Of a stretch of DNA of 64,000 nt, positions 1-64,000 are shown piece after piece (positions within the stretch are counted from its first letter, which is position 1; every line of letters begins with the position of its first letter). Under the pieces are notes generated by a model. The model ran no database searches. It saw only the letters and a program-made list of their open reading frames with translations, and had not been told where the DNA came from. Location of the stretch: contig JAHIVV010000012.1 of assembly GCA_018816525.1 (NCBI GenBank), positions 2,253 to 66,252 on the forward strand, written 5' to 3'. Made by a program: the position numbers and the translations under genes. This DNA comes from Elusimicrobiota bacterium. GTDB lineage: Bacteria > Elusimicrobiota > Endomicrobiia > CG1-02-37-114 > XYA2-FULL-39-19.

Positions 1-426
1 ACCAGCGAAGTTTTTATAAGAATGGTAAAAAGTATTGCTCAGCAGTCGGGCGATTTTAAAACGTGGCTTTACAAAATTGCATCAAATATGGTGATAGATC
101 ATTATCGGCAGAAAGCATCAATAAAAAAAACTATGTCACGATATGAAGAATTTTTACAGCTAGATAATCAAAAGAGTAATAACCGGAATTCAGGTGACTA
201 TGATAATTTGTTTTATGCTCTGACGCAGGAACAGCATGAGGTTGTAGCTTTAAGGTTTGTAGACGGTTTTAATGTTTCAGAAATATCAAAAATAATGCAG
301 AAGTCAGAAAATGCAGTCAAAGCGCTGCAATTCAGAGCGATGGTTACTTTGAGGGAAAAATTCAAGAAACAACCCGTCAACAGCCTCATAACTTTTGAAC
401 TTTTAGAAAATCAGGGAGTGTGCTAG
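1..426 (+). CDS. ECF-type sigma-70 family factor, C-terminal part (5' end lies upstream of the window)
   Basis: Translation contains region 2.4-like WLYKIASNMVIDHYR and a region 4 HTH (LTQEQHEVVALRFVDGFNVSEISKIMQKSENAVKALQFRAMVTL). The first in-window Met is at 22, but the frame is open from base 1. Confidence 0.6.
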   Translation, partial: TSEVFIRMVKSIAQQSGDFKTWLYKIASNMVIDHYRQKASIKKTMSRYEEFLQLDNQKSNNRNSGDYDNLFYALTQEQHEVVALRFVDGFNVSEISKIMQKSENAVKALQFRAMVTLREKFKKQPVNSLITFELLENQGVC

Positions 427-1173
427 ATGCAAACAAAAATTGAAGATGTGTTGGATCAGGCGATTGACCAGCTTAACAAAGGTAAAAGCATTCATGATTG
501 CCTGGATGCTTATCCGGAATACGCGGACGAATTAGCGCCTCTTTTAGCTACAGCGCAGAAACTGCAGGAAATTCAAATAAAGCAACCGCACGTATGTAAG
601 TTATCAGAAACAATCGAAAAGGTAAGGGAAACAGCTGTCCTGATGAAAACACAAGATTCTAAGTCCTTCCCGTTTGTTCCCTTAAACACAATAGTCAGAA
701 TGTCTGTAGCTGCCGGTTTTATATTTTTAGCGGTCATTGGCGTAATGTCATTTTCTTCGCGTTCCCTGCCGGGAGAATCATGGTATTCCATTAAATTGTT
801 CTGTGAAAAAATAGATCTGGATTATTTAACGTCTAAAAGTAATAAAGCTTCAAAACATATTGAATTGGCTGATAAAAGGTTGAACGAAGTCCAAAAGGTT
901 GCGCAGGCCAGGCATGTGATTGATAAAAATACTTTACATGAAATGCACGTACATACTGAAATTGCGCTTGATCAGGTCGATGAATATCCTGATGAGGAGG
1001 CTGCTGCTTTTTTAAAAAGAATCGAACAGCTTCACCGCCGGCAGATTGGGCAGTTAACAAAGACTCAGTCGGATTTTTACTCGGAGAGAAGTAATATGAA
1101 TGAGATAAACCAGTCAATTCAGCTTTGCAGCGACCGCATGGATTGGGTCCAACAGGCGAATGAGGGGGATTAG
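427..1173 (+). CDS. putative membrane-anchored anti-sigma factor / hypothetical protein
   Basis: Immediately follows the sigma factor gene with a 1-nt gap. Single TM segment (VAAGFIFLAVIGVMSF). No recognisable catalytic motif. Confidence 0.3.
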   Translation: MQTKIEDVLDQAIDQLNKGKSIHDCLDAYPEYADELAPLLATAQKLQEIQIKQPHVCKLSETIEKVRETAVLMKTQDSKSFPFVPLNTIVRMSVAAGFIFLAVIGVMSFSSRSLPGESWYSIKLFCEKIDLDYLTSKSNKASKHIELADKRLNEVQKVAQARHVIDKNTLHEMHVHTEIALDQVDEYPDEEAAAFLKRIEQLHRRQIGQLTKTQSDFYSERSNMNEINQSIQLCSDRMDWVQQANEGD

Positions 1174-1533
1174 ATGTTTAAGAATTTTGTTGGTTTAATG
1201 TTTTTAGTAGTTTTTGCAGCTGGTACGGCAGTTTTCGCGCAATCAGAGGGATGTAAGACTTCTTGCCCGATGGCAAAAAAAAGTTGTTCATGCAAAGGTG
1301 AGGTAATTTCGGTTGATACAGCGGCAAATACAATATCGCTAAAATGTAAAAAGGGCGATTGCCAAGTTTCTTTGACTGACAAAACGAAAATTATGCAGGG
1401 TAAGGATGTAAAAACGATCTCGGACATAAATTCGGGCGTGAAAGTAATAATAAAGTATTCAACAAAAGACGGGAAGAATGAAGCAAAAAAAGTTTTAATT
1501 GAACCGGTGGCGCCTTCAGGTAAAAAGAAGTAA
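1174..1533 (+). CDS. small secreted Cys-rich protein
   Basis: N-terminal signal peptide (MFKNFVGLMFLVVFAAGTAVFA) and a Cys-rich core (CKTSCPMAKKSCSCKG). Start overlaps the stop of the upstream gene (ATGA). Confidence 0.4.
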   Translation: MFKNFVGLMFLVVFAAGTAVFAQSEGCKTSCPMAKKSCSCKGEVISVDTAANTISLKCKKGDCQVSLTDKTKIMQGKDVKTISDINSGVKVIIKYSTKDGKNEAKKVLIEPVAPSGKKK

Positions 1534-1550
1534 ACTTCCTAAAATACAAC

Positions 1551-1591
1551 GCCCCGTCGTGTTACCAGTCTAACACGGCGGGGCAATATTT
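1551..1591 (+). terminator. Rho-independent terminator
   Basis: Perfect 14-bp inverted repeat gccccgtcgtgtta / taacacggcggggc with a 6-nt loop, followed by a short A/T-rich tail (aatattt). Confidence 0.7.
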
Positions 1592-1635
1592 AAGAACTAA
1601 AAAAACAATCAAAAATCTGTTATAATATGTATATC

Positions 1636-1789
1636 ATGCAAAAACACAATATTTCTCTCCCCGAGATATTTTATACGGTTCAAAAATCTAAAATTGACAA
1701 ACTCCTCCCAAGGGTCGTCAAACATGTCAATTTCTTAACGTTTTTTTCACCTAAATATCTCTATGTCGTTCAATATTGTGTTTTTGCAT
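1636..1789 (+). repeat. 18-bp inverted repeat pair (ATGCAAAAACACAATATT) enclosing a 9-bp palindrome (AAATTGACA/TGTCAATTT) in the moxR leader
   Basis: Seen directly: 1636-1653 is the reverse complement of 1772-1789; inner palindrome arms at 1691-1699 and 1725-1733. GTTATAAT occurs on both flanks (1618-1625 and 1807-1814). Confidence 0.5.
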
Positions 1790-1812
1790 ATAAATAATTT
1801 GGAGGTGTTATA

Positions 1813-2802
1813 ATGGAAGAAGGAATCAGGGAAATCAATGAGAAAGTAAAAAAAGAAAGCATGTTTATCCAGGAACTTACCGCGGAAATCGGCAAGGTAA
1901 TCGTAGGGCAGGACTATATCATTGAAAGACTGCTTATAGGGCTTTTAGGAAACGGCCATATTTTAATTGAAGGCGTGCCCGGGCTGGCAAAAACCCTGCT
2001 GATTAAAACTCTTTCGGACTGCGTCCAGACAAAATTCCAAAGAATCCAGTTTACCCCGGACCTTTTGCCTGCAGATATAATAGGAACGCTTATTTTTAAC
2101 CAAAAAAGCGGCGAGTTTACGGTTAAGAAAGGCCCTATATTTGCAAATATAATTCTCGCTGACGAAATCAACCGAGCGCCCGCAAAAGTCCAGTCGGCGC
2201 TGCTGGAAGCCATGCAGGAAAGGCAGATTACTATCGGTGAAAATACCTATAAACTGGACGAGCCTTTTCTCGTTCTTGCAACACAGAATCCCATTGAGCA
2301 GGAAGGGACCTATCCTCTGCCGGAAGCGCAGGTAGATAGGTTTATGCTTAAAGCAAAAATAACCTATCCGGATAAAGAGGAAGAACGTAAAATTATGGAC
2401 CGGATGACTGTAGGTACCGTGCCGGAAGCAAAAAAAATAATCAGCCCAAAAGATATTATCAAAGCAAGGGAAGTTGTAAACCAGGTTTATATGGACGACA
2501 AAATTAAAAACTACATCATTGACATAGTTTTTGCCAGCCGCAACCCTGAGAATTATAAGCTTCCTGATTTGAAATCAACCATAGCTTACGGCGCCAGCCC
2601 CAGGGCGACAATTTACCTTACAATCGCCAGCAAAGCTTACGCATTCCTGCACAGCCGCGGGTATGTAACGCCGGATGACGTAAAATCCGTAGCAATGGAT
2701 GTGTTGAGGCACAGAATAATTCTTTCCTACGAAGCAGAAGCTGAAGAACTTACGTCTGAAAATGTCGTAAAACAGATTTTGGATAGCGTAGAAGTTCCTT
2801 AA
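1813..2802 (+). CDS. moxR: MoxR-family AAA+ ATPase
   Basis: Walker A GVPGLAKT, Walker B ILADEINRA. GGAGG SD 5 nt upstream. First gene of the Bat operon. Confidence 0.9.
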   Translation: MEEGIREINEKVKKESMFIQELTAEIGKVIVGQDYIIERLLIGLLGNGHILIEGVPGLAKTLLIKTLSDCVQTKFQRIQFTPDLLPADIIGTLIFNQKSGEFTVKKGPIFANIILADEINRAPAKVQSALLEAMQERQITIGENTYKLDEPFLVLATQNPIEQEGTYPLPEAQVDRFMLKAKITYPDKEEERKIMDRMTVGTVPEAKKIISPKDIIKAREVVNQVYMDDKIKNYIIDIVFASRNPENYKLPDLKSTIAYGASPRATIYLTIASKAYAFLHSRGYVTPDDVKSVAMDVLRHRIILSYEAEAEELTSENVVKQILDSVEVP

Positions 2803-2806
2803 GCCC

Positions 2807-3688
2807 ATGATTCCTAAAGAAATTTTAAAACAGATAAAGCGTATTCAAATACGCACCGGCCGGATGGTAAATGATGTGTTTGCCGGACAGTATAGCAGTG
2901 TATTCAAAGGGCGCGGCATGGAATTCAGCGAAGTCCGCGAGTACCAGCCCGGAGATGAAGTAAGAACTATTGATTGGAACGTTTCCGCGCGTTACGGCAG
3001 GCCTTTTGTAAAGAAATTCACCGAAGAGCGCGAGCTTACCATTATGCTATTGGTGGATATGAGCCGTTCCGAGAAATTCGGCACGAAAGATAAAACAAAA
3101 GAAGAAATAGCCGCGGAAATAGCGTCCGTGCTGGCGTTTTCTGCCGTAAAAAATAATGACAAAGTCGGTATGATAATTTTTACCGATAAGATAGAAAAAT
3201 ACATCCCTCCTAAAAAAACAATTACACACATTTTAAGAATAATAAGCGAAATCCTTTATTATAAACCAGAAAACACCGGCACCGATATTACCGTGGCGCT
3301 GGAATACCTTTGCCGGGTCCAGAAAAAAAGAGCTACCGTGTTTATTATTTCGGATTTCATTGATCCGAAAGGTTATGCCCATGCGCTGAGGGTTGCGGGC
3401 AGAAAACATGACCTGGTTGCAATAACACTCACTGATAAAAGGGAAGAAAACATCCCTGCCGGTTATTTCTATGAACTTACAGACGGCGAAACAGGGCAGC
3501 GGGTTGTGATTGATGCAAGAAACCAGGATAAAGTAAATGAATTTATTGAGCTTGCAAGGCAAGAAAGGGTGAAAAAAGAACAGTTGTTTAAGAAATCAAA
3601 AATTGACTTTATCCCGATAAGTACGGACAAACCCTATGCGGATCCATTGTTAAAATTTTTCTATATGCGTGAAAGAAGGTTTAGGTAA
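2807..3688 (+). CDS. DUF58 (VWA-like) protein
   Basis: Conserved QYSSVFKGRGMEFSEVREYQPGDEVRTIDW motif typical of DUF58 proteins encoded next to moxR. Confidence 0.85.
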   Translation: MIPKEILKQIKRIQIRTGRMVNDVFAGQYSSVFKGRGMEFSEVREYQPGDEVRTIDWNVSARYGRPFVKKFTEERELTIMLLVDMSRSEKFGTKDKTKEEIAAEIASVLAFSAVKNNDKVGMIIFTDKIEKYIPPKKTITHILRIISEILYYKPENTGTDITVALEYLCRVQKKRATVFIISDFIDPKGYAHALRVAGRKHDLVAITLTDKREENIPAGYFYELTDGETGQRVVIDARNQDKVNEFIELARQERVKKEQLFKKSKIDFIPISTDKPYADPLLKFFYMRERRFR

Positions 3689-3703
3689 TCAGCTGACTGG
3701 GTT

Positions 3704-4630
3704 ATGAATAAAATTGTCTTTAAAATCATATTGTTGTTGTCATTGAGTTCGAACCTTTATTCAAGTGAAGTTCCAATCAATGTTTTAGCCGGAGCGGATA
3801 AAAAAGAAATTACTCTCGGCGATACTTTTGAATATGTTCTTAATCTAGAATACCCGAAAGATTATAAGTTTAACCTGCCTGATTTCACTTCAATTTTCAA
3901 CGGTTTTGAAATACGCAAGCAAACCAACATTGCCCCCAGGTCCCGGGGATGGTTGTTTGGCACGAAACATTATGAGGTGCAATTCAAATTTGAACTGACT
4001 AATTTTAATATCGGTGATCAAATGATCAGCTCATTTACTGTTACATTTGCCGGCCCTTCCGGCGAAATAAAAGAAAGTGTCGTTCCTGAAACAATAGTAA
4101 AAGTAACCCCTGTAAAAGAAAACGCGCAGGATGTGCAGGATATCCGCGATATAAAACCGCCGTTATCGATAGGAATTAATACACTCCTTTTGTTTGTTAT
4201 AATCATTTTTATTCTGGTAGGAGCATATTTATACTTTTTAATGCGTAAAAAAGAAGGGCCTGCTGTTGAAGGACAGGTTATTGAAGAACAGAGGTTATCT
4301 CCTGAAGAGCTTGCTAATAAACGGCTTGATGAACTGCTTGCAAAAAATCTCATAAAAGAAGGCCCTTTGGGGATAAAGCAATTTTATATTGAATTATCCG
4401 ACATCATAAGAAGGTACATTTCAGAAAAATACGGTGTTCCCGTAATCGAGAGGACCACGGATGAGGTTTGCCGCGATTTGAAAAAATCAGGGCAAGCGGA
4501 TAAAAAATCCCAGATAGAAATAAAGGAATTCCTTGAGAACTGCGATATGGTAAAGTTTGCTAAATACATCCCCCTGGACAACGAAATAAACGGCGATGTG
4601 GAAAAAGGAAGAGAGATAATAAAAATATGA
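3704..4630 (+). CDS. hypothetical membrane protein of the Bat operon
   Basis: Signal peptide plus an internal TM segment (LLLFVIIIFILVGAYLYFLM). Position matches the conserved hypothetical TM gene between DUF58 and batA in Bat operons. Confidence 0.5.
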   Translation: MNKIVFKIILLLSLSSNLYSSEVPINVLAGADKKEITLGDTFEYVLNLEYPKDYKFNLPDFTSIFNGFEIRKQTNIAPRSRGWLFGTKHYEVQFKFELTNFNIGDQMISSFTVTFAGPSGEIKESVVPETIVKVTPVKENAQDVQDIRDIKPPLSIGINTLLLFVIIIFILVGAYLYFLMRKKEGPAVEGQVIEEQRLSPEELANKRLDELLAKNLIKEGPLGIKQFYIELSDIIRRYISEKYGVPVIERTTDEVCRDLKKSGQADKKSQIEIKEFLENCDMVKFAKYIPLDNEINGDVEKGREIIKI

Positions 4631-5610
4631 GGTTTGCAAATCCGGTATTATTGCTGTTTTTATTGTTAATTCCGGCAGTTGTGTGGTATTTTGTAAAAAA
4701 ACACAAGTCGTCATCTATTCTATACCCCAATATAGGGCTGTTAAGTAAAGTATTTCCTGTAGATAATCAAAGAAACAAAATTTTGCTGATTATGCGCATG
4801 TGTGCGCTTGTTCTTTTAATTCTTGCTTTCGCGCGGCCTCAAAAGGGTTTGGTAACCAGTGAATCCAGCACAAAAGGCATAGACATAATGCTTTGCATAG
4901 ACACTTCATCAACCATGCAGGCGCTGGATTTTCAGCCGAAAAACCGCCTGGAAGTCGCAAAAGAGACCGCAAAAGATTTTATTAAAGCAAGAAAGCATGA
5001 CAGGATAGGCATAGTTGTTTTTAGCGGGCTGAGTTTTACCCAATGCCCGCTCACTCTTGACCATGATGCGTTGTTTGAATTTTTGGATAAAGTCCAGATT
5101 GGCATCGCGCAGATGGACGGCACAGCCATTGGGTCGGCTATAATGACCTGCATAAGCCGCCTTAAAGACAGCACAGGAAAAAGCAAGGTTGTAATATTGC
5201 TCAGCGACGGCAGGAATAATATGGGCGAAGTGGACCCGATAACTGCCAGCAAGGCAGCGCAATCTGTTGATATAAAAATTTATACCATCGGCATAGGCGT
5301 TCCCGGCAAAGCCTTGTTTCCCGTACAGGATCCCATGTTCGGATTGCAATATGTGTATATTCCGGAGGAACTTGATGAAGGCATGATGACAAATATAGCT
5401 GAAATTACCGGCGGTAAATATTTCCGCGCCAAAACTTACGGTGGTTTTAAGGATATTTTCAAGCAGATAGACAAGCTCGAAAAATCAGAAATTAAAACTG
5501 ACCAGTACACGGAATACGGTGAATTATACCGTTTCTTTCTTTTGCCGGCGTTTTTGCTGATATTGGCCGAGATAATTTTGGCCAAGACTATTTTTAGGAA
5601 AATACCATGA
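4627..5610 (+). CDS. batA: VWA-domain protein BatA
   Basis: N-terminal TM segments, VWA fold with MIDAS-type DTSSTM motif, C-terminal TM. Confidence 0.8.
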   Translation: MRFANPVLLLFLLLIPAVVWYFVKKHKSSSILYPNIGLLSKVFPVDNQRNKILLIMRMCALVLLILAFARPQKGLVTSESSTKGIDIMLCIDTSSTMQALDFQPKNRLEVAKETAKDFIKARKHDRIGIVVFSGLSFTQCPLTLDHDALFEFLDKVQIGIAQMDGTAIGSAIMTCISRLKDSTGKSKVVILLSDGRNNMGEVDPITASKAAQSVDIKIYTIGIGVPGKALFPVQDPMFGLQYVYIPEELDEGMMTNIAEITGGKYFRAKTYGGFKDIFKQIDKLEKSEIKTDQYTEYGELYRFFLLPAFLLILAEIILAKTIFRKIP

Positions 5611-6623
5611 ACTTTGACGCGAGGTTTTATTTATACTTGGCGGTTTTTGTCATTCCCGCAGTGCTGGCAGGGATGGCTTATTTGACAAGGAAATACAGGA
5701 ACGAGCTCAAAAGCTTCAGCGACGAGAAAATGTACCCTGTTTTATTTGATGTACAGGTTTTCAAAGCAAGGAAAACGAAAAACATTCTGCTGGTTCTCGT
5801 TATTTTCTTTTTGCTTTTAACTCTTGCCGGGCCGCGGTTCGGCACAAAACTTGTCAATATAAAAAGGAAATCAATTGATATAATTATTGCGCTTGACTGC
5901 TCAAAGAGCATGCTTGCCGAAGATATCCTGCCAAATAGAATGTCAAAGGTTAAAGATTTGTTTTCGATATTGATAGACAGGCTTAAAGAGAACAGGATAG
6001 GCGTGCTAGCGTTCAGCGGGGTCGCCTTTACCCAGTGCCCGCTTACTTATGATAACAATGCCGCAAAAATGCTTCTTGGGATGATTGATACAAACCTGAT
6101 TCCTTTTCCGGGGACATCCCTGGGTTCTGCCATAAAGCTTGCAACAAAAAGTTTCGGGGAAGACAAATATTCAAATAAAGTTCTTGTCCTGCTGACTGAC
6201 GGTGAGGACCATAAAAGCGATCCTCTGGATGCCGCGCAGGAAGCCAGGGATTATGGAATAAGGATTTTTACTGTAGGTATCGGCACTACCCGGGGCGAAG
6301 TTATCCCGATGAAGGATGAAAATGGGAATACTTTTGAATATAAAAGAAACAAAAAGGGCGAGGTTGTCGCCAGTAAACTTGACGAAAATACTCTTATGCA
6401 GATTGCCCAGGCGACGGACGGTAAATATTATTCGCTTTCCTATGCCGATACCGGCGTGGTGGAACAGCTGTTGGATGATTTAAACAATATAGAGAAAAAG
6501 GAAACAAAAAGCGGTGTGTATAATTTGTATGAACATAGGTTCCAGTACACCCTGCTGATTGCGATTGTTTTGTTGCTGATAGAAATGTTTATCCCGGAAA
6601 TAAAAAAACAAACCCCCACGTGA
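5607..6623 (+). CDS. batB: VWA-domain protein BatB
   Basis: Paralogous to the preceding gene. DCSKSM MIDAS motif, N- and C-terminal TM segments. Confidence 0.8.
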   Translation: MNFDARFYLYLAVFVIPAVLAGMAYLTRKYRNELKSFSDEKMYPVLFDVQVFKARKTKNILLVLVIFFLLLTLAGPRFGTKLVNIKRKSIDIIIALDCSKSMLAEDILPNRMSKVKDLFSILIDRLKENRIGVLAFSGVAFTQCPLTYDNNAAKMLLGMIDTNLIPFPGTSLGSAIKLATKSFGEDKYSNKVLVLLTDGEDHKSDPLDAAQEARDYGIRIFTVGIGTTRGEVIPMKDENGNTFEYKRNKKGEVVASKLDENTLMQIAQATDGKYYSLSYADTGVVEQLLDDLNNIEKKETKSGVYNLYEHRFQYTLLIAIVLLLIEMFIPEIKKQTPT

Positions 6624-6633
6624 ACTCTCCCTG

Positions 6634-6692
6634 CCTCTCTTTCACAAAGAGAGGGGACAAGGAGCTCTCTTCCCCTCTTTTTGAAAGAGGGG
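6634..6692 (+). promoter_or_regulatory. two tandem perfect palindromic hairpins between batB and batC
   Basis: cctctctttcacaaagagagg (6634-6654) and cccctctttttgaaagagggg (6672-6692), each a 9-bp stem with a 3-nt loop, sitting just upstream of the batC SD. Confidence 0.4.
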
Positions 6693-6713
6693 ATTTAGGG
6701 GAGTTAATAAAAT

Positions 6714-7412
6714 ATGAATAAATTAACCCTGACTTCTGTTTTAATTATTTTGAACTGCAGTATTATATTCGCCGGCGCTGGCAGCAGCGTGAACAAAGGG
6801 AATAAATTTTTTAGAAACAATCAGTTTAATGAAGCTCTTTCAGCCTATCAGAATGCCCAGATAAACGATCCCAGCTCACCAATAGTCAATTACAACATGG
6901 GAGATGCTTTATATAAGCTTGGCAGTTATGAAGATGCGCTGACCGAGTATAATAAAGCCCTCAAAATTAAGGACAAGAAAACTAAAAGCAAAATTTACTA
7001 CAATATAGGCAATACAATGTACCGCCTCCAGAAAAAAGACGAGGCGATTGCAAATTATAAGAAAACTTTGGAATTAAATTCTAAAGATGAAGATGCGAAG
7101 TATAACCTGCAATACCTTTTACAGGAGATGAAACAGCAAAAACAACAAAACAAGGACGGTAAAGACAACAAGGACAATAAAGACAAACAGAAACAACAGC
7201 AGGATCAGAAAAACCAGCAAAACAAACAGGATCAACAGAAACAGCAGCAGAAGCAGGCAGGGGAGAAGAAAGAAGAAAAGAAGAAGAAGTATATGTCAAA
7301 GGAAGATGTTGAGCGGCTTTTGCAGATGTCGAGAGAGCAGGAGAAGGAAGCGATGAAGAAGAAGATGAAGCAGGCGGCGCCGCAGCTTCCAAAACCCGAC
7401 GAAGACTGGTGA
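6714..7412 (+). CDS. batC: TPR-repeat protein BatC with K/Q-rich low-complexity tail
   Basis: Signal/TM N-terminus, TPR-like repeats (YYNMGDALYKLGSYEDALTEYNKALKI...), then a QQKQQNKD low-complexity region. Confidence 0.65.
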   Translation: MNKLTLTSVLIILNCSIIFAGAGSSVNKGNKFFRNNQFNEALSAYQNAQINDPSSPIVNYNMGDALYKLGSYEDALTEYNKALKIKDKKTKSKIYYNIGNTMYRLQKKDEAIANYKKTLELNSKDEDAKYNLQYLLQEMKQQKQQNKDGKDNKDNKDKQKQQQDQKNQQNKQDQQKQQQKQAGEKKEEKKKKYMSKEDVERLLQMSREQEKEAMKKKMKQAAPQLPKPDEDW

Positions 7413-7478
7413 AGACTGGTAAAGCGTGCTTGAGAAATCAGTTTTTTCACTCCCTTAGGTTTTTTTACGTTTAAAGTT

Positions 7479-9275
7479 ATGAAAAAGATTCTAATACTAA
7501 TAGCCATATTAGTTTTTGCATTTATTCAGGGTGCATATGCCCAGAATGTTAATATATCCGCTTCATTTGACAGGAATAGCGCCGCAGTCGGCGAGCAGAT
7601 TACGATGCAGATTTCGGTTTCCGGTGATACAAACGATATCCCCGAACCGAAGCTTCCGGGTATTCCGGATTTCAATGTATATTCTTCAGGAAGAAGCCAG
7701 AGCGTTTCAATTGTTAACGGAAAGATGTCTTCTTCCATTGCTTATAATTACGTTTTAAGCCCTACCAAGCCGGGTAAATTCACTATCGGTTCAGCAACCC
7801 TTGTTTATAAAGGACAGACCTATTCAACCCAGCCTGTAGAGATTACGGTTACTGCATCGCCACAGGCGGCTCCTGCGCAATTGCCTGCAGCTTCAGCGCA
7901 AAACCCGTCAGCGAGCCAGGCACAGCCTGCCGCAGCTTCAAGAGAACTTTTTGTTGAATCTTCGGTTGATAAAAAAACCGCGTATGTTAATGAGCAGATA
8001 ACTCTCAGTTTCAAATTTTTTCACCGGGTAAGCCTTCTTTCACAGCCTCAATACTCTCCGTCCGATACAACAGGTTTTCTCACGGAAGATTTGCCGCCGC
8101 AGAAAAATTACTATACCGATATTAACGGCCAGCGTTACCTTATTACAGAAGTAAAGACTGCTCTATTTGCTACATCAAAAGGCAGGTATACGGTTGGTTC
8201 GGCTCAGTTGAGATGTACAGTCAATGATAATGGGCAAGGCGGCGAAGATATTTTTAACCAGTTTTTCGGCGGGGGCAAGACGATAGTTTTGAAAAGCGAT
8301 CCAATTACTGTTGACGTAATTGATTTGCCGTCACAAAACAAACCTCAAAGTTTCACCGGGGCTGTAGGCAAGTTCAATATTTCAGCCAGCCTGGACAAAA
8401 GCCAGACAGAAACCAACCAACCAATTACTCTCAATGTGAAAATAAGCGGAAACGGGAGTATTAAAACAATTACTGAGCCTAAAGCGTCATTTCAGAATTT
8501 TAGAAAGTATGACACTATAACGTCGCTTAATATCGAAAAGCCAAATTATATAGTTTCCGGTTCGAAAGTTTTCAAAATTGTGCTTATGCCGCTGATTGCC
8601 GGCAATGTTACAATCCCGCCGGTAGAATTTACTTATTTTGACCTTGCGGAAAAAAACTACAAAACTATAAATACTCCAAGTTTAAGCGTTTCTGTCAAAC
8701 CCGGAACTTCTGCTCCGCCTCCTATGCCCGCGCTTTCTTCCGGCCAGGGAACCCAGGTGCTGTCGCAGGATATAAGGTATATTAAAACAAAATTATCCGG
8801 CGCGTTATCCTCTGCGCCTATTTATAAAAGCACTTTTTTATTTGCGTTGCAGTTTATTCCGGGTATTTTCTTTTTAATCTTCTGGAGATACAATACTTAC
8901 AGGCAAAACCTTTATAAGAATACCGGCCTCGTAAGGTTTACATTTGCTTATAAATCCGCGCTAAAGAAATTAAAAAAACTTAATCTTGAAATAGCCGCAT
9001 TGACGCCTGATAAAGTTTCCTCGCGGATATTCGATATATTATGTTCCTATCTGGCTGATAAATTTAATGTTTCTGCCTGCGGTATCATTTCAGAAGAGGT
9101 TAGGAAAAAACTGCAGGAGAAAAATGTAAACCCTGATGCTGTAGCAAAGATAGTAATTTTGTGGGAAGAATTGCAGTTTGTCCAGTATGCGCCTGCGCAG
9201 GCAACGCAGGATAAAGTCAACGAATTGCTGAATAATACAACTATAGTCCTGAAAGAACTGGAAAAAGAATTATGA
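7479..9275 (+). CDS. batD: BatD-like protein
   Basis: 598 aa with signal peptide, large periplasmic beta-rich region, TM segment and cytoplasmic tail. Position after batC. Confidence 0.6.
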   Translation: MKKILILIAILVFAFIQGAYAQNVNISASFDRNSAAVGEQITMQISVSGDTNDIPEPKLPGIPDFNVYSSGRSQSVSIVNGKMSSSIAYNYVLSPTKPGKFTIGSATLVYKGQTYSTQPVEITVTASPQAAPAQLPAASAQNPSASQAQPAAASRELFVESSVDKKTAYVNEQITLSFKFFHRVSLLSQPQYSPSDTTGFLTEDLPPQKNYYTDINGQRYLITEVKTALFATSKGRYTVGSAQLRCTVNDNGQGGEDIFNQFFGGGKTIVLKSDPITVDVIDLPSQNKPQSFTGAVGKFNISASLDKSQTETNQPITLNVKISGNGSIKTITEPKASFQNFRKYDTITSLNIEKPNYIVSGSKVFKIVLMPLIAGNVTIPPVEFTYFDLAEKNYKTINTPSLSVSVKPGTSAPPPMPALSSGQGTQVLSQDIRYIKTKLSGALSSAPIYKSTFLFALQFIPGIFFLIFWRYNTYRQNLYKNTGLVRFTFAYKSALKKLKKLNLEIAALTPDKVSSRIFDILCSYLADKFNVSACGIISEEVRKKLQEKNVNPDAVAKIVILWEELQFVQYAPAQATQDKVNELLNNTTIVLKELEKEL

Positions 9276-10039
9276 TAAAAAAACTTATATTTGTTATTTC
9301 TGTGCTCTTGTTGTCCTATCTAACTGCTTTTTCGGCAGAGGATATCTCAAAAGCCGTGAATGATTTATTTGTTCAGGCAAATAAGGCTTATGAACAGAAC
9401 AACTATGACCAGGCCATAGCTTTATACGAAAATGCGCTGGGCCGGTACAAAATCAACAATGACTCAATCTACTACAACCTGGGCAATTGCTATTACAGGA
9501 CCAATAAAATAGGCAAAGCTGTTCTGAACTATGAGCTTGCGCTGAAAATCAATCCGCGGGATGAAGATGCCAGGTATAACCTTAATTATATCAGGACGCT
9601 TATAAAAGATATCCAGGATACAAATTTCATTGACAAATTATATCTCCTGCTGACCGCAAATGAATTAGTCCTGATTACTTTATTCGTCAACATTTGTTTC
9701 TTTATATTTCTTTGGTTATTTGTGCATAAGAAGAATCCGGCATTAAAGCCTTATTGTTTATATATAGGAATTGCATTATTGGTGCTAGGTTTTTGGGCTT
9801 ATAATAGGGTAAAGGATGAAAAGAGAGTTTTTGCTGTTGTGATTACAACCCCCTGCGAAGTCCGCAGCGGCCCCGGCAAGGAATATACCGCGGGTTTGTC
9901 TGTCCAGGAAGGCAAGAAAGTTGAAATTTTAAGCCGGCAGGAAGATTGGTTTGCAGCCGGCCTTCATACCGAGAAATACAAAGGCTGGCTGGAAAAAGAA
10001 AAGGTAGAGCTGATCCTGTCAAGCCCTTTAAAAAGGTAA
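9272..10039 (+). CDS. batE: BatE-like TPR/SH3 domain protein
   Basis: TPR repeats, TM segments, C-terminal SH3b-like region (EDWFAAGLHTEKYKGWLEKE). Confidence 0.6.
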   Translation: MIKKLIFVISVLLLSYLTAFSAEDISKAVNDLFVQANKAYEQNNYDQAIALYENALGRYKINNDSIYYNLGNCYYRTNKIGKAVLNYELALKINPRDEDARYNLNYIRTLIKDIQDTNFIDKLYLLLTANELVLITLFVNICFFIFLWLFVHKKNPALKPYCLYIGIALLVLGFWAYNRVKDEKRVFAVVITTPCEVRSGPGKEYTAGLSVQEGKKVEILSRQEDWFAAGLHTEKYKGWLEKEKVELILSSPLKR

Positions 10040-10222
10040 CTTTAGTATGTACATGTCGCGCCATCTAAAATGTAACTTTGGGACATGTGAAATTATTGTT
10101 AATTTTTGATGTTTTTGTAACCAGCTTTAATCCTGGGAAAGCTTGTGTCAGAAAAATGGTTTTAAAGAAGGTTCAATAAGCAGCAACAACTGGATAAAAG
10201 CCCTAGGTGAGAAATAATCCCA

Positions 10223-12283
10223 TTAAAAGTAATACTTTAGCCCGCCGATGAACATAAATGGCAGCATATTCACCTCGGTTCTCTTTGAATAATCTTCATT
10301 ATACGCATACTGGTCAATATTTTTGTTACCGAAAGCATTAATAAACTGAATATATGTTTCCCATTTTTCAGTGAAACCCGGCATGGTTAGTTTTACATCA
10401 AACCTGTGATAATCAGGCGTGCGTTCCGATAGATATTCCGCATATTGCGGTACATAATTTCCGTTTAGATAAAGCGCTCCGGTTATAGGAGTGTAAGGCG
10501 TGCCTGTGGAATACCTGTAAGTTGTCGCAAGTTTCCATTTTTTGCTGAAATCGTAGTTCAATACCAGTGAAAAATTGTGTTTTCTTTCTCCGGAAAAAGG
10601 AAACCAATCATTTACCGGTTCAAGGTAATCAAAAGCGCTTTTCCCGTAAAGCGCAGGGTCGCTTCTTTCCAGGATTTTATCCTCCGCATTTAAATATGAA
10701 TAAGAAATCCAGCCGTCCCATTTTTCGGAAACTTTTCTCTGTAAAAATAAATCCATGCCCGATGCCCTTCTTACCCCGTTATTTGTATATGACATTTGCG
10801 GGTCGCTTACGACTTTGTCATGATAATCTTTAAGATAAAATTCCAACCTGACAAAATAATTTTCAAGAAAATTATGCTCCATGCCTAAAACATAATGTAT
10901 GGTTTTTTCTGATTTTATTTCTGTATTTTTAAACAGGGCAGAACCGTTAACCGGAAACTTCGTATATAATCCGGTGTTGAATTTTAGCGTGGTATCTTTT
11001 GTAATCATTAAACTCAACCCGCTTCTGGGCGAAAATGTAGTGTCGTCGGTACGGTTTAAATGCGAAATCGTTGCGCCGACATTCAGGTTAAGCAAATCCT
11101 GTTTCAGCGTTATATCGTCCTGAAGGTAGAAAACGCTGATTGTTACAGGAACCCAGTCATAAATAGTTGTACTTGTATGAACAATATAAGTGCCATCGGG
11201 CATAAACGTCCTGTATTTTGATGTATAGTAAACATAGAGCGAAAGATCAAAGACACCCAATCCCTGCTCAATATCATGAATCCCTGTTTTATATTCCGCC
11301 TTCTGGCTTCCAAAAAGCCACCTCTCATTCCCGATAGAATGAAAAGAAAAATTTGTTCCTGAAAGTTTATAATCTGAGGGGCTGTCAGTATAGGCAAAAG
11401 TATAAATTAAGGAAAGTTTGTCGTCAATTATATGGTACCAGTTGAAAGAAGGCATTATTTTTGTTGCGCGGTAATGGAAAAATCCTGAAAAATCGCCGGC
11501 TGAAATTTCTTCGCCTAACTCAAAATCCATCCCTTCATAGGAAGCAAGAAAATTTACAGAGAGTTTATTGAATTGGTCTTTTTCCCAGGTGAATTTACCC
11601 TGCGAATCATAAAAAAAAGGGAAAATTGTGTTTGTGTTGGTTGAAAAAGCATTTGCAAAAAGGTCGTATTGCGTCCTTCTTACGCCGAAAATATAAGATG
11701 ATTTATATTTTTCAACAGGCCCCTGGATAAACCCTTCTATTGTTGCCGCGGACAGCTCAAAAAAGCCGCTGGTTTTCTCGTAATTACCTTCCTTGTTTTT
11801 TACATCAAGCACGCCGGAGAGCGCTTCCGGATATTTTGCCGGAAACCCGCCTGAGTAAAAATCCACTGATTCAATGAATGAAGGATTGAATATGCTTTGG
11901 TTGCCTCCCCAGATGTAAGGGTTTGCTACCAGCACGTTGTCTATAAATCCGAGTGTCTCATAGGAGTTTCCCCCGCGGATATACATAAGAGAAGAAAAAT
12001 CGTTACCCGTGACAACGCCGGGCAGTGTCTGGACAACTTTCAGTGAATCAGAAAAAAGGTGTGTTGTGGCTTTATTTATCTGTTCTGCTTTTACTTTTTG
12101 TTTTGAGCCGGTAGTTTTTTTCGGGGGAGTGTACGTTATCTCCATTTTGATTTCCGAAAACGAATTTGAAGTGATTGTGCTGATAATTGCCCCGGTGACG
12201 GCAGGATTTTGCGCAGTTTCCCGGGCTAATGCGGCCGTATAAAAAAATAGAAAAAGAAAGACTGTAAAAAAAGTGTTTTTCAT
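10223..12283 (-). CDS. TonB-dependent outer-membrane receptor
   Basis: Signal peptide, plug-domain motifs (MYIRGGNSYETLGFIDNVLVANPYIWGG), long beta-barrel region rich in aromatic/Gly residues, C-terminal ...GGLKYYF. Confidence 0.7.
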   Translation of the reverse strand: MKNTFFTVFLFLFFYTAALARETAQNPAVTGAIISTITSNSFSEIKMEITYTPPKKTTGSKQKVKAEQINKATTHLFSDSLKVVQTLPGVVTGNDFSSLMYIRGGNSYETLGFIDNVLVANPYIWGGNQSIFNPSFIESVDFYSGGFPAKYPEALSGVLDVKNKEGNYEKTSGFFELSAATIEGFIQGPVEKYKSSYIFGVRRTQYDLFANAFSTNTNTIFPFFYDSQGKFTWEKDQFNKLSVNFLASYEGMDFELGEEISAGDFSGFFHYRATKIMPSFNWYHIIDDKLSLIYTFAYTDSPSDYKLSGTNFSFHSIGNERWLFGSQKAEYKTGIHDIEQGLGVFDLSLYVYYTSKYRTFMPDGTYIVHTSTTIYDWVPVTISVFYLQDDITLKQDLLNLNVGATISHLNRTDDTTFSPRSGLSLMITKDTTLKFNTGLYTKFPVNGSALFKNTEIKSEKTIHYVLGMEHNFLENYFVRLEFYLKDYHDKVVSDPQMSYTNNGVRRASGMDLFLQRKVSEKWDGWISYSYLNAEDKILERSDPALYGKSAFDYLEPVNDWFPFSGERKHNFSLVLNYDFSKKWKLATTYRYSTGTPYTPITGALYLNGNYVPQYAEYLSERTPDYHRFDVKLTMPGFTEKWETYIQFINAFGNKNIDQYAYNEDYSKRTEVNMLPFMFIGGLKYYF

Positions 12284-12368
12284 TTAGATTTACATTTTAA
12301 GAATATTATTATACCGTATAAACGTGAAAAAAACAAATTTTATACCAATACCCTCTTAATCGGCTTGC

Positions 12369-12397
12369 TTGACAAAACGGTGTCAGAGTTGTAAAAT
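12369..12397 (+). promoter_or_regulatory. sigma70-type promoter of the ferredoxin/por operon
   Basis: TTGACA (12369-12374), 17-nt spacer, TAAAAT (12392-12397), about 100 nt upstream of the ferredoxin ATG. Confidence 0.5.
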
Positions 12398-12494
12398 GTG
12401 TGCATTAGTTCCTACAAATAAATCAAATTCCTGCCATTAGCAAAGCAATTAACGCAACAAACAGGACAGGATACATTTTACAGGAGGGTTTTTC

Positions 12495-12680
12495 ATGAAA
12501 GTATCAGTTGATAAGGATTTGTGTACAGGCTGTAATCTTTGTGTGGACGATTGCCCGGATGTTTTTGAAATGTCCGGTGATTTTGCAATAGTCAAGGTTG
12601 ATTTAATGCCTCAAAATTTGGAAACCAAAGTGAAGGAAGCCGCAGATAATTGCCCGGTTGAAGCGATAAAAGTGTCGTAA
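12495..12680 (+). CDS. small ferredoxin
   Basis: CTGCNLCVDDCP ... CPVEAIKV cluster motifs. First gene of the por operon. Confidence 0.8.
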   Translation: MKVSVDKDLCTGCNLCVDDCPDVFEMSGDFAIVKVDLMPQNLETKVKEAADNCPVEAIKVS

Positions 12681-12701
12681 AAAGAAAGAGAGGTATTTCA
12701 C

Positions 12702-13280
12702 TTGAAAAAACAAATTATTGAAATCAGATTACACGGCCGCGGCGGCCAGGGAGCTAAAACAGCCGCAGATTTGCTTGCTCTAACAGCCCTGGAAGCTGGT
12801 AAGCACATACAGTCGTTCCCAGAATATGGGCCGGAACGCGCTGGTGCGCCGATAAAAGCATTTGTCCGTATCAGCGACAAACCAATAGGCCTTCATTGCT
12901 CGGTTGTAAACCCGGATATCGTTGCGGTAATTGACCCGACGCTCCTGGGGATCAACCCTCCGGTAACAGAAGGTTTGACCAATGAAGGGATCCTGCTTGT
13001 AAATACCGATGAAAGCCCGGCAGACGTAAGAAAAAAACTCAATTTTAAAGAAGGCACAGTTTATACAGTTGACGCAACAAAAATTGCCCTGGAAGAAACA
13101 GGCATTTCTTTGCCTAATACCCCGATGCTGGGGGCAATTATCAAGGCAACGGGAATTGTTACAGTTGACGATTTAAAAAACCAGGTAAAGAAAAAACTCG
13201 GAAAAAAACTCAGCCCTGAAAAAATGGAAGGCAATTTCAGGGCTATTGACAGAGCTTATAACTCGATAACCAAAGGCTAA
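12702..13280 (+). CDS. porG: pyruvate:ferredoxin oxidoreductase gamma subunit
   Basis: IRLHGRGGQGAKTAADLLA N-terminus typical of 2-oxoacid:ferredoxin oxidoreductase gamma subunits. Confidence 0.85.
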   Translation: MKKQIIEIRLHGRGGQGAKTAADLLALTALEAGKHIQSFPEYGPERAGAPIKAFVRISDKPIGLHCSVVNPDIVAVIDPTLLGINPPVTEGLTNEGILLVNTDESPADVRKKLNFKEGTVYTVDATKIALEETGISLPNTPMLGAIIKATGIVTVDDLKNQVKKKLGKKLSPEKMEGNFRAIDRAYNSITKG

Positions 13281-13305
13281 TTTAAGGATTTAAAGGATCA
13301 TAAAA

Positions 13306-13581
13306 ATGGAACTAAAAAACTCAAGAGAAATACCGATAGGCGGCAAGATAACTGAAGCAGGAAACGCCGAGGAATACAATACGGGCGATTGGAGAACGTT
13401 TAAACCCGTTATTGACCAGAGCAAATGCACGAATTGTCTTTTTTGCTGGATGTATTGCCCGGATTCTTCAATCCTGATAAAGGATGCAAAAGTGACAGGA
13501 GTAGACTACAAACATTGTAAAGGGTGTGGAATTTGCGCTGAAGTATGCCCCAGAAAATGTATAAAAATGGAAAAAGGATAA
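13306..13581 (+). CDS. porD: pyruvate:ferredoxin oxidoreductase delta subunit (2x[4Fe-4S])
   Basis: CTNCLFCWMYCP and CKGCGICAEVCP motifs. Confidence 0.85.
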   Translation: MELKNSREIPIGGKITEAGNAEEYNTGDWRTFKPVIDQSKCTNCLFCWMYCPDSSILIKDAKVTGVDYKHCKGCGICAEVCPRKCIKMEKG

Positions 13582-13610
13582 AAATATCATAGGTATTTAA
13601 GAGGAAAAAA

Positions 13611-14792
13611 ATGAAAATATTACCATTAACAGGAGACCAGGCAGCAGCGGAATCAATGAGGCAGATTAACCCGGATGTTGTCGCTGCATATCCCATTACG
13701 CCTCAAACAGAAATTGTTATGGTTTTTTCACAAATGGCTGCAAACGGCCTTGTGGACACGGAATTAATCCCGGTAGAAAGCGAACATTCTGCCATGAGCG
13801 CCTGTGTAGGATCATCTGCAAGCGGCGTTCGCACGATGACAGCCACTTCTTCACAAGGACTGGCATTAATGTGGGAAATACTTTACATTGCCGCTGGTTT
13901 ACGGCTTCCTATTGTAATGCATACCGTAAACAGGGCGCTTTCGGCTCCTATCAACATTCACGGCGATCATTCAGACGGCATGGGCGCAAGAGACAGCGGC
14001 TGGATACAGATTTACTGCGAAACAGGGCAGGAAGTTTATGAAATGGGAATTATGGCTATTAGAGTTGCGGAACATTCAGATATACTCCTTCCGATTATGG
14101 TCTGCCAGGACGGTTTCATAACCTCGCACGCAATTGAAGGCGTAAAAATACTTGATGATGCGGATGTAAAAAAATATATCGGCGAATACGTCCCGAAAGA
14201 CCCGCTCCTTGATGTAAATCATCCCGTTACTTACGGGCCGATAGATTTACAGGATTATTATTTCGAGCACAGATACCAGCAGGCAGAAGCTATGAGAACT
14301 GCAAAGAAGAAACTTCCGGAAATATTCGCGGAATTCAATAAGTTTTCTGGAAAAAATTACGATTTTATTGAAAAATATAAAATGGATGACGCAGAAGTTG
14401 CGATTTTTGCGCTTTCTTCAACATGCGGCACCACAAGAGTTGTCATCGACGACTTGCGCGAAAAAGGGATTAAGGTTGGAATGATAAAACTTACCGTTTT
14501 CCGTCCTTTCCCGATGGAAGAAGTTGCGGCAGCATGCAAGAATTTAAAAGCTCTGGCAGTTCTTGACAGGGCTGATTCGTGCGCAGCCCAGGGCGGTCCG
14601 GTATTCAATGATGTTTGTACAGCCATGTACACCCTTCTGGAAAAGAAAATCCCGACACTGAACTACATTTACGGTTTAGGCGGCAGAGATATTGATGAAG
14701 CGCAGATAAAAAACATTATCAATGAAACTCTAGAAGCGGCAAAAACAGGTAAAGTAAAGAAATTAATAAATTATTCAGGGGTGAGAATATAA
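13611..14792 (+). CDS. porA: pyruvate:ferredoxin oxidoreductase alpha subunit
   Basis: 393 aa, PFOR domain I/II-like sequence. Operon context. Confidence 0.85.
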   Translation: MKILPLTGDQAAAESMRQINPDVVAAYPITPQTEIVMVFSQMAANGLVDTELIPVESEHSAMSACVGSSASGVRTMTATSSQGLALMWEILYIAAGLRLPIVMHTVNRALSAPINIHGDHSDGMGARDSGWIQIYCETGQEVYEMGIMAIRVAEHSDILLPIMVCQDGFITSHAIEGVKILDDADVKKYIGEYVPKDPLLDVNHPVTYGPIDLQDYYFEHRYQQAEAMRTAKKKLPEIFAEFNKFSGKNYDFIEKYKMDDAEVAIFALSSTCGTTRVVIDDLREKGIKVGMIKLTVFRPFPMEEVAAACKNLKALAVLDRADSCAAQGGPVFNDVCTAMYTLLEKKIPTLNYIYGLGGRDIDEAQIKNIINETLEAAKTGKVKKLINYSGVRI

Positions 14793-15739
14793 TGGTCAAT
14801 ATAAAAGAATTATCACAGATTCCGGAGAGGCTTACAGGCGGGCATCGCCTTTGCGGCGGTTGCGGCGCAACAATTGCGGTCAGGCAGATTTTGATGGGAA
14901 CAAAAAACCCGGTTGTCGTAGGTTCTGCCACCGGTTGTTTGGAAGTATCAACAACAATTTATCCTTATTCGGCATGGAAGGTGCCTTTTATTCACAACGC
15001 TTTTGAAAACTCAGCGTCAAATATGAGCGGTGTTGAAACGGCATACAAAGCGATGAAGAAAAAAGGTAAAATCAAGGAAGATATTAAATTTTTGGCATTC
15101 GGCGGTGACGGCGGCACTTACGACATCGGTTTGCAGGCGCTCAGCGGAATGCTTGAAAGAGGCCACAATATACTTTATGTATGCTATAACAATGAAGCTT
15201 ACATGAATACAAGCGTCCAAAGAAGCGGCGCAACTCCTTATGGCGCTGATACAACAACATCTCCTGCAGGTAAAATCAAAGCCGGTAAAGACCGGATTAG
15301 AAAAGACCTTACTTCCATAGTAGCCGCGCATCATGTTCCATACGCAGCTCAGGCAACAATTTCCAACTGGAAAGACCTTGTTACAAAAGCGGAAAAAGCA
15401 TTTTCAACCGAAGGCCCTACGTTTATTAATGTGCTGGCGCCATGTTTCAGAGGCTGGAGATACCCGGCTGAAAAAACCGTTGAAATGTCAAAGCTTGCCG
15501 TCGAAACAGGTTACTGGCCTTTAATTGAAGTTGAAAACGGAGTTTGGAAATTTACATACAAACCGTCAGTAAGAAAACCCATAGCTGATTTTTTAAAGCC
15601 GCAGAGAAGGTTCGAGCACCTTTTCCAGGACAAGAACAAACACCTTTTAGATAAAATCCAGGAGCAGGTTGATGAACACTGGGCTTATCTTGAAAGGCTT
15701 ACGTCCGTTTCCTGTCTCGGAGAAGCGCCAGCTGTATGA
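14792..15739 (+). CDS. porB: pyruvate:ferredoxin oxidoreductase beta subunit (TPP-binding)
   Basis: GCGATIAVRQ Cys motif and TPP-binding GGDGGTYDIG motif. Confidence 0.9.
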   Translation: MVNIKELSQIPERLTGGHRLCGGCGATIAVRQILMGTKNPVVVGSATGCLEVSTTIYPYSAWKVPFIHNAFENSASNMSGVETAYKAMKKKGKIKEDIKFLAFGGDGGTYDIGLQALSGMLERGHNILYVCYNNEAYMNTSVQRSGATPYGADTTTSPAGKIKAGKDRIRKDLTSIVAAHHVPYAAQATISNWKDLVTKAEKAFSTEGPTFINVLAPCFRGWRYPAEKTVEMSKLAVETGYWPLIEVENGVWKFTYKPSVRKPIADFLKPQRRFEHLFQDKNKHLLDKIQEQVDEHWAYLERLTSVSCLGEAPAV

Positions 15740-16320
15740 AGCTGCTTGCAATTTACGGTAGTCCTAGAAAAGACGGCAATTCAGATATTTTATTGGATGA
15801 AGCCTGGAAGGGCGCTGGGATTACCGCAGAAAAAGTTTATATCCGGGATTTAGATATAAAACCCTGTACCGGGTGCAGGTCATGTGATTCGACAGGCAAA
15901 TGTATAATTTCGGATGACATGGCGCAATTGTATAAAAAAATTGAGGAGGCAGATAGAATAATTCTATCGTCTCCTATTTTTTTCTACGGCTTGCCGGGGA
16001 AATTAAAAGGAATGGCGGACCGCGCCCAATGTTACTGGGTGAGAAAATATAAACTTAAATCAGGCCAGCCCAGGGCTGGGAAATTTGACAGAAAGCTTGG
16101 TTCATTTATTTGTGTAGGAGCCACCGCAGGCGAAAAATTATTTGACGGGGTAAAACTCACGGTCAAATATTTTTATGATGTTTTCAATATAGAGTATTTT
16201 TCAGAGCTTTTAGTAAGAAAAGTAGACAACAAAGGGGATATTTTAGCTACCAATTCCCCGAAAGAAGCGCAAGAGCTTGGCAGAAAACTTTGTGAACCCG
16301 TCCATCCTTCCCATTCCTAA
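15736..16320 (+). CDS. NADPH-dependent FMN reductase-like iron-sulfur flavoprotein
   Basis: Flavodoxin-like N-terminus MKLLAIYGSPRKDGNS plus Cys cluster CTGCRSCDSTGKC (Isf-like). Confidence 0.7.
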   Translation: MKLLAIYGSPRKDGNSDILLDEAWKGAGITAEKVYIRDLDIKPCTGCRSCDSTGKCIISDDMAQLYKKIEEADRIILSSPIFFYGLPGKLKGMADRAQCYWVRKYKLKSGQPRAGKFDRKLGSFICVGATAGEKLFDGVKLTVKYFYDVFNIEYFSELLVRKVDNKGDILATNSPKEAQELGRKLCEPVHPSHS

Positions 16321-16376
16321 CTGGCTATAAATTTCAGAAGAGTTGGGCGAATCTTTTGTCCAGGCAGTGCATCTAA

Positions 16377-16886
16377 ATGAATGAAGATAAATTAGAAAAA
16401 AATACAGGCCAAAACGTAACAAGCCTTCAATTAGCTTCATCAGATGAAGAACTGGTTGAAAAGGCGCAAAATGGCGATAAACTTGCTTTTGAACAGCTTG
16501 TTATCAGGTATGAAAATAAGATTTATAATCTGATACTTCATTTGACGGGCAACCGTACTGTCGCAAAAGATATTTTACAGGAAACCTTTATCCAAGTATA
16601 CCGTTCTTTGAAGAATTTTAAGAGTAAATCAAAATTTTCAACCTGGCTTTATAAAATAACCGTGAATTACTGTTTGATGCATAGAAGAAAGAAAAAGATG
16701 ACAGTTTCGCTTGACGACTATTTAAAGACAGATAAAGACGAAATGCCCAGCCAGATAGCAGATTGGGCGGATATTCATACTTTAACAAAGACGGTTTCTT
16801 TGTGCAGAAGCATTGAAGTTGAAGAGGTGTCAGAAGAGGTGCATGAGGAATTTTGGCAGATAATAAGGATAGAAATAAGAAAATAA
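16377..16886 (+). CDS. ECF sigma-factor-like protein with region 2 only (no recognisable region 4 HTH)
   Basis: Sigma2 region (AFEQLVIRYENKIYNLILHLTGNRTVAKDILQETFIQVYRSL ... WLYKITVNYCLMHRRKK). C-terminal 60 aa are acidic and lack an HTH. Confidence 0.5.
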   Translation: MNEDKLEKNTGQNVTSLQLASSDEELVEKAQNGDKLAFEQLVIRYENKIYNLILHLTGNRTVAKDILQETFIQVYRSLKNFKSKSKFSTWLYKITVNYCLMHRRKKKMTVSLDDYLKTDKDEMPSQIADWADIHTLTKTVSLCRSIEVEEVSEEVHEEFWQIIRIEIRK

Positions 16887-16902
16887 ATTTGGGGGGTATA
16901 CT

Positions 16903-17223
16903 ATGTCCGAAGTGATCTTAAACGAACAAAATTTCAAGCCGGAAGTTTTAGACGCAAAAGGTATTGTGTTGGTGGATTTTTGGGCGGAATGGTGCGGGCC
17001 CTGCAAGATGATGTTTCCCGTTATTGAAGAACTTGCCAAAGAGTACGCAGGCAAGGCAAAAATCTGCAAGCTTAATGTTGATGAAAACCAGGAAATTGCT
17101 TCCCGGCATAGCGTTATGGCTATCCCAACCATAATCATATTCAAAGACGGCAAGCCGATGGAACGCGTTGTTGGTGCCCAGCAAAAAAAAGCCCTAGTAG
17201 AACGAATAAACTCCCTTCTTTAA
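16903..17223 (+). CDS. trxA: thioredoxin
   Basis: WAEWCGPCKMM active site, 106 aa. Confidence 0.9.
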   Translation: MSEVILNEQNFKPEVLDAKGIVLVDFWAEWCGPCKMMFPVIEELAKEYAGKAKICKLNVDENQEIASRHSVMAIPTIIIFKDGKPMERVVGAQQKKALVERINSLL

Positions 17224-18899
17224 TGTTCTAATTTCAGGGTGATTGTGGTTATATCCGCAACACTGGCGGGGCCGAAGTACTGAATAGGCCCGGGGAAAAT
17301 ATAACTTTCAGTGGCCGCCCAGTTTTCCCTGTTGTTTTGCAGGGTTTTAAAAGGCTTTCCGTTAAGGTCAACCAGCGCTTTTTGAATAACCGGTTTCTCT
17401 TTTCCTTTCCTTCTCTCAATATTCATCATCATAGTCAATGGCACGCCTCCGCACTCCCATTGGCTGGCAGGCTTGGTAAGCTTTCTTACTGATGAAAGAT
17501 ATCCTGTAAGCCCGTTCAGAGCAAGCACAGCCGCATTATAGCCCAGCGCATAAGTATAATTTGAATCAAAATTCGACGGCGCTCCGCAGCGCCCTTCATA
17601 ACCAAAGAAATGATTAATCGTTGAAAACTTGCCTGCATAAGCTCCTTCTTTTTTTAATGCTGAAAGCCTTGCTTTTACCATGCTAATAAGAAGCTTTTCA
17701 GTTTCAATCTGAGAAACCTGCACATTGCCGTGAGGGTCCCTGTCCAGCATCAACTGGGACGAAATACTATCCGGTAATGATTTCATTAGTTTAGAAAGCT
17801 TCTCGGGTAGTTTCGAACATACGAATATTTTTTTTTCCTCTAAAGATACCAGGCCATTTAACTGGGATTCATTATCAGCCAGAGTGTCATTCAAGGCTGA
17901 AATAAGTTCCTTCATTTCCGGAATAAATTCAATCAGCCCTTCAGGAACAAGCACCACGCCGAAATTCTTTTTAACTTCTGCGCGTTTAGCAACTATTCCG
18001 GCTATTGAATCAACCAGCTGGGAAAGCGTTAGATTATTTTCACGGACTTCTTCACCAATAAGACAGATGTTTGGCTGGGTTTTCAAACCTACTTCTAGCG
18101 CGATGTGGGAAGCGCTCCTGCCCATCAGGCGTATGAAATGCCAATATTTTCTAGCTGAGTTTACATCTCGGCAAATATTGCTTGTAAGTTCTGCGTAAAT
18201 TTTTGTGGCAGTATCAAACCCGAACGATGCTTCAATATGCTCATTTTTGAGGTCTCCGTCAATCGTTTTAGGAACTCCGATAACGCTGGTATTGAGGCCT
18301 TCTTTTTTAAAATATTCAGCAAGAAGCGCTGCATTAGTGTTTGAATCGTCGCCGCCAATTACAACAAGCGCGTCAATTTTGTTATCAATCAGCGTTTTCT
18401 TTGTTTGTTCAAGTTGTTCCGGAGTTTCTATTTTCGTTCTTCCGGACTGGATAATGTCAAAACCACCGGTGTTCCTGTAATCAGCAAGAAAGGGCGCGGT
18501 TATTTCCTTGAATTTGTTTTCTAAGATACCAGAAGGCCCTCCCAGGAAACCGATAAGTTTGTTTTTTTGATTTGCTTTTTTCAGGCTGTCAAAAAGGCCG
18601 GCTATTACATTGTGTCCGCCGGGTGCCTGTCCGCCGGAAAGCACAACTCCGATACTAACTGTTTTTTTTGCTATAGCAGGATTTTTACCTTTTACAAAAG
18701 CAACTACCGGCATGCCATAAGTATGAGGAAATAGCTTATTTACTGTTTCCTGGTCAGAAATGCTTTGGGTTGGTTTGCCTGATTTTGGTTTTACAGATAC
18801 GGGCCCGCCTTTTAAAGCTGATGGAAGCACGGGTTTAAATTTAAGCCTTTCAATTTGTAATTCAGAAATCTTTTGTTTAGCCATAGGACTCCTCTCCAC
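17220..18899 (-). CDS. pfp: pyrophosphate-dependent 6-phosphofructokinase (long form)
   Basis: 559 aa PFK-family sequence with GGDDS and PKTIDGD motifs, long N- and C-terminal extensions typical of PPi-PFK. Confidence 0.8.
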   Translation of the reverse strand: MERSPMAKQKISELQIERLKFKPVLPSALKGGPVSVKPKSGKPTQSISDQETVNKLFPHTYGMPVVAFVKGKNPAIAKKTVSIGVVLSGGQAPGGHNVIAGLFDSLKKANQKNKLIGFLGGPSGILENKFKEITAPFLADYRNTGGFDIIQSGRTKIETPEQLEQTKKTLIDNKIDALVVIGGDDSNTNAALLAEYFKKEGLNTSVIGVPKTIDGDLKNEHIEASFGFDTATKIYAELTSNICRDVNSARKYWHFIRLMGRSASHIALEVGLKTQPNICLIGEEVRENNLTLSQLVDSIAGIVAKRAEVKKNFGVVLVPEGLIEFIPEMKELISALNDTLADNESQLNGLVSLEEKKIFVCSKLPEKLSKLMKSLPDSISSQLMLDRDPHGNVQVSQIETEKLLISMVKARLSALKKEGAYAGKFSTINHFFGYEGRCGAPSNFDSNYTYALGYNAAVLALNGLTGYLSSVRKLTKPASQWECGGVPLTMMMNIERRKGKEKPVIQKALVDLNGKPFKTLQNNRENWAATESYIFPGPIQYFGPASVADITTITLKLEH

Positions 18900-18949
18900 C
18901 CGGCTATGTTCTCAAGCAGGGCTGTTTTTGTTTAATTACAATACCATTA

Positions 18950-19135
18950 TACCAAAATATTTTTTACTTTTTCTAATACCCGTTCTATATCAAAAGGCTT
19001 GGTTACATAATCAGTTGTATCGGGCCCAAGTGCCTTGTCAATAGCACCCGCAAGATTCTTTTGCAGCTTACAATTAAAATGGGTATTAAAACGGCAAGAG
19101 AAAATAAGGCGAGGATTTTTACTCTTAAAGAATGT
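18950..19135 (-). pseudogene. remnant of a CheY-like response-regulator receiver domain (C-terminal alpha4-beta5-alpha5 only)
   Basis: Minus-strand frame reads ...KLQKNLAGAIDKALGPDTTDYVTKPFDIERVLEKVKNILV* (stop at 18947-18949), carrying the receiver hallmark DY(V)TKPF. Only about 62 codons are open before an upstream stop, with no start codon; a full receiver needs about 115 aa. Confidence 0.4.
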
Positions 19136-19163
19136 TTAAATTTCACCCAGCCCTCTACTTAGG

Positions 19164-20543
19164 TTACTTGCAAACATATTCGGGAAAATATTTTTTTGAA
19201 ATTTCTGCCATTTCCGTATCGGAAATAGAAGTAACCCTGCCTTTAAGGTACTGATCGTCAATCCACTTTTTGATTTCTAAAAGCACAGGGCTATCTTTTT
19301 CTATTTTTTTATTTTTGGGCAGTTTTAAATGGTGGTTCAGCCAATAAGATATGCCGGAAACTCCTGATTTATCCGTAATGCCGACCTCAATCGGCCTTTT
19401 AAGAATCTTTTCGGTGTCAAATATAGTATAAATTTCCTTATTTTTCAATAAACCATCAGCATGTATTCCAGCAAAGGTTTTATTAAAATTTTCACCGACT
19501 AAAGGCTGATTGTGCGGGATTTTGTAACCGATTTCTTTTTCAAAATATTCTGCAATTTCCGTAATTACAGTTGTATCTATTCCATTTCTAGCGCCTCTTA
19601 AACCAATATACTCCATAATCAAGCCTTCGATAGGTGTATTGCCGGTTCTTTCTCCGATGCCTAACATTGAACCATTTGCTGAAGAGCAGCCATAAAGCCA
19701 GGCTGCAGTTGCATTGCTTACAGCCCGGTAAAAATCATTGTGGCCGTGCCATTCAAGCCATTCAGAGGGAACTTCCGCCAGGTGGGATAAACCATGGACG
19801 ATTCCGTGAACGCTTCTCGGCAGGGAAGCACCGGCGTGGATGACACCCAGGCCCAGCGTATCGCAAAGACGGATTTTAATTTTCATTTTTGCCTGTTTTG
19901 AAAGTTTCATAAGTTCTTCCGCGAAGGGGATAACGAAACCGTAAAAATCCGCCCGGGTAATATCTTCAAAGTGGCATCTGGGTATAATTCCCATTTCCAG
20001 CGCGGAACTGACGATTTTTAAATAGTCTGCCAGCGCCTGTTTTCTTGTTTTCTTGAGTTTTAAAAATATATGGTAGTCAGAGCACGATGTGAGAATTCCG
20101 GTTTCTTTTAAACCCAATTGTTTTATAAGCTTAAAATCATTTTCAGTAGCGCGGATCCAGCCGGTGATTTCCGGGTATTTGTAGCCTTTTGCAAGGCATT
20201 TTTCTATTGCTTCCCGGTCTCTCGGTGTATAGGGAAAAAATTCTGACTGTCTTATTATGCCTTTTTTGCCTCCCAGGCGGTGGAGCATGTCGTAGAGAGC
20301 TACAATCTGTTCAACTTTAAACGGAGCCATGCTTTGCTGGCCGTCACGGAAAGTTGTATCCGTAATCCAGATATTTTCAGGGGGATCCATCGGAACCAGC
20401 CGGTAATTGAATGTAATTTTCGGAACTTCGCCATAGGTAAAAACATCATGATAAAGTTTTGGTTCTTCAACATCCTGAAGCTGATAGTAAAACTCTGTCT
20501 GTTCCAGCGTGTTTTTGCGTTTATTAAATTTTATCATTTTCAT
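19164..20543 (-). CDS. DRE-TIM metallolyase of the isopropylmalate/homocitrate/Re-citrate synthase family
   Basis: ITDTTFRDGQQ substrate motif and HGHND metal-binding motif. About 70 aa N-terminal extension. Confidence 0.6.
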   Translation of the reverse strand: MKMIKFNKRKNTLEQTEFYYQLQDVEEPKLYHDVFTYGEVPKITFNYRLVPMDPPENIWITDTTFRDGQQSMAPFKVEQIVALYDMLHRLGGKKGIIRQSEFFPYTPRDREAIEKCLAKGYKYPEITGWIRATENDFKLIKQLGLKETGILTSCSDYHIFLKLKKTRKQALADYLKIVSSALEMGIIPRCHFEDITRADFYGFVIPFAEELMKLSKQAKMKIKIRLCDTLGLGVIHAGASLPRSVHGIVHGLSHLAEVPSEWLEWHGHNDFYRAVSNATAAWLYGCSSANGSMLGIGERTGNTPIEGLIMEYIGLRGARNGIDTTVITEIAEYFEKEIGYKIPHNQPLVGENFNKTFAGIHADGLLKNKEIYTIFDTEKILKRPIEVGITDKSGVSGISYWLNHHLKLPKNKKIEKDSPVLLEIKKWIDDQYLKGRVTSISDTEMAEISKKYFPEYVCK

Positions 20544-20590
20544 CCCCTTAACTGCTTAACAAAATATCATATTTTTAGAGCAAATTCAAA

Positions 20591-21784
20591 TTAGCGAACC
20601 GCGTTCGCGAACTTTTTGATTCTATCCAAGCCTTCAGAGATATTTTTGTCTGAAACAGCATAGGATAACCTTATCGCGTTGTCTTCGCCGAAAACACTTC
20701 CAGGGATCACTGCGACTTTTGCATTTTCCAGCAATAACTCTGTCAAAGCAAGCGAATTTCCTATGGTTTTACCGTTATAATTTTTTTTAAGCAGTTCTGA
20801 AATGTCAGGGAAAACATAAAAAGCGCCCTGCGGCTTCAGGCATTTTATTCCTTTTATTGAATTCAGGCCAGTAACCATTATATTTCTTCTTTTCACAAAT
20901 GCATCAAACATGATTTTGAAACTGTCCGCAGGCCCAGTTAATGCTTCTACTGCCGCCGCCTGGGAAATTGAAGCCGGGTTTGAAGTTGAGTGGTCCTGTA
21001 AGTTTGACATGGCCTGGATGATTTCTTTAGGGCCGGCACAGTAGCCGATTCTCCAGCCGGTCATAGAATGGGATTTTGAAACACCGTTAACAACCAGGGT
21101 AAGCCTTCGGATATTTTCATCAAAAGCCGCTATGCTTATATGTTTTTGATTGTCATAAACCAATTTTTCATAAATTTCATCGGAAATGCAGTAAATGTTT
21201 TTAGAGACAATAACTTTTGCCAAAGCTTTGAGTTCGGGTTCAGAATAAATCATTCCTGTAGGGTTTGAAGGTGAGTTTAAAATAAGGATTTTTGTTTTTG
21301 ATGTTATTGCTTTTTCAAGTTGTTCCGGAGTTATTTTAAAATTATTGTTTTGGGTTGTTTTTATAAATACAGGCCTGCCTCCGGCAGCGCGCACCATTTC
21401 AGGATAGCTGACCCAGTAGGGCGAGGGGATGATTGCTTCATCGCCGTCGTCGCACAAAGCGAAGATGATATTAAAAATGGAATGTTTTGCTCCGCAGGAT
21501 ACAAGTATTTGTTCAGGTGTATAATCCAGGTTGTTGTCATTTTTGAATTTTTTACAGACAGCTTCTTTTAGTTCTTTTGTTCCGGAAGTAGGCGTGTATT
21601 TTGTAAATCCCGAATCAATGGCTTTTTTTGCGGCTTCCTTTATGTTCGCCGGTGTATCAAAATCAGGCTCGCCTGCGCCAAAACCGATGACATTGATTCC
21701 TTCTGCTTTCATTTTGTTGGCTTTTGCCGTAATTGCAAGCGTAGGTGAAGGGCTGATTAAATTCATTCTTTTTGCTAAAACCAT
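20591..21784 (-). CDS. aspC: aspartate/aromatic aminotransferase (class I PLP)
   Basis: SKSHSMTGWRIGY PLP-lysine motif, 397 aa. Confidence 0.85.
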   Translation of the reverse strand: MVLAKRMNLISPSPTLAITAKANKMKAEGINVIGFGAGEPDFDTPANIKEAAKKAIDSGFTKYTPTSGTKELKEAVCKKFKNDNNLDYTPEQILVSCGAKHSIFNIIFALCDDGDEAIIPSPYWVSYPEMVRAAGGRPVFIKTTQNNNFKITPEQLEKAITSKTKILILNSPSNPTGMIYSEPELKALAKVIVSKNIYCISDEIYEKLVYDNQKHISIAAFDENIRRLTLVVNGVSKSHSMTGWRIGYCAGPKEIIQAMSNLQDHSTSNPASISQAAAVEALTGPADSFKIMFDAFVKRRNIMVTGLNSIKGIKCLKPQGAFYVFPDISELLKKNYNGKTIGNSLALTELLLENAKVAVIPGSVFGEDNAIRLSYAVSDKNISEGLDRIKKFANAVR

Positions 21785-21879
21785 AAATCCTCCTTGAATT
21801 GTAAATAAATAATTACTAATTAAAATTGGAAACTAATTTTATCAAAAGAAACAAAACAAAGCAACAAAAATACTCTCAA

Positions 21880-22425
21880 TTACTTATTTTTTTCGGATTT
21901 TTTGTAACCTTTTAATAAGCTTTTGTTGGTTTTAAGTACAGTTGTTACAAATCGTTCGGTTTTACCTGATGATGGTTTTAATGCGCTTAGATTTGTGGAT
22001 GAATCAATTTTGTTTCTGTTGTCAACAGTACATTTTGATGGAATATGCGCGTTTTCAACTACTACAAGATGTTTTAAAACAGCCTTATCTTCAATAACAG
22101 CATCAAACACTACAGAACCAAAACCGATGAAGCACATTTTTCCTATTTTGCACGGGCCGTGGACAATACAGCCGTGAGCCAGTGATGTATTTTTGCCTAT
22201 TTGAACTTTGCATCCGCTTAATGAATGTATAATAACGTTATCCTGAACATTGCAATTAGCTTCGATAAATATTGAGCTTTTTGATTCGTCTGCCCTGATT
22301 ACAGCTCCGGGGCCGACAAACACGTGCTTGCCGATTTTTACATTACCAATAATTACAGCTGTGGGGTGTATATAGCTTGAATTATGTATCAGGGGATGTT
22401 TCCCGTCAGGGCTGCGGTTAATCAT
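21880..22425 (-). CDS. hexapeptide-repeat (LbH) protein, gamma-carbonic-anhydrase/PaaY-like
   Basis: Left-handed beta-helix hexapeptide repeats (IGNVKIGKHVFVGPGAVIRADE...). Confidence 0.6.
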   Translation of the reverse strand: MINRSPDGKHPLIHNSSYIHPTAVIIGNVKIGKHVFVGPGAVIRADESKSSIFIEANCNVQDNVIIHSLSGCKVQIGKNTSLAHGCIVHGPCKIGKMCFIGFGSVVFDAVIEDKAVLKHLVVVENAHIPSKCTVDNRNKIDSSTNLSALKPSSGKTERFVTTVLKTNKSLLKGYKKSEKNK

Positions 22426-23459
22426 TATATCAGGTCTTTGCGGTGAATTAAGATCATGAAGGTGGCTTTTATAATGCAGACAATAGGCACGGAAAGGAAC
22501 ATTCCGATGACTCCTGCAACCTGCGCACCTGCCATTATGGCAAATATTACAGTAACCGGATGCAGGTTTACGCCTTTGCTCAATATTATCGGCTGAATTA
22601 AATTATTATCAATGAATTGAACTATTGAGAACATGGCTACAACTTTTATTAGTATGGATATATTCTGAAATTTAATGAAGCCAATAATCAGCGCGGGTAT
22701 CGCCCCTGCAAAAGGGCCCAGGTAGGGGATCATATTTGCCATGCCCGCTACTATTCCGATCAGCACGGCATAATCAACGCCAAGGATAAGCAATCCTATT
22801 ATTGAAAGAACGCCTACGCAGGACGATTCTATAAACTGGCCGCGGAAAAAATTACCCAGCACTTCGTCTATTTCGCAGATTAAACTTAAAATAGTTTCAG
22901 TGTACCTTGGGGGTATTTTTTGAAACACAAAGTCTATGCCGGCTTTGCCTTCCAGCAGAAAAAAGAAAGTGATAAACGGTATAAGTACAAAAATTGAAAG
23001 CATTGAAAACACAGCAGCAAGATATTCGGGAATTCTTGAGGTTTCAGTGTTTAAAAATTGTTCCGTGTTTTTTATTGTTGAATCGAATATTCCTTTTTGT
23101 TTTATTATCGGGTATTTTGCTTCCAGGGTTTGCTGCATGGAGTAGATGGAACCTTTAATACTGCTGGTATATTCCGGCAGGTTGTTGCTTAAAATGGAAA
23201 CTTCTTTAAAAATCTGAGGAATCAAAATTATGCAGCTGCCAATAAATACGATAAGAAATATCGAATACAAAATAAGGGCCGATACTATTCTTTTCAGGCC
23301 TTTTGTTTCAAAAAAGTTTACTAGAGGCGAAAGCAGGTAAGCTAAAACAGCAGACAAAACAAAAGGCATCAAAATGCTGTTGATTGCGTAAACAAACCAG
23401 ACAATTATGCCGATTACCAGCAGAAGCCCTATTGTTTTATAGATTTTTATGTTGGTCAC
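22425..23459 (-). CDS. AI-2E family transporter (PerM-like permease)
   Basis: 344 aa, about 8 TM segments, characteristic GxxxG-rich C-terminal half. Confidence 0.75.
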   Translation of the reverse strand: MTNIKIYKTIGLLLVIGIIVWFVYAINSILMPFVLSAVLAYLLSPLVNFFETKGLKRIVSALILYSIFLIVFIGSCIILIPQIFKEVSILSNNLPEYTSSIKGSIYSMQQTLEAKYPIIKQKGIFDSTIKNTEQFLNTETSRIPEYLAAVFSMLSIFVLIPFITFFFLLEGKAGIDFVFQKIPPRYTETILSLICEIDEVLGNFFRGQFIESSCVGVLSIIGLLILGVDYAVLIGIVAGMANMIPYLGPFAGAIPALIIGFIKFQNISILIKVVAMFSIVQFIDNNLIQPIILSKGVNLHPVTVIFAIMAGAQVAGVIGMFLSVPIVCIIKATFMILIHRKDLI

Positions 23460-23950
23460 AATGTTTTCGAAAAAAAGTTGCTGGTTTCACGAAGGCGGGC
23501 GCTGAGAACTTTTGCAATGTTGTGTATTATTTTTAACCCGACCCGCGGGTCTTTTTCTATAAACCAGTCAAACTTTACTTTATATATAAGGAAGAGTGTT
23601 GTTTCTTTTGTAGTTTTTGTTGTGGCTGAGCGGGGAAGTTCTTCCAGAAGCGCCATCTCACCGAAAAATGCGCCTTTTTGATGTGTTGCGATCACTTTTG
23701 CTTCAGCGCCATTGGATGCTTTGGTTATGGCCACTTCACCGTCATAAATAATAAACAGGGCTTTCCCAACCTTTCCTTCTTCAAAAATCAGCTCGTCAGC
23801 GGGATATTTTTTTGAATATATAATCCCGGTAATTTTTCCCAGGGCTGAATTGCTTAAGCCTTCAAAAATAGGAATATTTTTCAGGAAATTTACTTTTTCT
23901 GTAAATTCCTTGTCCATAAAAAGATTCCTAAGCGTAGGTTTTAGTGCCAT
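23456..23950 (-). CDS. cyclic-nucleotide-binding domain protein
   Basis: cNMP-binding signature FGEMALL...RSATTKT. Confidence 0.75.
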   Translation of the reverse strand: MALKPTLRNLFMDKEFTEKVNFLKNIPIFEGLSNSALGKITGIIYSKKYPADELIFEEGKVGKALFIIYDGEVAITKASNGAEAKVIATHQKGAFFGEMALLEELPRSATTKTTKETTLFLIYKVKFDWFIEKDPRVGLKIIHNIAKVLSARLRETSNFFSKTL

Positions 23951-23988
23951 AACATCCCGATTATAGAAATTAATAATCTATAAATCAA

Positions 23989-25248
23989 CTATTCTTTTGA
24001 GGATATAGCGTAAGTTTTTTCAACTTTTGTCATCTCGTAAAGCGCTGAGTAAAGTTTCTTTTCTTCCGGGGTAATTTTTACTTTTCTTCTGCCCATAACT
24101 TTTTCTGCAACTTCAATGGCTTTATCAGCTTTGTATTCTACCATTCCCTTGGCTCCGCCCCACGAAAATGAGGGGATGAACTTCGGCGGCAGGCCTTCGC
24201 CGTAAATGTTGCACATAATGCCGACTACCGTGCCGGTGTTAAATGTAGTGCCGATACCGGATTTGGAATGGTCTCCCATGGTAAGGCCTACGAACATGGA
24301 TCCGCTGTCCATTAATTTTCCTTCCACATATACTTTTACGTTTCCGTAATTATTTTTAAGGTCGCTGTTATTCGTGCAGGCGCCCAGGTTGCACCAGCTT
24401 CCCAAATAGCCGTGTCCCAGGAAACCATCATGTTGTTTATTTGAATAGCTTTGGATAATTGAGTCTTCAACTTCTCCGCCGACTCTGCAAACCTCGCCTA
24501 TAGTGGAACCTGTGCGGATTTTTGCTCCTATGCGGATAATGGATTTTCTGCCGGTGAAATGAGGGCCTTCAATTACTGCCCCGGGCTGAAGGACTGCATC
24601 TTCGTCGATGTAGATTGGGCCGTCTTCTGCGTTAAGCACACAGCCGGGATAAACGCTGGCGCCTTTTGCAATAAAAATCTGCGAAGGATTAAGCAGATAA
24701 GAGCCTTCATAAACCTTTCCTTCTATTTTGCCTTTGCCGCCGGTATAACTATTATAATCGATTTTAAGTTGTCCCGGATTATACTGGAAAACTTCCCAAG
24801 TGTAATTAATCATCGGGATATCTGTTACTTCAACTTTTTTTATGTCTGCAAGTTTTGCCAGCGGGTCGCTGCCAAGCAAAATCTCCGGATTAATTTTTTC
24901 GCAGTTGAATTTGTTTAAACGAATATAAACAATAGAACCATCCTTTGTTACTCCCGCTTCTTCCGGGCCCTTTAAAGGAATCTGTGAATTCAAAAGCGCT
25001 CTTCCGTTAATAAAAAGGCTGCCATCTCCCGAACATTCGCATTTATTTACGGAATGTGAATATTTTGTTTCAAGAACGTCCGCAAGGTACTCCCTGCAAA
25101 AAAGATTAATTGTGGTGCCTTTGTACTGTCTTTCAATTTTGTTGATTAAAAGATCAATACCGCAGCGCAGTTCAAATGTGGCTCTTGTGTAAACAATCGG
25201 CAATAACTTGCTAAAACCTTTATCTTCAAATACATTTACGCAGCTCAT
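23989..25248 (-). CDS. GlmU-like sugar nucleotidyltransferase / LbH acetyltransferase family protein
   Basis: N-terminal nucleotidyltransferase-like region plus C-terminal hexapeptide repeats. Adjacent to nagB. Confidence 0.5.
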   Translation of the reverse strand: MSCVNVFEDKGFSKLLPIVYTRATFELRCGIDLLINKIERQYKGTTINLFCREYLADVLETKYSHSVNKCECSGDGSLFINGRALLNSQIPLKGPEEAGVTKDGSIVYIRLNKFNCEKINPEILLGSDPLAKLADIKKVEVTDIPMINYTWEVFQYNPGQLKIDYNSYTGGKGKIEGKVYEGSYLLNPSQIFIAKGASVYPGCVLNAEDGPIYIDEDAVLQPGAVIEGPHFTGRKSIIRIGAKIRTGSTIGEVCRVGGEVEDSIIQSYSNKQHDGFLGHGYLGSWCNLGACTNNSDLKNNYGNVKVYVEGKLMDSGSMFVGLTMGDHSKSGIGTTFNTGTVVGIMCNIYGEGLPPKFIPSFSWGGAKGMVEYKADKAIEVAEKVMGRRKVKITPEEKKLYSALYEMTKVEKTYAISSKE

Positions 25249-25272
25249 CTCTATCCTCCTAAATTTTCCTTT

Positions 25273-26049
25273 TTAGTTTGTTTTTGTTGTTTTGAGAACT
25301 CTTGGTTCTGCAATATATTCTCTTGTCAGTTTGCTGGCCGCCGGTTTATCAACAATAATTGTTGTCCTGGGGTGCATCTGGACAACCGTAGCTGGTACCA
25401 TTGCAGTAATCGGTCCCTCAATTGCTTTTGAAATGGCGTCTGCTTTTGTTTCCTTATTCGCAAGCAGAATTAGTTCCCTTGCTTCAATGATTGTGCCGAT
25501 CCCCATTGTAATTGCATATTTAGGGACTTCATCCGAAGTTTTAAAGAATCTTGCATTGTCTTTGATTGTTTCTTTGGCGAGTGTTTTTATCCTGGTCCGT
25601 GACCCTAGCGATGAGCCCGGCTCATTAAATGCAATATGCCCGTTTCCGCCGATGCCTAAAAGTTGTACATCAATTCCGCCGGTTTTTATTATTTCATCCT
25701 CGTACCATTTGCAAAATGCAACGATATCCTTTGCAACGCCGTTGGGAGCGTGAATGGATTCTTTTCTTATGTTAATGTGTTTGAAAAGGTTTTCCCACAT
25801 GAAATAGTAACAACTCTGGTCGTGTTTAGGTTCCAGTCCTACGTATTCGTCAAGGTTGAAAGTTGAAACTTTCGACCAGTCAAGCCCTTCTTCTTTATGA
25901 AGCCTGATAAGTTCTTTGTAGGTCCCGATAGGAGTGCTGCCTGTGGGGAAACCAAGGACTGGTTTAGTTTTTGATTTAATGACATCTGCAATCATTTTTG
26001 CAGCCAGCTTGCTTATCTCATCGTAATCTTTTTTTACCACGACTTCCAT
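25273..26049 (-). CDS. nagB: glucosamine-6-phosphate deaminase
   Basis: GIGGNGHIAFNEPGSS active-site motif. Confidence 0.9.
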   Translation of the reverse strand: MEVVVKKDYDEISKLAAKMIADVIKSKTKPVLGFPTGSTPIGTYKELIRLHKEEGLDWSKVSTFNLDEYVGLEPKHDQSCYYFMWENLFKHINIRKESIHAPNGVAKDIVAFCKWYEDEIIKTGGIDVQLLGIGGNGHIAFNEPGSSLGSRTRIKTLAKETIKDNARFFKTSDEVPKYAITMGIGTIIEARELILLANKETKADAISKAIEGPITAMVPATVVQMHPRTTIIVDKPAASKLTREYIAEPRVLKTTKTN

Positions 26050-26061
26050 ATATTACCTCCT

Positions 26062-26100
26062 CAATACTCCGTGTTACTCGCTTGAAAGAGTACGGAGTAT
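26062..26100 (-). promoter_or_regulatory. conserved SD-adjacent hairpin element, copy A (nagB leader)
   Basis: mRNA sense ATACTCCGT-ACTCTTTCAAGCGAGT-AAC-ACGGAGTAT immediately 5' of GAGGAGGTAATATATG. Flanked by a 12-bp direct repeat ATATTACCTCCT (26050-26061 and 26099-26110). Confidence 0.5.
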
Positions 26101-26132
26101 ATTACCTCCTGGATACCCTAGTTTCGACCAAT

Positions 26133-26161
26133 ATATTATACTTAAAATCGACAAATGTCAA
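26133..26161 (-). promoter_or_regulatory. sigma70-type promoter for nagB
   Basis: Minus strand TTGACA (26156-26161), 17-nt spacer, TAATAT (26133-26138). Confidence 0.5.
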
Positions 26162-26214
26162 CCCTCCGTATTAAGTTGCCGTTTTTACTGTTTTTTAAGT
26201 TAAATTGATTATTT

Positions 26215-26520
26215 TTACTTAACAATAAATCCAATAATTACACTTCCGACTACCCCAATTCCGATTATCGGCGCATAAGCTCTGGTAATAATAGCTGAAG
26301 GTATGCTCAAACCAACTCCTAACAACAGGCCTGCCAAAGCCGGATGAATCCCCATGTCTACATTTGGAATCAAAAAACCAATCATAAATCGCTCAACAAA
26401 AGCAGCGGCCATTGCCTCGTTTCTCTTGCGATTATTCTCGTATTTAAGCGGAATCATTATCAAAACATCAATTATCCCGAAAACTAACCCGCAAATTACT
26501 CCTAAAAGTATTTTACTCAT
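26215..26520 (-). CDS. small integral membrane protein
   Basis: 101 aa with three hydrophobic segments. AGAGGAG SD upstream. Confidence 0.4.
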   Translation of the reverse strand: MSKILLGVICGLVFGIIDVLIMIPLKYENNRKRNEAMAAAFVERFMIGFLIPNVDMGIHPALAGLLLGVGLSIPSAIITRAYAPIIGIGVVGSVIIGFIVK

Positions 26521-26832
26521 AGCTATTTTCTCCTCTCTAAAACTTTTAATTGTAGTATTTCTTCAATTTTACCCATATTATTTTTTCCACCGCTTAAGCC
26601 TTAAAAATAAAAAAATTCGTTCGAGGTCCTGCTTCTGCGCATAATTATACCTCGTTTTTAACCGTTTGTCGATTGAAACTGCCTTCTTAATTTATGTCAG
26701 AAGCGATTAAACAGTATCTCGGCTTCATCAGAGCAAGTTTGCTGTCTGAGCCGAATAAGTTTAATCCGACTATTTTATGGTTAACAATAAATTAGTCTTG
26801 ACTTTTTTAATATAGTTGTATAAAATAGACAC

Positions 26833-28056
26833 ATGATAAAAAGAACCTTATATTTAGATTTATGGCAGGAACTAGCATCAGGAAAGCAAATGATATTTTT
26901 GTCAGGGCCAAGACAGGTAGGTAAAACCACATTTACTAAAGAAATAGCAAAGGAATTTAAAAATAATGTATATTTTAACTGGGACATTATTGAAAATAAA
27001 AAGAAATTACTACAGAATCCTGCTTTTTTTGAAACCATAAACAGGGTAGATGAGTCGGCTCCGCTAATAATTCTTGATGAAATACATAAATATAAAAACT
27101 GGAAAAATTATTTAAAGGGTATTTATGACCAGTTTTCAACAGATTATAGATTCATTATCTCAGGCAGTGGCCGGTTGGATTTGTTTCAAAAAGGCGGTGA
27201 TTCTTTAGCAGGCAGGTATTTTCAGTTACATTTGCTGCCACTGACACTGGCTGAATTGAGTAAAAAGAGGCGGAATATTGAAAGCTTTATCAAAAATCCA
27301 ATTAACGAATTTGATATTAATGAGATTAATCCCAGCCAGGATAAGTGGGATATGCTTTGTAATTTTGGCGGATTTCCTGAACCATTCATAAAAAGCAGCA
27401 AAACGTTTCTTAATAGATGGTCTAGAACCTATTTAGCGCAGTTATTAAGGGAAGATATAAGGAGTTTAACAGAAGTAAAGAAAGTCGACGATATTGAAAT
27501 ATTATTTTCGTTGTTACCTTCACGAATAGGCAGCCCGCTTTCAGTGAATAATCTGGTTAGCGACACGCAGGTTAGTTATGTCAGCATAAAAGATTGGTTA
27601 AATTTATTTGAAAAGTTTTATCTTACATTCAGGATAAGTCCCTGGACAAAAAGAATAGCCCGGGCAATTCTTAAAGAGAAAAAGTTATACTTATATAATT
27701 ATACCGAAATAAAGATTGAAGGCTATAAGTTTGAAAATATGATTGCGCTGGAACTGTTAAGGTGCATGTATTCCTGGAATGAGCACGGTTACGGGAAATT
27801 TAACCTTCACTATATCCGTAATAAGGACAAAGAAGAAGTGGATTTCCTAATTACTGAAAATAATAATCCAATGTTATTGGTTGAAACAAAATATTCGGAT
27901 GAAAGCGTGTCAAAAAATCTGATCAAGTTCCAGAACGAATTAAAAATTCCCGCAGTTCAGTTAGTAAATACAAAAAATGTGTTCAAATACATCAAAAACA
28001 ATGATAACAAAATTCTGATTGTAACTGCTCCGCGCTGGTTAGCGTCATTGCCCTAA
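26833..28056 (+). CDS. AAA-family ATPase with DUF4143-like C-terminal domain
   Basis: Walker A FLSGPRQVGKTTF, Walker B LIILDEIH. Common ATPase architecture. Confidence 0.75.
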   Translation: MIKRTLYLDLWQELASGKQMIFLSGPRQVGKTTFTKEIAKEFKNNVYFNWDIIENKKKLLQNPAFFETINRVDESAPLIILDEIHKYKNWKNYLKGIYDQFSTDYRFIISGSGRLDLFQKGGDSLAGRYFQLHLLPLTLAELSKKRRNIESFIKNPINEFDINEINPSQDKWDMLCNFGGFPEPFIKSSKTFLNRWSRTYLAQLLREDIRSLTEVKKVDDIEILFSLLPSRIGSPLSVNNLVSDTQVSYVSIKDWLNLFEKFYLTFRISPWTKRIARAILKEKKLYLYNYTEIKIEGYKFENMIALELLRCMYSWNEHGYGKFNLHYIRNKDKEEVDFLITENNNPMLLVETKYSDESVSKNLIKFQNELKIPAVQLVNTKNVFKYIKNNDNKILIVTAPRWLASLP

Positions 28057-28381
28057 GTTGAATCATTACAATTAATTAATAATGAAACAAAAGCAAAGAA
28101 ACTAAAAAAAATGGATAAACCCATTGAGATAGACGGCTTTATTAACAGTATGCTATTAGAAAACTTCAGGGTAGCGATAGACTTTAGAAAGATGCAACTA
28201 AGATTATCGCCCGCTAATTTTGAAAAATAAGAAAATGGTGTCAGACTACACTAACACCAATTCCACCAGTCCACACCATATGATACAATACGTTTTGATG
28301 TATTTTTTTGACAATTCTTAAAAAACTTGCTATTTTGTCATTCTGGATTTAATATGGCCAATAACAAATTAAAGGATTATT

Positions 28382-29074
28382 ATGATTGAGAAGCTTGTTA
28401 AATATTTAGGCGGGATTATTGTTGCTTTAATTTCAGCAACAGGTTACTACGGAATCATTGCCGCTATGTGCATTGAAAGCGCGTGCATTCCGCTTCCAAG
28501 CGAAATTATTATGCCTTTTTCCGGATACCTTGTAGCTACCGGAAGGTTTACATCAGTTTGTGGCCCCTGGATGGCGCTTGTTTATGTATCAGCGGCGGGA
28601 GCTTTCGGCTGTGTAATAGGTTCAATTATAGCTTATGTTGCTGGTGTTTGGGGCGGCAGGCCTTTTCTTGAAAAATATGGCAAATATATATTGATTTCCA
28701 GGCACGATATGGACAACGCTGACAGGTGGTTTGCTAAATATGGCCAGCTTTCAGCATTTATCAGCAGGATGCTGCCCGTTATCAGGACTTTTATTTCATT
28801 GCCTGCCGGAATTGGCAGGGTTCCATTTATTAAATTTATATTTTATACTTTTATCGGTTCGTTCCCGTGGTGTTTTCTTCTTTCTTATATTGGCTATGAA
28901 TTCGGCAAAAGGGCAGGCACTTTTCTTGAGTGGGAAATGCTGCTAAAAGATAAGTTAGGCAGATGGATGCATCTGGTGGATGCTGTAATTATTATCATTA
29001 TATTAGCAGGTGTTGTCTGGTTTGTGAAGCGCCACCTTTCGCACAGAAAATTGGAAAAAGTTATCCAAAAGTAA
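28382..29074 (+). CDS. DedA/SNARE-associated family membrane protein
   Basis: DedA signature region (GYYGIIAAMCIESACIPLPSEIIMPFSGYL). Confidence 0.8.
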   Translation: MIEKLVKYLGGIIVALISATGYYGIIAAMCIESACIPLPSEIIMPFSGYLVATGRFTSVCGPWMALVYVSAAGAFGCVIGSIIAYVAGVWGGRPFLEKYGKYILISRHDMDNADRWFAKYGQLSAFISRMLPVIRTFISLPAGIGRVPFIKFIFYTFIGSFPWCFLLSYIGYEFGKRAGTFLEWEMLLKDKLGRWMHLVDAVIIIIILAGVVWFVKRHLSHRKLEKVIQK

Positions 29075-29228
29075 GTTCTTCAGCTTTCTTGTCAAAACCA
29101 ACCTTGTAATTGCGCAGTTGATTTTTTATCTGCAGGGAATCAATACCTATTTTTTCGGTGATTTTATAAGCAAAGTCATCAACTTCAAAGGTTAGATGCC
29201 AGGGATAAAGAAAGGATTCAGGATTTTT

Positions 29229-29681
29229 TTAGAGTTGTTTCATTAGGGGGACTTCGTTACAGTCGGGGAAAATAGGGCATTTAATACAGTCTGTCCAGAC
29301 CTTGTGGGGCAATTTGTCTCTTGAAACTTCGTGATAGCCGAGTTTCTTAAAGAATTCCGGTATAAGCGTGAGAGCAAATACGTTTTTAACGCCGAGTTTT
29401 TTTGCTTCCTTGTGGCAGGTTTTCATAAGCTTGACTCCATAACCCTTGCCTTTGGTTTTAGTGTCAACAGCTAAAGAACGTATTTCAGCTAAATCTTCCC
29501 AGGTTACGTGAAGCCCGCAGCACCCGACTATCTTTTTGTTTTCTTCTACAACAAAGAAGTCAGATAAGTGGTCATAAATCTCGCTAAGCGCTTTGGAAAG
29601 CATTAACTTTTTATCAGCATAAGAATTTATTAATTTGTGCATTGAAGGCGCATCCTGAACTCTTGCTTTTCGAATTGTCAT
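29229..29681 (-). CDS. GNAT family N-acetyltransferase
   Basis: Acetyl-CoA binding motif (VDTKTKGKGYGVKLM). Confidence 0.75.
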   Translation of the reverse strand: MTIRKARVQDAPSMHKLINSYADKKLMLSKALSEIYDHLSDFFVVEENKKIVGCCGLHVTWEDLAEIRSLAVDTKTKGKGYGVKLMKTCHKEAKKLGVKNVFALTLIPEFFKKLGYHEVSRDKLPHKVWTDCIKCPIFPDCNEVPLMKQL

Positions 29682-30232
29682 AGGGGTTTTACTCCTGAAA
29701 TTCCTTTTTTGTAGGCTTCTATGTTTAATTTAACAAGTTCAGGTTTCTTGGAAAAAGTGTTATTTATCGCTTTGGATACGCTGTCAGACGAAATAATTTT
29801 TTTCACGCCTGTATAGGCTCCAAGCATTACCATATTCGCACAGCGTATATCGCCAAGTTCCTGGGCAATAGCCGTAGCTGGAATTTGAAATATTCCTGAA
29901 ATTCTATTTTTCAAATCCCGGGCTTCTTGTGAAATATCGATCAAGGAAGAATTTATTATCAACACTCCGTTACTTGTAAGCTTGGGCAGAAACTTAACTA
30001 ACGAGGGGGTATTCATGATAATCAGCGAGTTAGCGCAGCTGATTGTCGGAGAACCTATCTCTTCATCAGAGATTATTACAGTGCAGTTGGTTGTTCCGCC
30101 CCGGATCTCTGCGCCGTAACTTGGGTAAAAAGTTACGAACTTACCCTGCTCTACGGCAGATTCCGCAAGTATTTTTCCCAAGGCTAAAATTCCCTGGCCG
30201 CCTGCTCCTGCAATAAAAATTTCATCTTTCAT
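29678..30232 (-). CDS. 2-oxoacid:ferredoxin oxidoreductase gamma-subunit family protein (stand-alone)
   Basis: IFIAGAGGQGILALGKILAESA ... GAEIRGGTTNC, matching the POR/KOR/IOR gamma fold. Confidence 0.65.
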   Translation of the reverse strand: MKDEIFIAGAGGQGILALGKILAESAVEQGKFVTFYPSYGAEIRGGTTNCTVIISDEEIGSPTISCANSLIIMNTPSLVKFLPKLTSNGVLIINSSLIDISQEARDLKNRISGIFQIPATAIAQELGDIRCANMVMLGAYTGVKKIISSDSVSKAINNTFSKKPELVKLNIEAYKKGISGVKPL

Positions 30233-30285
30233 GTTTTAATTATATAATTTTGAAAATAGAAATGCAAAACAAATCCTCGGAAGGG

Positions 30286-30795
30286 TTACCATTTATCCCA
30301 GCGCACAATTTCCTCCAGGTTTTTTCTGTCCCGGGTATCCGGATTTTCTGCGGGATAACCGAGTGTGAGAAGTTCAACAACCTGAATGTCTTTTGGAATA
30401 CCCAGTATTTTTTTTACTTCATCTTTATAAAATGAGCCAATCCAGCAGGATCCCAGGCCTTCTTCTACAGCTTTTAGCGTCATATGATCAATTGCAATAG
30501 ATAAATCTACTGTGGTAGCTGGCTGTCCGCATCGCATTAAATATCCGTCATCCAGGCCGCAGCAGGCTATTACTACCGGCGCTTCCGAAACAAATGCCTG
30601 ATTATTTGCGGCTATGGATAATTTTTCCCTTGTTTGTTTATCTTGAACTACGATAAACTGCCATTCTTGCCGGTTTCGTGCTGATGGAGCCAGGCGGGCT
30701 GCTTCAAGGACAGAATTAAGTTTTTCTTTCTCAACAGGCTTGTTTTGATATTTTCTAATACTCCTGCGGTTTTTAATCGCTTCCATGACGTTCAT
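30286..30795 (-). CDS. nitroreductase family protein
   Basis: RRSIRKY N-terminal motif and nitroreductase fold, 169 aa. Confidence 0.8.
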   Translation of the reverse strand: MNVMEAIKNRRSIRKYQNKPVEKEKLNSVLEAARLAPSARNRQEWQFIVVQDKQTREKLSIAANNQAFVSEAPVVIACCGLDDGYLMRCGQPATTVDLSIAIDHMTLKAVEEGLGSCWIGSFYKDEVKKILGIPKDIQVVELLTLGYPAENPDTRDRKNLEEIVRWDKW

Positions 30796-30812
30796 TTCAG
30801 GCCTCTTTACTA

Positions 30813-32369
30813 TTAGTTTGCGATTATCGGGATTATTACTATAAGCAGTGTCAGGATTGATACTCCTAAGGCAACAGCTCCTGCCCAGGGGGAAGTCAGC
30901 ATTTTTTTGATTTTATCCCTATTTGCATTTTCCGGTTCCAGCGTTGTCTGAGCTTTTGCAATTCCCATTCTTTCCTGTATCGAGCTTAATTCTTTTTTTA
31001 AAAGCTCTACAGCTGTCTGCAACCCGGCTAGTTTGTCTGCAGTGTCCTGGGTTAAAGCGGGCTGCGGGTTATTTGATTCCCTGGTTTGCTCGGCATTTTT
31101 TTTGTCCTGGCCCGTAACTTTTTGCATTTTAAAATCTGTTTTAAATTGGTCAAATTGAGCCTGCAGTTCGGTCAGCTTCCTGTTAAGTTCGATTACCGCA
31201 AGGTTAGTTTCCCTTACGCGGTTTTTTGAATCCGCCTGATCGTCGTATAATTTTTGCTGGTTATCGGATAAAACCTTGAAAGAATCTTCAACGTTTGCCA
31301 AATCATCGCTTAATTGTATTATTTGAATTTCAAGAGATTTTAATTTTTTGTTTCCCGCTGGTGCAGGGCTTGCGGTTTTCTTTTTAGCTGTTGTTGCGGC
31401 AACAACAGAAATATTTGAAAACAATGCCAAAGAAAAAATACATAATGCAATTGCAGCAGATTTTTTTAATAATTTCAAAGCTTTTGAAAAATCGGCTGGT
31501 AATTTTGCGCTTAATTGTATTTCTTTTTTAGTTTTTGGGTGCATAATAGTAAGTTTCCAGGCGTGAAGCATCTGCCGGGAAATGTTGAGTTTTTCTGATT
31601 CATTTTTTGATTCAAAACTATAGTAAACCTTGTCGCCTAAAATTGAGCGCCCTATTGAATTTAAATGAACTCTTATCTGATGGGTCCTTCCGGTTAAAGG
31701 GTGGACTTCCAGAAAAGTGTTATCCTTAAAAGCTTCTTTTACTTTGAAATGAGTCATTGCCGTTCTCCCGAATCCGATTGTAAACTTTTTTCTGTCCCGG
31801 AAATCTCTTGCTAAAGGCGCATCGATGCTTCCATTTTTTTCAATAAATATGCCATGAACCAGCGCTAGGTATATTTTTTCTACAGACCTGTGCATAAACT
31901 GTTTCATTATGTTATACTGAGCGGCAGGTGTTTTTGCAATTATCATCAGCCCAGAAGTATCTTTATCCAGGCGGTGAACGAGCCCCGAACGGTCTATTTT
32001 TGAATTATTCCTCTGGGCGGAGATTATATCTGAAATCGTCGGTTCCTGTATTTTAACAGCGCGCCCGGAACGCCCAAAAACAGGATGCGCGCTTATACCA
32101 AAGGGTTTGTTTATTGCAATAAACGAATCGTCTTCGTAGATTATTTCCAGCGGGCATTTTGAAAAATCGGTTTTTGTTGTTGCTGGGAAAATGATGCTGA
32201 CCTTGTCATTTTCACGCAGTTTATAAGAAGGTTCAGTTGCCCGGCTGTTGATAAGCACAGCTTTTTCTTTTATGAGCTGTTTGAAGTAATTTCTTGAAAA
32301 ATCAGGGTAATTAGCGGCAAGAAAAGAATCTATTCTTGCCCCGGGTATTGCCGTAAGTTCTTTTTCCAT
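30813..32369 (-). CDS. RluA/RluD-family pseudouridine synthase fused in frame to a C-terminal signal-like/coiled-coil/TM-anchored module
   Basis: Residues 1-300: S4 domain plus catalytic HRLDKDTSGL. Residues 298-518: MKLLKKSAAIALCIFSLALFSNISVVA-like hydrophobic segment starting at an in-frame TTG (31476-31478), a long coiled coil, and a terminal TM (AVALGVSILTLLIVIIPIIAN). Confidence 0.75.
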   Translation of the reverse strand: MEKELTAIPGARIDSFLAANYPDFSRNYFKQLIKEKAVLINSRATEPSYKLRENDKVSIIFPATTKTDFSKCPLEIIYEDDSFIAINKPFGISAHPVFGRSGRAVKIQEPTISDIISAQRNNSKIDRSGLVHRLDKDTSGLMIIAKTPAAQYNIMKQFMHRSVEKIYLALVHGIFIEKNGSIDAPLARDFRDRKKFTIGFGRTAMTHFKVKEAFKDNTFLEVHPLTGRTHQIRVHLNSIGRSILGDKVYYSFESKNESEKLNISRQMLHAWKLTIMHPKTKKEIQLSAKLPADFSKALKLLKKSAAIALCIFSLALFSNISVVAATTAKKKTASPAPAGNKKLKSLEIQIIQLSDDLANVEDSFKVLSDNQQKLYDDQADSKNRVRETNLAVIELNRKLTELQAQFDQFKTDFKMQKVTGQDKKNAEQTRESNNPQPALTQDTADKLAGLQTAVELLKKELSSIQERMGIAKAQTTLEPENANRDKIKKMLTSPWAGAVALGVSILTLLIVIIPIIAN

Positions 32370-33112
32370 AAGTAATATAAGCTGACAGATGATATAACCA
32401 AGAAAAGTATCGAAATAAATTGCGACGGATACAAACGGTTAAAAATCATCGGCCCTCTGTCGTCTCCCCTGAAGAATTCAATAAAGAATCTCCATAAGCT
32501 GTAGATTATGATAGCAGTAAAAAAAGTCTGGCTGTTGAATATTTTTTTTCTGTTTAAATAATGAGTGAACACAAAGACAATAAAACTGAACAATGATTCT
32601 AAAATTTGCGTGGGGACTAATTTTATATTTAACGGTGCAAAAGCCTTCGTGTTAGAAAACACAATACCCCAAAAGCCGGTTGTTGGCCTTCCGTAACAGC
32701 ACCCGGCGCAAAGGCATCCTATTCTGCCGATAGCCAGGCCTAAAAAAAATGCGGGGGAAAATAGATCCGCAAATTTCAAAATGTCATATTTTTTCTTTCG
32801 CAAATAAAAGAAAACGGCAATAAAAGCTGTAACCACGCCGCCGTAAAGCACAAGGCCGCCGGACCAAATGAAAAATATTTCCAGGAGGTTGCTTCTATAG
32901 AATCCCCAGTTCAGCGCGACATAGATGGCCCTGGCGCCTATTAAACCGCTTAGAAGAATATAGAGCCCCAGGTCTAATATGGTTTCTACGCTTAACGCTT
33001 GTTTTGCGGCCTGCCTGCTCAAATAGTAAATAGCTGCTGCAAATCCCAGGGCTACAAAAAATCCATAAGTTTTAATTGACAAAGGGCCTAAATTGAAAAG
33101 TTCAGGGCACAT
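32330..33112 (-). CDS. lgt: prolipoprotein diacylglyceryl transferase
   Basis: Lgt signature and multi-TM topology (GPLSIKTYGFFVALGF...). Confidence 0.85.
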   Translation of the reverse strand: MCPELFNLGPLSIKTYGFFVALGFAAAIYYLSRQAAKQALSVETILDLGLYILLSGLIGARAIYVALNWGFYRSNLLEIFFIWSGGLVLYGGVVTAFIAVFFYLRKKKYDILKFADLFSPAFFLGLAIGRIGCLCAGCCYGRPTTGFWGIVFSNTKAFAPLNIKLVPTQILESLFSFIVFVFTHYLNRKKIFNSQTFFTAIIIYSLWRFFIEFFRGDDRGPMIFNRLYPSQFISILFLVISSVSLYYLWKKNLRQYPGQE

Positions 33113-33117
33113 AATTG

Positions 33118-33576
33118 TTAAGATTTCCTTTTAATAAAAAAAGAAATGAAAAGTATTGCGCCGCCGATTGAAATGGACGAATCTGCGACATTAAAAACGG
33201 GGAAAAAATGGAAATCAATAAAATCTATTACATTTCCCAGAAAAATTCTGTCTATCAGGTTTCCAAAAGCTCCGGCAAAAACCAGTGTAATTGCAATTTC
33301 AGCCGCTCGACCGCCAAATTCAATAAGTTTATTGTAATAAATGATGAAACAGGCGAGTATGGCGATCATAATAAAAATGAATGCAACATTTGAATAAGCC
33401 TGGTTCTGAAAAAAACCCCACGCCATGCCGGTATTATGTATATAGGTCAAGGATAGAAAGGATGTGACCGGTTTTGACTGGTAGAGGAAAAAGTTTTTTC
33501 TTATAAAAAACTTGGTTAGCTGATCAAGAATGACAATAAGAAGAATAACGGGACAGCTATATTTCAAATGTTTCAT
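33118..33576 (-). CDS. lspA: lipoprotein signal peptidase II
   Basis: 152 aa, 4 TM segments, LspA motifs (NTGMAWGF, FNVADS). Confidence 0.85.
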   Translation of the reverse strand: MKHLKYSCPVILLIVILDQLTKFFIRKNFFLYQSKPVTSFLSLTYIHNTGMAWGFFQNQAYSNVAFIFIMIAILACFIIYYNKLIEFGGRAAEIAITLVFAGAFGNLIDRIFLGNVIDFIDFHFFPVFNVADSSISIGGAILFISFFIKRKS

Positions 33577-33646
33577 TAATTATAATTATATCTTAATTTA
33601 CGGGTTAAGGCAATATTACCCTCTTTGGTGTTGATATTTTTTAGCG

Positions 33647-36406
33647 TTAAATAAGCTTTGCAATAGTATCCTTACACCGCGGGCATAAATCTTCCGCAGC
33701 GGTTTCAGTTGACCAGTTCCAGCATCTCGGGCATTTCTTGCCTTCGGCATGAGATACCGTAATTTTCAAACCCTCACTAATCGGTTTCAATTCAAGTTGT
33801 GATACAATCAGTATGGCAGGCAAATCTTTCTGATATTTTTTTAATAGTTCCAATAATTCATTATCGGTTTCAATAACAAGTTTTGCTTCTAAGGAGCCTC
33901 CGATAAGCGCCGATTTTCTTGCGCTTTCAAGTTCCATATTGGCTTTATCGCGAACTTCCATGATTTTTTTCCAATTTTTTTCAATGGTTTCATTCATCAA
34001 TTCTGTTTTTGGTTCTGGAATTGTTTCCATATAAATGCTTGCTGATGCTTCGCTGATATTCTTTGACTCCTGTCTTAAAGTCTGCCAGGCTTCTTCAGCT
34101 GTGAATGAAAGAATGGGGGAAATAAGTTTCAGCATGGTGATTAGAATTTCCTGAAGAACAGTTTGCGCTGAGCGTCTTTCTTTGGAATCAGCGGGATAAG
34201 TGTAGAGCCGGTCTTTAAGGATGTCTAAATAAAAACCTGAAAGATCAAGGACACAGAAATTATTCACGAGCGAGACAACACTATGGAATTCGTAACTGTC
34301 ATAGGCTTTTGTAACGTCTTTATTTAACTGTTGAAGGCGCAAAAGCATATATTTATCAAGCTCAAGCAGGTCCTCGTATTTTATTTTGTTGCTGTTGGCG
34401 TCATAGTCGCATAAATTGCCGATTATAAAGCGGACGGTGTTTCTTATTTTCCTGTAAGTTTCGACAAGCCGTTCGATAATTTCTTTTGAAATTCTTATAT
34501 CTTCGCTGTAATCGCTGGAACTTACCCACAGGCGCAAAATTTCTGCCCCGAAACTTTTCATTATTTCCTGTGGAGCGATCACATTTCCCTGCGATTTAGA
34601 CATTTTCTTTCCTTCAGCGTCAACAACAAAGCCATGGGTAAGTACTTCTTTAAAAGGCGCTTTACCGTGTAAAGCGACTGAAGGGATCAATGAAAGCTGG
34701 AACCAACCTCTGTGCTGATCGCTTCCTTCAAGGTACATATCAGCCGGCCAGTTTGATTTGTCAGATAAAACTACTTCGTGCGATCCGCCGGATTCGAACC
34801 AGACATCAAAAATATCGGATTCCTTTTTAAATTTGTCATTGCCGCACTTACATTTGTACCCTGAAGGAAGGAAATCTTCAATAGGCCTGGAAAACCAGCA
34901 ATCACTACTCTCTGTTTTGGTATATTTTTCAAATTTTTCTATAACTGTCGGATTTAAAGAAACATCTTCGCATTTTTCGCATTTAATCGCGGGGATTGGC
35001 AAACCCCAGTATCTTTGTCTTGACAAACACCAATCTGGGCGGTTTTCAAGCATTCCCGTGATTCTTTTAATACCGTACTCCGGAATCCATTTAACGTCTT
35101 TTACCGAGTTTAACAGTTTTTTGCGCAAACCCTGCAGGTCAACGTTCATAAACCATTGATAAGTTGCTCGGAAGATTACAGCATGTTTGCATCTCCAGCA
35201 GTGCGGGTACGAGTGAGTTATTTCTGTTTCATTCAGCAAGGCGCCGATTTCTTTTAACCTCTTGGTGATCATCGGGTTTGCTGCAAAAACCCTATGCCCG
35301 CAGAATTCAGGAACTTCACTTGTGAATGCGCCTTTATCGTCAACTGGTGAAAGAATGGGGAGATTATATTTTAGTCCGACAACATAATCTTCCTGTCCGT
35401 GGCCGGGAGCGTTGTGCACAATGCCTGAGCCGTCTTCCAGGCTGACAAAATCAGCAAGAATGCCTGTAGAAGTGCTGTCAATAAGAGGGTTTTTGCATTT
35501 TATGTATTCAAAATCTTTTCCTTTGAAAACGAGGTTGGTAACTTCATAATTTGTGAGGCCTATTTTTTCAGTAACTGATTTAAGAAGTTTTTCTGCGATC
35601 ACCATGTGTTCATCCCCTGTTTTTATAAATACGTAATTTTCTTCAGCCGCAAAAGACAATGCAACGTTTGCAGGAAGGGTCCAGGGTGTTGTGGTCCAGA
35701 TTACTATGGAACTATTTTCAGGAAGATTTTTTGCTTTTAGTGCCGGAGTATATTCAATTACTTTGAATTTTACAAAAATTGAAGGGGAAATGTGGTCTGC
35801 ATATTCCACTTCGGCGTCCGCCAGGGCTGTTTCGCAGTGAGTGCACCAATAAACCGGTTTTTTTGCGCGGTAAATATAATCTTTTTCTACCAGTTGTTTG
35901 AACATGTGGATTATGGTTGATTCATATTCTGGCGCCATAGTAAGATAAGGACGGCCCCAATCTCCGAAAACTCCAAGCTTCTTGAATTCATCTCTTTGTA
36001 TATCGACGAATTTCATGGCAAAATCTTTTGCTTTTTTACGCAATTCGATTTTATCTATCTGTCTTTTGTCTAATTTGAGGGTTTTGAATAACTGGTGTTC
36101 GATAGGAAGCCCGTGGCAGTCCCATCCCGGAACGTAGGGGGTGGAAAAACCGCGCATTGATTTGTATTTTACTACGATATCTTTCAATATTTTATTTAAA
36201 GCATGCCCGATGTGGATAACGCCGTTTGCGTAAGGTGGGCCGTCATGCAAAATGAACTGGTTTGCGCTTTTTTTGAGCATTTTTTCATAAACTTTGTTTT
36301 CGTTCCAAAGTGCCAGGATTTTTGGTTCCAGCACCGAAAGGTTTGCCTTCATTGAAAACTGGGTTTTTGGTAAATTAACTGTTTTTGAATAATTTTTCTT
36401 TTCCAT
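33647..36406 (-). CDS. ileS: isoleucyl-tRNA synthetase
   Basis: HIGH (PYANGVIHIGH) and KMSKS motifs, 919 aa, C-terminal zinc ribbon. Confidence 0.95.
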   Translation of the reverse strand: MEKKNYSKTVNLPKTQFSMKANLSVLEPKILALWNENKVYEKMLKKSANQFILHDGPPYANGVIHIGHALNKILKDIVVKYKSMRGFSTPYVPGWDCHGLPIEHQLFKTLKLDKRQIDKIELRKKAKDFAMKFVDIQRDEFKKLGVFGDWGRPYLTMAPEYESTIIHMFKQLVEKDYIYRAKKPVYWCTHCETALADAEVEYADHISPSIFVKFKVIEYTPALKAKNLPENSSIVIWTTTPWTLPANVALSFAAEENYVFIKTGDEHMVIAEKLLKSVTEKIGLTNYEVTNLVFKGKDFEYIKCKNPLIDSTSTGILADFVSLEDGSGIVHNAPGHGQEDYVVGLKYNLPILSPVDDKGAFTSEVPEFCGHRVFAANPMITKRLKEIGALLNETEITHSYPHCWRCKHAVIFRATYQWFMNVDLQGLRKKLLNSVKDVKWIPEYGIKRITGMLENRPDWCLSRQRYWGLPIPAIKCEKCEDVSLNPTVIEKFEKYTKTESSDCWFSRPIEDFLPSGYKCKCGNDKFKKESDIFDVWFESGGSHEVVLSDKSNWPADMYLEGSDQHRGWFQLSLIPSVALHGKAPFKEVLTHGFVVDAEGKKMSKSQGNVIAPQEIMKSFGAEILRLWVSSSDYSEDIRISKEIIERLVETYRKIRNTVRFIIGNLCDYDANSNKIKYEDLLELDKYMLLRLQQLNKDVTKAYDSYEFHSVVSLVNNFCVLDLSGFYLDILKDRLYTYPADSKERRSAQTVLQEILITMLKLISPILSFTAEEAWQTLRQESKNISEASASIYMETIPEPKTELMNETIEKNWKKIMEVRDKANMELESARKSALIGGSLEAKLVIETDNELLELLKKYQKDLPAILIVSQLELKPISEGLKITVSHAEGKKCPRCWNWSTETAAEDLCPRCKDTIAKLI

Positions 36407-36426
36407 TTTTATATTCCTTTTCGTAT

Positions 36427-36912
36427 TTACAATTTTATTAGTTCAACTTTTTTGGAAGGAAGCTCCAATAGGGCTATTGTGGATTTTCCGGTAAGCCATC
36501 CGCCGCATTCACCCGGGTTGATTATAAGCGTTTTTCCGGTAGTTTTTATTTCCGGGTTGTGCGTGTGCCCGTAAATTATGATATCATTTTTCTGTGATGC
36601 TATTAAAGCGTCAATAGAATCGGGTTCATGCATTAACAAAACCTGCCGGCCGTCCAAGTTTGTTTCGTAATATTTGTCATGAATGGTCCCGATATCTTTA
36701 AATTTTTCTCTTAGCATCTTTTTATCGCCGTCATTATTTCCAAAAACAGCAACAAACTTTGATTTTAGGTTTTTGAATTCTTTAGAAGTAAAGGGAGAGA
36801 CAAAATCCCCTGCATGCAAAACAATGTCCACTTTTCTTTTATTAAAAACATCTACAGTTCTGGCAATTAAAGGCAAATTGTCGTGCGTGTCTGAGATAAC
36901 CCCAATTAACAT
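36427..36912 (-). CDS. YfcE/MJ0936-type metallophosphoesterase
   Basis: Motifs DTHDN, GDFV, GHTH. Confidence 0.8.
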   Translation of the reverse strand: MLIGVISDTHDNLPLIARTVDVFNKRKVDIVLHAGDFVSPFTSKEFKNLKSKFVAVFGNNDGDKKMLREKFKDIGTIHDKYYETNLDGRQVLLMHEPDSIDALIASQKNDIIIYGHTHNPEIKTTGKTLIINPGECGGWLTGKSTIALLELPSKKVELIKL

Positions 36913-36924
36913 TACAACCTCTTT

Positions 36925-36963
36925 AATACCCCGTGTTAGTCTCTTGGAAGACTATGGGGTATT
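36925..36963 (-). promoter_or_regulatory. conserved SD-adjacent hairpin element, copy B (intercistronic, upstream of the phosphoesterase gene)
   Basis: mRNA sense AATACCCC-AT-AGTCTTCCAAGAGACT-AACAC-GGGGTATT followed by AAAGAGGTTGTAATG. Confidence 0.5.
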
Positions 36964-36967
36964 CCCT

Positions 36968-37507
36968 TTATCTTCCGTAGAACTCGTAAATATCTATTCC
37001 GTTTTTATTAAAATGTTCAAAAAAGTGCATTAAGAGTTTTCGTGTTGTATACACATCTGCCAGTGCCCTGTGTTTGTTCTTTGGGTTAATCTTATAATAA
37101 TCCGCCAGGCTCTGCAGTTTGTTTGAAGGAAATTTAAAAAATTTCCTTGCCAGGAGCAGTGTGTCCATTACCGGGTTATCAGGAGCGGGTTTATTTAATA
37201 GTGAAAGCTCCTGCTGGAGGAATTTCATGTCAAACGGCACGTTGTGGCAGACAATTATTCTATCGGAAAATAATTCTAAAATATTATCCGCAAGGTCATG
37301 AAAACGGGGGGCATCTTTTACCATTTCGTCGGTTATTCTGTTTACCATGCTTGCTGCAGGGTGAATGGGCTGGAGGGGGTTAACCAGGCTCGAAAAGGAT
37401 TTCTTGATTTTGAAATTATCACAGCACAAGATGCCTATTTCGCAGATTCTATCCCCGTTTGTAGGGCTCAACCCGGTAGTTTCCACATCAAAAAACACCA
37501 TTTTCAT
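36968..37507 (-). CDS. DEDDh 3'-5' exonuclease (DNA polymerase III epsilon-like)
   Basis: Exo I motif FFDVETTGL and later DEDDh motifs. TATAAT box 7 nt upstream of the ATG suggests a leaderless transcript. Confidence 0.8.
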   Translation of the reverse strand: MKMVFFDVETTGLSPTNGDRICEIGILCCDNFKIKKSFSSLVNPLQPIHPAASMVNRITDEMVKDAPRFHDLADNILELFSDRIIVCHNVPFDMKFLQQELSLLNKPAPDNPVMDTLLLARKFFKFPSNKLQSLADYYKINPKNKHRALADVYTTRKLLMHFFEHFNKNGIDIYEFYGR

Positions 37508-37585
37508 AGTTGTAATTATACCACTAAATCAGCTAAAAGACAAACTTTAATCGAAAACACTTTGACAACCTTTGACAAAAACACA

Positions 37586-37614
37586 TTGACAAAACGAGTA
37601 GGATTTTGTAGAAT
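37586..37614 (+). promoter_or_regulatory. sigma70-type promoter (extended -10) for the pal operon, preceded by two further TTGACAA boxes
   Basis: TTGACA (37586-37591), 17-nt spacer, TG-n-TAGAAT (37607-37614). Additional TTGACAA copies at 37562 and 37572. Confidence 0.45.
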
Positions 37615-37639
37615 TCTTAATCGAGAGATAATTGAAGCT

Positions 37640-37648
37640 GGGGGGGGG
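37640..37648 (+). repeat. G9 homopolymer tract in the pal 5' leader
   Basis: Nine consecutive G at 37640-37648, 9 nt upstream of the pal ATG (37658), overlapping the SD position. Confidence 0.9.
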
Positions 37649-37657
37649 TAAAAAGAG

Positions 37658-38176
37658 ATGAACGCAAAAAAAATTGTATTATTTTCAGGATTGTTTTTAA
37701 TTTTCGGCCTTCTGGGCTGCCCAAAGAAGCCTCAAAAGCCGCCGGAAGTTATTCAGGCTCTGGTTGAGCCTTCGGAAGCTAAAGAAGAGCCTTCTATCCG
37801 CGGAACAGAATTTCAGGCGGCGCCTGAATTAAAATCAATATATTTTTGGTATGAAAATTACGAACTTACGCCGGAAGCAAGAGCGGTCTTGCAAAAAAAT
37901 GCCGGTTACCTAAAGGACCATAAGGAATTGGAAGTTCTTATCGAAGGAAATTGCTGTGAATGCGGAACAAATGAATATAATCTTGCCTTGGGGCAAAAAC
38001 GCGCCCAGGTTACAAGAGAATATTATATAAACCTCGGCATTAATCCAGGCCTTATCGGTACGATTTCTTACGGCAAGGAAAAACCTGTCAAGCCTAATGT
38101 CGGCCCGCCGGATTCACCTGACTGCTCTTACAACCGCCATACTGACACAAAAGTAAGGACAAAAGGTGTTAAATAA
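37658..38176 (+). CDS. pal: peptidoglycan-associated lipoprotein (OmpA-like C-terminal domain)
   Basis: Lipobox LLGC, OmpA-like motif NLALGQKRAQVTREYY. Confidence 0.8.
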   Translation: MNAKKIVLFSGLFLIFGLLGCPKKPQKPPEVIQALVEPSEAKEEPSIRGTEFQAAPELKSIYFWYENYELTPEARAVLQKNAGYLKDHKELEVLIEGNCCECGTNEYNLALGQKRAQVTREYYINLGINPGLIGTISYGKEKPVKPNVGPPDSPDCSYNRHTDTKVRTKGVK

Positions 38177-38873
38177 ATTCAAAAATACCATTTCACTTGT
38201 TATTCTTTACTGCCTGCCAATGGCTCTTCTTTCAGGATGCATAGCCACCTCGAATGAATTTGCCCAGCTTCGTGACGATATCGAAGAACTGCGTTTCCAG
38301 ATAGGTTCCATGAATAAAAACCAGGCTGATCTGTCCCTAAAAATGGATGAGATCGGCCAGAACATGGAAGCTTTGAAGGAAAAACTTGACGATAATAAAA
38401 CTCATATGTCGTCGCTTTCCAAGAGAATGGACGATATTCATTCCAGCTTCAGCCAGAGAATGGACATTCTTTCCCAGCAGCTTTCCGGAGCGGCCCCGAC
38501 CATTACCACGCCGTCGGAACAATATAAACTTTCTTACAGCGATTATTCAAAAGGGAAGTATGATTTAGCTATTGTCGGATTCAGGTCCTTTATGGAAAGA
38601 TACCCGGACAGCGAACTATCTTCAAATGCCCAATATTATCTGGCAGATTCTTACTATAATAAAAACGATTTTGCTTCAGCTTTAAAGGAATTCAACAATA
38701 TGAAACAGCAGTTTTCAGCAAGCGAACTTGTTGTGTCAGCTGAATTCAAAACAGGACTATGCTATAGACAGCTTAAAAAACCCGCTGACGCAAAGGCGGT
38801 TTTTGAGCAGATCATAAAAGATCACCCGCAATCTCCAGAAGCAGAACAGGCCAAAGAAAGACTTAAAAAATAA
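38166..38873 (+). CDS. ybgF: Tol-Pal system protein YbgF/CpoB-like (coiled coil plus TPR)
   Basis: GTG start. Lipoprotein-like signal (LLSGC), coiled-coil region, C-terminal TPR (YYLADSYYNKNDFASALKEF). Confidence 0.6.
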   Translation: MLNKFKNTISLVILYCLPMALLSGCIATSNEFAQLRDDIEELRFQIGSMNKNQADLSLKMDEIGQNMEALKEKLDDNKTHMSSLSKRMDDIHSSFSQRMDILSQQLSGAAPTITTPSEQYKLSYSDYSKGKYDLAIVGFRSFMERYPDSELSSNAQYYLADSYYNKNDFASALKEFNNMKQQFSASELVVSAEFKTGLCYRQLKKPADAKAVFEQIIKDHPQSPEAEQAKERLKK

Positions 38874-38875
38874 TC

Positions 38876-40144
38876 TTGAAACCTCCTATATCTTTTAAAC
38901 TCATTCCACTGTCGCTTGCCCTTATTTTTTCAACTTCAGTTTTTACCTATCCAGTAGATGTTTATTTAAAACTCACTGCCAAAGGCGAAAAAATAAACAT
39001 AGGTTTGATTAGTTTTGGAGAAACTGAACTCGCAAAAAAAATTCAGGATGTGTTAAAAACAGACCTGCTATTTACCAGATATTTCAATGTTACCCCTATG
39101 CATGCTGCATTTACAGGCAAGAAAGAAGAATTTGATTACTTTAGGAACCAGTTTATTGATGTTATTCTCACCGGCAGTTTAAATACTGAAAATGCCCGCC
39201 GCACTTTAAACATAAAAATGTATAACGTTGAAAGCGGCGAACTGATGTTCGAAAAAAAATTCCAAGATTCAGGGAATGATTACCGCAGCAGCGCGCATAA
39301 TGTAAACGATGAAATAGTCCTGCGGTTTACCGGCCAACGAGGCATAGCGCATACAAAGGTTGTTTTTGTAAATGATTCTACTGGAAGCAAGGAAATATAT
39401 AAAATTGATTATGACGGCTATAATTTAAAAAGGCTTACCCAGGATGATTCAATAAACATTTTCCCGAAATGGTCAACTGACGGCGAAAAGATAGCGTTTA
39501 CAACCTATAAATACGGGAATCCTGATTTGTATGTTATGACTAACACCGGGACAAACAGGAGAGCAGTCTCCACATACCAGGGGTTGAATATTTCTCCAAC
39601 CTGGACTAATGACAACAATTCTATGGCTCTTACTGTTTCTAAAGGAAAATCACCAAATATTTATATTGAAAATTTGAGCGGGCAAATATTAAAACGCCTC
39701 ACGCATTCAACCGGCATAGATTCTTCTCCCTGTTTTTCTCCTAGTAACAGGGAGCTCGCTTTTATTTCAGACAGAGCTGGAATACCACAGCTTTACATTT
39801 GCGACAGTGAGGGCACGAATGTGCGCAGGATTATAACTGAGGGCTATAGTGATTCGCCTTCCTGGTCCCCAAAGGGCGACAAAATCACGTTCGCCATGCG
39901 TTTTGGCGCCGAAAGTTATTTTAATATTTATCTTTACGACATAGCTTCAGATAAAGCTGTCAGCCTTACTAACGGACAGGGGTCAAATGAAAACCCTTCA
40001 TTTTCTCCTGACGGCAGATTTATTGTATTTTCATCTACCAGAAACGGTAAAAAGGAATTATTCGTTATTTGCGTCGATGGTTCCGGTGAGCACAAGCTTG
40101 CGGATATAAAGAAAAATTCTATAATGCCTCATTGGTCACCCTAA
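38876..40144 (+). CDS. tolB: TolB-like periplasmic beta-propeller protein
   Basis: TTG start. Signal peptide, repeated propeller blades with SPxWSPDG-type motifs (PKWSTDG, SPTWTNDN, SPCFSPSN, SPSWSPKG, NPSFSPDG). Confidence 0.75.
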   Translation: MKPPISFKLIPLSLALIFSTSVFTYPVDVYLKLTAKGEKINIGLISFGETELAKKIQDVLKTDLLFTRYFNVTPMHAAFTGKKEEFDYFRNQFIDVILTGSLNTENARRTLNIKMYNVESGELMFEKKFQDSGNDYRSSAHNVNDEIVLRFTGQRGIAHTKVVFVNDSTGSKEIYKIDYDGYNLKRLTQDDSINIFPKWSTDGEKIAFTTYKYGNPDLYVMTNTGTNRRAVSTYQGLNISPTWTNDNNSMALTVSKGKSPNIYIENLSGQILKRLTHSTGIDSSPCFSPSNRELAFISDRAGIPQLYICDSEGTNVRRIITEGYSDSPSWSPKGDKITFAMRFGAESYFNIYLYDIASDKAVSLTNGQGSNENPSFSPDGRFIVFSSTRNGKKELFVICVDGSGEHKLADIKKNSIMPHWSP

Positions 40145-40146
40145 AT

Positions 40147-41310
40147 ATGAGTAAAATTTCCATAGTAAGATGTTCCGATTATAACGCCCAAAAGGTTGAA
40201 AAAGCCGTCCGGGAAGCTGTTTTGCTTGCCGGCGGGATTGAAAAATTCATTAAGAAAGGCGAAAGAGTCCTTCTTAAACCGAATTTGCTTGCGCCGAAAG
40301 CGCCCGCCCTGGCTGTAACCACGCATCCTGAAGTATTGAGAGCAGTAATACGTTTAGTAAAAGATGCCGGAGCTACTCCCTTTGTCGGTGATAGCCCCGG
40401 AGGAACTATAGTCGGTTCTTCCGGCAACAAAAGGGCGCTGGCTCTGCTGGATAAATATTGGGCTGACTGCGGGATGAAGAAAATATGCGAGGAAGAAGGA
40501 GCTGAAATAGTCAGCTTTGAAACCGGCGGTGTGGAAGTCTTTGAATTCAAAAATAGAAAAGGTGTTCCGAAGATAAATATATCAAAAGTTGCCCTCTCCT
40601 TTGACTCCGTAATTAATATACCAAAATTAAAAACCCACGGAATGGTTTTATACACAGGCGCCATAAAAAACTTATACGGCTGTGTACCGGGGCTTAAAAA
40701 AGCAGAATATCACATGCAGGCCGTTCATCCGGATGTTTTTTCACAAATACTTGTTGATATTTTTTCGGTTATTAAACCGAAACTGGCAATAATGGACGGC
40801 ATAATAGGAATGGACGGCAATGGCCCGTCTAATGGCAGGATAAAAAATTTCGGCGTTATTATTGCCGGCGGTGATAATGTGGCGTTGGATGCAGTCAGCA
40901 GTATGGTGATAGGACTTAATAGAAAAGAAATTTCCGCAATTAATATAGCCGGTAAACAGGGATTAGGGGAAGCAGATATAAAAAAAATTGAAGTGGTTGG
41001 CGAGAAACTTGAAAATGTTAAACAGGCTGATTTTGTTAGGCCGTCAAATTCTGCGTTGAAATACTTTCCTCAAATTTTTGCAAATATAGTCAGCAAATTG
41101 ATTTGGGTCCTGCCGAAAATTAATGAAACCAAATGTACCCGCTGCATGACCTGTGTTAAAAGTTGCCCGGCTAAGGCTATTGAAATGCACGGAAAAAACC
41201 TCAGGGTTGACATAAAAAAATGCATAAAGTGCATGTGCTGCCATGAGTTATGTACTTATGGCTCGATAGATATAGAGTTAAGCTGGCTGGCAAGCAAATT
41301 AGTAAAATGA
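40147..41310 (+). CDS. DUF362 domain iron-sulfur protein with C-terminal 2x[4Fe-4S] ferredoxin domain
   Basis: CTRCMTCVKSCP and CIKCMCCHELC motifs. Likely start at ATG 40147, just after the tolB stop. Confidence 0.7.
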   Translation: MSKISIVRCSDYNAQKVEKAVREAVLLAGGIEKFIKKGERVLLKPNLLAPKAPALAVTTHPEVLRAVIRLVKDAGATPFVGDSPGGTIVGSSGNKRALALLDKYWADCGMKKICEEEGAEIVSFETGGVEVFEFKNRKGVPKINISKVALSFDSVINIPKLKTHGMVLYTGAIKNLYGCVPGLKKAEYHMQAVHPDVFSQILVDIFSVIKPKLAIMDGIIGMDGNGPSNGRIKNFGVIIAGGDNVALDAVSSMVIGLNRKEISAINIAGKQGLGEADIKKIEVVGEKLENVKQADFVRPSNSALKYFPQIFANIVSKLIWVLPKINETKCTRCMTCVKSCPAKAIEMHGKNLRVDIKKCIKCMCCHELCTYGSIDIELSWLASKLVK

Positions 41311-42188
41311 AAATAAGGCAATATTTTGAATACTGGATTTTGCAGATTATCGTATTCTCAGTAAAAGTGCTGCCTCTTTCCGTATCTCTAGGGCTAGCAA
41401 GGATATTGGCAGATTTTGTGTTTTTTGTACCCAAAATAAGGGTTAAAGTTACCCAGGATAACTTAAAAATCGCTTTTGGGAACAATAAATCCGAAAAAGA
41501 GTTGAAAGCTTTAGCAAGGAAAGTTTACCGCAATTTTTTAATGATGGCGATAGAATCCCTCCGAATACCCAGATTATCTGACGCCGAAATAAAAAAAAAT
41601 GTCACAATGGTAGGTTTGGAACATATCGAAAATGCTTTGAAAAAAGGCAAGGGTATGATTTTTGTAGCCTGCCATTATGGAAACTGGGAATTAATGGGCA
41701 CAGCTATAAAAGCGAATGGTTATCCGATTACCTACATTGACGGTGAACAAAAAAATAAACTGGTAGAAGATTTTATGAGCAAACTCAGGCTTGATTCCGG
41801 AATTAAACTTATAGAAAGAAAAAATGCGCTGAGAGGTGTGATTAAAACCGTAAGGAGCAATGAAATACTGGCTTTGCTTTCGGACCAGAATGCCGGCCCG
41901 GACGGCGTGTTTGTGGACTTTTTCGGAAAATTGGCTTCAACACCTCAAGGCGCCGCAGCGTTTTCTATAAGGATCGGGGCGCCTATAGTTTTGGGTTATA
42001 ATGTACCTGATGAAGGCCGGATGCATAATACCGTGCATTTTACGCCTATTGCGCCAAAGCTAACAGGTGATGAAAAAAAAGATATTTTTATTATAACCCA
42101 GGAATTTACAAAAAAATTTGAGGAATTTATTAAAGAAAAACCGGAACATTATTTTTGGCTGCACCGCAGGTGGAAAGCCAGCCCATGA
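41307..42188 (+). CDS. LpxL/HtrB-family lipid A (Kdo2-lipid IVA) acyltransferase
   Basis: HYGNWE acyltransferase motif. Start ATG overlaps the upstream stop (ATGA). Confidence 0.65.
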   Translation: MKIRQYFEYWILQIIVFSVKVLPLSVSLGLARILADFVFFVPKIRVKVTQDNLKIAFGNNKSEKELKALARKVYRNFLMMAIESLRIPRLSDAEIKKNVTMVGLEHIENALKKGKGMIFVACHYGNWELMGTAIKANGYPITYIDGEQKNKLVEDFMSKLRLDSGIKLIERKNALRGVIKTVRSNEILALLSDQNAGPDGVFVDFFGKLASTPQGAAAFSIRIGAPIVLGYNVPDEGRMHNTVHFTPIAPKLTGDEKKDIFIITQEFTKKFEEFIKEKPEHYFWLHRRWKASP

Positions 42189-43048
42189 AAGAATCACTTT
42201 ATTATTCGTTCTTTGACAAGGGGAAAAAGCTGGTACAGTGTAATTTGTGCCCGCATAATTGCAAAATTATGCCGGATAAGGCCGGGGTGTGCCATATCAG
42301 GAAAAATATTGAAGGAAAACTATACAGCCTTACTTATGGCGGTTTCAGTTCAGTAAATCTGGATCCAATAGAAAAAAAGCCTTTATATCATTTTTACCCG
42401 GGTAGTCAGATTCTTTCGGTTGGAACCATAGGCTGTAATTTTAAGTGCTCAAATTGCCAGAATTGGGAAATATCTCAGGCAGAATATCAAGAGGATACTC
42501 TGCGTGAATTATCTCCTGAACAAGCTTTAGAGCTGGCCAAAAGATACGATTCTATCGGAATTGCCTATACCTATAATGAGCCGTTAATTAATTACGAGTG
42601 GGTAATAGAGACAGCTAAACTCTTTAAAAAAGAAAATATGAAAAATGTGCTGGTTACCAACGGTTTTGTTAATGAGCAGCCTTGGGAAAATCTGCTTCCG
42701 TTTATTGATGCGGCAAATATCGACGTAAAAGCGTTTAAAAATGATTTTTATAAAAGTGTCTGCCAGGGCGAGATAGGGCCGGTTTTACGCTCCGTAGAAA
42801 TAATGTTCAAAAGGGGAAAACATTTGGAAGTCACTTATCTTGTCATACCGGGCAAGAATGACTCTGAACATGAAATAATAGATTTTGTCGATTGGCTTAG
42901 TTCCTTAAGCCCGGAAATTCCGGTTCATTTCAGCAGGTATTTTCCCCGGTATAAAATGGAAGAAAAAACCACGCCTGTTGAAACTCTGGAAATGGCAAAG
43001 AAAATAGCTTTAAAACGGATGAAATACGTATATGTAGGCAATATTTAA
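42185..43048 (+). CDS. radical SAM enzyme of the AmmeMemoRadiSam-system type (PFL-activase-like)
   Basis: CNFKCSNCQNW CX3CX2C cluster. N-terminal CPHNC...C motif. ATGA overlap with the upstream gene. Confidence 0.7.
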   Translation: MKESLYYSFFDKGKKLVQCNLCPHNCKIMPDKAGVCHIRKNIEGKLYSLTYGGFSSVNLDPIEKKPLYHFYPGSQILSVGTIGCNFKCSNCQNWEISQAEYQEDTLRELSPEQALELAKRYDSIGIAYTYNEPLINYEWVIETAKLFKKENMKNVLVTNGFVNEQPWENLLPFIDAANIDVKAFKNDFYKSVCQGEIGPVLRSVEIMFKRGKHLEVTYLVIPGKNDSEHEIIDFVDWLSSLSPEIPVHFSRYFPRYKMEEKTTPVETLEMAKKIALKRMKYVYVGNI

Positions 43049-43075
43049 ATAAAAGAGGAGGGAGGATTAACGGTT

Positions 43076-43348
43076 ATGTCAAAAAACATTTTTTTCTTTT
43101 TGCTGGTGATCATTGTTGGCGCTTTAATCGGTTCGTTTTTGGGGAAGTTTATAGAAAGCGCTTTTCCGGCAGGCGGTTCGGTGCGGGATTTATTCGCAAC
43201 AGAAATCTCAGCGGGATTGTCTCCCACAAACCTTGATTTGCGCATAATTGACCTTACGTTCGGCTGCATGGTTAAAATTAATGTTATGGCAGTTTTAGGC
43301 ATGGTAGTGGCAGCCTGGGTGTTCAGACTGCTTTTTAGCGGCAAATAA
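43076..43348 (+). CDS. small membrane protein (DUF4321-like)
   Basis: 90 aa, two TM segments. GGAGG SD upstream. Confidence 0.4.
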   Translation: MSKNIFFFLLVIIVGALIGSFLGKFIESAFPAGGSVRDLFATEISAGLSPTNLDLRIIDLTFGCMVKINVMAVLGMVVAAWVFRLLFSGK

Positions 43349-43905
43349 TGAGAATTATACTCTGTTCTTCATCACAAAGGAGGAAGGAACTTGTAAAAAA
43401 GTTCAGGCTTCCTTACATTGTATACCAACCAGATGTTGATGAAAACATCAAAATAAATGATCCAATAAAGCTTGTAAAGAAACTAGCCCTGCTTAAGGCT
43501 TTAGACGGCACGAAATGCTTTTCTAAGGGCCTTGCGCTTGGCGTAGATACTATTGTTGTGTTAAACAGGGAAATAATAGGCAAGCCAAAAAACTCATCAG
43601 ATGCAATCAGAATATTGAACAAATTAAACGGTTCTACTCACAGTGTCTATAGCGGATTTGCTTTAATTGATTGCGCTACAGGCAAAGCGGTTATCGATTA
43701 TGATGTTACTAAAGTAAAAATGCACAGGCTTTCCCGGGAAAGAATAAAAAGCCTTTCCTCAAAGCACCAGGATAAAGCCGGAGCTTATGCCGTACAGGAA
43801 AAAGATGATTGTTTTGTAGAAAAAATTTACGGTGATTACGATAATGTGGTTGGGTTACCGGTAAAAAAAATCAAAAGGGCAATTTATTTGAAGTTTTCGG
43901 TATAA
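43348..43905 (+). CDS. maf: Maf-like nucleotide pyrophosphatase
   Basis: MRIILCSSSQRRKELV N-terminus typical of Maf/YhdE. Confidence 0.85.
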   Translation: MRIILCSSSQRRKELVKKFRLPYIVYQPDVDENIKINDPIKLVKKLALLKALDGTKCFSKGLALGVDTIVVLNREIIGKPKNSSDAIRILNKLNGSTHSVYSGFALIDCATGKAVIDYDVTKVKMHRLSRERIKSLSSKHQDKAGAYAVQEKDDCFVEKIYGDYDNVVGLPVKKIKRAIYLKFSV

Positions 43906-44576
43906 ACTTTGATTTTAAGAGACGTATTAATACTTTTGTACCAATCGTTCATATAGGCAAGAGATTTTTCCTGCAGTAATTCCTGGCTGAATTTTTCCCT
44001 GTCTTTTTCAAATACTTTCATGTTTCCTGCATGACGCCTCATATATTCCAGCTGAAGTTCCGGTTCAGTAATTCTTACACCTGATGCGATTATATTGCGC
44101 ATTTTTGCGATTGCAATCTGTCTTTTCTGGGATTCTTCAAATTCCATGGGGGTCATTTTAAGCCGGTAAGCAAGTACCTGAAAATAAGCTCTCTGGTCAA
44201 ACCTGCCCTCTTGCTGAAAGGCGGGAATCTGCGCAATATTTGCAGCTACTTCACTATTTGTAACTACTATACCGTGCTTTTTTGTTTCTCCGTAAAAAAC
44301 TTCTTCGCGGATCAGGTCATCTACAACTTCCTGCCGTGTTTTGTTTACTACTTCTTCAGTAATGTCAGTGTTTTTATCCCGCATATCTTCCATGATGCGG
44401 TTATAAAGAAGGGAATATTTTCTTAAAGGAATAGTTGTCCCGTTGACGACAGCGACAGCGTTTGTTGATTTGCCGCTGAAAAAGTAACTGCCAAAACCAA
44501 CAAACATACCGGCAAAAAAGCCGATAATTGTAATCAAAAAAATATAACGCATGTTCTTTCTTAACCAATCCATCAT
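43884..44576 (-). CDS. SurA-N/PpiD-like periplasmic chaperone domain protein
   Basis: N-terminal TM anchor plus SurA N-terminal-like helical region. No clear PPIase motif. Confidence 0.45.
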   Translation of the reverse strand: MMDWLRKNMRYIFLITIIGFFAGMFVGFGSYFFSGKSTNAVAVVNGTTIPLRKYSLLYNRIMEDMRDKNTDITEEVVNKTRQEVVDDLIREEVFYGETKKHGIVVTNSEVAANIAQIPAFQQEGRFDQRAYFQVLAYRLKMTPMEFEESQKRQIAIAKMRNIIASGVRITEPELQLEYMRRHAGNMKVFEKDREKFSQELLQEKSLAYMNDWYKSINTSLKIKVYTENFK

Positions 44577-44596
44577 ATTCGTTTACCTTTGTTGGT

Positions 44597-44983
44597 TTAT
44601 CTTCTGACAGGAATGTCCATCTCGATAACCTTGTTTTGTTCCGCTGCCATGACACAGTGGCCCTCAAAGAGAGCTCCTTCGCTGATTGAAAGCAGGGCAG
44701 TATGTATATCGCCGAAAACCTGTGCTTTTGACTGGATTTCCAGGTTCTGGGTAGAGGTAATATTCCCGGTGACTTTACCGCCGACAATAACATTTTTTGC
44801 GTTTACATCGCCCTGAATCTGTCCGGATGCGCCGATAATAACGCTTGAAGCTTCCAAAATACCGCCTTCAATTTTACCGTCTATTCTTATGGAACCTTTT
44901 GATTTTATCGTTCCCTGAAAAATTGTTTCCGGGCCAACTATTGTTTCAAGACTGTCTGATGTTTCTTTCTTTTTACCAAACAT
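44597..44983 (-). CDS. bactofilin (DUF583) cytoskeletal protein
   Basis: Beta-helical repeat signature (TIFQGTIKSKGSIRIDGKIEGGI...). Likely start at ATG 44981-44983, just upstream of the M23 peptidase stop. Confidence 0.8.
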   Translation of the reverse strand: MFGKKKETSDSLETIVGPETIFQGTIKSKGSIRIDGKIEGGILEASSVIIGASGQIQGDVNAKNVIVGGKVTGNITSTQNLEIQSKAQVFGDIHTALLSISEGALFEGHCVMAAEQNKVIEMDIPVRR

Positions 44984-46004
44984 TTTTGTCACCCCTGTTT
45001 TGTTTTGCGAAGAATGATGAATCATCAAGGAATTTTGTTGGATTAACTGATTTATCGCCAAGCCTTACTTCATAATGCAGATGAGTACCGGTTGTTGAAC
45101 CTGTTTCGCCCATTAACCCGATAAGTTGATTTCTACTGACTTTATCGCCCACTTTTATGCATATTTTTGACAAATGCCCGTAATAAGTCCTGCAACCATA
45201 ACCATGGTCAACGATGATAAGATTTCCATAACCTGCAGACCAGCCTGCATAAATTACTTTTCCGTTTGCACAGGCGACTATTTTGGAACCTCTATCACCG
45301 CCAATATCAAGTCCGGTGTGAAATTCGTACCTGCCTGTTATGGGATGTATCCTGAAGCCGAACGGCGAAGTGATTCTGTTAGGTTTACAAGGCCAGATAT
45401 TAGGAGTCGCTTTGTATAACAACTGCTGGTAAGCTATAAATCCGTTTATTTCTTTTACACTTGCTAATTCTTGCTTGGTTTCCTTTTGAAGAGCTTTTGT
45501 TTGATGGTAAAGGTCTTTTACTGATACTTCGTGGACTTTCTTTTCAAGATATTTTTGAAGGTATACCGCTTCTTCTTGAGACGGCCCGCCCTTGCCCATA
45601 GAGTCATTGGTTACTATTGCTTTCTTTGACTTCATGTCAAGCAAGTCCCTTAGTTTTTCATCTTTTTCACGCACCTGAGCCAGAAGTTCCTGGGATTTTT
45701 TCAGTTCGCCGGCGAAAAACATCAGTTTAAATTTTATGACTTCCCTGTCAAGTTTTACCCGCCAATAATCGGTGTTGTTTGTTGTAATTACTGTTGCCCA
45801 GATGGTTAATCCTGTCCAAAACATCATTACAAAAATCAAAAACGAGAGCGTAAACGTCTTTCTTACCGGTTTTGTTGTAGAATGCGGTAAGACGATGATC
45901 GTTACATCCCGTTTAAGTATCTTTCGTAAGTGCAATAGTGTCTTATTCATCGATTGTACATTATAACCCGAATACTTAAATAAGTCAAGATATATTAATA
46001 ACAT
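44973..46004 (-). CDS. M23 (LytM) family metallopeptidase
   Basis: HxxxD and HLHYE zinc motifs. N-terminal TM and coiled coil. Confidence 0.8.
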   Translation of the reverse strand: MLLIYLDLFKYSGYNVQSMNKTLLHLRKILKRDVTIIVLPHSTTKPVRKTFTLSFLIFVMMFWTGLTIWATVITTNNTDYWRVKLDREVIKFKLMFFAGELKKSQELLAQVREKDEKLRDLLDMKSKKAIVTNDSMGKGGPSQEEAVYLQKYLEKKVHEVSVKDLYHQTKALQKETKQELASVKEINGFIAYQQLLYKATPNIWPCKPNRITSPFGFRIHPITGRYEFHTGLDIGGDRGSKIVACANGKVIYAGWSAGYGNLIIVDHGYGCRTYYGHLSKICIKVGDKVSRNQLIGLMGETGSTTGTHLHYEVRLGDKSVNPTKFLDDSSFFAKQNRGDKNVW

Positions 46005-46098
46005 GTTGTTATGATATTAAGATGTTGAAGTATTTGATTTTTTAAAATGTTAAACTTTTTGAAAGTTTCTAAGTCAATTTTAAAAAGGAGCTTTCAAA

Positions 46099-46233
46099 AT
46101 GGGAGAGCAAGGTGGCGTTGTTGAGGTTTTAAAGTATTTTTTTAAGGAAGAAAAAAATATCAAGGGTTTTGTAATAAAAAAGAATAAAACCAAAAAAGAA
46201 GTAATTAAAACTTATAAGCTAGGCGGGAACTAG
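46099..46233 (+). CDS. small ORF (44 aa) with good SD, function unknown
   Basis: AAAGGAG 8 nt upstream of the ATG. Product MGEQGGVVEVLKYFFKEEKNIKGFVIKKNKTKKEVIKTYKLGGN. Below the ORF-track size cutoff. Confidence 0.25.
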   Translation: MGEQGGVVEVLKYFFKEEKNIKGFVIKKNKTKKEVIKTYKLGGN

Positions 46234-46393
46234 TTATGTCGAATTACAAAACATTCCGAACAGCGGAGATTCTGATTATGAATGGAATCTTAAAAACAAA
46301 GTTGGAGAAAAAGTTGTCAGCGGGGTTTATGTATATATAGTTTCAAATAGTCAAAAAGAAAAGAAAATGGGAAAGTTGGCAATATTGAAATAA
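46223..46393 (+). pseudogene. remnant of a T9SS-type C-terminal sorting domain (por_Secre_tail-like)
   Basis: Open frame without a start codon reads ...YVELQNIPNSGDSDYEWNLKNKVGEKVVSGVYVYIVSNSQKEKKMGKLAILK*. It matches the CTD ends (LxQNyPNPF ... WdgxNxxGxxVaSGVYFYrL ... KxvLLK) but the middle beta-strands are missing. Confidence 0.4.
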
Positions 46394-46458
46394 TAAAGAT
46401 GTCCTTTCTTTTTTGAAAACCTTCCTTATTTTTGGTATAGTAAATCGGGAAAATAAAT

Positions 46459-47247
46459 ATGATTACATTGTTTGATACGCACGCGCATTTAAGCGATAAA
46501 GTTTACAGCGGTGATTTTGAAAAAATTATTGAGAACGCTAAAAACGCCGGCCTGGTAAAGATTTTAAATATTTGCAACAGCGCAAATAAACCAGGGAATT
46601 TTATTGAGTTGTTAAAAAAGTACGATTTTATTTACGGCGCGGCGGGAGTTCACCCGCTTGAGATGAAGGGCGCCGATATAGAAAAACTTATGCCTCTGCT
46701 TGGCCTTGGAAAGATAGTTGCGTTAGGCGAAATAGGGCTTGATTATCACTATCTTTATGAAAAAAATGACAAAGAAAAAGAAATACAGTTGCAAAAGGAA
46801 TTTTTTAGGGCTCAACTAAAGATAGCAAAAGAAAAAAACTTGCCGGTTATTGTGCATTGCCGCGAAGCCTGGGAAGATACAATGAAAATAGTTGAGGAAG
46901 AAAAAGTGAATAACGGTGTTTTTCATTATTTTTCCGGCGGGGAAGATGAGCTAAAAAAATGCATAGATTTTGGGTTTTATGTGTCTTTTACGGGCCCGGT
47001 AACTTATCCGAAATCAGATGTTTTAAGAGAAGCGGTTAAAATCGCCCCGATTGAAAAGATTCTTATAGAAACTGATTGCCCTTACCTTACACCCCAGCCT
47101 AAAAGAGGAACACGCAATGAACCTGCTTATGTAAGGTTTACTGCCGAAAAAATAGCGCAAATAAGAGGTATGTCTTTAGAAGAACTTTCTCAAATCACTC
47201 ACCAAAACGCCTGCCGCTTGTTCGGCCTTAAATTCCTAAAAACTTGA
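46459..47247 (+). CDS. tatD: TatD-family metal-dependent hydrolase
   Basis: FDTHAHL N-terminus plus conserved His/Asp/Glu residues. Confidence 0.85.
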   Translation: MITLFDTHAHLSDKVYSGDFEKIIENAKNAGLVKILNICNSANKPGNFIELLKKYDFIYGAAGVHPLEMKGADIEKLMPLLGLGKIVALGEIGLDYHYLYEKNDKEKEIQLQKEFFRAQLKIAKEKNLPVIVHCREAWEDTMKIVEEEKVNNGVFHYFSGGEDELKKCIDFGFYVSFTGPVTYPKSDVLREAVKIAPIEKILIETDCPYLTPQPKRGTRNEPAYVRFTAEKIAQIRGMSLEELSQITHQNACRLFGLKFLKT

Positions 47248-47282
47248 CCTGAAGGGAAAATTTTAGTATAGTCTTTAGCACT

Positions 47283-47423
47283 ATGCCAAAGAATACGTTT
47301 CAACCAAACAAAAGACGCAGAGCAAAAACACACGGTTTTTTCGCAAGAATGTCCACACCTGGCGGGAAAAATGTTCTCAGCCGTAGAAGACAAAAAGGGC
47401 GCTGGAATCTTACCCCTAAATAA
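47283..47423 (+). CDS. rpmH: 50S ribosomal protein L34
   Basis: 46 aa [46 protein letters not shown], strongly similar to bacterial L34. Missed by the ORF track (under 60 aa). Confidence 0.85.
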
Positions 47424-47426
47424 TAG

Positions 47427-47819
47427 TTGTTTTCTATGAAACAGTTTACTTTCCGTAAAGAGGAAAGGCTGCATTTTGATAAAGAGTTCAGGCGCATTTT
47501 CAAAAAAGGAATAGCGCTGCGCAATTCCGGCATTCTGATGTTCGCCTACAAGCGCAATGAACCTGCGGAAAGCAAAATAAAGAATACGCGTTTAGGTTTG
47601 GTTATTTCCCGAAAAGCGGGCAGGGCAGTTGACAGAAACAGGCTAAAGCGCCAATTGAGGGAAATTTTCAGGCTGAATAAGCATACCCTAAAGCAGGATT
47701 TTGACATTGTTTTCATGGCCAAGGAAAAACTTGCTTCCTTTAAATACGATAGGCTTCAAAATATTGTATTTAACCTGTGGCAGCGCGCGAAGGTGCTTGA
47801 GCAGCAGGGCACTCTTTAA
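47427..47819 (+). CDS. rnpA: ribonuclease P protein component
   Basis: RnpA signature. Immediately after rpmH as in most bacteria. Confidence 0.85.
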
Positions 47820-47842
47820 ACCGAAATTTATTTTTAAAATAT

Positions 47843-48067
47843 ATGATCAAAACATTTTGTTTAAGCCTTATTAGAGCATACCAGATAATTGTCCGTTTTG
47901 TTTCACCTCTTCCCAGATGCAGATTCTACCCGACTTGTTCCGAATATACTTACCAGTCAATTGAAAATTCTGGAATAACAAAGGGAATATTTTTGGGAAC
48001 AAAAAGAATCTTTAAATGCCATCCTTTGCACCCCGGAGGTTACGACCCAGTATGGAAAAAAGAATAG
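47843..48067 (+). CDS. yidD: membrane protein insertion efficiency factor YidD
   Basis: YidD signature [10 protein letters not shown]. Confidence 0.85.
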
Positions 48068-49635
48068 TAGTAGCCACAGTTTTATCTACCCTTGTAATTT
48101 TAGCCTGGTGGATGTGGGTAACGCCGCCGGCAAAAATGTTACCGCCCCAGACACAAGCCCAGTCAGGAACCAAGCCGGCAGATCAGCCATGCGTGCTTTC
48201 CGGAAATGACGCAAGCCAGATGCCTGCAGTTGGCGTACCGGGCAAAGGCAATCAAAAAGCGGTCAAAGTAACCGATACAGTTCTTAAATTCAATTCATTT
48301 GAGGTTGTTTTTAACAGCCTGGGCGCAAAAATAAAAAATTGGTATGTCAAAGAAAAGGGAAATTGCCTTACAGACCTGGTTTATTATCCGGCAGATAATT
48401 CGTTTGTGCCGGACAATTTTGCAACTTTTAACAATTTAAATTTTAATGTTATCACACAAACCCAGGACAGTATTATTTTCTCCGCTGTTACCGACAATGT
48501 CCGCATAATTAAAACTTACGAATTATCCGAAACAGGGCTGCATAAACTTGAGTTTCAACTGACAAACCTTTCCAATAAAGAAAAAGTATTTCCTTTAAAT
48601 ATCCCCTGGGGCCCCGGAATCGGCAGCACGCCTTCTGACCAAAAAAGCGAAGTTGCGTTTACCCGGCTTATAGGGCTTGCCAAGATTACCGATAAATCAT
48701 CAAAAATTGTCAAACTTAAAGCGGATAGCCATAACACCAGGGCCTACAATTGGATAGGAATTGATAACAGGTATTTTTTAATGTCCGTTCTTTCAAACGA
48801 AAGTTTTTCCAAAGCTTTGGTGAATATTGATAAAACAGCTATCGGAAAACTGCCTAAAACTGATTTTGTTTCTACCGTAAAAATACCTGCAGGAAAAAGC
48901 GTTAGCATCGGCTTGTCTTTTTACCTGGGCCCGAAAGTTTATTCCGAGCTTAAAAAAACAGGCCACGGCCTGGACCAGAGCGTAGATTTCGGTTTTTTCA
49001 GCTCGCTGGGAAAGGGAGCGTTTTATTCCCTTCATTATTTTTACGATATCACAAAAAACTATGGTGTCGCAATAATTATACTTACGCTCATCATGCAGAT
49101 AGTCCTTTTTCCGCTTACCATGAAAAGTTACCAGGCGTCAAAGGCTATGAGAATTTTACAGCCGAAAATGAAAGAAATGCAGACAAAGTTTAAAGGAGAC
49201 CCGAAAAGATTAAATGTCGAAATGCTCAACCTGTATAAATCGCATAAAGTTAATCCGTTGAGCGGCTGCCTGCCTATGTTGTTGCAGCTGCCTATTTTCT
49301 GGGCTTTATACCAGACCTTGAGCAACACTTATGAATTAAGAAAGGCCCCGTTTATTTTCTGGATGACAGATTTATCAGCTCCGGATTTGCTTTTCACGGT
49401 TAGCGGAGTTCCTATCCGGGTCCTGCCGTTATTGATGGGGGGCGCGATGTTTTTTCAGCAGAAAGCTTCCGGTACAACGATGGACCCCTCGCAGAAAAGT
49501 TTGATGTATATGATGCCGATTATTTTTACCGTAATATTCTGGAATTTTGCCAGCGGCCTGGTTTTATACTGGCTGATTAACAGCATACTGACATTAGCCG
49601 GGCAATATATTGTTATGAGGCCGAAAGAGGCCTAA
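48016..49635 (+). CDS. yidC: membrane protein insertase YidC
   Basis: N-terminal TM, large periplasmic domain, conserved C-terminal 5-TM core. Confidence 0.9.
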
Positions 49636-49651
49636 AGAAAGAGGTAATAGT

Positions 49652-50332
49652 ATGAAAAAAATTGAAGCGGTTGAATTTGAAGGCAAGACTGCCGAAGAAG
49701 CAATAAAGAAAGGTTTAGAACAGCTGGGTTTAACAAAAGAGTCAGCGGATATCAAAATTATTGATGAAGGCGCTTCCGGTCTTTTCGGGCTGATGGGCTC
49801 CAAACCTGCAAGAATTAAAATACAACCCAGGGGCCATCAGGAAAAAGCGGATGAACGCCTTGAGAAATCTATCAAGGACCATCTTTATAAAATGTTCCAG
49901 CTTATGAGTTTTACCGAAGAGAAACCCGAAATAAATGTTTCCCAGTCGGAAGAATGTCTTGTAGAAGTAGAGTTTAAGGATAATAAATTAAGTTCGCTTC
50001 TTATAGGAAAAAACGGCAAGGTTTTAAGAGCCATAGAAATAGTCCTGCAGAGCATGCTCAATAAGGAATTCCGGGGAAAAATAGAATCCATCCCCAAAAT
50101 TCTTGTCGATGTAAACAAGTATACAGTCAGGCAGAAAGAAAAAATCAAAGAAGAAGTAAATGAAGCGCTGGAAACAGCTAAAAAATCAGGCAAACCCGTC
50201 AGATTAACTCCCATGCCTCCTCAACTGCGCAAATATGTCCATGTACTGCTTCAGGATAATCCTGATTTTGAAACGATTTCTGAAGGCGAAGATGAACAGC
50301 GCAGGATAGTAATTAAACCCAGAGAAGGCTGA
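49652..50332 (+). CDS. jag: Jag/KhpB RNA-binding protein (KH plus R3H domains)
   Basis: Jag N-terminus and C-terminal R3H region. Conserved position after yidC. Confidence 0.8.
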   Translation: MKKIEAVEFEGKTAEEAIKKGLEQLGLTKESADIKIIDEGASGLFGLMGSKPARIKIQPRGHQEKADERLEKSIKDHLYKMFQLMSFTEEKPEINVSQSEECLVEVEFKDNKLSSLLIGKNGKVLRAIEIVLQSMLNKEFRGKIESIPKILVDVNKYTVRQKEKIKEEVNEALETAKKSGKPVRLTPMPPQLRKYVHVLLQDNPDFETISEGEDEQRRIVIKPREG

Positions 50333-50347
50333 AGGTGTGATTAGAAC

Positions 50348-51805
50348 ATGGAAAATGATACCATTGTAGCTATTTCCACGCCAAATACGGGCGAAGGAGG
50401 CATTGGTATTATCAGGTTGAGCGGAAAAGGCTCGCTTTCCCTGGCGGACAAGATTTTCACCTCTGGAAAAAATACCGGCAAGCCCTCCCAATTTGAAACC
50501 CACACAATAAATTACGGCTGGATAACCGACGGTAAAACAAAAATAGACGAAGTCCTGCTAAGCGTAATGAAAGCTCCAAAAACCTATACCCGCGAGGATA
50601 TTGTTGAAATTTCTGCGCACGGGGGGCCGGCGGTTTTAAGGAAAATTCTTGAGCTTTGCCTCGCCTCCGGCGCCAGGATGGCCGGGCCCGGCGAATTTAC
50701 AAAACGCGCATTTTTAAACGGCAGAATAGATTTGTCCCAGGCGGAAGCTGTCAGCGAACTTATCCGCGCAAAAACTGATAAATCAGCGCGGTTTGCGGTT
50801 GAACAGGTTACAGGCGGGCTTTCACAAAAAATAAAGGGTTTGCGCTCGCAATTGATCAGCTTAATTGCAAATTTTGAAGTTGAACTGGATCATTCCGAGG
50901 AAGATATAAAGTTTGCCTCCGGAGAAGAAACAGAAAAGACCTTAAATAATATTTTAAAAGACATCGGCAATATAATAACTGCTTCGCAAAAAAACAGGGT
51001 ATATGTTGAAGGCGTGAAAATCGCTATAGCAGGAAAGCCCAATGTTGGCAAATCGAGCCTGTTTAACGCTGTTCTTGAAAAAGAACGGGCCATCGTCACA
51101 GCCCTGCCAGGAACTACACGCGATATTGTGGCGGAAACTTTTAACCTGCAGGGAATACCCGTTACCATTATGGATACAGCCGGCATAATGGCTGATTATT
51201 TACACGAGGGTAAAATAGAAATTCAGAGGCTGGAACAGCATATAGAAAAAATATCCACCCAAAAAGCCAGGGATGTACTGGGTAAAACGGACATTGTTCT
51301 TTTTGTAATTGATGTTACAGCCCTTCTTACAAACGACGATACTAAAATTGCGGAACTTGTTTCAAAAGCTGCGGTTAAAGTAATCTTTGTTTTAAATAAA
51401 ACTGATTTAGTTACAAATACGGAACAAAAAAGAAAAGAGATTTTAGAAAAATTCAGGCCATATTTTGATAAAATATATTTTACGGAGTGTTCAGCGTTAA
51501 AGATGGATGGTATCACCGGGCTTGAAAATGCAATATATGATAAAATTCTTGAAGAAAAAGCTTATTCTAACGCTCCTGATACGGCTGACAGCGAATTTGT
51601 TGTCAATCTCAGGCAGGAAGAGGCGTTAAATAAAGCGTGCGTTAATATTAAAAGTGCATCGCAAACTGTCCGAAAAGGCGAATCCGGGGAATTTACTGTG
51701 CTGTCAGTGCGCAGCGCGCTGGATAATTTAGGTGAAATAACCGGTGAAACCACTAATGAAGAAATACTGGATATAATATTTTCAAAATTTTGCGTAGGGA
51801 AATAA
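50348..51805 (+). CDS. mnmE: tRNA modification GTPase MnmE/TrmE
   Basis: G1 motif GKPNVGKSS, G3 DTAG, C-terminal CVGK. Confidence 0.9.
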   Translation: MENDTIVAISTPNTGEGGIGIIRLSGKGSLSLADKIFTSGKNTGKPSQFETHTINYGWITDGKTKIDEVLLSVMKAPKTYTREDIVEISAHGGPAVLRKILELCLASGARMAGPGEFTKRAFLNGRIDLSQAEAVSELIRAKTDKSARFAVEQVTGGLSQKIKGLRSQLISLIANFEVELDHSEEDIKFASGEETEKTLNNILKDIGNIITASQKNRVYVEGVKIAIAGKPNVGKSSLFNAVLEKERAIVTALPGTTRDIVAETFNLQGIPVTIMDTAGIMADYLHEGKIEIQRLEQHIEKISTQKARDVLGKTDIVLFVIDVTALLTNDDTKIAELVSKAAVKVIFVLNKTDLVTNTEQKRKEILEKFRPYFDKIYFTECSALKMDGITGLENAIYDKILEEKAYSNAPDTADSEFVVNLRQEEALNKACVNIKSASQTVRKGESGEFTVLSVRSALDNLGEITGETTNEEILDIIFSKFCVGK

Positions 51806-53134
51806 ATGGCTCAGGAAAAAAGTTTAAAATTTTCTGCTTTGGATGGTTTTTTTGCTTCCGTAATGACGGGGTTTACTTTAAATTACACAATTCCGTTTGC
51901 TCTTGTTCTGGGCGCGACTTTTTTTCAGATAGGCCTGCTTACTTCTTTTCCTCAAATAGTCGGATCTTTTATTCAATTAAAATCGGTAGACATTGTTGAA
52001 AAAGTAAAAGGGCGGGTCAGATTTATTACTATCTGTATCATGCTTCAGGCGCTATCCTGGATAGCTATTTCGGTGCTTCATTTCATTTTTAAAAAAAATC
52101 CGATGTTTATCTATATAGTATTGGTCACATTTAACACCGTTTCAGGAGCTTTGTTCGTGCCTGCCTGGTATTCTTTAATGAGCGACACAGTTGACAAGAA
52201 CAGTTATGGAAAATATTTTGCCTGGCGCGGCAGGATAATGGGTTTTATCAATATAGGCAACAGCCTGCTTGCGGGATTCTTTCTGTACGCAATGACAAAA
52301 AACATTTATCTTGCCTTTTTTGTTTTATTCGCCATAGCAGGGGTATGCAGGTTTATTTCAGGGTATTTTGTAAGCAAAATGGATGATATCCCGCCTGTAA
52401 TAGTTCCGGAAAAAGCTTTTAATTACTGGGATTTTTTAAAAAGGTTTCCTAAAGGCAATTTTATAAGGTTTACATTTTTTGTTTCAGGAATAAATTTTGC
52501 CACCTATATTGCAAGCCCCTTTTTCACTGTTTATATGTTTAAAGAGCTTCATTTTACTTATGCGGTTTATACATTGATTGTAACTTTATCCACGCTCATA
52601 GGTTTGCTTATCGTGCCCTCCTGGGGCAAGCTTGCCGATAAGGTTGGAAATGTAAAAATTTTACAGATTTGCGCTGTATTTCTGCCGGTAATTCCTGTTT
52701 TGTGGTGTTTCTCCGGGAATCCATATTACCTTTTTATAGTTAATATTTTCGCTGTTCATTTATTGAACGGATTTAACCTGAGCACATTCAATTTTATTTT
52801 TGATGCGGCTTCTCCCGCAGTAAGGACCAGATGCATAGGCTACTTTAGTTTCACAAACGGCCTCCTGATTGGACTGGCCTGTTTACTGGGAGGGTTTATA
52901 GTAATTTATGTACCGGCTTTTATGAACGCTTCTAAAATTTTAAACGTATTTTACATTTCGAGCCTGCTAGGAGCAATAGTCAATATTTTTGGGATTAATT
53001 CACTCAAGGAAGTAAGGCATAGCAATAAGATTGAAGATTCAAAATTAATATTAACAGTGTTTGGAATAACGCCTGTGTTAGAATTGAGTAATGAAATTTT
53101 AGGACTCAGGTTCCACCGGTTAAAAGAGAAATAA
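51806..53134 (+). CDS. MFS-type transporter
   Basis: 442 aa, about 12 TM segments, MFS-like topology. Confidence 0.65.
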   Translation: MAQEKSLKFSALDGFFASVMTGFTLNYTIPFALVLGATFFQIGLLTSFPQIVGSFIQLKSVDIVEKVKGRVRFITICIMLQALSWIAISVLHFIFKKNPMFIYIVLVTFNTVSGALFVPAWYSLMSDTVDKNSYGKYFAWRGRIMGFINIGNSLLAGFFLYAMTKNIYLAFFVLFAIAGVCRFISGYFVSKMDDIPPVIVPEKAFNYWDFLKRFPKGNFIRFTFFVSGINFATYIASPFFTVYMFKELHFTYAVYTLIVTLSTLIGLLIVPSWGKLADKVGNVKILQICAVFLPVIPVLWCFSGNPYYLFIVNIFAVHLLNGFNLSTFNFIFDAASPAVRTRCIGYFSFTNGLLIGLACLLGGFIVIYVPAFMNASKILNVFYISSLLGAIVNIFGINSLKEVRHSNKIEDSKLILTVFGITPVLELSNEILGLRFHRLKEK

Positions 53135-54189
53135 TGAAGTCATTTTTTGCTATAGCCATTTTATTTATTTCCGTAATTGTTGTTTCGGCTGAAGATGCGG
53201 CTGTTGAACTCAATCTTGACGCTTCTACCGATACAGTTATTGATATTTCAAGCAATTCGGCCCTTCGGGAAGATTTTTCATACCGGATGGAAACATTTCC
53301 TTACAATCAGTTTTTTTCTTCCGGCACTTTATTTGTTGTTGTAAGTTTTGACGGCTGCAAAGAATTGTCCCGGTGGCAGGATATTCTGAATTTTTCAAAG
53401 GCCAACGATATAAAATTTACATTTTTTATAAGCGCGGCCTATTTCGTTCCTGAAAAAGAGAAGGCCCTTTATTACGAACCCACAAACCCGGTAAAAGAGG
53501 GTTATTCTCGTATCGGTTTCGGCGGAACCCAAGAAGACGTGGCAAAACGAAAAAAATATGTTTTAGAAGCTATTGAATCAGGCAATGATATTGAATCTCA
53601 TTTATGCGGGCATTTTGACGCAAAAAATTGGGATGAATCTGCCTGGCGCATAGAATTTGAAGAATTCAATGAGCTCTGTAGTTTTCTGCCTGAACCTGTT
53701 CACCATATCCGCTTTCCTTTACTATCAATGAATAAATATGTTTATCCGGTCCTGGCGGAATTCAACTTTAAATCAATAATGTCCGTGGATGAAGATGAGT
53801 TTGACAAATTTAACCGTGTTACAATACAAATACCCAAAGGGGGCCAGCCAGTGTCATTTCTTGAATTTCCCATGGGAACTGTGCAGGAAGGTAATTCAAA
53901 AGTGATGCTGATGGATTACAATTTTTCCGTGCATGATCAAAGGAATAAAATTCCAGTATCAAAAATACAGAAGAAAATGGTTGATATATATATACAGGAA
54001 GCAAACCGCTGTTTTACCCAAAACCGCCCGCTTTTGTTAAGCCACCATTTTTCAGTAACCAACAGCCAGGATTCTTACTGGAAAGCGTTGAAGGAAGTTA
54101 TACTCAACTTAAAAGCGATATATCCCACTAAATTTATCACGCTTTCACAGCTTAGTGAAATGTGCAACCCGGATAACGCGGTACGTTAA
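53134..54189 (+). CDS. secreted hypothetical protein, possibly divergent polysaccharide deacetylase (CE4-like)
   Basis: Signal peptide. VSFDGCKE and HLCGHFD weakly resemble the CE4 TFDDG and His motifs. Confidence 0.3.
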   Translation: MKSFFAIAILFISVIVVSAEDAAVELNLDASTDTVIDISSNSALREDFSYRMETFPYNQFFSSGTLFVVVSFDGCKELSRWQDILNFSKANDIKFTFFISAAYFVPEKEKALYYEPTNPVKEGYSRIGFGGTQEDVAKRKKYVLEAIESGNDIESHLCGHFDAKNWDESAWRIEFEEFNELCSFLPEPVHHIRFPLLSMNKYVYPVLAEFNFKSIMSVDEDEFDKFNRVTIQIPKGGQPVSFLEFPMGTVQEGNSKVMLMDYNFSVHDQRNKIPVSKIQKKMVDIYIQEANRCFTQNRPLLLSHHFSVTNSQDSYWKALKEVILNLKAIYPTKFITLSQLSEMCNPDNAVR

Positions 54190-54233
54190 TTTGTTATAAT
54201 TTTCATCTTATAGTATAATCAAGGTATAAAATT

Positions 54234-55658
54234 TTGTCCCGATTGTTCCTTCAAGTAAGATATCGGGATGCCAACTCGGCAAGGGAGCAACAATTGAACA
54301 CAGACAAAGAGAAAAACATTATTCAAAGATTTGGGCAAGTATTCAGCAATCTTTCAAAACCGGAGGACAAAACGCCTTCAAAACCTGTTGTACAGCCGGT
54401 TAATGTGCCGACAGTTCCGGTTCACGCAGCCGCACCTAAACATGTCGAACATAAACCTCAGGGCCCTTCGGCAAGTTTTTACGGCCTGGGTATTGCGCCC
54501 AGGATTCTTGAATCCCTGGCTAAATTAAAATTTACCGAACCGACACCGATTCAGCATAAAGCTATTCCGATTGCCCTTGAAGGAAAGGATTTAATCGGTG
54601 TTGCCCAGACCGGTACCGGGAAAACTCTTGCATTTTGCATTCCTATGTACCAGCGCCTGGCGCAAATTTCAAAAAACGGGCTTATACTTCTTCCTACCAG
54701 GGAACTTGCGCTGCAGGTGGATGAAGTATTCAGAAAAGTCGGCCATACATTTGGCATAAAAACAGCTGTGCTTATCGGCGGGGCGCCTATGGGCGCCCAG
54801 ATTTCGGCCCTAAGAGCCAAACCGCGCATTATTATTGCCACGCCCGGCCGTTTGCTTGACCACCTTCAACAAAGAAATGTGACACTTTCAGAAGTAAGCC
54901 TAGTCGTATTGGATGAAGCAGACAGAATGCTGGATATGGGTTTTGCTCCGCAGATAGACCGCGTGCTTCAAAGCGTAACCAAGGACCGGCAGACAATGTT
55001 GTTTTCTGCCACGCTTCCTGCAGAAATATTAAGAATTGTAAACAGGTATATGAAGCTTCCGGTAAGCATTGAAATTGCGCCGTCGGGTACGGTAGCTGAA
55101 AACATAGACCAAAAATTATTTGTAGTAAACAAAGAATCAAAATTGAAACTGCTTGAAAAAATTGTCAGGCAATATACCGGCTCCATACTTTTATTTACGC
55201 GCACAAAACACGGCGCCAGGAATATTACCCAGAAACTGAGGAATATAAATTGCCAGGCGGCGGAAATACATTCAAACCGTTCGTTAAGCCAGCGCAGGGA
55301 AGCGCTCGACGGTTTCAGGTCAGGCAAATACAGGATATTGGTAGCAACGGATATCGCATCCCGCGGCATTGACGTAAAAAATATTGAATTAGTAATAAAT
55401 TATGATATCCCAGAGGACCCGGAAAATTATGTACACCGTATCGGCAGGACCGGCCGCATCGGCGCGCAGGGACAGGCAATTACCTTTGCTACCCGCGAGC
55501 AATATAAGGACGTAAAGAATATTGAAAGATTGATCAAAAATGCACTGCCTGTTTCCAGCCACCCGGATATACCTTCGGAGGCTTTTTTCCAGCCCTCTAA
55601 TTCCTTTGTTTTAAGAAACAATTTCCGCAGGCCCAGGACTTCCATGCGCCGCAGATAA
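54234..55658 (+). CDS. DEAD-box ATP-dependent RNA helicase
   Basis: Q motif, Walker A AQTGTGKT, DEAD (VLDEADRMLDMGF), SAT, HRIGRTGR. TTG start in the track; N-terminal 90-aa extension is of uncertain reality. Confidence 0.9.
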   Translation: MSRLFLQVRYRDANSAREQQLNTDKEKNIIQRFGQVFSNLSKPEDKTPSKPVVQPVNVPTVPVHAAAPKHVEHKPQGPSASFYGLGIAPRILESLAKLKFTEPTPIQHKAIPIALEGKDLIGVAQTGTGKTLAFCIPMYQRLAQISKNGLILLPTRELALQVDEVFRKVGHTFGIKTAVLIGGAPMGAQISALRAKPRIIIATPGRLLDHLQQRNVTLSEVSLVVLDEADRMLDMGFAPQIDRVLQSVTKDRQTMLFSATLPAEILRIVNRYMKLPVSIEIAPSGTVAENIDQKLFVVNKESKLKLLEKIVRQYTGSILLFTRTKHGARNITQKLRNINCQAAEIHSNRSLSQRREALDGFRSGKYRILVATDIASRGIDVKNIELVINYDIPEDPENYVHRIGRTGRIGAQGQAITFATREQYKDVKNIERLIKNALPVSSHPDIPSEAFFQPSNSFVLRNNFRRPRTSMRRR

Positions 55659-55720
55659 AATGCATAAATAACCCCCGCGGACAGGAACATCGGTGTTGAT
55701 TATCAGGGGCCGAAATAACT

Positions 55721-56914
55721 ATGGCGACTTTAAAAATAACATTAATTCTTCTTTTTCTGATTTTATGGATTAAACGTAAGCAGGACCTGGGCGCAGGGCT
55801 GCTAATAGGTTCTTTTGTGCTTGGTATTTTAAGCGCAGGGTTTTTTGACGTGTTAAAGTTTATGTTCCGGTCGGTTTACGCTACCGACACCATTGATTTA
55901 ATTGTCGTAATGATCCTGATTTTTTATTTCATTGAAATTTGGAGCAAGACCGGCGGCACAGCATCGCTTTGCAAAAATTTAAACCATGTAATAAAGGATT
56001 CGCCTGTGGCGCTTGTAATCCCTCCGGCAATAATCGGGCTTATTCCGATAATGGGCGGGGCGATGGTATCCGCTCCTTTAGTTAAGGATTCCTTTTACGC
56101 GAAAAATGTTTCACCCGCAAAACAGACTTTCCAGAACTTCTGGTTCAGGCATATCTGGGAGTATGCAATTCCCACCTATCCCGGGGTAATTATTTCAGCA
56201 GGGATTCTCGGCGTATCCTACGGTAAAGTTTTTGCCCTGAATTTTCCCTTAACTATTTTTGCAATAATAATCGGCTCGATAGTAGGCCTGACAGGCATTA
56301 AATACAGGAAGCCCGATTTGTTAAATAATGATACAAGCGGCATAAAAGGACTGCTGGTAGCGTTCTTGCCTCTTTTTGTAATTTTGGTGCCGGCCCTGGT
56401 TTTTAAAGTTCCGCTGTTTCTTTCATTGGCAATTTCCATAATTCTTATGGCGCTTGTAAATAAAATAAGCATCCCCCGGCTTAATGGCCTATTTATAAAA
56501 AGTTTTAATTTTAATATAATCAGCGTTGTAGTAGGCATTATGGCTTTCAAATACGTCATGGAAGACACTGGGGTAATAGTGCAGATGTCCAGGGAATTCA
56601 TCAGCTGGAAAATCCCTGTTTTGTTATTATTGTTTTTACTCCCGTTTATTACAGGTTTTATTACGGGAATTACGCAGGCGTTTGTGGCTATTTCATTTCC
56701 GCTTCTTATAAATTATCTCAGCGCAGATAACAACCTGCTTACCTGGGCTTATGTATCGGGTTATATGGGGGTCCTGCTTTCACCCGTCCATGTATGCCTG
56801 GTCCTGACGAAAGAGTATTTTGGCGCATCCTGGAAAGATGTTTATAAAATACTGATAATCCCGTGCCTGTTCATGCTGGCAGCGGCTTTTTTCATAATCA
56901 AAATCAGAGGATAA
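55721..56914 (+). CDS. polytopic membrane protein (DUF401-like / putative transporter)
   Basis: 397 aa, about 10 to 12 TM segments. No diagnostic motif recognised. Confidence 0.4.
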   Translation: MATLKITLILLFLILWIKRKQDLGAGLLIGSFVLGILSAGFFDVLKFMFRSVYATDTIDLIVVMILIFYFIEIWSKTGGTASLCKNLNHVIKDSPVALVIPPAIIGLIPIMGGAMVSAPLVKDSFYAKNVSPAKQTFQNFWFRHIWEYAIPTYPGVIISAGILGVSYGKVFALNFPLTIFAIIIGSIVGLTGIKYRKPDLLNNDTSGIKGLLVAFLPLFVILVPALVFKVPLFLSLAISIILMALVNKISIPRLNGLFIKSFNFNIISVVVGIMAFKYVMEDTGVIVQMSREFISWKIPVLLLLFLLPFITGFITGITQAFVAISFPLLINYLSADNNLLTWAYVSGYMGVLLSPVHVCLVLTKEYFGASWKDVYKILIIPCLFMLAAAFFIIKIRG

Positions 56915-57043
56915 ATAAAACAATAATTGGAGGCTAAGCAGTAGATATATCAAAAAAATTACAAGGCATATTATTACAAGTAACGACGCAAAAGAAATGA
57001 TAAAAGATACTGCCTATAGATTGGCAAAAAAGGCTTATAAATT

Positions 57044-58255
57044 ATGAGTAAAACAATCGATGAAATAAACGAAAAAATCAAGAAAGGCCAGGCTGTTATA
57101 GTTACCGCTGAAGAAATGATAGATATCGTGGAACAAAAAGGCGCCGCTAAAGCAGCTCAGGAAGTGGATGTGGTCACAACAGGCACTTTCGGGCCCATGT
57201 GTTCCAGCGGCATGTATTTAAATCTGGGGCATTCAAAACCAAGAATAAAAATAGGAGGCGGGAGCTGTTATTTAAATGACGTTCCGGCATATTGCGGTTT
57301 CGCCGCAGTTGATATTTACCTGGGTTGCACCCAAACGCCGGATTTTGACCCGAGAAATGCGGATTATCCCGGCGATTTCAGGTATGGCGGCGGCCATGTT
57401 ATAGAAGAATTTGTTGCAGGTAAAGACATACGGCTTGTTGCTATGGCTTATGGCACAGATTGCTACCCCAGAAAAAAACTTGAAACCCTTGTAAATATAA
57501 AAGACGTTAATGAAGCAGTATTGTTCAATCCGAGAAATGCTTATCAAAATTACAATGTAGCAGTAAACCTTTCGGATAAAGTTATTTACACCTACATGGG
57601 GACTCTGCGGCCAAAATTGGGTAATGCAAATTATTGCAGCGCCGGCCAGTTGTCGCCGCTTTTAAATGACCCTCTTTTTAAAACTATCGGCATAGGAACA
57701 AGGTTGTTTTTGGGCGGCGGTATCGGTTATGTAGCATGGAACGGCACCCAGCATAATCCTCACGTAAAACGAAAAGAAAACGGTACTCCCTGCGTGCCTG
57801 CCGGAACGCTTGCGCTGATAGGGGATTTAAAACAAATGAAATCCGGATGGCTCGTTGGGGCAAGTTTTCAGGGCTACGGCGCTACTTTAAATGTCGGCGT
57901 CGGAATACCGATTCCGATCCTAAATGAAGAAATGGCAAAATACACTGCTGTCAAAGATGACGCTATATTTGCCCCGGTTGTAGATTACAGCGAAAATTAC
58001 CCGAAAATGATTCCCGGAAATCTCGGCGAAGTTTCTTATGCGCAATTAAAATCAGGCAAAATAACTGTCCAGGGAAAAGAAGTCCCCTCAGGGTCGCTTT
58101 CAAGTTATTCAAAAGCCAGAGAAATTGCGGAAGTCTTGAAAGACTGGATTGTGAAAAAGCAATTTTTTCTTTCAGAACCTGTCGCGCCTCTGCCTGGGCC
58201 TGATTCAATCACCACTTTTAAGGCCATGCATGAGAGGCTCGGGGCAAAAGGATAA
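57044..58255 (+). CDS. DUF39 (COG1900) homocysteine-biosynthesis sulfur-incorporation enzyme homolog
   Basis: 403 aa. DUF39-like architecture with a conserved Cys-containing N-terminal half (GTFGPMCSSGMYLN...GGGSCYLNDVPAYCGF). Confidence 0.65.
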   Translation: MSKTIDEINEKIKKGQAVIVTAEEMIDIVEQKGAAKAAQEVDVVTTGTFGPMCSSGMYLNLGHSKPRIKIGGGSCYLNDVPAYCGFAAVDIYLGCTQTPDFDPRNADYPGDFRYGGGHVIEEFVAGKDIRLVAMAYGTDCYPRKKLETLVNIKDVNEAVLFNPRNAYQNYNVAVNLSDKVIYTYMGTLRPKLGNANYCSAGQLSPLLNDPLFKTIGIGTRLFLGGGIGYVAWNGTQHNPHVKRKENGTPCVPAGTLALIGDLKQMKSGWLVGASFQGYGATLNVGVGIPIPILNEEMAKYTAVKDDAIFAPVVDYSENYPKMIPGNLGEVSYAQLKSGKITVQGKEVPSGSLSSYSKAREIAEVLKDWIVKKQFFLSEPVAPLPGPDSITTFKAMHERLGAKG

Positions 58256-58263
58256 GGTATCCG

Positions 58264-58671
58264 ATGTTCACAAAAAGAGTCATAATGAGATATCCCACAA
58301 AACTGGTTGATAAGCCGATAGTAAGCAAGCTTGTCAAAGAGTTCCATCTTGATTTTAATATTTTAAAAGCGTCAGTAACACCCAATGAAGAAGGGGTGTT
58401 AGTTCTTGAGCTGATCGGCGACCGCAAGAATTACAATAAAGCAATGGATTATCTGAAAGGCTTAAACGTAACCATACAGCCTTTTAAGCATGATATAATC
58501 CGCAATGAAAAAAAATGTACCCATTGCGGGGCCTGTGTTGTAGCCTGCCCAGCGGAAGCATTAATAGTAGAAACCAAAAGCAGAAAAATTATTTTCGATG
58601 AGAAAAAGTGTATAGCCTGCGAACTTTGCATACCTATCTGCCCGGTCCGCGCTATGGAAATGCATTATTAA
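58264..58671 (+). CDS. NIL-domain protein fused to 2x[4Fe-4S] ferredoxin (MA1822-like)
   Basis: NIL domain (VLVLELIGD) followed by CTHCGACVVACP and CIACELCIPICP. Confidence 0.7.
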   Translation: MFTKRVIMRYPTKLVDKPIVSKLVKEFHLDFNILKASVTPNEEGVLVLELIGDRKNYNKAMDYLKGLNVTIQPFKHDIIRNEKKCTHCGACVVACPAEALIVETKSRKIIFDEKKCIACELCIPICPVRAMEMHY

Positions 58672-58675
58672 AGCC

Positions 58676-59419
58676 ATGGTTTATGAACCCCGTTTTTACC
58701 GCGATTGGACGCTTTCGGAAACCGAAAGCGATTTAGCCTCTTTTGAAGCAATAGTTAAGGAAACCGACCTTTTTATCCGCGTTAGTTCCGCTAAAAAAAA
58801 CCTTCAGAAAAAAGCCATAAATTCAATTCTGAAATACCGCCGGTCAATCGAGAAATATATTTCCCGCCATCCTGAATTTTTAAAAGCGCTGGCGCCGGTT
58901 ACCCTGGAAAAAGATGCCCCCTCAATAATCAAAGATATGATTGAGTGCGCAAAAACCTGCAATGTAGGCCCTATGGCATCTGTTGCCGGGGCTATTGCGC
59001 AGTATGCAGGCAATGATTTGCTCGCCTATTGCGATGAAGTGATTGTAGAAAACGGGGGAGATATTTTTATCAAGACGAATAAAAAAAGGCTGGTAGGAGT
59101 TTATGCCGGCAGTTCAGTATTTACAAAAAAAATTGCACTTGAAATCCTTCCGGAAAAGACCCCGCTTGGGATCTGCGCTTCTTCTGGAACCGTGGGACCC
59201 AGTTTAAGTTTCGGCAAAGCGGACGCAGTTATAATTGTTGCGCGTTCAGCTATCTTGGCTGACGCTGCGGCCACAACCGTAGGCAATGCAATCAATGAAG
59301 TATCCGATATACCAAAGGGATTGGACCTTGCCAAAACAATTAAAGGAATTAAAGGCGTCATTATTATCAAGAACGACAAACTGGGCGCCTGGGGCGAGGT
59401 AAAAATTACAGTTTGTTAG
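58676..59419 (+). CDS. UPF0280-family protein
   Basis: 247 aa, UPF0280/ApbE-like fold features. Tightly linked (4-nt gap) to the NIL-ferredoxin gene. Confidence 0.5.
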   Translation: MVYEPRFYRDWTLSETESDLASFEAIVKETDLFIRVSSAKKNLQKKAINSILKYRRSIEKYISRHPEFLKALAPVTLEKDAPSIIKDMIECAKTCNVGPMASVAGAIAQYAGNDLLAYCDEVIVENGGDIFIKTNKKRLVGVYAGSSVFTKKIALEILPEKTPLGICASSGTVGPSLSFGKADAVIIVARSAILADAAATTVGNAINEVSDIPKGLDLAKTIKGIKGVIIIKNDKLGAWGEVKITVC

Positions 59420-59484
59420 AGGGTAGCTTTAGCAATGCTATCCGGGAAAAAATGTACATGAAAATCGATAATCATTTATTAAAG

Positions 59485-60051
59485 TTAGAATGATACTTTT
59501 GGAACTGTTTTAGCAACTTCTTCCGCTTTAAAGTAAGCATCCTTCTTTTGGAAGCCGCCCATAGAAGCAACTATATTGCTTGGAAAACGCTGAACTAAAA
59601 TATTGTAAATCCGGACAACTTCATTGTATCTTTGTCTTTCAACGGAAATCCTGTTTTCAGTTCCTTCAAGAGAGTCCTGCAATCTGATGAAATTCTCGTT
59701 TGCCTTTAATTGAGGATAATTTTCCGCAATCATTAGCAGGCGGGAAACCGCGCTGTCCAGTTCGCCGGTAGCTTTTACTTTGTCATTGGTTGTTTTTGCG
59801 CCGATTAATTTTGCCCTGGCTTCTGCAACGCGCGTGAATATTTCATTTTCATGTTTTGCATAGCCTTTTACCGTGTTTATCAGGTTCGGTATAAGGTCAA
59901 GCCTTCTCTGGTACTGGTTTTCTACCTGGGCCCAGGATGCGTTGATGCTTTCGTTAAGCGTTACAAACTTATTAAAATAAGAAGCGTACATCCCGCCGAC
60001 AATTACTACAACGCCTACAATCACTCCTAAAACAATCCACACTTGTTTCAT
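59485..60051 (-). CDS. lemA: LemA family protein
   Basis: N-terminal TM plus conserved LemA helical region (AQVENQYQRRLDLIPNLINTVKGYAKHE). Confidence 0.85.
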   Translation of the reverse strand: MKQVWIVLGVIVGVVVIVGGMYASYFNKFVTLNESINASWAQVENQYQRRLDLIPNLINTVKGYAKHENEIFTRVAEARAKLIGAKTTNDKVKATGELDSAVSRLLMIAENYPQLKANENFIRLQDSLEGTENRISVERQRYNEVVRIYNILVQRFPSNIVASMGGFQKKDAYFKAEEVAKTVPKVSF

Positions 60052-60102
60052 TTTATCCTCCAGTATTTTTGAGTCGGACGAAACCCTGAAAATCCTTTCA
60101 AA

Positions 60103-60816
60103 TTATTTTCGGGGTACCATAAAACTACCTACAAAATCAATAACTTTTTCAATCTCATTTAAATAAGAGTTGAACAAAACTTCTATCTCAACTTTTTGTG
60201 CCGCCTTGTCGCCTTCCTTAATTTTAGAAACAGTTATAAAAGGTTCAGTATTAATTCTTACCTGCTTGGATAACATGCTTAAAGCGTCAATTTTTTTCGG
60301 CGGCGGTACCTGGCCGGTTAAGCGTAGGACATTCCTGAAAAGAACAAGAAAAGTTGAAATTGAGTTTATCAACAATTCTTTGATTTCTGATTGTTTGCCT
60401 TTAGTTGCCATAAACTCTTGGCAAAGTTTGAGGTATTTGCTTTTAAGCTCGTGTTCGCACTCATGGCGCAGGTTTGAAGAAACAATTTCCATGTTAACAA
60501 AGGGGTTTTCGCCGTAAAGGATTTTGTGATGCTCTTTCATATCGAGGAATTCTATGGGAAAAACGTCAAATGATTCCTCGAATTGATTGCAGGTAAAGAT
60601 GACTGGTACAGAATTATTGCTTTTTATCCACTTGTTCACAGGTTTTTGAAGTAATTTTAGTTCAGTAAATCCAAAATTTTCCAATGTAAGCAGTAAATTA
60701 TAGTCAGAACGTTTTTTTACCGCCTCTCCGCTTGCCTGGGACCCGTAAAGTACTATTGATTTTAGGTTTGAACCCAGTGTGTTTTTTAGTTCTTCAACAA
60801 ATTTTGTAAGTTCCAT
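60103..60816 (-). CDS. nucleotidyltransferase-fold protein (minimal NTase with GS...D motif plus helical C-terminal domain)
   Basis: IVLYGSQASGEAVKKRSDYNLLL resembles the Pol-beta NTase hG[GS]x9-13Dh[DE]h motif with the second acidic residue replaced by N. Likely start is ATG 60814-60816 (SD AAAGAGGTG 4 nt upstream), not the TTG at 60837 used by the track. Confidence 0.4.
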   Translation of the reverse strand: MELTKFVEELKNTLGSNLKSIVLYGSQASGEAVKKRSDYNLLLTLENFGFTELKLLQKPVNKWIKSNNSVPVIFTCNQFEESFDVFPIEFLDMKEHHKILYGENPFVNMEIVSSNLRHECEHELKSKYLKLCQEFMATKGKQSEIKELLINSISTFLVLFRNVLRLTGQVPPPKKIDALSMLSKQVRINTEPFITVSKIKEGDKAAQKVEIEVLFNSYLNEIEKVIDFVGSFMVPRK

Positions 60817-60829
60817 TGTCACCTCTTTC

Positions 60830-60866
60830 ATACCCAATGCCAGTCGCTTGGAAGACTATTGGGTAT
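60830..60866 (-). promoter_or_regulatory. conserved SD-adjacent hairpin element, copy C (intercistronic, TPM to NTase gene)
   Basis: mRNA sense ATACCCAAT-AGTCTTCCAAGCGACT-GGC-ATTGGGTAT followed by GAAAGAGGTGACAATG. Confidence 0.5.
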
Positions 60867-60884
60867 ATTTTCCCCTCCATGTTT

Positions 60885-61670
60885 TTACCAGCCTCTCGAT
60901 GCTCCACCGCCACCGCTTGAGCCTCCGCCGAATCCTCCCCAGCCGCCTCCTCCGCCGAATCCTCCGCCACCGCCTCTTCCTCCGGAAAATAGCACGTTAA
61001 GCAGCAGGAAAAAAAACAGCCCAGGGTGAAAAATCATCAGGTAAAGCAGGATAAGAAATATTATTGCGATAAAAATAATGTTTGCTAAACCTAATTTGAG
61101 CGGGGGATAACTATTTTGAGCAAGAGTTGGGATTGCGGTGTTTTCAGGTATTAAACCGTTACTAAGATCAACATTGTATTCTTTTGCTACTAGCAAGGCT
61201 ATTCCGTAAACGCCTCCCAATATTCCTTGTCCGGTATCACCCTGTTTAAAGAAGGGAATAACAGCCTTGTCCAGGATTTCACCGCAGAGCCCATCCGGTA
61301 AAGCTCCTTCCAGCCCGTAACCAACTTCAATGCGCAATTTCCGGTCTTCTGACGCTATAAGGAAAAGAATGCCGTTATTTTTATCTTTCTTCCCTATTTT
61401 CCACTTTTCAAATAATTTTACGGAATAGTCTTCAATAGCGAGGCCGTTAAGATTTTTAACCGTTACTACCGCAACTTCTGCGGAAGTTTTTTGTTCGATT
61501 TCGGCCGCAATTTTATTGATTTGTAATTGTGTTTCAGAAGGTATTATCTGGGCGAAATCGGATACCCAGCCCTGCGGGCGGGGTGTATCTAAAACGCAGC
61601 TTTGTGGGAAAGCTGAAGCTGTTAAAGATAATAAAAATGTATAAGCCAACAAATATTTTCTCATTCGCAC
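60885..61670 (-). CDS. TPM-domain (DUF477, YgcG-like) protein with Gly-rich C-terminal tail
   Basis: Signal peptide, TPM phosphatase-like domain, TM segment, GGRGGGGGFGGGGGWGGFGGG tail. Confidence 0.8.
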   Translation of the reverse strand: MRMRKYLLAYTFLLSLTASAFPQSCVLDTPRPQGWVSDFAQIIPSETQLQINKIAAEIEQKTSAEVAVVTVKNLNGLAIEDYSVKLFEKWKIGKKDKNNGILFLIASEDRKLRIEVGYGLEGALPDGLCGEILDKAVIPFFKQGDTGQGILGGVYGIALLVAKEYNVDLSNGLIPENTAIPTLAQNSYPPLKLGLANIIFIAIIFLILLYLMIFHPGLFFFLLLNVLFSGGRGGGGGFGGGGGWGGFGGGSSGGGGASRGW

Positions 61671-61752
61671 TATTCTACAGTATTATTTGATTGTAGTCAA
61701 CTCACCCGATACCGTACATTTGTGGTATCTAAAAAACCCTCTAAAAAAACCC

Positions 61753-61781
61753 TTGACTTTTTTGAAAAGCCATACTATACT
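61753..61781 (+). promoter_or_regulatory. sigma70-type promoter upstream of the riboswitch-like leader
   Basis: TTGACT (61753-61758), 17-nt spacer, TATACT (61776-61781). Confidence 0.45.
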
Positions 61782-61874
61782 TACAATATGCAAGCTTTTA
61801 ATAAGGCTTTTTTTGTTGTACTGTTCAAACAGATGGTTTTACTGTTTTTTTGATTAAATTTTTTCATTTCAAGA

Positions 61875-62001
61875 AGATCCGAAATGGCAAATCCCATGAA
61901 AATGGGAGACGCAAAGTTACAGGACTAAAGGTAAATGATTTAGAATCAGACCTATGCTCGCCGGACTGTCGAGAATGCTGGAAGCGCTTTCCTTTTAAAT
62001 T
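61875..62001 (+). ncRNA. candidate c-di-GMP class I (GEMM) riboswitch with terminator-like expression platform
   Basis: GGCAAA (61885-61890); hairpin TCCCAT-GAAA-ATGGGA with GNRA tetraloop (61891-61906); near-invariant GACGCAAAG (61907-61915). Tetraloop-receptor-like CUAAAG ... CUAUG downstream, then GGAAGCGCTTTCC stem (61979-61991) plus TTTTAAATTT. Confidence 0.55.
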
Positions 62002-62107
62002 TCTGTTGACAAACCTAATAAAACAGACTATATACGTATTAGGAGTGTTATAGGCGGAAGGGAGAGAAAAGCACTAGAAGGAACTATTAGGAGAATAGGT
62101 AATTTTT

Positions 62108-64000
62108 ATGAAAACCAGAATTTTTATTTTGCTGGTACAGTTATTTCTTTTCTGCGCGCAGGTTTCAGGCAGGGTGGGTGATGTGCAGATGAAGAGTGAC
62201 CATTCGTGGTATCCCGGCGAATTGGCTTGTTCTACCTTTGACCGTCTTTTTGCTTTTCAGTCACAAATATACACGAGGACAACAGGAAGAACAACAGTGT
62301 CTGACCAGGATAAGGCGGTGGCTTCCTGGTTTTTCAGAAACATATATTACTATCACGCTTTTGAAGGTCACGAGGACCTGGGTTATACTACTGTTGGCGC
62401 CACTCCCCATTTTAATGATGATTACTGGAAAGGGCTTTTTGCTTATGGACACGGTGAATGCGCGCCAGGCCATAACCAGATGACTGCAGAAATGGAATAT
62501 AAATTAGGCCACTGCAGGGCCAGGCAAACCGCAGTTGGTGGACACTCGTCTTTTGAGGTATGGTTAACAGGCACGGGTTATGGTTCAGGCAACTGGGCAG
62601 TAATGAATTGTGATCAGGGCACCGTTGTTTTTGATACGTCCACTTATACTTATATGCTTGGTCTGCACAAAGTTGTTTATGAAGATCAACAAAGTAGCGG
62701 TACTAATTACAATAATTATTCAAAGTATTCCTCTAATGCAGCGCCCAATGCAAATCAAGGTTGGTATAAAAACAGTATGTCAAGTTGGTACAGTATCAAT
62801 TTTGTAGGATATTGCAGTGGCTACCCGAGCGTTCCTCCGGTGGTAGAGTTAAGAAGCGGTGAGAAATTAAGGAGGTATCTTAAACCTGGTTTAGCTGATG
62901 GCAACACATATGTTTTTTTTGGTTATAATCAAGTATTGGCTGGCGTGGGTAGGGGGCCTGTCAGGGATGCCACCTGGTGCAACCAGCCGGATAAGATGTA
63001 CAGGGCAACTTCCGGTACTGGCAGTGATTATTCAAGAGGAATATATGGTAACGGTGTTTATACATATACTCCAAATTTTTCTGATGATTCTTACAAAGAA
63101 GGGGTAATCAGCGAAGATACAGGTTCTGTAACTTTTTATTTTTGCACGCCGTATGTTATCGGAGGGAGGCCTGCGCTGGCACGCAGGAATCAAAACGATA
63201 GCGGTGATTTATATCCATTTATGGTTGATTATGCAGGCGCCACGGAAGGTTTAGTAATTACAGGCAGCACTGTTGGTTGCACTGTCCAGGTTTCTTCTGA
63301 CAATGGAAATAGCTGGGCCTCAGCCCAGACCCTTTCAAATAGTTTGGATTTAACAGATTATGTAAAAGGCAACCACTCATATTTTTTGCGGTTTAACACA
63401 GCCGCTAATAACTTAAAAAGTAAAAATCTTACAATAAAGACCGTTACCCAGTGTAACGAGCGGCTAATACCGCATCTAAAGGACAATGGTTCAACGCTTA
63501 CATACCAGGCGTCGGGTAAAGCGGTTTTTAATGCTGGTCCTGGCAGGAAGCAGGCGCAGAAATATATAATCAGCGGCGGTTTTAACACTTCAGGAATAAC
63601 CATGGAAATTCCTACGCCGCACGGAGAAAAGATACTTGAAGTCTATGCTTCTGCGCTGGTAGGGTCAGGGGTTCCACCAAACACCTCTTGTATTTATAAA
63701 ATAGATTATTCCGTAAACAATGGTACGAGCTGGGAGTCAATAGTTGACAACTGGCAGATAGTTCGCAGAGGTTGGGAACCGAGTGATTTTCTATCAACCA
63801 GTTTTTACTATGGTAATAAAGATATTTCATCTAAAAATGCCGATAGTGTCAGAGTCCGGTTTTCTAATAATGGAGAAAGGGAATACAAGAGAGCGGAAGT
63901 ATATCTTGTTTATGAAAGCGCAGTGAATTCTCCTCTGTCAGTGAGATTTAATTATACTGACACTACAGGTAATCATACTGCAGAGAATACCTATCCTGCA
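62108..64000 (+). CDS. large secreted Gly/Tyr/Asn/Ser/Thr-rich protein, 3' end beyond the window (not in ORF track)
   Basis: Continuous open frame from ATG 62108 to the window end (>630 codons, translated by hand with no stop). Signal peptide MKTRIFILLVQLFLFCAQVSG. SD TAGGAGAATAGG upstream. Aromatic/Gly-rich beta-type composition. Confidence 0.7.
   Translation, partial: MKTRIFILLVQLFLFCAQVSGRVGDVQMKSDHSWYPGELACSTFDRLFAFQSQIYTRTTGRTTVSDQDKAVASWFFRNIYYYHAFEGHEDLGYTTVGATPHFNDDYWKGLFAYGHGECAPGHNQMTAEMEYKLGHCRARQTAVGGHSSFEVWLTGTGYGSGNWAVMNCDQGTVVFDTSTYTYMLGLHKVVYEDQQSSGTNYNNYSKYSSNAAPNANQGWYKNSMSSWYSINFVGYCSGYPSVPPVVELRSGEKLRRYLKPGLADGNTYVFFGYNQVLAGVGRGPVRDATWCNQPDKMYRATSGTGSDYSRGIYGNGVYTYTPNFSDDSYKEGVISEDTGSVTFYFCTPYVIGGRPALARRNQNDSGDLYPFMVDYAGATEGLVITGSTVGCTVQVSSDNGNSWASAQTLSNSLDLTDYVKGNHSYFLRFNTAANNLKSKNLTIKTVTQCNERLIPHLKDNGSTLTYQASGKAVFNAGPGRKQAQKYIISGGFNTSGITMEIPTPHGEKILEVYASALVGSGVPPNTSCIYKIDYSVNNGTSWESIVDNWQIVRRGWEPSDFLSTSFYYGNKDISSKNADSVRVRFSNNGEREYKRAEVYLVYESAVNSPLSVRFNYTDTTGNHTAENTYPA

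Follow-up and report, generated by a model that had tools for sequence, protein, structure and literature searches.

A c-di-GMP-I (GEMM-I, type 1) riboswitch aptamer with an unusual pocket base in the leader of a putative secreted-protein gene from an Elusimicrobiota bacterium

The segment at 61876–61973 on the forward strand of the window, the whole 64,000-nucleotide stretch of Elusimicrobiota bacterium DNA that was analysed, is a genuine c-di-GMP-I (GEMM-I, type 1) riboswitch aptamer. When the whole 64-kb window was scanned against 4227 Rfam families, RF01051 (c-di-GMP-I/GEMM-I) was found to match this segment end to end (model positions 1–87 of 87), with 61.4 bits against a gathering score of 35 and an E-value, referring to that search, of 1.4e-9. 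This was the sole above-threshold Rfam match in the window, and because it is full-length at such an E-value the aptamer is not regarded as a chance match. A permissive rescan of 61500–62300 returned the RF01051 match again and otherwise noise, with no match to RF01786 (c-di-GMP-II) at E ≤ 10. The preliminary description of this DNA had proposed a GEMM-I-like riboswitch in the leader and had named both families; the proposal was borne out by the full-length RF01051 match, RF01786 was not, and all the motifs that it listed were found by sequence inspection where it had placed them. The element probably functions as a c-di-GMP-I riboswitch that acts in cis on the downstream secreted-protein gene, with c-di-GMP accommodated via a G·U wobble. 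Thousands of GEMM-I riboswitches are known already, and the assignment would otherwise be routine annotation; here it places c-di-GMP riboswitch control in the barely studied phylum Elusimicrobiota. GEMM-I is among the best-known riboswitch classes (PMC7266159).

Architecture and class membership of the aptamer

The features of the aptamer and its leader are listed below; in aptamer numbering, 61876 is position 1.

61753–61781 (+): candidate sigma-70-like promoter, TTGACT-17-TATACT, matching the consensus at 10 of 12 positions and lying 95 nt before the aptamer
61876–61973 (+): c-di-GMP-I (GEMM-I, type 1) aptamer, RF01051
61878–61881 (+): probable 5′ strand of P1, UCCG, pairing with 61970–61974 (CG[A]GA), as judged from the sequence and the P1 register in the sampled aptamers
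61886–61891 (+): GGCAAA, read from the sequence
61886 (+): G61886, the G20 equivalent, at Rfam alignment position 11; G in 112 of 116 sampled aptamers
61892–61907 (+): P2 hairpin, UCCCAU-GAAA-AUGGGA, 6 bp with a GNRA tetraloop, from the sequence and the Rfam alignment
61908–61916 (+): conserved GACGCAAAG, with columns invariant or nearly so in 116 aptamers
61915–61967 (+): P3 stem, from the Rfam alignment, containing the tetraloop receptor, G61960 and two A·C mismatches
61925–61930 and 61952–61956 (+): tetraloop receptor, CUAAAG and CUAUG, read from the sequence
61969 (+): U at the equivalent of C92, the partner of ligand Gβ; Rfam model position 83, aligned with high posterior probability
61980–62001 (+): weak hairpin GGAAG-CGC-UUUCC (GGAAGCGCUUUCC, 61980–61992) followed by UUUUAAAUUU (UUUU-AAA-UUU), from folding
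62089–62093 (+): Shine-Dalgarno-like AGGAG, 14 nt before the ATG, with a second AGG at 62097–62099
62108–64000 (+): regulated ORF, starting at ATG 62108 and running off the window; in the sister contig it encodes 787 aa or more

The strands of P2 (61892–61897 with 61902–61907) enclose the GAAA loop, and the GNRA tetraloop of P2 and the tetraloop receptor of P3 give the type 1 architecture. Position 20, an A in GEMM-Ib, is G61886 here, and RF01051 scored higher on the window aptamer than the variant models of its clan. C61910 and A61913 are the equivalents of C44, of the interhelical pair, and of A47, which intercalates between the ligand bases; G61960 is the equivalent of G83, and C61910 and G61960 stand at the aligned interhelical positions, with next to no variation in either column of the sample. 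The roles of G20, A47, C92 and the C44–G83 pair have been described (PMC6140456, PMC5888326, PMC4744006), with G20 recognising the Hoogsteen edge of ligand Gα (PMC6140456). The possible pairs of P1 are G61881–C61970, C61880–G61971, C61879–G61973 and U61878–A61974, with A61972 bulged, so that only the top two are contiguous. The CG/CG top of P1 recurs in many of the sampled aptamers, as does the 4-nt register of J1/2. P1 of Vc2 has a bulged A as well. All the near-invariant unpaired nucleotides are intact, i.e., GGCAAA, GAAA, GACGCAAAG, CUAA, UAUG and the G83 equivalent. The unconstrained minimum free energy of the aptamer segment was −21.6 kcal/mol versus −15.1 kcal/mol for the GEMM fold, tertiary and ligand energy not being counted, and this predicted greater stability would count against the reading as a functional riboswitch.

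In fold and order of elements the window aptamer is the same as Vc2 of Vibrio cholerae (RF01051; PDB 3IRW/3MXH). Common to both are GGCAAA, P2 with its GAAA tetraloop, GACGCAAAG and a P3 with an 11-nt-type receptor, as well as the interhelical C–G pair, a short P1 with a bulged A, and G20 and A47 (PMC6140456, PMC4744006). The window aptamer is unlike Vc2 in its U at C92, two A·C pairs in P3, an A–U pair in the receptor where the consensus has G·U, a longer P3 loop with an extra 5-bp stem (UGAUU/AAUCA), and a 4-nt J1/2 where Vc2 has 5 nt; it also comes from another phylum and precedes another gene. The c-di-GMP-I riboswitches of Bacillus thuringiensis (Bc1/Bc2) and Clostridioides difficile are likewise GEMM-I elements in long leaders, with exported proteins downstream.

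For comparison with the family, a covariance model was built from the window aptamer. A scan of viral contigs for GGCAAA...GACGCAAAG gave 120 loci, and in the 99 scanned the covariance model accepted no more than 4 hits, located in 3 loci; because these were too few for statistics, the viral set was replaced by a metagenome scan, in which the pattern GGCAAA-N6-GAAA-N6-GACGCAAAG supplied GEMM-I sequences. With the model, 115 other aptamers were aligned (116 rows including the window copy); the sample holds type-1 aptamers with the exact core only, and the frequencies drawn from it are indicative. Across the 116 aligned sequences, 96% of cells were paired, 518 cells showed double-sided changes, and none of 500 shuffles was as good; by this alignment covariation the GEMM-I family structure is strongly supported. 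The 61.4 bits of the window aptamer fall in the lower third of the 55–83 bits spanned by 23 GEMM-I aptamers from metagenomes that have its core motif.

The pocket base U61969 and the P3 mismatches

The window aptamer deviates from the sampled family at three positions. Model position 83 was C in 103 of the 116 sampled aptamers and in all 74 of the best-scoring others, and it is U61969 in the window copy; the other rows without C at this position were low-scoring, truncated, or had a gap followed by C, and the C92 equivalent was C in the 4 viral examples too. In P3, which is thereby not canonical throughout, the mismatches are A61921·C61962 and A61924·C61957, each a canonical pair in 74 of the 74 other top-scoring aptamers. 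The second of these flanks the tetraloop receptor, in which A–U replaces G·U. The three deviations are absent from all 74 of the other full-length aptamers sampled; compared with the consensus, each is a GC-to-AT transition, and the intergenic region has 34% GC.

Rfam position 83 is taken by us to be Vc2 C92; the mapping is based partly on the Vc2 sequence and agrees with the published numbering of G20, A47, C44 and G83. The alternative alignment, with U61969 as an insertion and C61970 as C92, was rejected, as it needs a rare 6-nt J1/2 register and a G at the next, usually C, column, whereas the ungapped alignment puts the common CG/CG pairs at the top of P1, which favours U61969 as the C92 equivalent. 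Where G, A and C had been expected in the preliminary description at the positions of G20, A47 and C92, the first two were thus found and the third is U. Smith and colleagues are reported to have found in 2010 that C92 is not universally conserved in the GEMM-I family and that natural U92 variants keep c-di-GMP binding. Because of this variability of position 92, class membership stands despite U61969, which weakens the claim of standard specificity and not that of class membership. With its A·C pairs and a rare U where ligand Gβ is paired, the window aptamer is a natural test case for how far the GEMM-I pocket and P3 can change with function retained.

The regulated gene, its family and the sister strain

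The regulated protein begins with a signal-peptide-like MKTRIFILLVQLFLFCAQVSG and comprises an N-terminal domain with a putative transglutaminase/LapG-like Cys-His-Asp fold followed by three jelly-roll β-sandwich domains. Sequence profile searches of the protein gave no Pfam match above threshold, no NCBIfam match and no credible sequence match in the PDB; weak signals for BNR/Asp-box and reelin-subrepeat profiles recurred. C118 lies at the start of a helix, with H146 and D169 on the following strands, which is the canonical order for the transglutaminase-like fold, and the three residues are invariant in 120 homologues. The most fitting description of the product is that of a secreted enzyme or binding protein combining a putative transglutaminase/cysteine-protease-like fold with carbohydrate-binding-type modules. 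A large secreted surface protein or adhesin had been expected downstream of the riboswitch; the gene encodes a multidomain protein, secreted to judge from the signal-peptide-like start, with a transglutaminase/LapG-like domain and β-sandwich domains, and this protein is not a recognisable adhesin.

The identity of the regulated protein to LapG and the bacterial transglutaminase-like cysteine proteases is 9%, and it has no Pfam transglutaminase or BTLCP match. It is much larger than LapG, with three β-sandwich domains added, and no LapD or LapA partners were seen. LapG itself is under c-di-GMP control via LapD, and the resemblance is treated as a lead only. No c-di-GMP enzymes were seen in the window among approximately 20 ORFs checked, and a crude, insensitive scan for GGDEF/EAL motifs gave nothing convincing.

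The protein belongs to an unannotated family (62108–64000 and P0002–P0120) of approximately 640 aa with more than 150 homologues, mostly in metagenome-assembled genomes (MAGs) of Planctomycetota and Verrucomicrobiota. The jelly-roll domains of the family are BNR-bearing, and one homologue (L084) lies between GH2 and GH35 genes. For this widespread family with its cryptic transglutaminase/LapG-like domain, the riboswitch would be the first regulatory clue.

A partial protein of 787 aa from the Elusimicrobiota MAG GCA_043819315.1 shares 99% identity with the downstream protein, and its contig (L001) is colinear with the window (52108–64000 versus L001 1–11893). The two strains differ at 11 of 11,893 aligned bases, all at or after 61896: one difference lies in P2, ten lie in the ORF (six of them non-synonymous) and none in the upstream 9.8 kb. 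This clustering in the riboswitch-controlled gene suggests recombination or diversifying selection. The only aptamer difference, and the only one in the 421 nt of the leader, is A61896G in L001, by which an A–U pair of P2 becomes G·U with pairing kept; U61969 and both A·C pairs are common to both strains. The next closest homologues are 40–49% identical, mostly from Planctomycetota and Verrucomicrobiota MAGs, and since the sole close relative is near-identical and the next closest protein stands at 49%, no leader-specific covariation was obtainable. Upstream of the gene, the motif pattern was matched in L001 only, among 80 genome loci and L001, and when 18 homologue loci, three of them metagenome contigs, were searched with Rfam, no riboswitch was returned. 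Because the homologue loci lack it (80 by motif, 18 by Rfam), the association of riboswitch and gene is, on the loci compared, lineage-specific.

A TPM-domain gene on the minus strand of the window showed a promoter-like TTGACT-17-TAGAAT (61664–61700) that ends 2–8 nt before the possible starts GTG 61670 and ATG 61664, and its mRNA may be leaderless. The TPM-domain protein has a long glycine-rich C-terminal tail (GGRGGGGGFGGGGGWGGFGGGSSGGGGASRGW, 60885–60990, −).

Leader, proposed mechanism and competing readings

The position and orientation of the aptamer suit a leader element: ATG 62108 follows 135 nt downstream on the same + strand, and the upstream neighbour is divergent, the intergenic region between the two genes being 437 nt long. 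Apart from a 67-codon TTG frame, no long ORF crosses the aptamer on either strand. The sigma-70 promoter described earlier about 95 nt upstream is present as sequence, but promoter-like sites number 7 in 1.6 kb versus 3.7 expected by chance, which is not significant alone. Directly downstream of its predicted −10, a hairpin AAGCUUU-UAAU-AAGGCUU (−5.4 kcal/mol) is followed by U7 (61792–61816, +), and because of this the role of the promoter at 61753–61781 is uncertain. Mutually exclusive 4-bp hairpins CUGU/ACAG/CUGU (61821–61845) and then a second U7 come next within the region 61792–61852 (+). This arrangement resembles a terminator or attenuator preceding the aptamer; alternatively, the true promoter is nearer to the aptamer (TGATTAAAT, 61852–61860); from this extended −10-like element, noted by eye, the transcription start would fall approximately 8 nt before the aptamer.

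Downstream of the aptamer, the short GC stem with a U-run of the preliminary description is present at 61980–62001, but it does not make a credible terminator. The hairpin at 61980–61992 has 4–5 bp and approximately −1.4 to −2.6 kcal/mol, was not called in the terminator scan, and was rejected as an intrinsic terminator in view of the −12 kcal/mol or stronger of real terminators. In Bc1, approximately 220 nt separate the aptamer from the AUG, with two typical rho-independent terminators (PMC11218506), whereas the window leader has no credible one. A hairpin of −12 kcal/mol or stronger with a U-run within 160 nt was found in approximately 30% of the 74 sampled GEMM-I leaders and nothing comparable in approximately 60%, so a platform without a strong terminator is common in GEMM-I. 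Nor did folding support sequestration of the Shine-Dalgarno: between the locked bound fold and the free ensemble, the predicted accessibility of the Shine-Dalgarno, AUG and pyrimidine tract was unchanged, the Shine-Dalgarno being mostly unpaired with the aptamer locked or free (0.88 versus 0.93). A long-range pairing of AAAGUUAC with GUAAUUUU appeared in one fold and was absent from another fold window. By eye, UUUCCU (61988–61993) can pair with GGAAG (61980–61984) or with AGGAGA (62089–62094), and this dual pairing is the sole hint of an anti-Shine-Dalgarno arrangement, the folding being unsupportive of it as a switch. The terminator scan and the folding of the leader thus gave no recognisable on/off switch region.

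In the proposed mechanism, the RNA would adopt the standard two-hairpin fold, in which the GAAA tetraloop of P2 docks into the receptor of P3 and the C61910–G61960 interhelical pair and the short P1 complete the structure. The cyclic dinucleotide would lie at the junction and touch G61886, A61913 and position 61969, and c-di-GMP would be bound via a G·U wobble at U61969. Reduced affinity would be expected, since 61969 is U and two P3 pairs are A·C, so that the gene would respond to high c-di-GMP only. By analogy, this lowered affinity fits the in vivo data on Vc2 C92U, in which the response to c-di-GMP was greatly reduced and not abolished, and raised c-di-GMP partly restored it (bioRxiv 10.1101/617340). 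By stabilising P1 (61878–61881 with 61970–61974), binding would change what happens to the 135 nt of leader that follow. The output is, as a best guess, control after transcription initiation other than classical intrinsic termination; translation or mRNA stability might be its target, with the pyrimidine tract 61987–61996 pairing either with GGAAG (61980–61984) or with the Shine-Dalgarno. Ligand identity, affinity and output are what we infer from the sequence.

The three GC-to-AT transitions invite another reading, namely that the element descends from GEMM-I but has lost ligand control and is now a decaying, non-functional relic with an eroded platform. Such a relic would be consistent with G-to-A or C-to-T changes at positions invariant in 74 other aptamers, the 34% GC of the intergenic region, a leader without detectable terminator or sequestering structure, the Rfam score in the lower third of the sampled range, and the lack of the riboswitch upstream of every homologue checked. 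Neutral decay, however, would not spare the approximately 45 other conserved positions, which are intact and include all the unpaired invariants; moreover, the helices can accommodate A·C and G·U pairs, the single strain difference preserves a P2 pair, and Vc2 C92U still responds to raised c-di-GMP. Loss of function is considered unlikely.

It is also conceivable, and in our view quite improbable, that the pocket has changed its specificity and that G20/U92 prefers a mixed dinucleotide such as 3′,3′-cGAMP, with G61886 reading the guanine and U61969 forming a Watson–Crick pair with the adenine. This would be the mirror image of the GEMM-Ib 3′,3′-cGAMP riboswitches (Geobacter Gs1761), which have the same scaffold with a specificity changed by one pocket nucleotide; they have A20 and keep C92, whereas the window aptamer keeps G20 and is changed at position 92. 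That single pocket changes can retune the scaffold is known from G20A, which leads to cGAMP binding (PMC6140456), and G20A/C92U to c-di-AMP binding (PMC7288161). The U at C92 was obtained from two independent alignments, and the associated gene is atypical, its link to the riboswitch not being found in other lineages. Against this, G20/U92 occurs in one lineage (two near-identical strains) and not in a conserved variant class, RF01051 outscores the variant models of the clan on this aptamer, and no cGAMP synthase was seen in the window, nor do we know of one here. Natural U92 variants, moreover, reportedly keep c-di-GMP binding.

A more far-reaching proposal, to which little credence is given, is that G20/A47/U92 with the weakened P3 constitutes an adaptive, uncharacterised GEMM-I variant, either a low-affinity c-di-GMP sensor, responding to very high levels of the messenger only, or a sensor of a mixed dinucleotide (such as 3′,3′-cGAMP) in reversed orientation relative to GEMM-Ib. 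If true, a secreted enzyme of LapG-like transglutaminase fold would be under its control in Elusimicrobiota, and the processing of surface proteins would be tied, at the level of RNA, to signalling by cyclic dinucleotides.

Finally, a chance resemblance, or another RNA or coding feature matching the motif, for which only the general caution speaks that consensus motifs can arise by chance, is effectively excluded by the full-length match at E 1.4e-9, by the lack of a long ORF over the aptamer other than the 67-codon TTG frame, and by the viral matches to the pattern alone, which mostly failed the covariance model that the window aptamer passes strongly.

Beyond the window, short GEMM-like elements of 56–58 nt were observed in human-gut and other metagenome contigs (L232, L256, L263, L276 and L302). 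They have a normal GGCAAA-P2-GACGCAAAG half and a P3 cut to ACAGGGCCUGU with no receptor, are low-scoring and recurrent, and may be a miniature variant or truncated copies. The aptamers of L220, L224 and L211 scored best with RF03167 (c-di-GMP-I-GGC) and not RF01051, yet have the same core pattern. Two or three GEMM-I aptamers per contig were found in L205, L218, L219, L234, L236, L242, L244, L247, L257, L262, L292, L296, L300 and L301; in several of these (e.g., L218, L219, L234, L236 and L242) the copies lie 120–180 nt apart in a tandem-like arrangement, and in others they are kilobases apart.

Follow-up and report, generated by a model that had tools for sequence, protein, structure and literature searches.

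The 64-kb window (the whole stretch of 64,000 nucleotides analysed here) ends within a gene whose product we predict, with moderate confidence, to be a surface-displayed cysteine hydrolase or transferase regulated by c-di-GMP. The gene lies behind a c-di-GMP-I riboswitch aptamer; an almost identical allele on another contig provides the part that the window cuts off, including a T9SS-type C-terminal domain (CTD). The open frame, the aptamer, the full-length architecture with its CTD, the family and its distribution, and the conservation of individual residues were observed directly, and the enzymatic assignment is built on them through a predicted structural model.

The gene at the window end and its full-length allele

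The frame from 62108 to 64000 (+ strand) translates over 631 codons with zero stops. Given the base composition of the window, the chance of such a stop-free run is ∼5e-19, and the GC content of the frame (0.43; GC3 0.38) is in line with that of the other window genes. This open frame is a genuine gene, of which the window holds the promoter-proximal 56%. Its first features, and the two ORFs that overlap it, are:

62108-64000, + strand: 5' part of the gene (631 codons of a 1130-codon gene; the window end cuts the remainder)
62108-62170, + strand: Sec signal peptide, residues 1-21, predicted cleavage VSG/RVGD, read from the sequence
62196-62483, + strand: spurious ORF overlapping the real frame
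63358-63603, − strand: spurious ORF overlapping the real frame

A sequence-only reading of the same DNA had reported an uninterrupted frame of more than 630 codons missing from the ORF list, and had supposed that this list covers closed ORFs only. The frame length agrees with ours, and the supposition matches the lister's own description: ORFs running off the source are omitted, hence the absence of the gene, and the only two ORFs listed for this stretch are both spurious. The richness in Gly, Tyr, Asn, Ser, Thr and Trp claimed at that time is also borne out by the measured make-up of the 631-codon product (G 9.8%, S 9.5%, T 8.1%, Y 7.4%, N 7.0% and W 1.9%).

The protein N-terminus is MKTRIFILLVQLFLFCAQVSG, followed by RVGD, with the predicted cleavage between the two. 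In this segment a basic n-region precedes a hydrophobic core, and the cleavage site has small residues, as is usual in Sec signal peptides; the homologues have the same kind of start, a conserved mature N-terminus, (V/A)GDPQ..DHxWYPGEL, following right after their own signal peptides. The signal peptide proposed earlier is therefore supported. A lipoprotein signal was considered and rejected, as the L-F-L-F ahead of Cys16 does not fit a lipobox.

The architecture beyond the window end was taken from an allele of the gene. The best database match of the window protein is P0001 (99% identity), a partial protein of 787 aa from an Elusimicrobiota MAG. Of the other copies in its 90% cluster, four are partial as well and one, P0125 (1130 aa), is complete. 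Four of the five named members of this cluster come from MAGs that their depositors labelled Elusimicrobiota or Elusimicrobia, and one 149-aa fragment falls in a bin labelled 'Bacteroidota' by its depositor; no close relatives of P0001 were found in the metagenome scan. Contig L085, which bears P0125, aligns without indels to the final 11,893 bases of the window at 99.94% DNA identity, and the same riboswitch is present on it. P0125 comprises the signal peptide, a ∼640-aa conserved core extending to residue ∼660, four FN3 domains (four fn3 stretches, 77 bits in Pfam) and a TIGR04183 C-terminal domain. The FN3 domains, which lie beyond the window, are the sole repeats in the protein; no true internal sequence repeats were found in the window-encoded part.

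The TIGR04183 match covers residues 1052-1126 of 1130 and scores 39.5 bits for a cutoff of 23; against PF18962 the score is 27.1 bits for a cutoff of 27. The tail, which ends in ...GKLAVIK, is thus above both curated cutoffs and is, by score, a TIGR04183 member. Such a domain had been predicted to lie beyond the window, and was indeed found in the 99.94% identical contig. A CTD remnant had also been proposed within the window at 46223-46393, and the comparison with P0125 corroborates it: this position holds a 56-codon open stretch with stops ahead of it, whose final 26 residues share 50% identity with the P0125 sorting domain (E 5e-10). Searched alone, the stretch gives a sub-threshold Pfam CHU_C match (17 bits versus 27). 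The 85-aa CTD returned no matches when used as sole query in the homologue search.

The T9SS has been described in Bacteroidota and the FCB group, and we know of no T9SS described in Elusimicrobiota; the labels given to the source MAGs by their depositors place the host outside Bacteroidota/FCB. Like type-A T9SS cargo of Bacteroidota, the full-length protein has a signal peptide in front of its functional domain(s), followed by Ig/FN3-like spacers and, at the C-terminus, a β-sandwich tail of ∼75 aa; unlike that cargo, it is encoded in MAGs labelled Elusimicrobiota, with no T9SS component in the DNA available. Neither T9SS genes nor c-di-GMP-turnover genes were found among the ∼40 scanned or pre-annotated genes of the window, which are housekeeping genes (IleRS, YidC, MnmE, PFK, a Bat/MoxR operon, TolB-like, Lgt and lipid A acyltransferase). 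A literature search for work tying Elusimicrobia to c-di-GMP riboswitches or T9SS found nothing relevant.

The c-di-GMP riboswitch leader

Three elements were annotated upstream of the gene:

61753-61781, + strand: promoter-like site TTGACT-17-TATACT (consensus scan, 10 of 12 matches)
61876-61973, + strand: c-di-GMP-I aptamer (RF01051), full length (cmscan)
61974-62107, + strand: expression platform and remaining 5' UTR, with a purine-rich SD-like sequence

The leader, previously described as GEMM-like, contains a real c-di-GMP-I aptamer. The cmscan match to RF01051 scores 61.4 bits for a gathering score of 35 (E 1.4e-9) and covers model positions 1-87 of 87. The aptamer displays a GAAA tetraloop hairpin (CCCAU-GAAA-AUGGG) and a receptor-like stem (CUAAAGG...CCUAUG). 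Judged by this match, the identity of the aptamer is certain, and it is the sole structured RNA that the Rfam scan detected in the 64 kb. Gene and aptamer share a strand, and the 135 nt from the end of the aptamer to the ATG at 62108 contain no ORF; the genes upstream of the aptamer are on the opposite strand, the aptamer being divergent from that operon. The promoter-like site, σ70-like in sequence, is located ∼95 nt upstream of the aptamer and is weak, as 4 such sites were seen for 2.2 expected in shuffles.

SD-like elements are present at 62089-62093 (AGGAG) and 62097-62099 (AGG). A terminator scan of the leader found no intrinsic terminator after the aptamer: the sole hairpin with a U-run, GGAAGCGCUUUCC + UUUUAAAUUU (∼61980-62002), reaches only -2.6 kcal/mol, and an expression platform of the intrinsic-terminator type was rejected. 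In the MFE fold, nucleotides 61971-61981 pair with codons 4-7 (∼62115-62125) and the RBS is enclosed, with a z-score of only -1.9. Because the leader lacks a proper terminator, its sequence makes control at translation initiation or mRNA stability more likely than control at termination. The same aptamer is present in the near-identical contigs L001 and L085, and its position is the same across three assemblies. None of the 28 other homologue loci scanned, the three closest included, has a riboswitch. As the riboswitch is thus restricted to three near-identical contigs, the expression platform has no comparative or covariation support.

Comparable arrangements exist in Firmicutes. The C. difficile genes for ZmpI/PPEP-1, CD2831 and pilA1 encode secreted or surface proteins controlled by c-di-GMP riboswitches, and one of the riboswitch-controlled genes of this species encodes a secreted protease that cuts adhesins. 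In B. thuringiensis, the Cap gene behind Bc2 encodes an exported, surface-directed protein, and its 5' UTR likewise contains a class-I c-di-GMP aptamer (PMC4933901). Rho-independent terminators are described for Bc1 and Bc2 (PMC11218506), whereas the expression platform described here has none. The present system also differs from those of Firmicutes by its diderm Elusimicrobiota host, its T9SS-type CTD in place of a sortase LPXTG signal, and its unrelated protein family.

The core family, its predicted fold and candidate active site

Homologues of the core are numerous (>150 at 40–49% identity), mostly 635-650 aa in length, and all annotated as 'hypothetical'. A one-genome-per-species scan yielded 276 core loci, overwhelmingly in Planctomycetota and Verrucomicrobiota, with Armatimonadota and Sumerlaeia as minor hosts; Zavarzinella formosa is the single cultured host noted among them. 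The family is compact, as an exhaustive profile search of 1.84 billion representatives with the N-domain retrieved no more than 258 clusters at E<=1e-3. Most members are secreted proteins of ∼640 aa that lack both stalk and anchor, and some of the distant full-length relatives (22–29% identity) bear Ig, MBG or CHB_HEX_C tails. As none of the 28 other homologue loci scanned has the riboswitch, we conclude that this leader, the FN3 stalk and the CTD were added to the core in the Elusimicrobiota lineage alone.

Profile searches did not assign the core to a known enzyme family. The window protein has no match to a catalytic or transglutaminase-like family in Pfam and NCBIfam; Pfam found no transglutaminase-like match in 45 homologues at E<=0.1, and no catalytic domain in 10 distant relatives. 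Aligning the N-domain with a PNGase core profile in hhalign gave nothing; for this profile the human sequence was verified against PDB 2f4m and 1x3w, and the mouse and yeast sequences were taken from the same output. Cyclin C, retrieved in a PDB profile search, was discarded as chance matches only. When the ORFs of 84 loci were clustered, no gene neighbour proved to be conserved: those that recurred (DUF1501, DUF1559, PSCyt2/PSD1 and an ABC ATPase) were dismissed as merely abundant planctomycete paralogues. At individual loci, the close homologue P0002 is flanked by GH2 and GH35 genes, and another close homologue is located behind an AraC regulator.

The fold was approached with an AlphaFold2 model of the core built from 45 homologues, which is confident for residues 30-660 (pTM 0.79, most blocks >90). 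The features placed on this model are:

62171-63232, + strand: predicted transglutaminase/papain-like fold domain, residues ∼22-375, approximate boundaries
62459-62461, + strand: Cys118 codon, proposed nucleophile, first residue of helix 118-133 (conservation and AlphaFold2 model)
62543-62545, + strand: His146 codon in the motif G-H-S-S-F-E-V-W, proposed general base, start of strand 146-155 (conservation)
62612-62614, + strand: Asp169 codon in the motif W163-x5-D, proposed third triad member, just past strand 159-167 (conservation)
63233-64000, + strand: predicted β-sandwich (jelly-roll) region, reaching residue ∼660 in the full protein
63293-63316, + strand: Asp-box SSDNGNSW
63710-63733, + strand: Asp-box SVNNGTSW

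The model suggests that the N-terminal ∼350 aa of the core probably adopt a transglutaminase/papain fold. None of the 45 homologues varies at C118, H146 or D169, nor at H122, Q124, E128, R139, E150 or W163, and the candidate core string reads GHGEC118...R139...GGH146SSFE150VW...W163AVMNCD169. In the model, a helix begins with Cys118, His146 opens the next-but-one strand and Asp169 comes just after the following strand; this predicted order of secondary structures is the canonical one of the transglutaminase fold. At the sequence level, the motif C-x20-R-x6-G-H-x3-E-V-W...W-x5-D resembles what we take to be the Transglut_core (PF01841) signature, G-x-C...R...H-x-W-x-E-V...W-x3-D.

In an alignment of 15 sequences that includes distant relatives, Cys118 is invariant in all, and His83, Glu150 and Trp163 are likewise invariant throughout. 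An Asp replaces His146 in 4 of the 11 distant relatives, and an Asp is always present at position 167 or 169, alternating between the two. Cys118 is therefore the likely nucleophile, and we are less sure of His146 as the general base: with His146 replaced in some relatives and His83 invariant, the base may be mis-assigned, or the wider family may be partly non-catalytic.

Several points distinguish the core from the Transglut_core superfamily (PF01841; PNGase, TG2/TG3/factor XIII, protein-glutaminase, PeiW and arylamine N-acetyltransferases), for which every HMM or profile test failed here: (i) a long N-terminal helical extension with an invariant DHxWYPGEL, (ii) a large insert at residues ∼170-310, and (iii) two fused Asp-box jelly rolls within the conserved core. 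The full-length AlphaFold2 model also matched LapG/BTLCP (4fgo), with which the window protein has no sequence-level relationship; a domain-only model, for which 16 truncated sequences were used, was of low quality (pLDDT 48) and served only as support for this match. LapG, a transglutaminase-like protease that c-di-GMP controls by way of LapD, is a ∼200-aa, single-domain, periplasmic enzyme regulated post-translationally by a protein, whereas the present protein is a multidomain one of 1130 aa, predicted from its sequence to be CTD-sorted and controlled by an RNA switch. By analogy, LapG and the riboswitch-controlled surface proteins of Firmicutes may be considered its nearest functional counterparts.

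In structure comparisons the sandwiches resemble CBMs, reelin and neuropilin. CBM matches were many, and the best Foldseek matches were reelin repeats (E 8e-7). Pfam Reelin_subrepeat-B and BNR matches occur in most family members, the window protein itself being sub-threshold (19 bits versus 27). With reelin subrepeat B and other Asp-box jelly rolls the core shares SxDxGxTW-type Asp-boxes, two in number, in predicted sandwiches; this likeness lies in a common fold and a common motif, and a shared function does not follow from it. The CBM-like matches, for their part, reflect generic jelly-roll similarity.

These data modify the initial description of the product as a β-rich surface protein of the adhesin type. 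Within the core, the β-rich character holds only for the C-terminal half, with its Asp-box jelly rolls, and not for the N-terminal ∼350 aa, which are transglutaminase-like in the model; the four FN3 domains are modules of the surface-display kind. The adhesin-type repeat protein suggested at first is not what we find: the part inside the window is a conserved core that occurs once, without internal repeats, and neither the window protein nor the full-length allele matches an adhesin family in Pfam or NCBIfam. A surface-displayed, probably enzymatic protein of transglutaminase fold, belonging to an unannotated family, is a better label.

Proposed mechanism, alternative readings and significance

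The mechanism that we infer, in which fold (taken from a predicted model), catalysis, substrate, switch polarity and secretion route are all predictions, would start from a single-gene unit whose leader RNA reads the c-di-GMP level and sets protein output. The 1130-aa precursor would cross the inner membrane by Sec, owing to its signal peptide, and the T9SS type-A CTD would guide it across the outer membrane, probably anchoring it on the surface, where the four FN3 domains may form a stalk keeping the core off the surface. The Cys118-His146-Asp169 domain would then form a thiol acyl-enzyme with its substrate, either an extracellular protein or a peptide-linked compound, and act as a peptidase, isopeptidase, amidase or transglutaminase, and the two Asp-box jelly-roll sandwiches, packed against the enzyme domain, would bind the substrate. 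Several observations count against this overall picture: the searches gave no HMM or profile-profile match to transglutaminase-like families, no conserved neighbours hint at a substrate, there are no T9SS genes in the window and no described T9SS that we know of in the phylum, and the riboswitch is restricted to one species-level lineage.

Part of the evidence would suit a non-catalytic surface adhesin or binding protein, in which the transglutaminase-like domain is a scaffold or pseudo-enzyme and the sandwiches and FN3 domains mediate attachment, under c-di-GMP control, to a surface or polymer. The protein does have FN3 repeats and a CTD, the sandwiches are like those of CBMs, reelin and neuropilin, His146 is lost in some distant relatives, and adhesins are frequent targets of c-di-GMP riboswitches, as exemplified by the B. 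thuringiensis collagen adhesin (PMC4933901). However, Cys118 is invariant even at 22–29% identity, and the invariance of H122, Q124, E128, R139, H146, E150 and D169 in the 45-member family has the pattern of an active site. As most of the family consists of ∼640-aa secreted proteins without stalk or anchor, and as adhesin families gave zero matches, we consider an adhesin unlikely. An enzyme acting on another class of substrate is a sub-case of the cysteine hydrolase or transferase that we favour: a glycoconjugate amidase or lectin-like glycan-processing enzyme, PNGase-like, would cut a glycan-peptide or glycan-amide bond, with the sandwiches as carbohydrate-binding modules. Planctomycetota and Verrucomicrobiota are glycan degraders, which makes such an activity conceivable in the main hosts of the family, and the numerous CBM matches and the position of P0002 between GH2 and GH35 genes agree with it. 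Yet the CBM likeness is that of generic jelly rolls, no match to the PNGase core emerged from the profile-profile comparison, and glycoside-hydrolase neighbours occur at one locus only, no neighbourhood being conserved across the 84 loci; we consider this substrate class unlikely, slightly more so than an adhesin.

The remaining alternative concerns the RNA: the aptamer might not regulate the ORF at all, being a relic or controlling, for instance, a small RNA, with the ORF expressed constitutively. Neither a terminator nor a clear SD-sequestering helix is recognisable, the z-score of the leader fold is only -1.9, and the riboswitch is missing at homologue loci outside the lineage, all of which speak for this alternative. 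On the other hand, the aptamer is high-scoring and full length, it lies 135 nt upstream on the same strand with no ORF between and is divergent from the upstream operon, its position is kept in three assemblies, and this layout is the usual one for riboswitches that act in cis. We therefore regard a non-regulating aptamer as very improbable.

Returning to the c-di-GMP-regulated surface enzyme, the riboswitch, the CTD, the FN3 domains and the transglutaminase fold are of already known kinds, and the enzymatic function is a prediction; what is new is the core family, the domain combination and the RNA control in Elusimicrobiota. None of these findings overturns current understanding. A more specific proposal, which we put forward as speculative and rather doubtful, is that the ∼640-aa core constitutes a new family of secreted transglutaminase-fold cysteine enzymes, captured by one Elusimicrobiota lineage, fused there to an FN3 stalk and a T9SS-type tail, and wired to a c-di-GMP riboswitch. 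c-di-GMP signals cells to pass between an attached and a free-living state; if the proposal is true, the gene would be an RNA-controlled counterpart of the surface-remodelling protease logic of LapG and ZmpI, and CTD-dependent sorting would operate in a phylum outside the FCB group. The combination of a c-di-GMP riboswitch and a T9SS-type tail on one Elusimicrobiota gene provides a concrete cargo for CTD sorting outside Bacteroidota/FCB. For the family, which is invisible to Pfam and NCBIfam and has 276 loci in species-representative genomes of PVC bacteria and their neighbours, these data offer a first functional handle: its active site is probably that of a thiol enzyme, and in one lineage its regulation is linked to c-di-GMP.

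Assembly breaks at the secreted-protein gene

The gene that begins at window position 62108 (+) lies at an assembly break in every one of the five public assemblies of the species (L001, L085, P0121-P0125), the break falling within the gene or just past it. The incomplete copies encode 710, 728, 740 and 787 aa, and the sole complete copy, P0125, stops 4 nt short of its contig end. The assemblies probably break here because of the near-identical FN3 repeats of the gene. A 149-aa fragment of the C-terminal sorting domain (CTD), P0124, sits in a MAG labelled 'Bacteroidota', a placement that is probably due to mis-binning.

Candidate expression platform and other gene groups in the window

In the minimum-energy fold, positions 61971-61981 (+), directly 3' of the c-di-GMP-I aptamer, pair with 62115-62125 (ORF codons 4-7), and this pairing closes a long imperfect hairpin around the entire ribosome-binding region. 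The z-score of the fold is -1.9, which is statistically weak; the predicted hairpin could be the expression platform of the riboswitch. Immediately upstream of the riboswitch promoter region lies a divergently transcribed trio, the central ORF of which (60103-60837, -) is without a Pfam family. A complete Bat/MoxR-type operon is also present in the window.

Gene groups and ORFs
59485-61670 (-): LemA, unannotated 244-aa ORF and TPM_phosphatase
1813-10039 (+): Bat/MoxR-type operon, comprising a MoxR AAA_3 ATPase, DUF58, two BatA/VWA proteins, BatD and a TPR protein
3704-4630 (+): unannotated 308-aa ORF in this operon

Homologues and their catalytic residues

Among the homologue loci, L004, L011, L013, L016, L034, L042, L060 and L063 all hold the planctomycete-type gene of this family and come from MAGs whose label is 'uncultured Alcaligenaceae', 'Klebsiella sp.' or 'Akkermansia sp.'. 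Such naming seems unreliable, since the neighbours on the contigs are typical planctomycete paralogues (e.g., DUF1501, DUF1559). The neighbours of P0002 and P0004, the closest homologues outside Elusimicrobiota, are suggestive: P0002 (L084) is flanked by a GH2 glycosidase gene on one side and GH35 on the other, and an AraC-family regulator gene lies directly upstream of P0004 (L083). P0003 and P0004 carry PKD domains in place of the FN3 domains and CTD.

In the A4 alignment, which adds distant relatives, P0205, P0233, P0235 and P0252 form a distant subfamily (22-26% identity) in which the His146 position is occupied by Asp, within the motif G-D-[TS]-x-x-E, while Cys118, His83, Glu150 and Trp163 are retained. 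Judging from this pattern, either these four proteins would be pseudo-enzymes or the catalytic base of the family would differ from that expected from the transglutaminase template.

A sorting-tail remnant elsewhere in the window

The remnant of a T9SS-type tail is flanked by genes for an M23 peptidase and for TatD.

46223-46393 (+): sorting-tail remnant of 56 codons, preceded by in-frame stops and ending in ...VVSGVYVYIVSNSQKEKKMGKLAILK and a stop

Over 26 aligned aa, the remnant is 50% identical to the CTD of the full-length protein P0125. This resemblance suggests that several CTD cargo genes are, or formerly were, present in the genome.
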